A stretch of 12,984 nt of DNA, taken from IMG/VR virus record IMGVR_UViG_2859799533_000002. The stretch is one strand, 5' to 3'. Positions 1 through 12,984 of the stretch are shown one piece after another (positions within the stretch are counted from its first letter, which is position 1; each line of letters begins with the position of its first letter). This DNA comes from a virus. Its lineage: Duplodnaviria > Heunggongvirae > Uroviricota > Caudoviricetes. Position numbers and translations under genes: made by a program. The notes under the pieces are model-generated. The model saw only the letters and a list, made by a program, of their open reading frames with translations. It was not told where the DNA came from and made no database searches.

Positions 1-7362: not shown

Positions 7363-8147
7363 GTTGGAGTCATTACCGAAAATCTCAATGTATTCCCGTA
7401 TTACTGAGATGGCTTCATCCCGGTTATTAAAACGATAGTGGCTCAGGCTCTCATTTTTCAGCGTTCCCCAGAAGCTTTCCATCGGAGCGTTGTCGTAACA
7501 GTGACCTTTACGCGACATTGATGTTTTCAGACCAGACTGCTCCTGTATGACCCGGTAATCGTATGCGCAGTACTGTGAACCTCGATCAGAGTGGTGGATT
7601 AGCCCGGCAGGTGGGCGCTGGCTCCTGAGCGCCATAAACAGGGCTTTACCTGTCAGCTCTTTTGTCATGCGCTCTCCCATGGCGTAGCCGACAATTTCGC
7701 ACGTATAAACATCTTTGATGCCAGCGAGGTACAACCATCCCTCCTGTGTGGCAACATACGTCAGGTACGCCACCCAGACCTGATTTGGTGCTGTAGGAGC
7801 GAACGTCTGGTTCAGCAGATTTGGCGCAACTGGCAGATTGTGGTTCGGGTTCGTAGTCGCTCTGAACTTGCGTTTCTGCTTACAGCGTAGCCTTAGCTCC
7901 TTACGAAGACGTGCCAGTCGGTCACGACCAACGATGATGCCATTCTCTGCCAGCTCCGTCTGGAGCCGCCGGGTTCCATATGTTTCGCGAGTGCGGATAT
8001 GTGCCACCTTAATCTCCAGTTTTAGCCGCTCATCACTTTGTTTTCTGTCTGAGGGTTCATGCTGTACCCAGTTGTAATAACCGCTCCTGGATACACCAAA
8101 TACCTGACACATCGCTTCAATGGGAAATTGTTGTCGCCATTGTTCGA

Positions 8148-8450
8148 TTAACGCGTATTTTTCAGCGACTCCTGTGCAAAATACGCTGTTGCTTTTTTTA
8201 ATATATCTCGCTCAAGGCGAGCTTCATTTAACGCCTTACGCAGTTGCAGAATTTCAGATTCCAGTTCAGCCACCGTGCGGGAACCAGGAGTACCGAGCCC
8301 TTTTCTGGCGGCGGTAACCCATTGTCCTAAAGTGCCTTCAGGAAGGGATAATCGGGAAGCGCCTTCACTGATCGAAAGTTGATTTTCAAGAACCGTTCTG
8401 ACAGCTTCGGCTTTGAACTCTTTAGAGTAACGTTGGTTTTTTCTGCTCAT
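8148..8450 (-). CDS. IS600 OrfA (100 aa, helix-turn-helix)
   Basis: MSRKNQRYSKEFKAEAVRTVLENQLSISEGASRLSLPEGTLGQWV...; identical to the OrfA of the second IS600 copy at 12682-12984. Confidence 0.85.
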   Translation of the reverse strand: MSRKNQRYSKEFKAEAVRTVLENQLSISEGASRLSLPEGTLGQWVTAARKGLGTPGSRTVAELESEILQLRKALNEARLERDILKKATAYFAQESLKNTR

Positions 8451-8638
8451 TATTAGCTCCTTCTGATGCCATTCTATTTCAGGAAGGAGTGTCCGTTAAA
8501 CTCAGGCTACCTCATATGTCGGGCGCTCATCCGGTATAAGGGATCGCGTTCTTAATATCAATGAAACCGCTGATGTATGGTCTGGTAATGCTGCCAACTT
8601 ACTGATTTAGTGTATGATGGTGTTTTTGAGGTGCTCCA

Positions 8639-8914
8639 GTGGCTTCTGTTTCTATCAGCTGTCCCTCCTGTTCAGCTACTGACGGGGTGGTGCGTAACGG
8701 CAAAAGCACTGCCGGACATCAGCGCTATCTCTGCTCTCACTGCCGTAAAACATGGCAACTGCAGTTCACTTACACCGCTTCTCAACCCGGTACGCACCAG
8801 AAAATTATTGATATGGCCATGAATGGCGTTGGATGCCGGGCAACTGCACGCATTATGGGCGTTAGCCTCAACACGATTTTACGTCACTTAAAAAACTCAG
8901 GCCGCAGTCGGTAA
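8639..8914 (+). CDS. insA: IS1 InsA (canonical isoform)
   Basis: [40 protein letters not shown]...; identical to InsA at 9836-10111. Confidence 0.9.
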
Positions 8915-8940
8915 CCTCGCGCATACAACCGGGCAGTGAT

Positions 8941-9336
8941 GTGATTGTCTGCGCTGAAATGGACGAACAGTGGGGCTACGTCGGTGCTAAATCACGTCAG
9001 CGCTGGCTGTTTTACGCGTATGACAGGATACGGAGGACGGTTGTGGCGCACGTCTTCGGTGAACGCACTCTGGCCACACTGGAGCGTCTTCTGAGCCTGC
9101 TGTCGGCCTTTGAGGTCGTGGTATGGATGACGGATGGCTGGCCGCTGTATGAATCACGCCTGAAGGGAAAGCTGCACGTTATCAGCAAGCGTTACACTCA
9201 GCGCATTGAGCGACATAATCTGAATCTGAGACAACATCTGGCAAGGCTGGGACGGAAGTCACTGTCGTTCTCAAAATCGGTGGAGCTGCATGACAAGGTC
9301 ATCGGGCATTATCTGAACATAAAACACTATCAGTAA
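8941..9336 (+). CDS. insB: IS1 InsB frame (InsAB' by frameshift)
   Basis: InsB homolog; the ORF-track start is downstream of the frameshift site, as expected for an InsAB' fusion. Confidence 0.85.
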
Positions 9337-9835
9337 GTTGGAGTCATTACCGTATGGTCTTATGCTTACGGTAATAATTTGCTAACTCTGTCATCAATAT
9401 ATAACCGAAGAATAATGGTTATCTGCCTGGTGTTTGGTTGCCGACAGCAGGAGGCGAGGCTATCCACCTGGGACGAATGGGATTTAAAAAACTGGGTATG
9501 GACAGTCCCAAAAGAGCACAGCAAAAACAAGGAGGCTATAGTAAGGCCTGTTCCTGACGGAATAAAACAATGGATCGTTAATCTTTACGCAGAAACAAAA
9601 AATCGCGGTTATGTTGTCGGTTGTGCTTTGCAAAGGGCGACAATAACAGGGGCTGCAAACAGAATATGCAGGCGTCTTGGTCATGATACTAATGGCTTGT
9701 GGTGCATACATGATTTCAGGCGCACATTTTCCACTACGCTTAATGATATGGGGGCGGATCCTTATATTGTCGAACTTCTTGGTGATGCTGCCAACTTACT
9801 GATTTAGTGTATGATGGTGTTTTTGAGGTGCTCCA

Positions 9836-10111
9836 GTGGCTTCTGTTTCTATCAGCTGTCCCTCCTGTTCAGCTACTGACGGGGTGGTGCGTAACGGCAA
9901 AAGCACTGCCGGACATCAGCGCTATCTCTGCTCTCACTGCCGTAAAACATGGCAACTGCAGTTCACTTACACCGCTTCTCAACCCGGTACGCACCAGAAA
10001 ATTATTGATATGGCCATGAATGGCGTTGGATGCCGGGCAACTGCACGCATTATGGGCGTTAGCCTCAACACGATTTTACGTCACTTAAAAAACTCAGGCC
10101 GCAGTCGGTAA
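9836..10111 (+). CDS. insA: IS1 InsA
   Basis: 91 aa, canonical InsA sequence. Confidence 0.9.
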
Positions 10112-10155
10112 CCTCGCGCATACAGCCGGGCAGTGACGTCATCGTCTGCGCGGAA

Positions 10156-10533
10156 ATGGACGAACAGTGGGGATACGTCGGGGCTAAATCGCGCCAGCGC
10201 TGGCTGTTTTACGCGTATGACAGGCTCCGGAAGACGGTTGTTGCGCACGTATTCGGTGAACGCACTATGGCGACGCTGGGGCGTCTTATGAGCTTGCTGT
10301 CACCCTTTGACGTGGTGATATGGATGACGGATGGCTGGCCACTGTATGAATCCCGCCTGAAGGGAAAGCTGCACGTAATCAGCAAGCGATATACGCAGCG
10401 AATTGAGCGGCATAACCTGAATCTGAGGCAGCACCTGGCACGGCTGGGACGGAAGTCGCTGTCGTTCTCAAAATCGGTGGAGCTGCATGACAAAGTCATC
10501 GGGCATTATCTGAACATAAAACACTATCAATAA
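10156..10533 (+). CDS. insB: IS1 InsB frame (InsAB' by frameshift)
   Basis: Canonical InsB sequence (..[39 protein letters not shown]..). Confidence 0.85.
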
Positions 10534-10711
10534 GTTGGAGTCATTACCGAACTTCTTTTAGGTCATAAAGTGAAAGGGGTTGCTGGTGTTTACAATAAAA
10601 GCAGGCATATAAAGAAAAAACTTGAGGTGCTTAATATGTGGGTTAATTACCTTAATACGATAGCAGGATTTAACAACAACGTTATCGAGCTTAATAAAGA
10701 GGTGGTGTGAT

Positions 10712-10969
10712 ATGGCAATTTATTCTCTTGTTGATGAAAACGATTTGCGCACAATGAAGGACATTGATCGGTTCATTCGTGAAAAAGAGTGCATAGCACT
10801 TACCACGCTGGCAAACTCAACACGCTGGAAAATGGAGCAGGCAGGTAAATTCCCGCGACGTATCAAGATCGGTGAACGTGCTGCAGGGTATCGACTTTCA
10901 GAGGTTCAGGCATGGATCCGTGGTGAGTGGCATCCTGGATGGAAACCTGGAAAAACAAAACAGCAATAA
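10712..10969 (+). CDS. alpA: AlpA-family phage transcriptional regulator / excisionase-like HTH protein
   Basis: 85 aa; ...LTTLANSTRWKMEQAGKFPRRIKIGERAAGYRLSEVQAWIRG matches the AlpA pattern (short HTH, GKFP, basic, W-R-x-SEV-x-AW); GAGG ribosome-binding site; starts 1 bp after the integrase stop. Confidence 0.8.
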   Translation: MAIYSLVDENDLRTMKDIDRFIREKECIALTTLANSTRWKMEQAGKFPRRIKIGERAAGYRLSEVQAWIRGEWHPGWKPGKTKQQ

Positions 10970-10982
10970 CCAGTAAATAATG

Positions 10983-11005
10983 CCCCTCATCACGAGGGGT
11001 TTTTT
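10983..11005 (+). terminator. Intrinsic terminator after alpA
   Basis: CCCCTC-ATCAC-GAGGGG hairpin followed by TTTTTTGTCT. Confidence 0.6.
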
Positions 11006-11025
11006 GTCTATAAGGTAAAAACGCG

Positions 11026-11604
11026 ATGAATAAAAATATTGCCGTGACGGGCAAGGGGTACGCTCGTCCAGTGAAAAAATTCTGCGATATTCGTGATCTC
11101 GTCGTTCTGCGCTTTGATAGTGTGAACGTTCGTGTGGTGTATCTGAACGGCGATCCGTGGTTTGTTGCAAAAGATGTTTGTGCTGCGCTGGAACTAACCA
11201 ATTCGCGTACGGCGTTGCAGATGCTTGATGATGATGAAAAGGGAGTAAATTTAACTTACACCCCAGGAGGAAATCAGAATATGAGAATTATCTCTGAGTC
11301 AGGTTTCTACAAACTAATAGCCCGCAGCCGCAAAGCAACGACGCCTGGCATATTTGCTCATCGTTTCAGTAACTGGGTATTCAGAAATGTGATACCAGGT
11401 ATCAGAAAAACGGGGACTTATGGTATCCCGTGGGGTGCATTACAGGATTTTTCCCGCCGTAAAGAGCAATATCAAATAAGTGCCAGCGAGAAGGGGAGGG
11501 AGCTACAGGCATGTAAGCGCAAAAAGCGTGAGCAGGAGGAAGAAGAAAAAACGCTGATACGTGAATATCAGCCTGAGTTTTACTTTGGTAACCGCATTCA
11601 GTGA
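11026..11604 (+). CDS. BRO-N domain protein (prophage antirepressor-like)
   Basis: 192 aa; N-terminal ...VVYLNGDPWFVAKDVCAALELTN...DDDEKG...IISESGFYKLIARSRKATTPGIFAHRFSNWVFRNVIPGIRKTGTY matches the BRO-N pattern; charged, Glu-rich C-terminus. Confidence 0.8.
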   Translation: MNKNIAVTGKGYARPVKKFCDIRDLVVLRFDSVNVRVVYLNGDPWFVAKDVCAALELTNSRTALQMLDDDEKGVNLTYTPGGNQNMRIISESGFYKLIARSRKATTPGIFAHRFSNWVFRNVIPGIRKTGTYGIPWGALQDFSRRKEQYQISASEKGRELQACKRKKREQEEEEKTLIREYQPEFYFGNRIQ

Positions 11605-11613
11605 CAAAACAAA

Positions 11614-11634
11614 GGCGACCGCAAAAGGGTCGCC
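11614..11634 (-). terminator. Putative intrinsic terminator for the leftward two-gene operon
   Basis: GGCGACC-GCAAAAG-GGTCGCC hairpin; on the minus strand it is followed by TTTGTTTTGT; 67 bp downstream of the 59-aa ORF stop. Confidence 0.5.
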
Positions 11635-11700
11635 AGTGGGAACAAGGGAAAACAAAAGCATCACCAACAATGCCACATTTGCGGCTGGTGGGCAATGTGA

Positions 11701-11880
11701 TCAGTCAGATTTGGTTCGTTCCAAGGTTTGCAACGAGAGCTTTTTCCTGTGCTCTTTAAGGAATTTCTCAAGAGCAAACGAACAAGGTGCGAATCTTTCT
11801 GATTCATGTTCATGCGCTATATTTTTGCGTCGTCTCTTACGAGTTGGTGATGGTGTTTTGGTTGATTCTGTGTCGCTCAT
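11701..11880 (-). CDS. Hypothetical 59-aa basic protein (not in the supplied ORF track)
   Basis: Hand translation of the reverse complement: MSDTESTKTPSPTRKRRRKNIAHEHESERFAPCSFALEKFLKEHRKKLSLQTLERTKSD*; ATG at 11878-11880, TGA at 11701-11703; AGGA about 9 nt upstream; 57 bp downstream of and co-oriented with the RHH-like gene; followed by the terminator at 11614-11634. Confidence 0.5.
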   Translation of the reverse strand: MSDTESTKTPSPTRKRRRKNIAHEHESERFAPCSFALEKFLKEHRKKLSLQTLERTKSD

Positions 11881-11937
11881 GGTGCTGTCCTGTAAAGCAA
11901 TGCGCCTGCGTTCCTCAAACTATGGCGCTGATATTGG

Positions 11938-12243
11938 CTATTCATGCTCTTTGACCTTGCGTCGCTGGAGTTCTTCACGCGCGACGGTGACGAGTTGCCC
12001 GATCTCCTCGGCTGCTTTGATGCCGATTTGTTCGACCTTAGCCAGGGCATCCAGTGACGACACAAGGGGATTTTCTCCGCTGCCTTCTGCTTGGCGGCGG
12101 GCCATTTCTCCGCGCATGGCGGTTACGATAAATCCGGCATTGCTTTCACCGTCCAGCTTAACGGATTCCATCCCTTGCATAACATCTAGTGGGACTCTGA
12201 CAGTTGTCAGTTGTGATTTTGCGTTTTTGTTAGCCGTTGCCAT
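11938..12243 (-). CDS. Putative ribbon-helix-helix (Arc/CopG-like) DNA-binding protein with C-terminal extension
   Basis: 101 aa; AGGAG ribosome-binding site 8 nt before the ATG; N-terminal TTVRVPLDVMQGMESVKLDGESNAGFIVTAMRGEMARR fits the strand-helix-helix pattern (compare Arc ...NGRSVNSEIYQRVM). Fold assignment is by pattern only. Confidence 0.55.
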   Translation of the reverse strand: MATANKNAKSQLTTVRVPLDVMQGMESVKLDGESNAGFIVTAMRGEMARRQAEGSGENPLVSSLDALAKVEQIGIKAAEEIGQLVTVAREELQRRKVKEHE

Positions 12244-12304
12244 TTCTGAAACTCCTAATCATCGGTGTGTTTCAGTATACACAAAAAAAGAAATACAAAA
12301 AGCC

Positions 12305-12342
12305 TTGACGTGTGTTTCATGCGCTCATAACATGAAACACAC
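12305..12342 (+). promoter_or_regulatory. Rightward sigma70-like promoter overlapped by a perfect 12-bp inverted-repeat operator
   Basis: TTGACG (12305-12310), 17-bp spacer, TAACAT (12328-12333); inverted repeat GTGTGTTTCATG (12310-12321) / CATGAAACACAC (12331-12342) with 9-bp spacer; a further GTGTGTTTCA half-site at 12265-12274; direct repeat GAAATACAAA at 12290-12299 and 12356-12365. Confidence 0.5.
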
Positions 12343-12433
12343 CGAAAGGATTGTTGAAATACAAAGAGCAACGCCCCGCAGTGCTGGGAACACATACGGG
12401 GCGTCTAACCAACAACGTAAACTAGGAGCCGTT

Positions 12434-12625
12434 ATGGTTGCTGTAAATCATATACCACACCTTGTACACACACAAACGGCCTTTGTGTGGCGTTTTCTGG
12501 CACTGAGTGCCGGAGAATCTCAAATCATCCACGTAACCGCCTGGACGGAACGCGAAGCGCGTAGCCGTTGCCCGTCCGGTTGTGTTGCTGTATTCGCTGC
12601 AAAAATCCGCCAGGGAGTGAGGTAG
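12434..12625 (+). CDS. Small rightward ORF of unknown function; native C-terminus replaced by IS600 after codon 61
   Basis: AGGAG 5 nt upstream of the ATG at 12434; MVAVNHIPHLVHTQTAFVWRFLALSAGESQIIHVTAWTEREARSRCPSGCVAVFAAKIRQG then VR* supplied by the IS600 terminus at 12618; it is the only well-initiated part of the otherwise implausible 354-aa ORF-track ORF. Confidence 0.35.
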   Translation: MVAVNHIPHLVHTQTAFVWRFLALSAGESQIIHVTAWTEREARSRCPSGCVAVFAAKIRQGVR

Positions 12626-12984
12626 CCTGAGTTTAACGGACACTCCTTCCTGAAATAGAATGGCATCAGAAGGAGCTAATAATGAGCAGAAAAAACCAAC
12701 GTTACTCTAAAGAGTTCAAAGCCGAAGCTGTCAGAACGGTTCTTGAAAATCAACTTTCGATCAGTGAAGGCGCTTCCCGATTATCCCTTCCTGAAGGCAC
12801 TTTAGGACAATGGGTTACCGCCGCCAGAAAAGGGCTCGGTACTCCTGGTTCCCGCACGGTGGCTGAACTGGAATCTGAAATTCTGCAACTGCGTAAGGCG
12901 TTAAATGAAGCTCGCCTTGAGCGAGATATATTAAAAAAAGCAACAGCGTATTTTGCACAGGAGTCGCTGAAAAATACGCGTTAA
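12618..12984 (+). mobile_element. IS600 second copy, left end (continues beyond the window)
   Basis: TGAGGTAGCCTGAGTTTAACGGACACTCCTTCCTGAAATAGAATGGCATCAGAAGGAGCTAATAATG is the reverse complement of the 8450-8514 terminus of the first copy. Confidence 0.9.
12682..12984 (+). CDS. IS600 OrfA (100 aa)
   Basis: Identical protein to the ORF at 8148-8450; its stop codon is the last triplet of the window. Confidence 0.9.
   Translation: MSRKNQRYSKEFKAEAVRTVLENQLSISEGASRLSLPEGTLGQWVTAARKGLGTPGSRTVAELESEILQLRKALNEARLERDILKKATAYFAQESLKNTR

Follow-up and report, generated by a model that had tools for sequence, protein, structure and literature searches.

A degraded integrase in Shigella boydii-type genomes as the probable relic of a helper-embedded phage satellite dismantled by insertion sequences

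The stretch of DNA analysed here (the window) comprises 12,984 nucleotides of a virus record assigned to the Caudoviricetes and is an exact substring of record CP026866.1. [quoted passage not shown] The sister assemblies that carry a species name are all S. boydii, among them record CP049281 (strain 600657), and the 160-aa fragment encoded between IS600 and the IS1 copy designated IS1c is likewise named S. boydii in NCBI. The features of the window on which the argument rests are compiled in Table 1.

Table 1. Features of the integrase remnant and its surroundings (positions refer to the window).
Feature	Position	Strand	Remarks
DUF1737/SASA esterase gene (nanS-p-like), prophage late region	5105-6474	+	assigned by Pfam; 3' end lost at IS600
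IS600 copy 1	6475-8514	-	full length, 1264 bp after removal of IS1a; IRR end at 6475, IRL end at 8514
IS1 copy a (IS1a)	6610-7377		inside IS600 copy 1; 8-bp duplication GAAAATCT
Integrase fragment 1	8515-8583	+	codons 201-223 of 413; in frame from the IS600 end, without start codon
IS1 copy b (IS1b)	8584-9351	+	768 bp; matches in E. coli carry the annotation IS1 family transposase
Integrase fragment 2	9352-9780	+	codons 221-363, including duplicated codons; Pfam PF00589 match, E = 5e-15
IS1 copy c (IS1c)	9781-10548	+	768 bp; splits integrase codons 361-363
Integrase fragment 3	10549-10710	+	codons 361-413 and TGA stop; H366, Y375
alpA-type regulator/excisionase gene	10712-10969	+	intact, 85 aa; PF05930, E = 5e-14; PHROG excisionase/regulator
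Bro-N anti-repressor-like gene ("Bro zone")	11026-11604	+	intact, 192 aa; PF02498, E = 4e-20; phrog_2593 anti-repressor, E = 2e-84
YlcI/YnfO-like gene	11938-12243	-	satellite remnant; annotation from E. coli copies and PHROG matches
Icd-like gene	~12434-12617	+	cut a few bases short of its end by the second IS600
IS600 copy 2	12618-12984	+	inverted relative to copy 1; runs past the window end

Excision of the two IS1 copies in the integrase, each together with one copy of its target duplication, yielded a reconstruction of 651 nt with an open frame of 213 codons running from 8515 to a TGA at 10708-10710. A first-pass annotation, made from the letters of the window, had already proposed that removal of these IS1 copies restores one frame up to the stop at 10710, and the reconstruction bears this out both by its Pfam match and by its identity to an E. 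coli gene. Over its full length it matches, without gaps and at 100% identity, a gene that lies uninterrupted in the E. coli genomes listed as the 30 best matches; it is covered for at least 80% in 62 genomes, and 63 of the 65 matching records reach at least 99% identity. At the level of the single pieces, fragment 1 is 100% identical to E. coli loci L001 (8001-8069) and L021 (11001-11069), and fragment 2 to L001 (8061-8489). The reconstructed product thus aligned collinearly and identically with intact tyrosine integrases. The earlier observation that the frame is open from 8515 without a start also holds, the frame directly abutting the terminal repeat of IS600 (...CTCAGGCTACCTCA).

The intact E. 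coli gene measures 1242 nt and encodes 413 aa (WP_000963723.1). Its product consists of an Arm-DNA-bind_3 domain (PF13356, residues 7-94), which resembles solved arm domains of CP4-like integrases, a Phage_int_M domain (PF22022, 114-196) and a Phage_integrase domain (PF00589, 234-378). Since the window begins at codon 201, residues 201-413 are kept, among them the whole catalytic domain, and 48% of the protein, including both the arm-binding and the core-binding domain, is absent. The 213 reconstructed residues match PF00589 with 56.1 bits (cut-off 27.1) over profile positions 20-168 of 172 (E = 5e-15). Fragment 2 contains the presumed box I arginine (GCRQQE, 249-254) and H340-x-x-R343. In an alignment of box II with XerD (1a0p), H340, R343, H366 and Y375 fall on the HxxR, H and Y positions; the E-values of the PDB matches are weak (0.06-1.3), so that the placement of box II rests on the motif pattern and the Pfam match, and the box I arginine and the lysine were assigned by eye only. 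The intact homologue shares with the P4/CP4-57 integrases all three domains, the HxxR...H...Y pattern and an alpA gene next door. It departs from them in that it targets a prophage late gene and not a tRNA gene, and the window copy differs further from these integrases in having lost the first two domains and in carrying its catalytic domain in three pieces. Because the arm-binding and core-binding domains are absent, the integrase of the window is a truncated derivative, and in all likelihood a non-functional remnant, of a P4/CP4-57-type tyrosine recombinase.

The origin of this recombinase is indicated by near-identical copies in E. coli, where the integrase is the first gene of an element of ~10.7 kb with the order int, alpA, Bro-N, ylcI-like, icd-like, DUF4222, primase, SSB, major capsid, head decoration, HTH and terS. 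In all 62 E. coli genomes with the full gene, this satellite interrupts a lambdoid prophage in its lambda-type portal gene, the portal-integrase junction and the full integrase gene being found in the same 62 genomes. The portal gene is broken at positions 239/235 of the Phage_portal_2 profile, and the satellite is co-oriented with the late operon of its helper prophage. With the IS1 copies removed, positions 8515-12617 of the window are 99.86-100% identical to the satellites of E. coli CFSAN018748 and MS 85-1, and positions 10548-12621 are 99.86% identical to 11480-13553 of E. coli L021/L022. What is left in the window is a remnant of 2.7 kb with integrase codons 201-413, alpA, Bro-N and the ylcI-like and icd-like genes, in the same order as in the E. 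coli satellites and with the integrase and the prophage esterase gene sharing a strand. Missing from the window are attL, attR, the portal gene, the replication zone and the late zone.

HE-PICIs have been described as elements with integration sites in gene B (portal), one of which is named B:Phage_portal_2:241, and with an obligate co-orientation with the late genes of the helper (Tommasini, Mageeney & Williams, 2023; PMC10111431). The E. coli copies are alike in their portal site (~235-239, against the published :241), in their co-orientation with the late genes and in the order of their zones, i.e., int-alpA, Bro-N, primase and late genes (capsid, decoration, terS). From these three properties of the near-identical E. 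coli copies, the gene in the window would be the primary integrase of an HE-PICI, although, unlike a whole HE-PICI, the 2.7-kb remnant retains just part of the integration zone and the Bro zone. The satellite origin of the integrase had not been recognised in the first-pass annotation, and the word "Shigella" does not occur in the main text of the HE-PICI paper (PMC10111431).

The catalytic domain was interrupted by IS1b and IS1c. IS1b is flanked by a perfect 9-bp duplication, GTATGGTCT, at 8575-8583 and 9352-9360, corresponding to codons V221-W222-S223, and IS1c by a perfect 9-bp duplication, GAACTTCTT, at 9772-9780 and 10549-10557, corresponding to E361-L362-L363; the chance of a perfect 9-bp match is ~4e-6 per site. 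IS1c thereby lies between HxxR and the second histidine and the tyrosine nucleophile. The terminal inverted repeats of the IS1 copies in the integrase read GGTAATGCTGCC... or GGTGATGCTGCC... on one side and ...GGAGTCATTACC on the other. As an IS1 we counted an element of 768 bp with terminal inverted repeats of ~23 bp, insA/insB and a target duplication of 8-9 bp; the copies of the window have these lengths and repeats, two 9-bp duplications and one 8-bp duplication, and Pfam matches to InsA and DDE_Tnp_IS1. The coordinates and duplications are exactly those given in the first-pass annotation, which had regarded both copies as simple insertions. This view is strengthened by the relatives: the empty site of IS1b is a real sequence in E. 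coli and in seven sister Shigella assemblies, and that of IS1c is found in E. coli only. Because exact empty sites occur in relatives, both IS1b and IS1c are simple insertions.

The sequence of IS1b combines, as a clean mosaic, those of the window's two other IS1 types. In-place gene conversion from IS1c, 429 bp away, was considered as its source and set aside, since E. coli has copies that are 99% identical to IS1b, so that a pre-existing variant is equally possible. As IS1 and IS600 are high-copy elements and such a clean mosaic could stem from mis-polishing, one might ask whether the whole nested pattern is an assembly artefact produced by collapse or misplacement of repeats. We regard this as exceedingly improbable: the same junctions recur in at least ten independent assemblies, the mosaic IS1b is identical in two of them, misassembly would not be expected to yield perfect duplications or exact empty sites, and a 483-bp short-read contig of S. 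boydii consists of exactly the piece between IS600 and IS1c.

The sister assemblies also provide information on the order of events. The junction between IS600 and the integrase and the left junction of IS1c are found in every sister assembly that retains this region. Seven sisters have the empty site at 8575-8583 together with an uninterrupted IS600, the uninterrupted form of IS600 copy 1 being present in eight sister assemblies, and IS1b and the IS1 inside IS600 occur only in CP026866.1 and CP026867.1. Decay did not end with these insertions. CP026867.1 carries an IS1b-adjacent deletion that begins at integrase codon 224 and ends 340 nt into the second IS600, and PTES01000002.1 and CP026795.1 share a 661-bp IS1c-adjacent deletion that comprises the integrase tail, alpA and the start of Bro-N. 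Since the IS600 junction and IS1c are common to all retaining sisters and IS1b is present in only two assemblies, the decay of the integrase was stepwise and layered, as had been surmised from the window by itself and is now borne out by the comparison of strains, and it is still continuing. When the 130-aa open reading frame ending in IS1c was looked up, IS1c was accompanied by the IS600-truncated integrase in every full-length locus returned, and the strain series is therefore compatible with either order of the IS600 event and IS1c. The IS600-integrase junction had no match among the GTDB species representatives.

The remaining event, at the IS600 boundary, is of a different nature. IS600 copy 1 shares 99.8% identity with elements that bear the annotation "IS3-like element IS600 family transposase" and has the length (~1264 bp), the orfA/orfB genes with HTH_Tnp_1 and rve matches and the high identity by which IS600 was recognised. 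The IS1 inside it had been overlooked in the first-pass annotation. Copy 1 truncates the 3' end of the esterase gene on its left and the integrase gene on its right. Copy 2 forms a perfect inverted repeat of 367 nt with positions 8148-8514, and the two full elements show 2 differences over 1264 positions; beyond copy 2, in the source record, lie cheA-cheW-tar. The first-pass annotation had pointed out that no matching duplication accompanies the boundary at 8514/8515, which is correct: the triplets flanking copy 1 are CTG and TAT and those flanking copy 2 GAG and CAG, without a 3-bp target duplication at either element. As the flanks are unpaired, simple insertion does not account for the present context of either IS600 copy; a deletion or a rearrangement would be consistent with this. 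Three models for the origin of the two copies, namely a single inversion, replicative intramolecular transposition and insertion of a composite transposon, were rejected because no two flank triplets form a pair. The IRR-side flanks of both copies are CAG in the orientation of the element; they cannot form a duplication pair, and their identity is probably due to chance or target preference.

For the esterase-IS600-integrase junction, the simplest reading is a local IS600-associated deletion of ~6-8 kb within one prophage-satellite composite, and we consider it likely that this is what happened. The intact E. coli composites have Q, a variable gene slot, the lysis genes, nohD/terminase, the head-tail joining genes, the 5' portal and the integrase in this order on a single strand, Q lying 7-9 kb upstream of the integrase. 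In lambdoid prophages, those of Stx type and others, homologues of the esterase sit downstream of Q and the phage tRNA genes, and in the window three phage tRNA genes (4366-4615) lie upstream of the esterase gene. Esterase, IS600 and truncated integrase share one strand and follow the order of the intact composites, and it is this collinearity and co-orientation that supports a local deletion. Furthermore, the residence of the satellite in lambdoid portal genes in 62 of 62 genomes means that a lambdoid late region is expected next door, as a local deletion predicts. The deletion could have proceeded by recombination between two direct IS600 copies or as an adjacent deletion. The first-pass annotation had stated that a deletion removed the N-terminal half of the integrase; that half is indeed absent at the IS600 boundary, but the deletion itself is something we infer from the gene order.

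Alternatively, the junction may have been made by homologous recombination between IS600 copies at two loci, through an inversion or a translocation, in which case the N-terminal half was lost or still resides elsewhere. Through the second IS600 the remnant is connected to cheA-cheW-tar, which usually lie a long way from potD/potC (lolE-nagK-cobB-potD-potC flank the locus on its left in the source record), and in the sister CP026762.1 the IS600-bounded segment is inverted. Both facts indicate that IS600-IS600 recombination is active here and could create such a junction from two loci, and the failure of the four IS600 flanks to pair as a duplication would suit this scenario as well. The agreement in strand and order between the window and the intact composites speaks against it, and so does the portal residence of the satellite in all 62 genomes. 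An N-terminal integrase fragment ending at residue 200 was not found among the protein homologues and cluster members, a set that does not cover the source genome; the partial or frameshifted forms in the protein clusters come from E. coli and E. albertii only, with no named fragment member from Shigella. A point against the local deletion is that no genome with both an intact esterase-type prophage and an intact satellite was seen among the E. coli inspected, and the three helper prophages examined have other genes in the slot downstream of Q. Taking these points together, we hold a recombination between loci to be unlikely, though by no means negligible.

The arrangement of the two near-identical, inverted IS600 copies, which bracket 8515-12617 with their IRL ends inward, is also that of an IS600 composite transposon which might have arrived as a unit with an already truncated integrase. 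We deem this very improbable, given that the triplets on the outside, CTG to the left and CAG to the right, are no direct 3-bp duplication, that none of the relatives examined has the prophage esterase adjoining the cheA region and that the structure occurs at one locus only across all assemblies.

Starting from the local deletion, the following history may be proposed. In a first event, an IS600-associated join would have connected the 3'-truncated esterase gene to codon 201 of the integrase, with loss of the arm-binding and core-binding domains and, presumably, of the lysis genes, the terminase genes and the 5' portal, roughly 6-8 kb in total. In a second event, which may have come before or after the first, an IS1 would have inserted into codons 361-363. 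The third event would be later and confined to one sublineage, in which an IS1 entered codons 221-223 and a further IS1 entered IS600. The second, inverted IS600 would have removed the replication and late zones of the satellite and joined the remnant to the cheA region.

This history is in good agreement with what is known of Shigella genomes. IS1, IS2 and IS600 are among the five IS that have expanded in all Shigella species, the reference chromosomes contain 229-348 IS each with IS1 as the top contributor, and dense, strain-variable insertion of IS1, IS2 and IS600 together with pseudogenes is a documented hallmark of Shigella (Hawkey et al., 2020; PMC7373316). The same types of IS and the same variation of sites from strain to strain are encountered here, and the mechanism is no different from that of the IS-driven pseudogenes described by these authors; compared with them, however, the layering is unusually dense, with four IS1, one IS2 and two IS600 in 13 kb. 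All components, i.e., IS1, IS600, a P4/CP4-57-type integrase and an HE-PICI, are of known kinds, and the case is clean but ordinary. What is modestly new is that an orphan "partial integrase" can be traced back to a satellite embedded in a portal gene.

It could also be imagined that the IS600-bounded, invertible block has been kept by many S. boydii strains because alpA, Bro-N and the ylcI-like gene still act on resident or incoming lambdoid phages by anti-repression or interference; if so, the integrase would no longer be needed and would be free to decay. What speaks for this is that the three genes are intact and ~99.9% identical to those of active-looking E. coli satellites. Against it stands the loss of alpA and of a portion of Bro-N in two sisters, and we consider such a retained function quite improbable.

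The value of the finding extends little beyond annotation. It would explain the "partial integrase" annotation and provides a resolved example of IS-driven gene decay in Shigella for which an ancestor-like, intact sequence is available for each step. The strain-variable IS1 sites, the adjacent deletions and the IS600 inversion could be used as lineage markers. For the biology of these bacteria, it would mean that the lineage to which these Shigella strains belong once harboured an HE-PICI known from E. coli.

The IS1 copy designated IS1b, one of the two that interrupt the integrase remnant, is a clean mosaic of the types represented by IS1a, which lies inside the first IS600 copy, and by IS1c. 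At its position 4 and at positions 345-750 every variable site is as in IS1a, while positions 40-293 are as in IS1c (26 + 42 = 68 differences in the comparison of IS1b with IS1a and IS1c). The same form of the mosaic occurs in CP026867.1, and a few E. coli genomes hold copies that are 99% identical to IS1b. Either gene conversion from IS1c, which lies at a distance of 429 bp, produced the mosaic, or IS1b is a recombinant IS1 variant that already existed. The right ends of both IS1b and IS1c have also been the starting points of deletions in sister strains. In CP026867.1 (L009, 14247/14248) about 3.6 kb has been lost from the exact right end of IS1b into IS600 copy 2, and in PTES01000002.1 and CP026795.1 (L003 and L011, 13891/13892) a 661-bp deletion from the exact right end of IS1c takes alpA together with the integrase tail and the beginning of Bro-N. 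Both have the form typical of IS1-adjacent deletions.

Features of the window, with coordinates (nt)
Feature	Position	Strand	Remark
Lambda-type integrase (Arm-DNA-bind_1 + Phage_integrase)	1-1119	-	Adjoins potC in sister loci
Fourth IS1	1336-3307		Split by IS2
IS2 (1331 bp)	about 1954-3284		
DNA methylase gene	3150-4325	+	
Three phage-borne tRNA genes (CAT, Arg-TCG, Arg-TCT)	4366-4615		
IS600 copy 1	6475-8514	-	Full length; adjoins integrase remnant
IS1a	6610-7377		Splits IS600 copy 1
IS1b	8584-9351		
IS1c	9781-10548		
354-aa ORF	11561-12625	+	

In the left part of the prophage, the source strain lacks, compared with sister strains, about 128 bp of the fourth IS1 next to the left end of IS2. 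Since the DNA methylase gene is parted from the lambda-type integrase by this IS1::IS2 pair alone, it is suggested that the whole early region of the prophage has also been deleted. The CAT tRNA was assigned to Met by ARAGORN and is annotated as tRNA-Ile in homologous E. coli prophages. Stx-type prophages have the same tRNA arrangement, with their stx genes located between the tRNA genes and the esterase gene; no stx gene lies in this interval of the window. At the other end of the window, the 354-aa ORF has no Pfam match and overlaps both a ylcI-like gene on the opposite strand and an icd-like gene and, therefore, is probably not a real gene; a 329-aa version is called in one sister annotation.

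In the E. coli loci where the HE-PICI satellite splits the portal gene, repeated GTGTATTGCA motifs occur immediately before int and also close to attR (L001 7330-7395; L013 4700-4725), and these may be what has been reported from the att regions of HE-PICIs as a "doubled DNA motif". The portal breakpoints share a short block, AAGGCGAT(T/G)TATG.

The duplication flanking IS1a, GAAAATCT, is 8 bp instead of the usual 9 bp, and IS600 copy 1 is free of this interruption in eight sister assemblies. CAG flanks the IRR side, in element orientation, of both IS600 copies (window 6472-6474; 18778-18780 in the source locus, L006). The two triplets cannot be a target duplication pair; their recurrence may reflect chance (1 in 64) or a target preference. 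In one sister assembly (CP026762.1, L016), the segment between the inverted IS600 copies (5614-11467, corresponding to window 6475 to beyond 12984) is flipped relative to its flanks, giving the order cheA-side IS600, truncated integrase, ..., IS600, esterase, which shows that IS600-IS600 recombination is active at the locus. The left flank of the locus consists of lolE-nagK-cobB-potD-potC, and cheA-cheW-tar lies directly to the right of IS600 copy 2 (L006 18778 onward, outside the window), with both motAB and flhDC absent between IS600 copy 2 and cheA. This join is a long-range IS600-mediated rearrangement, and it fits with Shigella having lost flagellar genes.

Follow-up and report, generated by a model that had tools for sequence, protein, structure and literature searches.

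An intact mosaic IS1 element, very probably formed by gene conversion between two isoforms, in an IS-rich prophage remnant

The locus and its insertion sequences

The stretch of DNA analysed here (the window, 12,984 bp) lies in the 4.68-Mb chromosome CP026866.1 of assembly GCA_002949955.1, in which positions 1011490-1032305 hold a match to it at 100% identity; part of this region is locus L026 (reversed). The host is probably a Shigella, and likely S. boydii, since the window locus is 99.9% identical to CP026795.1 and the adjacent plasmid accessions CP026796 and CP026798 are of S. boydii. CP026795.1 is a complete genome (L006) and is referred to below as the sister genome. When the whole window was compared with PLSDB and with complete E. 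coli genomes, only its IS pieces were matched and no contiguous locus was found.

What remains of a P4-like satellite prophage makes up the non-IS DNA of the window, with an integrase, an AlpA, a Bro-N and an Icd-like gene; the P4-like satellite element is intact in E. coli CFSAN029787. Within 13 kb there are four IS1 copies, all in one orientation, two inverted IS600 and one IS2, the latter recognised by its NCBIfam matches (IS2 TnpA and TnpB). The IS600 ends at 8148-8514 and 12618-12984 are inverted, 367 nt long and 100% complementary, and they bracket the prophage remnant, while the 5' 600 bp of the integrase gene are absent left of IS600. This missing part of the gene and the inverted IS600 ends suggest that an IS600-mediated inversion or deletion may have shaped the locus. 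The features discussed in the following are collected in Table 1, where the IS1 copies are named after their first position and V and C denote the variant and the canonical-type isoform, respectively.

Table 1. Features of the locus in window positions, followed by the related chimeras in positions of the IS1 element
Feature	Positions	Strand	Remarks
c1336, disrupted V-type IS1	1336-3307	+	split by nested IS2
c1336, IS1 positions 1-618	1336-1953		
IS2 nested in c1336	1954-3284		
c1336, right tip of IS1	3285-3307		
c6610, V-type IS1	6610-7377	+	nested in IS600; 8-bp target duplication GAAAATCT; not in the sister genome (L006)
P4-like satellite integrase gene fragment, target of c8584	8515-8583, continuing 9352-9780 and from 10549 onwards	+	
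Target duplication of c8584, left copy	8575-8583		9 bp, GTATGGTCT
c8584, mosaic IS1, intact	8584-9351	+	768 bp
V-type left tip of c8584	8584-8622	+	
C (IS1SD-type) patch of c8584	8623-8876	+	26/26 diagnostic sites, including 281A at 8864
insA of c8584	8639-8914	+	91 aa
Identity block holding the right junction	8877-8927	+	51 bp, same in both isoforms
A6C -1 frameshift motif TTAAAAAAC	8888-8896	+	
V-type right segment of c8584	8928-9351	+	41/41 diagnostic sites; most of insB and the right inverted repeat
Target duplication of c8584, right copy	9352-9360		9 bp, GTATGGTCT
c9781, C (IS1SD-type) IS1	9781-10548	+	9-bp target duplication GAACTTCTT at 9772-9780 and 10549-10557; common to sister assemblies
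Chimera of the same two isoforms	C 4-363 / V 372-573 / C 597-750		one site common to four genomes (L027, L029, L034, L035)
Chimera of the same two isoforms	C 4-414 / V 445-750		
Chimera of the same two isoforms	C / V 445-538 / C		
Chimera of the same two isoforms	C 4-293 / V 345-538 / C 561-750		

Many complete E. coli genomes carry IS1 copies that match the V isoform, represented by c6610, at 100%, among them loci L020-L024, and 3,928 records match it at 99% or more; by name, we take it to be IS1F-like. The C isoform, represented by c9781, had been called canonical in a preliminary description of the locus. It is more exactly the Shigella isoform that NCBI names IS1SD, with 99.6% identity to IS1A-type copies. 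The InsAB' product of c9781 is P0002, annotated as 'IS1SD family', and the only PLSDB matches at 100% to the full-length element are plasmids of S. boydii and S. dysenteriae. Since both isoforms are multicopy and widespread, the partners of a conversion need not be the copies in the window, and such an event may predate the insertion at this site.

The same description had placed the copies at 1336 and 6610 in one isoform. Both are V-type, although c1336 is no simple copy, as it contains the nested IS2 and lacks IS1 positions 619-751; it is a dead V-type element. The counterpart of c1336 in the sister genome has its IS2 behind IS1 position 751, flanked by a duplication of 5 bp (ATCAG), so that the absence of 619-751 from c1336 is an additional deletion of 133 bp with respect to that genome. 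The deletion abuts the left end of IS2 and its joint shows TCAG microhomology. The other V-type copy, c6610, interrupts a minus-strand IS600 (6472-8514), and therefore the IS600 orfB frame runs into the end of IS1 (ORF 7297-8112). CP026866.1 is the single assembly in which this configuration is recorded, and c6610 is absent from CP026795.1. The C-type copy c9781 lies 429 bp downstream of c8584, in the same integrase gene and equally oriented. Directly downstream of c9781, CP026795.1 lacks about 660 bp (10550-11209) that the window and E. coli locus L005 both have; the sister strain seems to have undergone a deletion next to IS1.

Structure and insertion site of c8584

Members of the IS1 family are about 768 bp long, have imperfect terminal inverted repeats of about 23 bp (GGTRATG...) and generate target duplications of 8-9 bp. 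All the features of the family that can be tested are found in c8584. It has the length of an IS1 and terminal inverted repeats, beginning with GGTAATGCTGCCAAC and ending with GGAGTCATTACC, and it is flanked by a 9-bp duplication. Its insA and insB' are joined by a predicted -1 frameshift at an A6C motif; the insB frame is open to 9336, and the predicted InsAB' fusion frame is open as well, with 232 aa. A protein identical to this fusion (P0003) carries PF03811, PF12759 and PF03400 in the gene tables, corresponding to the InsA zinc-ribbon, HTH and IS1 DDE domains.

The 9-mer duplicated around c8584 occurs only once, at 7001-7009, in locus L005, where the integrase gene is uninterrupted, and likewise once in the empty sites of loci L006-L015. 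The open reading frame formed by the integrase fragment running into c9781 is present on 19 contigs. In all ten of those listed, namely the complete genome CP026795.1 and nine draft assemblies, c9781 is present and the site of c8584 is empty, with 8583 joined to 9352 via one 9-mer. As judged from the 9-bp duplication and these empty sites, c8584 sits here as the product of a simple transposition, and its insertion is new to this strain. With c6610 absent from CP026795.1 and its position in IS600 recorded for CP026866.1 only, both c8584 and c6610 are to be regarded as recent strain-specific insertions, and c9781 and c1336 as older ones.

In order to resolve the composition of c8584, the four IS1 copies were aligned with MAFFT and the three full 768-bp copies (c6610, c8584 and c9781) were compared site by site. 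Of the 768 sites, 68 (8.9%) distinguish V (c6610) from C (c9781), and with respect to these c8584 falls into three blocks: at IS position 4 (window 8587) it has the V-type base, A, as in GGTAATG; at the 26 sites from 40 to 293 it is always C-type; and at the 41 sites from 345 to 750 it is always V-type. Not a single base of c8584 matches neither parent. Read against whole elements, there are no differences from C over positions 5-344, including the IS1SD-specific A at position 281 (281A), and none from V over positions 1-39 and 294-768. Thus, c8584 is distinguished from IS1SD by position 4 and 41 sites from 345 to 750, and from V by 26 sites at positions 40-293. Of the C(68,26) = 4.4e18 ways in which the labels can be arranged, 68 have no more than three runs, which gives P = 1.6e-17.

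The two junctions lie in stretches that V and C share. The left one is inside an identity block of 35 bp (IS positions 5-39, window 8588-8622), and the right one is located between 8876 and 8928, in the block that contains the frameshift motif TTAAAAAAC. These are two of the five longest V/C identity blocks, which is where the joints of a homology-dependent exchange are expected. The left junction is supported by a single site, position 4; since the chance that one private mutation mimics the other parent at a diagnostic site is only about 3%, i.e. (68/768) x (1/3), this position is read as a true V-type tip.

These results bear out the preliminary description of c8584 as an element with canonical-type insA, variant-type insB and the variant first bases, which had set the downstream switch between about 8876 and 8928 around the frameshift window: the blocks match at all 68 sites, the limits of the switch are the same, and the protein motifs that it quoted are present. 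Differences scattered evenly along the element would have spoken against its proposal of recombination or gene conversion between IS1 copies; they fall in blocks instead. The proposal has to be amended in that there are two junctions around a patch (V-C-V) and not a single switch. Homologous recombination leaves contiguous parental blocks that meet in sequence common to both parents, which is the pattern seen here (V at 1 site, C at 26 and V at 41), and c8584 is best read as a V backbone with a C patch of 254-340 bp over insA, that is, as a conversion tract rather than a single crossover.

The IS1SD-specific 281A (window 8864 and 10061) causes the change G76S in InsA and, ahead of the frameshift site, introduces a TAG into the insB frame. 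Due to this TAG, the InsB that gene callers predict is shortened. The TAG lies in the upstream part of the insB frame that is not used and does not affect the InsAB' fusion.

Searches for the mosaic and related chimeras

Neither the 5,426 complete E. coli genomes that were searched nor PLSDB contained the exact 768-bp mosaic; their best matches (99.0-99.2%) were IS1X2-like elements. Likewise, the exact 100 nt across the right junction of c8584 gave 0 matches in the GTDB representative genomes. With the 107-nt left end of the element one match was obtained among these genomes, an IS1 contig of a 'Streptomyces' assembly. This contig (NZ_JBNGGG010000148.1, 'Streptomyces sp. UG1') has 1,090 bp and a coverage of 1.9x, and consists mostly of an enterobacterial IS1 with another mosaic pattern; it is probably a contamination of the Streptomyces assembly. 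Nor was a second copy of the exact mosaic found at 10 Shigella loci encoding an identical InsAB', the scope of the search for the mosaic being genomes other than the source and, of CP026866.1, the window.

The 131-aa and 97-aa InsB gene calls were considered as markers specific for the mosaic and rejected, as they are also produced for ordinary V-type copies. Look-ups by these calls returned mostly pure V elements or unrelated mosaics.

The InsAB' protein of c8584 (WP_237161093.1, P0003) was found on 16 contigs. At least four other exact chimeras of IS1SD and V are present in chromosomes of S. boydii and S. dysenteriae, each of them with 0 private changes and with other breakpoints than c8584 (Table 1). 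The elements at L027, L029, L034, L035, L032, L033 and L036 have the same two parents and encode the same InsAB' as c8584, from which the sibling chimeras differ at 10-25 positions; L036 has the 293|345 junction in common with it. The siblings have a C backbone, mostly with V patches (C-V-C or C-V), whereas c8584 shows the reverse arrangement, V-C-V. Further IS1 mosaics were met in other look-ups. Taken together, the sequences indicate that exchange between V and IS1SD is frequent and proceeds in both directions.

At least five different IS1SD/V DNA mosaics (c8584 and those at L027-L036) encode the one protein WP_237161093.1, because most of the V/C diagnostic differences leave InsAB' unchanged. 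Typing of insertion sequences at the protein level therefore hides mosaic diversity and should be used with caution.

Near uvrD, the mosaic IS1 copies of two genomes (L028 and L030) agree in their left flank but not in their right flank, their 3' patterns diverge slightly, and there is no target duplication in either. This indicates that later IS1-IS1 crossovers may have rearranged that site.

Origin of the mosaic and comparison with known IS1 elements

We consider it very probable that c8584 is a real, intact recombinant IS1, in which the insA stretch of a V backbone was replaced by that of IS1SD through non-reciprocal conversion and whose insertion is new at this site. In the mechanism that we propose, non-reciprocal homologous recombination (gene conversion), presumably RecA-dependent, would take place between non-allelic IS1 copies and replace 254-340 bp over insA, and both joints would fall within perfectly identical sequence (35 bp at the left tip, 51 bp enclosing the frameshift motif). 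Since the patch carries 281A, which is missing from the IS1X2-type mosaics, the exchange would have occurred in a genome holding IS1SD, i.e. in this Shigella group.

With regard to timing, a V-type element might have been inserted first and then converted in situ, with c9781 or another IS1SD copy as the donor. We give this order of events about an even chance and favour it slightly over the transposition of a mosaic formed beforehand. It is favoured because the exact mosaic was found neither in the E. coli genomes nor in PLSDB and its junction not in the GTDB representatives, because each distinct pattern among the sampled Shigella chimeras occurs at one site only, and because c9781, which could have supplied an identical patch, is a direct repeat at a distance of 429 bp.

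Alternatively, the chimera could have arisen at another Shigella locus or in an ancestor and then have transposed whole, without participation of the neighbouring copies in the window. This is a serious contender, to which we assign a probability somewhat short of even. The very recent insertion of c8584, with its clean 9-bp duplication, leaves little time for a second event in situ, and as both parental isoforms are multicopy, conversion is possible anywhere. Mosaic IS1 elements can evidently move: IS1X2 spreads by transposition, with about 99% identity in many replicons, and the mosaic of the L018/L041 type occupies no fewer than seven sites and recurs many times within one genome. Against transposition of a finished mosaic stands the failure to detect a second exact copy in the E. 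coli genomes, PLSDB, the GTDB representatives and the 10 Shigella InsAB' loci, a result that applies to genomes other than the source genome.

It is also conceivable, although improbable in our view, that the exchange was a selected swapping of modules, in which the InsA regulator and DNA-binding module was exchanged with respect to the InsB catalytic module and the element ends; the gain could be, for example, that the element is no longer trans-repressed by InsA from resident copies. Several independent chimeras do have a junction within the 51 bp that surround the frameshift motif, namely c8584, L036 and the IS1X2 relatives L002 and L003. Selection of this kind is not required, however, since junctions are also found in other long identity blocks, roughly as homology-dependent recombination predicts.

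A false chimera, generated in assembly or polishing when reads of different IS1 isoforms are mixed in the consensus, is very unlikely. The region is repeat-dense, with its four IS1, IS2 and two IS600 in 13 kb, and the configuration is known from one assembly only and was read from the assembly consensus. Yet mis-polishing usually scatters the mixed sites, while here there is one clean block of 26 sites with joints in identity blocks, and the InsAB' frame of c8584 stays open. Moreover, analogous exact chimeras occur at one common site in four independent assemblies (L027, L029, L034 and L035). Independent point mutations or selection-driven convergence have a practically negligible probability, since 26 consecutive changes to the state of the other isoform and none elsewhere in 768 bp would be needed (P ~1.6e-17), and a G-to-A mutation is conceivable only for the left switch at position 4, with the chance of about 3% calculated above.

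Gene conversion thus remains the preferred reading, and c8584 provides a clean and fully phased example of it between IS copies that have diverged by about 9%, in an IS-saturated Shigella genome, with both parental types within 3.2 kb of the chimera and an empty-site control from related strains.

IS1X2, an isoform so named in NCBI annotation, is close to c8584. It is a 768-bp element (e.g. L001, in the chromosome of E. coli HL15) with an IS1A/IS1SD-like insA half and a V-type insB half, as in c8584; it is widespread in E. coli and Klebsiella and is the closest match to c8584 in E. coli genomes and plasmids (99.0-99.2%). In its relatives L002 and L003 the switch falls in the same 294-344 block as in c8584, whereas in L001 it lies earlier, between 261 and 281. 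IS1X2-type elements differ from c8584 at 6-9 positions, including 4, 223 and 281: IS1X2 has G at position 4 and no 281A, and c8584 has A at position 4 together with 281A. In addition, private substitutions of the IS1X2 type are missing from c8584, namely 265C, present in 4/4 elements, and 127C/741G/764C or 262C, present in some. An assignment of c8584 to IS1X2 was rejected on the basis of these private substitutions and the breakpoints, and the comparison points to an independent recombinant outside the IS1X2 lineage.

Mosaic IS1 elements are common and have been described before, and c8584 is a new allele from a well-known process; it leaves the knowledge of IS1 evolution unchanged, and its value is that of an illustration. 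Lawrence, Ochman and Hartl are said to have described in 1992 (Genetics 131:9-20) that the IS1 homologues of enteric bacteria are mosaic, which they reportedly attributed to multiple recombination and horizontal transfer, the elements being compared across species. Unlike in that cross-species comparison, both parents and the chimera are found here within 3.2 kb on one chromosome.

Follow-up and report, generated by a model that had tools for sequence, protein, structure and literature searches.

An integrase gene in pieces, followed on the same strand by intact alpA and BRO-N genes, raises the question of which mobile element these genes once served, and whether any of them may still act in the present host. 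The cluster lies in the window, i.e., the whole stretch of 12,984 nucleotides that was analysed. The initial annotation had placed int, alpA and the BRO-N gene on the + strand at 10549-11604, and had considered alpA and BRO-N as intact and the integrase as destroyed. All of this holds: both open reading frames are intact, the integrase has been destroyed by an IS600 truncation and two IS1 insertions, and owing to the strong domain matches and the near-identity to annotated genomes, chance is ruled out as a concern. The features of the remnant and its borders are listed below in window coordinates, L001 being the locus of an intact relative from E. coli APEC O2-211.

7380-8514, - strand: left IS600, named 'IS3-like element IS600 family transposase' in RefSeq under 99.5% matches; orfA at 8148-8450
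8515-8583, + strand: int fragment from codon 201, a 100% match to L001 15522-15590 (L001 int start at 14922)
8584-9351, + strand: IS1a, inside int; target duplication GTATGGTCT at 8575-8583 and 9352-9360
9352-9780, + strand: middle int fragment with the catalytic domain, 99.8% identical to L001 15582-16010
9781-10548, + strand: IS1b, inside int; target duplication GAACTTCTT at 9772-9780 and 10549-10557
10549-10710, + strand: 3' end of int, last 53 codons, collinear with L001 16002-16163
10712-10969, + strand: alpA, an AlpA-family winged-helix regulator or excisionase (PF05930, 5.4e-14; phrog_2790); protein 100% identical to RefSeq WP_001029461.1
10982-11006, + strand: intrinsic-terminator-like hairpin and T-run between alpA and the BRO-N gene
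11026-11604, + strand: BRO-N domain gene, 192 aa (PF02498, 4.4e-20; phrog_2593 'anti-repressor', 2e-84)
11614-11634, - strand: terminator-like hairpin closing the leftward RHH-orf59 transcript
11701-11880, - strand: orf59, small and conserved, next after the RHH gene in the direction of transcription, 68% identical to EcCICFT073 WP_000130015.1 in the same position
11938-12243, - strand: YlcI/YnfO-family ribbon-helix-helix (RHH) gene, transcribed away from the early operon
12262-12345, no strand assigned: switch region with three GTGTGTTTCA copies (12265 +, 12310 + and 12333 -)
12372-12403, + strand: conserved two-tier hairpin in the early-operon leader, followed by the conserved stretch CTCTAACCA
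12434-12625, + strand: Icd-like gene, first of the early (replication) operon (NCBIfam NF033153, 1.1e-17)
12618-12984, + strand: right IS600, inverted with respect to the left copy and with an identical orfA; it removes the rest of the satellite

The remnant is very probably the left-hand control region of a helper-embedded phage-inducible chromosomal island (HE-PICI) of the B:Phage_portal_2:241 group, decayed in an IS-rich genome of the Shigella type. The segment 10548-12621 is 99.9% identical to the 10.9-kb element of APEC O2-211, and all 2,553 bp of the non-IS remnant, including 8515-8583 and 9352-9780, match this element at 99.8-100% nucleotide identity, the window copy differing from it by three amino-acid substitutions. 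The APEC O2-211 element is listed as the HE-PICI Eco4623.11.B_Phage_portal_2_241, at CP006834.2:1830842-1841738, in the supplement of Tommasini, Mageeney and Williams 2023 (PMC10111431). It measures 10.9 kb, splits the portal gene of a lambdoid prophage, with AAGGCGAT at both flanks, and carries four zones, namely int/alpA (Integration), Bro, Replication and Late. Of these, the window retains a damaged Integration zone and the Bro zone, together with the gene that opens the early operon; the Replication and Late zones are absent. By identity comparison, its int fragments match that of the listed B:Phage_portal_2:241 HE-PICI at 99.8-100%. Elements of this kind are already catalogued as helper-embedded PICIs, whose usual site is the portal gene of a lambda-like prophage, and the find is in this respect an ordinary one.

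The doubled motif TGTATTGCnnnnTGTATTGC, reported as unique to HE-PICIs and as present on both attP arms (PMC10111431), occurs exactly twice in L001, once in the left arm (14852) and once in the right arm (25517), and none of 100 shuffles gave two matches. The window contains no match to it, even at three mismatches, because both ends of the element have been deleted, which corresponds to truncation and not to divergence. Both flanks of the remnant consist of IS600, and no portal sequence or att site is left. To judge from the near-identity and from the order and co-orientation with lambdoid late-region remnants, the window copy would also have been embedded in a helper: the methylase, tRNAs and nanS-like esterase found at 3150-6493 have an order and orientation compatible with embedding. 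A lambda-type int also occurs in the window, at 1-1119.

Only codons 201-413 of the integrase are kept, codons 1-200 and attL having disappeared at the IS600 end (8514/8515), and two IS1 copies, each with a 9-bp target duplication, split the remaining part; the IS junctions and target duplications were read directly from the sequence. The far end of the left IS600 is cut by another IS1, and its orfA-proximal inverted repeat ends at 8514, where it adjoins the first int fragment. On the other side, 10549 is the first base past IS1b and 10549-10557 corresponds to the right GAACTTCTT copy. The upstream int piece read at 9379-9807 still matches PF00589 (1.3e-11), and the sole difference of 9352-9780 from L001 is synonymous. 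Since the att sites, the primase and the capsid and terS genes have been lost, the element is immobile; with half of int, the two att sites and every replication and late gene missing, it is incapable of excision, replication and packaging. Among the sister strains, IS1b is present in all, and IS1a is absent from L003 and L005-L007.

The intact element is a 10.9-kb satellite which inserts into a lambdoid prophage, at the portal gene and in the orientation of the late operon. Its left end consists of int and a translationally coupled alpA coding for an excisionase/activator, followed by a variable BRO-N gene and then by RHH and orf59 in leftward orientation. The early promoter, covered by operators, drives the icd-like gene, several small genes, DUF4222, a D5-type primase and SSB, and the late zone comprises a lambda E-like capsid, a D-like decoration protein, another AlpA-like gene and a small terminase of the Nu1 type. 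By analogy with the published work on 11capE and EcCICFT073, induction of the helper would bring late transcription into the satellite, AlpA and Int would then excise it and restore the portal gene, AlpA would activate the satellite genes, the primase would replicate the satellite and helper virions would package it. In the HE-PICI 11capE, excision comes after helper replication (PMC10111431).

Compared to Eco4623.11.B_Phage_portal_2_241, the window shows the same genes in the same order, i.e., int, alpA, BRO-N, orf59/RHH, early promoter and icd-like gene, but lacks int codons 1-200, attL, attR and both doubled TGTATTGC motifs, together with all that lies beyond the end of icd (the small ORFs, DUF4222, primase, SSB, capsid, decoration, second AlpA and terS), and has acquired two IS1 insertions and inverted IS600 copies as boundaries. 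In 11capE (Eco567.11.E_Phage_cap_E_80, E. coli NRG857c), the type HE-PICI, alpA likewise starts one base after int, and protein identities amount to 54% for int, 67% for AlpA, 88% for RHH and 99% for the capsid, with only 43% for the primase. The same leader hairpin and an operator-rich switch are found there, whereas the half-sites differ (GTATATCAC type), integration takes place in the capsid E gene and not in the portal gene, and the Bro zone is devoid of BRO-N, its place being taken by an unrelated gene of 178 aa that points leftward.

A comparison with Gram-negative PICI genomes, as suggested by the initial annotation, reveals the same gene order as in the experimentally studied EcCICFT073 (Fillol-Salom et al. 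2018, PMC6092414), which serves as the model among Gram-negative PICIs: int, alpA, Bro zone, leftward orf57/RHH, icd-like, DUF4222, primase, SSB, capsid and decoration. Protein identities to EcCICFT073 are 40% for int, 60% for AlpA, 68% for orf59 and 98% for the primase. The AlpA of EcCICFT073, which is switched on by the helper, is needed for induction and activates its own promoter and downstream genes (PMC6092414). In contrast, EcCICFT073 is inserted in the chromosome near roxA instead of in a prophage, its alpA is preceded by a 365-bp upstream region and a promoter of its own, only a fragment of ~105 bp is left of its BRO-N gene, its RHH protein of 59 aa is devoid of the C-terminal extension, and its operators are of the GTGGGCCACACC type. 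Gram-negative PICIs have been defined by int and alpA at one end, pri-rep, packaging/capsid genes, a size of ~10-15 kb and a specific att (Fillol-Salom et al. 2018); among these features, the window possesses a broken int and alpA, and the primase, capsid/terS and att occur only in the intact relative. Gram-negative PICIs are further characterised by induction, excision, replication and transfer under the control of a helper phage, none of which the window copy could perform by itself, as it is devoid of a complete int, att and primase.

That these genes are simply part of an ordinary lambdoid prophage, e.g., an integration/immunity region with an Ant-type anti-repressor and no separate element, is extremely unlikely. 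Prophage remnants indeed surround them in the window (the lambda-type int, methylase, tRNAs and nanS-like esterase), Bro-N relatives annotated as anti-repressors occur in many temperate phages, and YlcI/YnfO proteins are known from lambdoid prophages too; however, the intact relatives are discrete 10.9-kb inserts which split the portal gene and possess their own att repeats. The initial annotation had named an exclusively lambdoid context as the observation that would speak against a satellite; homology searches find the relatives in lambdoid prophages, yet as discrete satellites with their own att, primase, capsid and terS. The int faces inward and is followed by AlpA, an arrangement which occurs in 462 of 476 satellites, as compared to 1 of 169 prophages (PMC10111431). 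In addition, none of 50,697 phage records contains an integrase relative above 60% identity, and a DNA search of phage records with the region gave no long match, only the Bro-N domain part being matched at 68-77% identity. It is also very unlikely that the remnant derives from a P4-like, P2-dependent satellite with sid, psu, delta, epsilon and alpha, in spite of the resemblance: P4 belongs to the same broad tyrosine integrase clade and possesses an AlpA-family Vis, a Kil/Icd-like first early gene and a D5-type primase, as does this satellite type. HE-PICI integrases fall in a larger clade that includes P4 (Tommasini et al., PMC10111431), but the homology between PICIs and P4 has been argued to be distant and confined to Int, AlpA and Pri (Fillol-Salom et al., PMC6092414). 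Moreover, the 99.9%-identical intact relative, located inside a lambdoid prophage, encodes a lambda E-type capsid, a D-type decoration protein and a Nu1-type terS, and Pfam and PHROGs detect no Psu, Ogr/Delta, Sid-type or other P4-specific domain in the window or in this relative. An Rfam search of 10540-12640 with E up to 5 returned chance-level snoRNA-type matches only, without any C4 or isrK-type immunity RNA. Unlike P4, this satellite type has no sid, psu, delta or epsilon, depends on a lambdoid helper instead of P2, and uses a lambda-type capsid and Nu1; membership of the P4 family is refuted by the gene content of the intact relative. The disabled P4/PICI-like core proposed at the outset is thus supported by the homology and can be narrowed: its PICI part agrees with the identity to a catalogued HE-PICI, and its P4 part is abandoned with the missing Psu, Ogr/Delta and Sid-type domains. 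The element is a PICI with a lambdoid helper, of the helper-embedded subclass and portal-site group, and not of the P4 type. The complete head module of capsid-forming PICIs (cf-PICIs; portal, protease, HK97-type capsid, connectors and large terminase) is absent from the intact relative, which has only the E-type capsid, D-type decoration and Nu1-type small terminase.

Another possibility concerns function: alpA and the BRO-N gene might form a domesticated regulatory module kept by the host, one or both proteins still being made and acting in trans on lambdoid prophages or incoming satellites, e.g., as an excisionase helper or an anti-repressor. This is rather improbable. In its favour, the window and five of the seven other loci returned (L003, L005-L007 and L009) retain both ORFs intact, one AlpA-like excisionase encoded by a PICI was shown to promote excision of its helper phage and not of the PICI itself (PMC11773190), and the upstream IS1 is co-oriented, which makes read-through transcription conceivable. 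Against domestication, L002 and L008 have lost 10550-11209, i.e., the 3' end of int, alpA and the first 61 BRO-N codons, by an IS1-adjacent deletion. In HE-PICIs alpA has no promoter of its own because it starts one base after int, as it does here one base past the int stop, and a strict consensus scan of 10540-11025 finds no sigma-70-like promoter upstream. Between alpA and bro lies a terminator, which is also the recombination break point of the two modules: in other E. coli genomes, the shared sequence that contains bro begins only at ~10996. The BRO-N gene is the variable cargo of the Bro zone, and the functional model EcCICFT073 does with its ~105-bp fragment. Compared to E. coli, the BRO-N protein shows two substitutions, T109I and L170Q, both non-synonymous at positions at least 90% conserved in an alignment of 16 close relatives, and the one difference of the RHH gene from its E. 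coli relative is non-synonymous as well. Owing to the sister deletions, the substitutions at conserved BRO-N sites and the lack of a promoter, any persisting function of AlpA or BRO-N is unproven and looks doubtful; the two genes are probably silent debris, intact ORFs cut off by IS1 from any recognisable promoter. The term 'antirepressor' is only an annotation label for the BRO-N protein, which consists of the Bro-N domain and a charged C-terminal helix; Pfam finds no further domain in it, and an AlphaFold2 model built with 16 close homologues reaches a mean pLDDT of only 40. An antiterminator role of AlpA was considered and dropped, a PDB search having matched only the AlpA-family structure 8c3t and not the Pseudomonas antiterminator AlpA.

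Further along this stump of an HE-PICI, the RHH/early-promoter/icd unit retains its own signals and may still be expressed. The RHH gene product, a protein of 101 aa and a candidate repressor of the switch, displays the N-terminal strand-helix-helix fold of the Arc/CopG/MetJ repressors; Pfam and PDB sequence searches with it gave nothing significant, and its C-terminal half shows a weak HhH-like match to Hef (E 0.04). Downstream of it, orf59 is annotated as a gene in L003. The promoter-like site previously proposed at 12305 is recovered by a scan as a rightward promoter, TTGACG-17 nt-TAACAT (12305-12333), bracketed and overlapped by the GTGTGTTTCA copies. All three operator half-sites vary in concert across related elements, and through them the RHH protein would hold the early promoter shut. 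To our knowledge, no master repressor has been identified in Gram-negative PICIs. Among the sister strains, every one has kept the block 11210-12621; in the window, IS600 has replaced the last three codons of the Icd-like gene as compared to the intact protein.

The leader hairpin of the early operon covaries across 16 diverged loci of the satellite group, and each of the 16 PICI/HE-PICI-type loci compared has it in its early operon. In the window, its two stems pair 12372-12378 with 12397-12403 and 12381-12383 with 12391-12393. Since the folding energy of the leader alone is ordinary (z = -0.73), the case for a leader structure is made by covariation. Rfam gives no match for this hairpin; at gathering thresholds the whole window contains only three tRNAs and STnc100, and the sole matches in eight related loci are tRNAs and, in a locus from Pseudomonas, a single int-alpA RNA. 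There is some chance, albeit a small one, that the block of orf59, RHH, operators/promoter, leader and icd is a working unit, either an addiction-like pair or a satellite-immunity module, with the leader hairpin as an undescribed cis-regulatory RNA. As an addiction system, the RHH repressor could silence an Icd-type division inhibitor; as an immunity module, the block could act on incoming PICIs whose operators have the same specificity, and shut their early promoter.

The practical value of these results resides in getting the annotation right: where int, alpA and BRO-N form a cluster in an IS-rich genome of the Shigella type, they can be taken for what is left of an HE-PICI, rather than for a relative of P4 or for the immunity region of a prophage. 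The locus also illustrates the route by which such satellites decay, through IS1 insertions, IS1-adjacent deletion, and IS600 truncation and inversion. For PICI biology, two usable leads emerge: the covarying leader hairpin, upstream of the icd-like gene and without an Rfam family, and the RHH gene with its three operator half-sites, which change in concert between elements and seem, together with this gene, to determine the specificity of the early switch.

The gene content of the window was established by ORF listing together with Pfam, PHROGs and NCBIfam scans, all of which bear out the integrase, AlpA and BRO-N genes that the initial annotation had placed at 10549-11604. The features from the terminator at 11614-11634 through the Icd-like gene are further parts of the same element:

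10549-10710, + strand: 3' end of int (tyrosine integrase, last 53 codons)
10712-10969, + strand: alpA (PF05930, 5.4e-14), starting 1 base past the int stop
10982-11000: hairpin with a T-run (terminator) between alpA and the BRO-N gene
11026-11604, + strand: BRO-N gene (PF02498, 4.4e-20; phrog_2593, 2e-84)
11614-11634, - strand: terminator
11701-11880, - strand: orf59, 59 codons
11938-12243, - strand: YlcI/YnfO-family ribbon-helix-helix (RHH) gene
12305-12333: promoter-like site TTGACG-17 nt-TAACAT
12434-12625, + strand: Icd-like gene (NF033153, 1.1e-17)

The remainder of the window consists of IS1, IS2 and IS600 copies interspersed with lambdoid prophage pieces. The product of orf59, unannotated in the RefSeq record of E. 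coli APEC O2-211, is 68% identical to the EcCICFT073 protein WP_000130015.1, encoded at the same position, and orf59 is probably a genuine small gene conserved in PICIs. In the RHH protein, the C-terminal half (residues about 58-90, LVSSLDALAKVEQIGIKAAEEIGQLV) shows a weak helix-hairpin-helix-like match to the HhH domain of the Hef nuclease (profile E 0.04).

A megablast search with 10534-12680 against complete E. coli genomes returned 55 genomes matching at a coverage of at least 80% and 99.9% identity. In APEC O2-211 (L001), the same genes form the left end of a 10.9-kb insert that interrupts a lambdoid prophage within its portal gene, with the repeat AAGGCGAT at both ends. Its genes are arranged in the order int, alpA, BRO-N, the RHH gene (reverse strand), icd-like, three small ORFs, DUF4222, a D5-type primase, a small ORF, SSB, a lambda E-type capsid, a D-type decoration protein, a second AlpA-like gene, a Nu1-type small terminase and a small ORF. 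Satellites integrated in the late genes of a lambdoid helper have been described as helper-embedded phage-inducible chromosomal islands (HE-PICIs), organized in four zones, Integration (int and AlpA), Bro, Replication and Late (Tommasini, Mageeney and Williams 2023, PMC10111431). The supplementary table of that study lists Eco4623.11.B_Phage_portal_2_241 (CP006834.2/1830842-1841738, identity block aaggcgat; PMC10111431), which corresponds to L001:14718-25614. The doubled motif TGTATTGCnnnnTGTATTGC, reported as unique to HE-PICI attP arms (PMC10111431), has exactly two occurrences in L001. The left one sits about 131 bp inside attL, and the right one about 74-93 bp away from attR, according to where the distance is measured from; two matches were not obtained in any of 100 shuffles.

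The initial annotation had proposed a disabled P4/PICI-like satellite and a comparison with P4-like and PICI genomes. That comparison supports the PICI part: the gene order of the L001 element is that of EcCICFT073, the model PICI of E. coli CFT073 (L026), and the relative is itself catalogued as an HE-PICI. The P4 part has to be abandoned, as neither P4-specific domains (Pfam, PHROGs) nor C4/isrK RNAs (Rfam) were found. An ordinary prophage module is likewise rejected, in view of the discrete portal-splitting insert, its HE-PICI listing and an integrase for which no relative above 60% identity occurs among 50,697 phage records. Taken together, the likeness to the reference elements, the integrase without close phage relatives and the lack of P4 features assign the window element, as judged from sequence comparison, to the PICI type, helper-embedded subclass, portal-site group. 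The family is already described and catalogued, and the window holds the dead stump of one member.

Protein identities with 11capE (type HE-PICI, L029) and EcCICFT073
int: 11capE 54%; EcCICFT073 40%
AlpA: 11capE 67%; EcCICFT073 60%
orf59: EcCICFT073 68%
RHH: 11capE 88%; EcCICFT073 53%
Icd-like: 11capE 49%; EcCICFT073 46%
primase: 11capE 43%; EcCICFT073 98%
capsid: 11capE 99%; EcCICFT073 55%

The RHH homologue of EcCICFT073 wholly misses the C-terminal extension of the window's protein, and its int and alpA are 365 bp apart, whereas HE-PICIs leave a 1-nt gap, so that their alpA relies on transcription that comes in through int or the late operon of the helper. In EcCICFT073, AlpA is indispensable for induction and transfer, activates its own promoter and the downstream genes, and is switched on by helper phages, not by SOS (PMC6092414). 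Excision of 11capE is precise and occurs once the helper/satellite composite has replicated (PMC10111431), and a PICI AlpA-like protein can promote helper excision (PMC11773190). The int-alpA RNA motif (RF02996) had no Rfam match in the window or the E. coli elements; it is found (49 bits) at 9280-9349 of a Pseudomonas lundensis contig (L024), a locus with the RHH/early-operon module.

In the BRO-N protein, the Bro-N domain is accompanied only by a charged helix at the C-terminus, and its "anti-repressor" name is an unconfirmed annotation. In L026, the space between alpA and the orf57/RHH genes holds a stretch of about 105 bp (9001-9105), unannotated and 92% identical to the middle of the window's BRO-N gene; it is a decayed Bro-zone gene inside a functional satellite. 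Since the gene is missing from 11capE and all 13 distant loci and fragmentary in EcCICFT073, it is to be regarded as accessory cargo of a variable Bro zone. In other genomes, the alpA/bro terminator marks the point at which alpA and bro modules are recombined.

The layout of the window copy was obtained by BLAST against L001 and direct reading of the junctions:

ending at 8514, - strand: left IS600
8515-8583: int codons 201-223
8584-9351: IS1a, target duplication GTATGGTCT
9352-9780: int, continued
9781-10548: IS1b, target duplication GAACTTCTT
starting at about 12618-12622, + strand: right IS600, replacing the last three icd codons

BLAST against L001 and a motif search found neither att site, neither doubled motif, no int codons 1-200 and nothing past icd. 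The integrase is indeed destroyed, as first noted, its codons 1-200 missing and the rest split by IS1a and IS1b; with the att sites and half of int gone, the element is disabled, and as read from what is left of it, neither excision nor replication nor packaging is possible for the window copy. GenBank CP026866.1 is 100% identical to the window, whose IS content is Shigella-like. Seven other loci were returned with the same IS600/icd junction; IS1b is common to all those keeping the relevant part, and two substitutions are common to all, so the damage goes back to the ancestor of a lineage. The copies have since diverged: compared with these seven, IS1a and T109I occur only in the window's strain. 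The inverted IS600 copies (7380-8514 and 12618-12984) bracket the remnant with their orfA-proximal ends inward, and in sister loci L005 and L007 the segment between them is flipped with respect to its cheA and nanS flanks, pointing to an IS600-mediated inversion.

The initial annotation had also suggested that regulatory functions may persist. For alpA and bro the answer leans to no, because an IS1-adjacent deletion in sister strains L002 and L008 removes window 10550-11209 (3' end of int, alpA and BRO-N codons 1-61, leaving a 107-aa BRO-N C-terminal ORF), a promoter scan found no promoter-like site in 10540-11025, IS1 lies directly upstream of the int 3' end/alpA/BRO-N segment, both BRO-N substitutions hit positions conserved to at least 90% among the 16 sequences of a family alignment, and the three coding changes carried by BRO-N and RHH are all non-synonymous, the single int change being synonymous. 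Insertions of IS1 are known to be polar. The orf59/RHH/promoter/icd block, present in every variant, still has its own signals; its expression is plausible.

Window 1-6600 carries IS-eroded lambdoid prophage remnants in the orientation of a late operon:

1-1119, - strand: lambda-type int
truncated xis-like ORF, cut by IS1
IS1 copy cut by IS2, within 1-6600
3150-4325: N6/N4 DNA methylase
4366-4615: tRNA-Met(CAT)/Arg/Arg
4692-4882: STnc100 sRNA match
5105-6493: nanS-like esterase (DUF1737+SASA), cut by IS1

No toxin gene occurs between the tRNAs and the nanS-like esterase of the window. These remnants may be the leftover of the satellite's former helper.

GTGTGTTTCA occurs three times in the interval (12262-12345) that separates the RHH gene from the divergent icd-like gene, twice direct and once inverted, one pair forming a 12-bp palindrome that spans the promoter spacer. 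The operator-like half-sites were compared at the homologous position in L010, L017, L026 and L029: GTGTAAG.. stands at each of the three positions in a Klebsiella PICI and in an Enterobacter soli locus, GTGGGCCACACC in EcCICFT073 and GTATATCAC in 11capE, while the -35 element, the TATACA box and their spacing are unchanged. Such a concerted change beside a divergent RHH gene looks like a repressor/operator specificity pair, in which the RHH protein would repress the early promoter and probably its own leftward promoter as well. The leader that runs from the early promoter to the icd-like start codon holds a two-tier hairpin (12372-12403), then the conserved stretch CTCTAACCA and lastly a small hairpin presenting the Shine-Dalgarno sequence (12417-12436), a structure found at the same position in L001, L010, L013-L024, L026 and L029. 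Its folding energy as a single sequence is unremarkable (z = -0.73), and no Rfam family matched the hairpin in the window, the region 10540-12640 or eight related loci. Sixteen diverged loci from Escherichia, Klebsiella, Enterobacter, Erwinia, Serratia, Xenorhabdus, Photorhabdus, Scandinavium, a Pseudomonas contig and others were aligned; with the structure derived from these same sequences, 88% of the cells are paired, as opposed to 26-45% after the partners are slid; both sides have changed in 10 of the 15 pairs, and none of 500 shuffles reached the observed covariation, which is strong. The covarying operators and the motif in the leader both represent modest leads for PICI regulation.

Follow-up and report, generated by a model that had tools for sequence, protein, structure and literature searches.

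The gene pair encoding a 101-aa ribbon-helix-helix (RHH) protein and a 59-aa basic protein (p59) is probably the leftward regulatory operon of a PICI of the EcCICFT073 type, in which the RHH protein would act as the repressor and read-through in an eta-like frame would override it. The pair lies in a 12,984-nt stretch of DNA (the window), and the proposal is based on the comparison of this locus with its relatives.

The island and its leftward operon

The locus is an IS-truncated remnant of a P4-related satellite, a Gram-negative PICI of the EcCICFT073 type, with the gene order int-alpA-BRO-N, then RHH-p59, then icd-like. In intact relatives (99.9% identity over 2 kb), the order was int, alpA, BRO-N, RHH-p59, icd-like, DUF4222, primase, SSB, capsid and terS. 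These relatives had the Gram-negative PICI layout, with co-oriented int and alpA at one end followed by the primase/replication genes and then by capsid, decoration and terS. The same layout was found in EcCICFT073 itself, arranged as in the studied locus, with an RHH protein of 59 aa. What is left in the window comprises an int gene split by IS1, alpA, BRO-N, the RHH-p59 operon and a truncated icd-like gene. Everything beyond icd-like is deleted, and homology to the intact island stops at window position 12621. Because the island is defective (int split by IS1, the part after icd-like gone), the RHH-p59 module may be inert in the window. The features of this part of the window were as follows:

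10712–10969, + strand: alpA (PF05930, 52.2 bits)
10982–11000: terminator-like hairpin after alpA (terminator scan)
11026–11604, + strand: BRO-N/anti-repressor-like gene (PF02498, 72.5 bits; PHROG 2593 'anti-repressor', E 2e-84)
11634–11614, − strand: predicted intrinsic terminator, GGCGACC-N7-GGTCGCC followed by TTTGTTTTGT (−15.1 kcal/mol, z = −3.6 versus shuffles)
11701–11880, − strand: p59, 59-aa basic helical protein (ATG start; AGGA 8 nt upstream)
11881–11937, − strand: intercistronic spacer of 57 nt, invariant in length
11938–12243, − strand: 101-aa RHH protein of the YlcI/YnfO family (ATG start; AGGAG 8 nt upstream)
12434–12625, + strand: icd-like/P4 Kil-like gene, first of the early operon (RefSeq annotation of intact copies)

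An earlier note, made from the sequence of the window, had described a leftward two-gene operon located next to alpA and a BRO-N gene. Both points were upheld: the unit was bicistronic, with the fixed spacer and its own predicted promoter/operator region and terminator, and the neighbors were recognized by the PF05930 and PF02498 models. Purifying selection at the protein level was detected on the − strand for the RHH ORF and the p59 ORF, and on the basis of these substitution patterns both are coding on this strand, beyond what chance would give.

The 101-aa protein contained an RHH domain at about residues 9–53 and a long C-terminal helix at residues 58–99. It matched the NCBIfam model NF041551 (YlcI_YnfO_N) with 58.1 bits over residues 9–50 (cut-off 30), and the short RHH form of EcCICFT073 scored 67.5 bits; members of this family also occurred outside the island context. 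A beta-strand and then two helices were predicted within about 45 residues; a G-x-S/T/N turn separated the two helices, and the recognition strand was basic/polar in an R-x-P context. R15, P17, E32, A35 and F37 were invariant, and DGESNAGF was present. The family match and the strand-helix-helix prediction confirmed the RHH-like N-terminal segment claimed in the earlier note. Of its second claim, a tail of about 55 aa with the architecture of autoregulatory repressors and type II antitoxins, the tail was retained and the antitoxin part was not, since a single long helix, conserved and similar to an oligomerization domain, was predicted there. Judging from this prediction, the helix probably oligomerizes RHH dimers.

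In the hhalign comparison, TTVRVPLDV was in register with FNLRWPREV of Arc at low probability, the similarity being negligible (9% probability for Arc and 1% for Mnt). Nothing significant was returned for the RHH protein by Foldseek or by a profile search of the PDB using its alignment, in which a helix-hairpin-helix segment of Hef ranked first (E 0.015). The tblastn search of 50,697 phage records with the 101-aa protein and p59 gave no match.

The 42-residue N-terminal YlcI_YnfO_N domain is common to YlcI (DLP12) and YnfO (Qin) of E. coli K-12. Unlike the island protein, these copies have other C-termini and belong to lambdoid prophages, where they adjoin the terminase (nohD) region; one lambdoid-prophage copy of the YlcI/YnfO type was located in locus L001 (8613–8846). 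No functional characterization of YlcI or YnfO was found in the literature searched.

Operators and promoters of the divergent region

The predicted elements upstream of the RHH gene were as follows:

12265–12364: operator array of five predicted half-sites with ~22-bp phasing (motif GTGTGTTTCA or its complement)
12265–12274: half-site O1
12289–12298: half-site O2, degenerate
12310–12319: half-site O3
12333–12342: half-site O4
12355–12364: half-site O5, degenerate
12274–12279, − strand: −10 element of the leftward promoter, TATACT, between O1 and O2 (read from the sequence)
12305–12333, + strand: PLE-like rightward early promoter, TTGACG-17-TAACAT, bracketed by O3 and O4 (promoter scan)
12370–12407, + strand: leader hairpin of the early transcript, followed by conserved TCTAACCA (−18.4 kcal/mol, z −2.9)

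The palindrome GTGTGTTTCATG/CATGAAACACAC at 12310–12342 overlapped the promoter-like sequence on the + strand, and the O1 site was a third exact copy of GTGTGTTTCA. The palindromic operator-bearing promoter region and the downstream hairpin with a U-run, between which the pair had been placed from the letters of the window, were accordingly both found. Only three exact copies of GTGTGTTTCA were present in a 30-kb stretch of the intact relative, and the flanking helper prophage contained no copies of the operator. The half-sites occupied fixed positions across the variants, about 22, 44, 67 and 89 nt from the RHH ATG, with TTGAC at +61. O3 and O4 were exact inverted copies bracketing the −10 of the early promoter, an arrangement kept in nearly all variants, and O1 and O2 flanked the −10 element of the leftward promoter.

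Among 34 variants of the RHH N-terminus, the operator motif over both divergent promoters changed together with the beta-strand. The strand TTVRVP went with GTGTGTTTCA, TTIRVP with TGTATATCA, LTARIP or VTARIA with GTAAGA, ISIRIP with GTGTGATTCA and KNIRFP with GTGTGCATA, and an identical strand was accompanied by an identical motif from E. coli to Xenorhabdus and Yersinia. This is strong comparative evidence that the RHH protein and the motif array form a repressor–operator pair, and such RHH–operator pairs fell into no fewer than 34 apparent specificity classes. The option of a satellite repressor module, raised in the earlier note, fits well with this co-variation and with the EcCICFT073-type PICI context. 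The 101-aa protein is likely to be the immunity repressor of the island, for which it is the present candidate.

The comparative data suggest that the 101-aa protein binds the phased half-sites bracketing the −10 element of each divergent promoter. Once bound, it would keep the rightward early operon (the icd/kil-like and replication genes) repressed and autoregulate the RHH operon, and would therefore act like P22 Mnt/Arc, in place of the CI/seqA RNA immunity of P4. In P22, the operators of Mnt and Arc overlap back-to-back divergent promoters, and both proteins repress the ant/icd-type operon in lysogeny and regulate their own synthesis. Mnt is a small RHH protein with an added C-terminal helical oligomerization domain, as in the 101-aa form, and Arc resembles the RHH forms of 57–65 aa. 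The locus differs from the P22 system in its four to five half-sites with ~22-bp phasing, in belonging to a satellite and in having the RHH gene antisense inside an eta-like ORF, and the sequence similarity of the proteins is not significant.

The −10 of the leftward promoter conformed to TATAnT in most variants (TATACT, TATAGT, TATATT or TATAAT) and was weaker in a few (e.g., L004 and L012); its −35 was poor, and the promoter was missed by the consensus scan. The early promoter had a counterpart in EcCICFT073 (TTGACG-18-TATAGT), and most variants had a TTGAC-like element at a constant distance. The terminator at 11614–11634 was assigned to the leftward direction only, since no U-run followed on the + strand. 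Terminator-like hairpins were located 3' of the leftward genes in most of the 15 lineages scanned, about 5–270 nt after the RHH stop codon in the loci without p59 and about 295–310 nt after it in those with p59; no such hairpin was found close to the leftward genes of L066, L014 and L017. In the leader hairpin of the early transcript, three base pairs were changed on both sides and 88.8% of cells were paired, with a covariation score reached in 0 of 500 shuffles. This hairpin had no Rfam match.

The second cistron

The p59 ORF was in the same frame as the RHH ORF, 57 nt further downstream. Its translation contained the N-terminal Arg/Lys patch TRKRRRKN and the conserved core ERFAPCxFALEKFLKE and had no hydrophobic stretch, all in agreement with the 59-aa basic ORF that the earlier note had proposed on this strand. 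That note had made conservation of the ORF its test, and the test came out in favor of a gene. All 37 unique p59 CDS from 134 loci were intact (57–65 aa), each starting exactly 57 nt past the RHH stop codon, the ATG and the AGGA were conserved and the substitution classes were coding-like (28 versus 16, with 10.5 versus 14.4 expected; binomial p 0.003). The constraint on p59, as judged from these substitutions, is weak. The spacer contained an inverted repeat, GCGCC-N17-GGCGC (11928–11902, − strand), with conserved arms and a variable loop and a weak predicted fold (z = −1.4).

The profile and structure searches suggested in the earlier note placed the RHH protein in NF041551 and returned nothing for p59 in Pfam, NCBIfam and PADLOC. 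The protein corresponded to PHROG 21027, which has no assigned function, and its AF2 model consisted of two helices at low confidence (pLDDT 68). It was represented by only 10 clusters in 1.84 billion proteins and was found in Escherichia only. The homologs were annotated by RefSeq in some genomes (e.g., WP_176553955.1 and WP_000130015.1). The partners of p59 included RHH proteins of 57–65 aa without the C-terminal tail, and in 40 of 94 loci and in all 15 non-Escherichia loci the RHH gene had no p59 beside it. In L057 and L066, p59 was lost and the RHH gene kept, with foreign AT-rich DNA in the place of p59, and in L082 a divergent 75-aa ORF sharing the FALE motif occupied this place. We propose that p59, as the second cistron, is expressed together with the repressor and is conserved, though dispensable. 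A role as an accessory protein or modulator, in helper-phage interference or as an RNA- or DNA-binding co-factor, is favored over that of a toxin.

These properties of p59 bear on a different reading of the operon, according to which the RHH protein autoregulates its own operon only, the pair is not the master repressor of the island and p59 is an accessory payload for helper interference or exclusion expressed in the quiescent state. The model for such a payload is rexAB of lambda, expressed together with cI. The position of O1 and O2 around the leftward −10 is compatible with autoregulation of this kind, and p59 is both lineage-restricted and replaceable, as seen in L082, L057 and L066. Its arginine-rich N-terminal patch is reminiscent of the RNA-binding motifs of N and Nun. 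Moreover, EcCICFT073 is known to interfere with lambda through genes that have not been identified (PMC6092414). However, O3 and O4 surround the −10 of the early promoter as exact inverted copies in nearly all variants, and the RHH gene is kept where p59 is missing. A p59 homolog was also absent from PADLOC and from the 50,697 phage records, and the accessory (defense) region known from PICIs is situated downstream of pri (PMC11364771). We therefore consider the payload reading unlikely.

A type II toxin–antitoxin or addiction module, with the RHH protein as antitoxin and autorepressor and p59 as the toxin, had also been put forward, together with a defense cassette, and was not supported by the comparison. 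The pair has the two-gene arrangement with an RHH protein that suggested it, but p59 had neither toxin nor defense homology in Pfam, NCBIfam or PADLOC and only a two-helix prediction of low confidence, and the two genes do not overlap and are separated by the fixed 57-nt gap. Pairing was not obligatory, p59 also stood beside RHH proteins that have no tail for toxin binding, and the tail helix of the 101-aa form was not antitoxin-like. For an addiction module, the reverse of the observed loss of p59 with retention of the RHH gene would be expected, and O3 and O4 bracket the promoter of another operon. In lacking a recognizable toxin, obligatory pairing and a universal toxin-binding tail, the locus differs from type II systems with RHH antitoxins (e.g., Rv0298/Rv0299). 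A toxin–antitoxin function of the pair is therefore very improbable.

The antisense open frame and the comparison with phage P4

The whole RHH-p59 operon was enclosed by a long open frame on the opposite strand:

11558–12625, + strand: eta-like open frame, 354 codons from GTG 11561, in frame with icd-like

This conserved + strand ORF had been missed in the earlier note. It runs antisense to the RHH and p59 genes, sharing the wobble position with them, and crosses the promoter/operator region. The candidate starts were GTG 11561 and GTG 11636, neither with a good Shine–Dalgarno sequence. Fusion of BRO-N to the eta frame by +1 frameshifting at its stop codon (CAG-UGA-C) was not adopted, since re-pairing is implausible there.

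In 69 of 71 region variants, no stop interrupted the frame along the RHH CDS, and it extended over 165–819 codons. In the divergent region of 189–211 nt, it contained no stops in 40 of 55 variants and one or two in the other 15, mostly a single stop shortly before icd, whereas the other two frames contained 2–9 stops. Composition-matched shuffles of this region gave P values of 0.012–0.043 per variant. Of the synonymous stop-creating sites in the RHH CDS, 1 of 184 was used, and no antisense stops were seen in p59 against 6.2 expected. Nine antisense stops obtained from a spanning-tree count were discarded as multi-hit artefacts of scoring each change singly; among 35 unique full-length CDS, a stop was present in L065 only. 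Because the antisense openness within the RHH CDS alone is only weakly improbable (P 0.12–0.75 by synonymous-codon permutation), the argument is carried by the non-coding stretches and by recurrence in different lineages. No constraint at the amino-acid level was detectable on the eta-like frame from the substitution classes in the RHH and p59 regions, and the translated + strand segment was Ser/Leu/Ala/Arg-rich filler. The RHH-p59 operon lies antisense in an eta-like ORF selected only to stay open. If the act of translation were the function, which has been proposed for P4 eta, a frame that is free of stops yet drifts freely in protein sequence is what one would expect to see.

It is hardly credible that the + strand Bro/eta/Icd fusion is the real gene and the two − strand ORFs its non-functional shadows: the 354 open codons, the conservation of openness across genera, the PGAP call of a part as an 'Icd-like, missing C-terminus' pseudogene and the 188-position profile PHROG 29966 (its C-terminal positions 127–183 matching icd-like) are outweighed by changes synonymous on the − and nonsynonymous on the + strand being just as free as changes that are fully synonymous (ratios of 2.06 and 2.19), by depletion of the reverse class (0.73; with p59 trending in the same direction), by the filler-like translation, by the conserved ATG and Shine–Dalgarno sequences, and by a − strand RHH protein that belongs to a curated family known outside this context and co-varies at its N-terminus with the operator motif.

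The icd-like gene was the first after the predicted internal promoter and was nested in frame in the longer ORF starting upstream, which is the P4-type arrangement. Its last codons were replaced by the IS insertion at ~12622. The intact icd-like protein scored 63.7 bits and P4 Kil 76.1 bits with NF033153, and the relationship rests on this shared profile since BLASTP of icd-like versus P4 Kil gave no alignment. A terminator-like hairpin within icd-like (12469–12489) was rejected (z = −0.07).

The locus resembles P4 in having an AlpA/Vis-family gene upstream and a primase operon downstream, a Kil/Icd-like first gene recognized by the same model and a long kil-frame ORF beginning upstream of an internal constitutive promoter. 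In P4, translation of eta prevents termination (PMC10111431), and the immunity region is organized as PLL-vis-eta/kil with the CI RNA and seqA, according to the part of PMC10111431 that refers to Forti et al. 1999. In contrast to P4 eta, which contains the C4 (CI) and isrK (seqA) RNAs, the locus and its relatives lack both. The Rfam search of window positions 10500–12984 (E ≤ 1) revealed neither C4 nor isrK nor any further RNA family, and the result was the same for the seven related loci L002–L005, L012, L013 and L066. The same procedure applied to P4 as a positive control recovered C4 (74.9 bits), isrK (60.8 bits) and the eta/kil ORF. Instead of the RNAs, the locus carries protein genes on the opposite strand with predicted operators; by inspection, the RHH motif was absent from the short + strand ORFs listed antisense to P4 eta.

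Taken with the P4 analogy, the data are consistent with a protein repressor standing in for RNA immunity and being overridden by translated late read-through. AlpA-dependent late transcription from int-alpA-BRO would be translated across the RHH-p59 region, and this translation would allow escape from Rho-type termination, as for eta. The late transcription would pass convergently through the RHH-p59 genes and across the operators, so that the island could be turned on despite the repressor.

Repressors of the SaPI Stl/Rpr type have a helix-turn-helix fold, unlike the RHH protein. The SaPI Stl and Gram-positive PICI Rpr genes are leftward repressor genes divergent from the excision/replication operon, and their products are counteracted by a repressor-binding helper-phage protein (PMC6092414). 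A leftward repressor gene facing away from the satellite operon is also present in the locus. The differences are that induction in EcCICFT073-type islands depends on AlpA and that int and alpA of the locus point inward, co-directional with the early operon.

Gram-negative PICIs are widespread satellites that mobilize virulence and defense genes. Whether a global repressor exists in them was described as unclear in the founding paper (PMC6092414), and the RHH protein, also present in EcCICFT073 and accompanied by predicted operators, provides a concrete candidate. A broader and more doubtful extension is that RHH proteins of the YlcI type are the missing master/immunity repressors of Gram-negative PICIs, EcCICFT073 included, working in a two-strand switch. 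In such a switch, upon entry of AlpA-driven late transcription, ribosomes crossing the repressor genes and the operator–promoter region in the eta frame would shield the transcript from Rho, convergent transcription would silence the repressor and repression would be bypassed, and p59, with its arginine-rich N-terminal patch, could bind RNA and, like Nun, modulate antitermination in the helper or the satellite.

The coding arrangement is unusual, with two functional genes wholly inside an antisense ORF that is free of stops through coding and promoter DNA across genera. Automated annotation of such loci was inconsistent: spurious 'Icd-like' pseudogenes were placed on the + strand, and the p59 and Arc-like genes were often left unannotated.

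The leftward operon and its two genes

The leftward unit had the layout proposed in the earlier note, with two genes placed between a palindromic upstream region and a downstream hairpin with a T-run.

11938-12243, minus strand: 101-aa ORF of the ribbon-helix-helix (RHH) protein, ATG start with AGGAG ahead of it
11701-11880, minus strand: 59-aa ORF of the basic protein p59, ATG start with AGGA ahead of it
11634-11614, minus strand: G+C-rich hairpin and T-run, terminator-like, -15.1 kcal/mol, z = -3.6

The p59 ORF lies 57 nt downstream of the RHH ORF and in the same frame. The hairpin has no U-run on the plus strand, so it should stop leftward transcripts only. An inverted repeat, GCGCC-N17-GGCGC (11902-11928, minus strand), was present within the 57-nt spacer; its arms were kept and its loop differed between lineages. 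The repeat, with a weak predicted RNA fold (z -1.4), may serve as a binding site for a protein or in attenuation.

The 101-aa protein matched NCBIfam YlcI_YnfO_N (58.1 bits, cut-off 30) and PHROG 6522, a PHROG of unknown function, and its homologs formed 177 clusters spread over Enterobacterales. Residues R15, P17, E32, A35 and F37 were invariant in their alignment and the C-terminal half was conserved. The AlphaFold model (pLDDT 79) consisted of an extended N-terminus, helices 18-27 and 34-53 and a single long helix 58-99. The motif, predicted secondary structure and family membership agreed, and the protein, previously described as RHH-like in its N-terminal segment, was accepted as an RHH protein, with no significant similarity to Arc or Mnt. 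The lambdoid prophage flanking the intact relative of the island (L001) has a 77-aa YlcI/YnfO protein of its own, with the gene placed just ahead of the terminase gene nohD (L001 8613-8846, minus strand). This protein has the segment NFSAWV(I/L)xAC in common with the 65-aa RHH variant preceding p59 in some satellites; thus, the DNA-binding domain family is common to helper and satellite.

Homologs of p59 were found in 134 of 183 sequences (182 fetched loci and the window). They represented 37 unique coding sequences, every one intact at 57-65 aa, with the conserved core ERFAPCxFALEKFLKE. The upstream partner was a 101-aa, 59-aa, 65-aa or 57-aa Arc-like RHH protein, the last being found, unannotated, in O157:H7. 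Conservation of the gene pair held in part: the p59 ATG lay exactly 57 nt past the RHH-gene stop codon wherever the upstream gene was correctly identified, but the RHH gene stood without p59 in 40 of 94 RHH-centred loci, and p59 was missing from all 15 non-Escherichia loci. In L057 and L066, the spacer and ATG were retained and followed by unrelated AT-rich DNA, and L082 carried at this position a 75-aa ORF with only the FALE motif in common with p59. The protein corresponds to PHROG 21027, of unknown function, and to 10 representative clusters in a set of 1.84 billion proteins; searches of Pfam, NCBIfam, PADLOC and 50,697 phage records gave no match. Two helices were predicted in its structure (pLDDT 68). 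The distribution, conservation and search results point to p59 as a real gene and a conserved, dispensable second cistron. The earlier suggestion of a toxin-antitoxin-like module was not supported, as no recognisable toxin was found, the pairing was not obligatory and many partner RHH proteins were tail-less.

Candidate operators and divergent promoters

The region between the RHH gene and the icd-like gene contained the following elements.

12305-12333, plus strand: promoter-like site TTGACG-17-TAACAT, overlapped by the palindrome GTGTGTTTCATG/CATGAAACACAC
12279-12274, minus strand: leftward -10 element TATACT
12265-12274: candidate operator half-site O1
12289-12298: candidate operator half-site O2
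12310-12319: candidate operator half-site O3
12333-12342: candidate operator half-site O4
12355-12364: candidate operator half-site O5

The leftward -10 element is bracketed by O1 and O2, and the rightward one by O3 and O4. The region from the RHH start codon to icd-like was compared in 182 related loci. Most of the 34 N-terminal variants of the RHH protein had a TTGAC-like element at a distance of 61 (±1) nt from the ATG of its gene and a 9-10-bp motif repeated about 22, 44, 67 and 89 (sometimes 111) nt from this ATG, with copies alternating in orientation in the clearest variants. The motif varied among the variants, following the recognition strand.

Recognition strands of RHH variants and the motifs repeated upstream of their genes
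TTVRVP (E. coli, Xenorhabdus): GTGTGTTTCA
FTVRVP (Serratia locus): GTGTGTTTCA, the same motif as for TTVRVP
ISIRIP (E. coli, Yersinia): GTGTGATTCA
LTARIP or VTARIA: GTAAGA
TTIRVP: TGTATATCA
KNIRFP: GTGTGCATA

Three exact copies of GTGTGTTTCA were detected; 30 kb of sequence from the intact relative contained no others. Such co-variation is what immunity-specificity cassettes would be expected to show, and mainly because of it the RHH protein is called a candidate repressor of both divergent promoters.

The leader contained a conserved hairpin (12370-12407, plus strand), placed after the operators and ahead of the Shine-Dalgarno sequence of icd-like; TCTAACCA followed it in every case. Compensatory changes were observed at three of its base pairs in E. 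coli, Xenorhabdus, Serratia, Yersinia and Pantoea loci, and none of 500 shuffles reached its covariation score. Its fold had -18.4 kcal/mol (z -2.9), it had no match in Rfam, and on the minus strand a T-rich tract comes next.

The antisense eta-like frame

11558-12625, plus strand: open eta-like frame (here, eta frame) of 354 codons, antisense to both leftward genes, spanning the promoter/operator region and in frame with the icd-like (P4 Kil-like) gene

Equivalent frames had 314 codons in O157:H7 and 428 codons in EcCICFT073, the model Gram-negative phage-inducible chromosomal island (PICI). The eta frame, which has its wobble positions in common with the minus-strand genes, ran without a stop along the RHH CDS in 69 of the 71 region variants (open over 165-819 codons), the other two antisense frames being closed. 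In the 189-211-nt divergent region it was stop-free in 40 of 55 variants and had one or two stops in 15, mostly a single one shortly upstream of the icd-like start; 2-9 stops were found in the other two frames. The openness exceeded that of composition-matched shuffles (P = 0.012-0.043 per variant); in a set of 12 mutually divergent variants, 11 were stop-free. Within the RHH CDS, an antisense stop could arise by synonymous change at 184 sites and was realised at one, the openness of this CDS taken alone being weak evidence for a kept-open frame according to codon permutation.

The question of the coding strand was addressed by a count of changes on a minimum spanning tree built from unique sequences (36 for p59). 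In the RHH gene, 97 changes were synonymous in the gene and nonsynonymous in the antisense frame (2.06 times the neutral expectation) and 46 were of the reverse class (0.73 times); fully synonymous changes reached 2.19 times the expectation, about equal to the former class. The corresponding counts for p59 were 28 (10.5 expected) and 16 (14.4 expected), a coding-like pattern (binomial p 0.003 for the two classes), and no antisense stops had arisen against 6.2 expected. So the minus-strand RHH and p59 proteins are under amino-acid selection, and the plus-strand eta frame is selected only for staying open. With the intact coding sequences and the fixed start distance, this bears out the earlier proposal of the 59-aa ORF as a gene. 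RefSeq annotation is inconsistent here (L002 3250-3423, minus strand; L002 2807-3400 and L004 2806-3393, plus strand): the Arc-like ORF and p59 homolog of O157:H7 are unannotated, and PGAP sometimes annotates part of the antisense frame as an 'Icd-like protein, missing C-terminus' pseudogene.

In satellite phage P4, kil (65 codons) is nested in frame within eta. The eta ORF starts just past vis, a gene of the AlpA family, and has inside it PLE, a constitutive promoter, as well as seqA and the CI RNA. According to Forti et al. 1999 as related in PMC10111431, only transcripts from the late promoter have eta translated, and this translation prevents premature termination. The eta/kil ORF and the C4 and isrK elements were confirmed in the P4 sequence; neither element was found in the window or seven related loci. 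Both P4 Kil (76.1 bits) and the icd-like protein (63.7 bits) matched NF033153, with no pairwise BLASTP alignment. The islands resemble P4 in eta/kil architecture but carry a candidate protein repressor-operator system on the other strand, whereas P4 uses RNA immunity. The simplest reading is that they keep this architecture with the protein system replacing P4-type RNA immunity.

Island context and proposed switch

A 2.1-kb stretch (10560-12621) had a 99.9% identical counterpart in 55 complete E. coli genomes. The intact element of E. coli APEC O2-211, located within a lambdoid-prophage portal gene, comprises int, alpA, BRO-N, the leftward gene, icd-like, small ORFs, DUF4222, primase, SSB, major capsid, decoration protein, HTH and terS. 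This order recurs in EcCICFT073, with alpA, two leftward genes (a 57-aa 'hypothetical protein' and a 59-aa 'YlcI/YnfO family protein') and icd-like through primase. The intact relative cuts the portal gene in two (L001 11880-12713 and 23596-24378), matching the 'helper-embedded PICI' class described by Tommasini et al. 2023 (PMC10111431). The window copy of the operon belongs to a defective island, with int split by IS1 and homology ending at 12621; from there on, an IS takes the place of the final icd-like codons and all beyond.

The comparisons show how the operon is built, that both genes are under selection, that operator and protein co-vary and that the open antisense frame is conserved; all functional statements are comparative inferences. 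In the quiescent island, the RHH protein would sit on O1-O5, shut the early promoter and autoregulate. After helper induction, AlpA-dependent transcription would arrive from upstream, be translated in the eta frame, resist Rho and collide with leftward transcription. Beyond the operators, it would continue into icd-like and the replication genes. In PICIs, AlpA acts as an activator (PMC6092414). A strong terminator-like hairpin, GCCCCTC-N5-GAGGGGT followed by TTTTTTG (10982-11000, plus strand), lies directly between alpA and BRO-N; a terminator scan of the equivalent EcCICFT073 region gave none comparable. Because a Pseudomonas protein also named AlpA is presented as a processive antiterminator in PMC7969949 and PMC9371919, AlpA might act by read-through of this hairpin. 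The PHROG of the BRO-N protein is labelled 'anti-repressor', and this protein possibly inactivates the RHH protein.

The founding paper on PICIs stated that the global repressor in Gram-negative PICIs was unclear (PMC6092414). The RHH and p59 families are already catalogued, and no functional description of either was found in the literature covered, mostly outside subscription journals. Each component (RHH repressors, P4 eta/kil and PICIs) is known by itself; their combination and the antisense nesting appear undescribed in that same searchable literature.

A prophage-like stretch (3150-6493, plus strand) contains a 391-aa methyltransferase-like ORF, three tRNA genes and a 462-aa ORF; no toxin genes separate the tRNAs from this ORF. 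The stretch presumably resembles the Q-tRNA-(stx)-nanS-p region of Stx-type lambdoid phages. Insertion sequences saturate 1-10570 and 12622-12984.

4366-4441: tRNA gene, Met-CAT
4449-4525: tRNA gene, Arg-TCG
4539-4615: tRNA gene, Arg-TCT
5105-6493, plus strand: 462-aa ORF
1-1119, minus strand: second integrase gene
9807/10570: split point of the island int
about 1391-2040, 6665-7362, 8639-9336 and 9836-10533: four IS1-type copies
8148-8450, minus strand, and 12682-12984, plus strand: the same 100-aa orfA twice, among IS3-family elements

We take such saturation to be typical of Shigella-like genomes.

Follow-up and report, generated by a model that had tools for sequence, protein, structure and literature searches.

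The window, i.e., the whole 12,984-nucleotide stretch of DNA that was analysed, ends inside an insertion sequence, IS600, which bounds the remnant of a satellite element. The right part of this remnant contains an Icd-like gene, a leftward gene of the YlcI/YnfO family and, between them, a switch region with a perfect inverted repeat. The features assigned are as follows.

8148..8514, minus strand: second IS600 end, inverted, cutting the satellite integrase gene (self-BLAST)
11938..12243, minus strand: candidate leftward regulator of the YlcI/YnfO family, 101 aa (NCBIfam NF041551, E = 6.5e-16)
12305..12333, plus strand: rightward promoter-like site, TTGACG-17-TAACAT, ahead of the icd-replication operon, with a leader at about 12340-12433
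12358..12370, minus strand: U-rich tail 3′ of the hairpin stem, UUGCUCUUUGUAU (T content of 48 flanks)
12371..12404, minus strand: hairpin SL2, with a stem that reads as an intrinsic terminator, 5′-ACGCCCCGUAUGUG-UUCCCAG-CACUGCGGGGCGU-3′ (inverted repeat, folding and alignment)
12405..12441, minus strand: SL1, the 5′ part of a predicted antisense RNA, complementary to the icd Shine–Dalgarno sequence (SD) and start codon (folding)
12434..12625, plus strand: Icd-like (host cell division inhibitor) gene (NF033153 match, RefSeq alleles and alignment to the intact allele)
12447..12475, minus strand: antisense promoter-like site, TTGTGT (12475-12470), 17 nt, TATGAT (12452-12447)
12618..12984, plus strand: left end of IS600 (IS3 family), running up to the last base of the window; 100% identity to annotated IS600

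The segment 12618-12984 matches loci annotated as “IS3-like element IS600 family transposase” on Shigella plasmids with 100% identity over 367 nt, and orfA occupies 12682-12984. The segment 8148-8514 is the exact reverse complement of 12984-12618 (self-BLAST, 100%). Since the homology of this second copy stops exactly at 12618, the IS terminus is fixed at that position; the second copy and the annotated IS600 both confirm the terminus proposed in an earlier reading made from the sequence only. The two inverted ends, with their orfA ends facing inward, bound a satellite remnant of 4.1 kb (8515-12617). Past 8514, the sequence matches the intact relative L210 from position 8941 onward, the inverted IS600 having taken the place of the first 600 nt of int (L210 8341-8940). 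In addition, int is split by two IS1 copies (8583-9352 and 9780-10549), with target duplications of 9-10 bp as judged against an intact E. coli relative. The inverted bracket suggests an IS600-mediated inversion or deletion, not a simple insertion. The IS600 ends and the IS1-hit integrase fit decay or rearrangement, and do not by themselves prove a deletion of cargo. A 36-nt sequence spanning the IS600 junction had no exact match in species-representative genomes, and the junction was found in none of 5,426 E. coli genomes, the best match stopping at 12621. Further IS1 copies lie at 1336-1953 and 6607-7378, a full IS600 copy ends at 8514, and three tRNA genes and the sRNA STnc100 (139 bits) are located upstream, at 4366-4612 and 4692-4882. 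The IS-rich surroundings fit a Shigella-type chromosome.

In intact relatives, the Icd-like gene is followed rightward by three to four small ORFs and by genes for a DUF4222 protein, primase, SSB, major capsid protein, head decoration protein and an HTH protein; some relatives add the small subunit of terminase (TerS) and defence genes. Upstream they carry int, an AlpA-like HTH gene, a BRO-N or hypothetical gene and the YlcI/YnfO-family gene on the minus strand. The intact elements reside in lambdoid prophages, where they interrupt the gene for the capsid or the portal protein. In the relative L210, the block of DUF4222, primase, SSB and capsid genes occupies 11496-18222. The earlier suggestion that a rightward promoter drove replication or cargo genes and that this unit was interrupted agrees with these alleles, which feature a long operon that is cut by IS600 in the window. 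Relatives 99.9% identical to the window copy possess all the features of Gram-negative phage-inducible chromosomal islands (PICIs) or helper-embedded PICIs and, like the PICI EcCICFT073, contain int, an AlpA-like HTH gene, a Bro zone, icd, DUF4222, primase, SSB, capsid, decoration and TerS genes, an architecture outlined in PMC6092414 (Fillol-Salom 2018) and PMC10111431. The window copy differs from PICIs in being a 4.1-kb remnant where the replication and late zones are absent and int is disrupted; of the feature set, it retains a partial int with two IS1, an AlpA-like HTH gene, BRO-N, a ylcI-like gene and an icd-like gene. On its gene content, it is evidently the remnant of a PICI member and not a functional member.

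The ORF beginning with ATG at 12434 is preceded by AGGAG at 12424-12428, just as the sequence-only reading had placed them, and is translated into 63 aa and a stop. The protein matches NCBIfam NF033153 with 63.8 bits (curated cut-off 25; E = 1.1e-17), with positions 1-48 of the 48-position profile aligned to residues 17-60. A search of 5,426 complete E. coli genomes with 12244-12617, the check put forward together with that reading, yielded many 100% matches annotated in RefSeq as “host cell division inhibitor Icd-like protein”, and the uninterrupted alleles encode a 65-codon Icd-like gene. By profile and homology, the 63-codon ORF can be assigned as an Icd-like protein, with a predicted role in the inhibition of cell division. 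The native allele ends with ...KIRQGVSHA* and the window copy with ...KIRQGVR*, so that it differs from the family copies in the replacement of the C-terminal SHA with R. Family members, which are 65-72 aa long, vary in this C-terminal tail (GVSHA, EVCHE, GETYAQ, GVGL and others). The native sequence and the IS end have TGAG in common, so that identity to the uninterrupted allele extends to 12621 and the last native base falls within 12617-12621. In the native allele, the ATG of the next ORF overlaps the icd stop codon (GTGAGTCATGCTTAA), and IS600 is situated 3 nt ahead of that ATG. Thus, of the interrupted ORF described earlier, the IS600 junction stands, and the notion of a fragment of a large gene does not, the native gene having only 65 codons and the profile being matched in full. 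A 354-codon ORF with a GTG start (11561-12625, plus strand) was rejected as spurious; it is antisense to the YlcI/YnfO gene, crosses the intergenic switch and then enters the icd frame.

The rightward promoter that had been proposed ahead of the ORF corresponds to the promoter-like sequence TTGACG-17-TAACAT at 12305-12333. It is overlapped by GTGTGTTTCA repeats, two of them direct (12265-12274 and 12310-12319) and one inverted (12333-12345). These three copies, of the form (C)GGTGTGTTTCA, lie in 12262-12345, over the −35 and the start region of this promoter, and related elements have their own, differing repeats (e.g., GTGTACACCT, TGTGCGCACA and ATGGTAATTACC). Element-specific repeats are as expected for element-specific operators. 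The leftward gene is annotated as a member of the YlcI/YnfO family in the intact relatives as well. Just upstream of this gene, TGTGTATACT (window 12279-12274, TATACT on the minus strand) is conserved in the window and EcCICFT073 and may be a weak −10 of a leftward promoter; no acceptable −35 was found for this site. A boxA/nut-like reading of AAAGAGCAACG was dropped, GCAACG alone being conserved across the elements.

Between the rightward promoter and icd, the arms ACGCCCCG (12371-12378) and CGGGGCGT (12397-12404) are 100% complementary over 8 bp, GC-rich and separated by 18 nt, and the perfect stem with an 18-nt loop noted earlier is borne out. Perfect 8-bp stems with loops of 3-20 nt occur 18 times in the window against 3.7 expected from shuffles, and those with at least seven G/C pairs occur twice against 0.17 expected. 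By itself the hairpin is mildly unusual, and its significance comes from conservation. A chance inverted repeat devoid of function, which the 18 perfect stems of the window might suggest, is effectively refuted by conservation with compensatory changes across hundreds of elements, and we regard its probability as close to nil.

The 51-nt hairpin motif is present in 999 of 5,426 complete E. coli genomes (~18%). The model PICI EcCICFT073 has it too (NC_004431, about 1380770-1380870), as do 101 plasmids from Klebsiella, Escherichia, Salmonella, Enterobacter, Raoultella and Pantoea. The distance from the hairpin to the downstream ATG of an Icd-like gene is always 25-36 nt. The GCAACGCCCCGCAGTG-loop-CACATRCRGGGCGTCTAACCA block is kept in all of five elements that share neither operators nor promoters and that differ in their Icd N-termini, and the hairpin and an adjacent CTAACCA box are kept while the upstream promoters and operators are unrelated between elements. 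The left boundary of many BLAST matches falls at query positions 118-130, immediately 5′ of the hairpin, and there are matches that span the hairpin region alone. Judged by these alignments, the hairpin behaves as a conserved, separable module. None of the 4,227 Rfam families, searched on both strands of 12200-12660, matches the element.

The strand carrying the pairing was assessed with 28 distinct hairpin variants, obtained partly from a DNA pattern scan and partly from protein-anchored loci. The first set of loci was fetched with a pattern fixing one arm, and the later sets were anchored on the protein; a protein-anchored search of genome contigs returned three loci, and an alignment of eight sequences (A2) was too divergent as a search query. 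In alignment A4, taken in the minus orientation, 96.7% of 367 cells pair, compared to 87% on the plus strand, the sequences being related by descent and mostly from Escherichia, so that cell counts are not independent events. Compensatory changes are found at four pairs (C-G/A-U, C-G/U-A twice and G-C/C-G), and none of 500 shuffles reached the pairing or the covariation of A4. The stem positions that deviate from Watson–Crick pairing on the plus strand are all C.A or A.C, which correspond to G.U on the minus strand: 35 cells at eight pair positions are G.U on the minus strand only, and none on the plus strand only. As G-C pairs allow both kinds of transition, the 8:0 split argues for selection on the minus-strand fold.

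Folding with RNAfold pointed in the same direction. Of the 28 variants, 26 are more stable as minus-strand RNA, with a mean difference of 5.0 kcal/mol, and nearly all variants form on this strand a continuous stem of 13-14 bp with one bulge (−19 to −25 kcal/mol). For the window, the energy of SL2 alone is −23.1 kcal/mol (z = −5.5) as minus-strand RNA and −17.7 kcal/mol (z = −3.1) as plus-strand RNA. The minus strand is rich in G+U, which favours folding by itself, and shuffle controls counter this for SL2 and for most classes of SL1. The conserved pairing of the hairpin is probably located on the minus strand, opposite to icd.

These data bear on the reading of the hairpin as an element of the rightward mRNA leader, where it might stabilise the 5′ end, be cut by RNase III, cause pausing or antitermination, or take part in the translation of icd. 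The plus-strand hairpin does form with the energy given above and lies within the predicted 5′ UTR, and in plus-strand RNA the CTAACCA box can also pair with the start region, AUGGUU. Any antisense RNA would have the sense hairpin as its kissing partner, in which case the structures of the two strands may both be relevant. Nevertheless, all 35 non-Watson–Crick cells become C.A on the plus strand, where the share of paired cells is also lower, and the plus-strand folds are irregular, being weaker in 26 of the 28 variants. The fold of the whole plus-strand leader is unremarkable (z = −1.12), SL1 is never significant on the plus strand, the plus strand continues after the stem with CUAACCAAC, which has no U-tract, and the Rfam search gave no family. 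We consider a leader function unlikely; the possible rightward leader structure of the sequence-only reading is probably not what is conserved here, the comparative pairing data favouring the opposite strand.

On the minus strand, a G+C-rich stem-loop is followed directly by a U-rich tract, the sequence arrangement of an intrinsic terminator. Just past the stem, T is enriched in 48 distinct flanks that are otherwise unrelated, with a mean of 6.1 T in positions 1-10 and of 2.7 in the next 10 nt. Examples of minus-strand tails are UUGCUCUUUGU and UUGUUUUUUGU; the U-tract is interrupted (as in UUGCUCUUUGU), and a few flanks have T runs of just 1-2.

The CTAACCA box (plus strand, 12405-12411) constitutes the 3′ strand of a second minus-strand hairpin, SL1. 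An 84-nt minus-strand RNA (12441..12358) is predicted to fold into two hairpins with −33.6 kcal/mol (z = −4.4). In all 37 distinct types, the segment of 36-38 nt that separates the stem from the icd start has the more stable fold as minus-strand RNA, by 6.1 kcal/mol on average. Dinucleotide shuffles of SL1 in 11 classes gave z values from −1.45 to −5.6 on the minus strand, the weakest class being the window type (z = −1.45), and from −1.6 to +0.3, never significant, on the plus strand. Applied to the whole 84-nt alignment, RNAalifold found SL2 but no more of SL1 than its base, as the inner part of SL1 cannot be aligned from one class to another; the support for SL1 thus comes from the folds and shuffles of individual sequences. 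Overall, the secondary structure conserved on the strand antisense to icd is of the sort expected for a cis-antisense sRNA.

A candidate promoter for such an RNA lies within icd. The site TTGTGT-17-TATGAT matches the sigma-70 consensus at 8 of 12 positions and is the sole minus-strand site of at least 8/12 in 12230-12500; it is part of a coding sequence. Transcription from this site is predicted to begin near 12439-12442, inside icd codons 2-3. The last base of the −10 is separated from the stem by ~43 nt in 51 of 51 distinct downstream types, while the offset of the ATG varies from 29 to 36 nt. Two promoter architectures are distributed by lineage, TTGTGT-17-TATGMT and an extended −10, TGgTATGAT, and the −10-like hexamer occurs as TATGAT, TATGCT, TACGAT, TATAAT and TATAGT. 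The bases −12T, −11A and −7T are invariant, and the overlapping codons vary (N/Q/E; H/Y/R; T/I/S/N); a part of the conservation of the site could still act at the protein level (N-H-T/I motif). The hexamer is present in all 38 distinct icd genes of the hairpin type and in none of 13 icd genes associated with the C4 RNA. The predicted RNA, ~12440-12360, covers both the icd SD (12424-12428) and the ATG (12434-12436).

Two other points concern this region. Inside icd, the plus strand of 12469-12489 contains a terminator-like hairpin, CACACAAACGGCCTTTGTGTG, with the tail GCGTTTTCTG reaching 12499. The segment codes for the conserved ...TAFVWRF... and shares sequence with the −35 predicted for the antisense RNA; the hairpin may be coincidental or may serve the rightward operon as an internal attenuator. 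A minus-strand protein gene ending before the hairpin was rejected, the antisense ORFs having 0-127 codons among near-identical elements and many of them being broken.

The minus-strand hairpin could instead belong to a longer leftward transcript, with no stand-alone regulatory RNA. The promoter-like site inside icd would then be a distal promoter of the YlcI/YnfO-type gene and the hairpin a terminator or attenuator controlling read-through, or the hairpin would only insulate the operators from antisense transcription. Coliphages 186 and P2 have promoter switches of similar, face-to-face geometry, and 12244-12370 contains no other sigma-70-like site of at least 8/12 ahead of the leftward gene. 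With a stem of −19 to −25 kcal/mol and a U-tract, though, most transcripts should stop, and the conserved TGTGTATACT suggests that the leftward gene has a weak −10 of its own. Moreover, the leftward genes differ completely between elements, and the antisense unit stays constant. We judge this arrangement to be decidedly unlikely.

Another explanation places the function at the DNA level, the hairpin serving in single-stranded form for replication or priming, or marking a recombination hot spot at a module boundary, with no function as RNA. The breakpoint of module homology lies just 5′ of the hairpin, G.T pairs are tolerated in single-stranded DNA hairpins too, and the operon encodes a primase and an SSB. 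A DNA element leaves unexplained the T-rich tail, the second stem-loop over the ribosome-binding site and the co-occurring −10-like hexamer, and the origins of PICIs are placed beside the primase genes, unlike the hairpin, in PMC10111431. This explanation seems very improbable.

It appears fairly probable from the comparative data that the hairpin is the terminator of a cis-antisense RNA directed against the translation start of icd. The strand-specific conservation of both stems, the U-rich tail and the co-occurrence of the hexamer with the hairpin are observations; the production of the RNA is a prediction. In the proposed mechanism, the rightward promoter at 12305-12333 would give a leader of ~94 nt and the small Icd-like gene, the first cistron of the replication and late operon in the intact elements. 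TTGTGT-17-TATGAT (12475-12447) would start a minus-strand RNA at ~12440, within icd codons 2-3. This antisense RNA of ~80 nt would run leftward over the icd start codon and SD, fold its 5′ part into SL1 and stop at SL2 and the U-tract, at ~12360. By pairing with the icd translation-initiation region, it would block icd translation, and the block might lower the expression of the overlapping, probably translationally coupled genes downstream by loss of coupling or by polarity, an outline drawn by analogy with C4 on icd-ant in P1, CI in P4 and sar in P22. An RNA layer would thereby be added to the protein switch made up of the YlcI/YnfO-type gene and the GTGTGTTTCA repeats. Our confidence in the regulatory outcome, i.e., the translation block and polarity, is lower than in the antisense terminator. 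The window keeps the whole predicted antisense unit, the promoter and a near-complete icd, IS600 having disconnected the operon that they would control.

Small RNAs of the leader are known from related positions. C4 of P1 and P7 and CI of P4 are encoded directly upstream of an icd or kil gene that heads an early operon (c4-icd-ant in P1; cI-kil-alpha in P4). In P1, C4 acts on the icd ribosome-binding site and, via icd translation, on the genes behind it. The window ORF matches end to end the profile of NF033153, the family of P1 Icd and P4 Kil, and its identity to P4 Kil is 29%. An immunity RNA of the P4-CI/C4 type in the leader was rejected, as RF01695 (gathering threshold 45 bits) gave no match in 12200-12660 even at E ≤ 10, with positive controls of 74.9 bits for P4 and 72-79 bits for satellites of the C4 type. 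The two kinds of RNA are alike in being small and located at the leader directly upstream of an icd/kil gene. C4 and CI are encoded on the same strand as icd, are processed from the leader, have a cloverleaf-like fold and use separate complementary sites (targets isrK/seqA and c4-a1b1), whereas the window unit is an opposite-strand structure with a two-hairpin fold and its own terminator. Close Icd homologues (62-75% identity) have C4 and isrK in the slot occupied here by the hairpin module, which supports the view of this slot as reserved for an RNA regulator of icd. The P4 CI system is summarised in PMC10111431.

In some elements, the two types of RNA module occur together, in tandem with as many as three Icd-like genes. 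In an IMG/VR contig (L222 230-1250) and in E. coli matches H56-H62, the order is a hairpin leader with a partial icd, then isrK, C4 and icd, and then a second C4 with icd.

The cis-antisense RNAs of phages provide another parallel. P22 sar, which acts against the ant ribosome-binding site, and lambda OOP, which acts against cII, are ~70-80 nt long. Their promoters are inside or beside the target, they overlap its initiation region or its end, they terminate intrinsically, and they form a second layer of control on an early operon. The predicted window RNA is like sar and OOP in its expected size, in its overlap with the translation-initiation region of the target and in its terminator-like end, and has a candidate promoter inside the target; it differs in having no sequence or Rfam relationship to them and in its target, a satellite Icd-like gene. 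The 84-nt unit had no match in the phage genome collection, and the motif sequence occurs in none of the papers of the library searched. The searched sections of the PICI papers (including PMC6092414 and PMC10111431) do not describe the RNA element. Cis-antisense sRNAs that carry a terminator of their own are a well-known class, and this RNA family appears to be new.

The cassette is also carried by plasmids. In the IncY plasmid NZ_CP021681 (E. coli, L211 3760-4490) and ~98 other plasmids, it is located directly upstream of a WYL (BrxR-like) gene and BREX, with hosts in Klebsiella, Escherichia, Salmonella and Enterobacter. Its parts are a small gene read leftward, operators, the promoter for rightward transcription, the hairpin together with the CTAACCA box, an antisense −10 and an Icd-like N-terminus joined to a C-terminal portion of another kind.

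The Icd-like gene and the IS600 cut are ordinary parts of the locus, a dead satellite remnant with an essentially intact icd in an IS-ridden, Shigella-like genome; the interest lies in the reassignment of the strand and in the candidate RNA. The global repressor of Gram-negative PICIs is described as unclear in PMC6092414, the founding paper. As a bolder conjecture, which we hold to be doubtful, the antisense RNA might be the missing maintenance (“immunity”) repressor of these islands, replacing P4 CI and P1 C4 and keeping the icd-primase operon silent until a helper is active; the variable loops on conserved stems would then define specificity groups among co-resident satellites, and the cassette would have been co-opted to gate BrxR-BREX loci on plasmids. 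Two unrelated RNA solutions, the sense C4 RNA and the predicted antisense unit, share the slot ahead of the Icd gene family. As widespread satellites, Gram-negative PICIs mobilise genes for virulence and defence, and the predicted antisense RNA on the first gene of the replication operon would be a candidate layer of PICI repression, encoded in ~18% of complete E. coli genomes.
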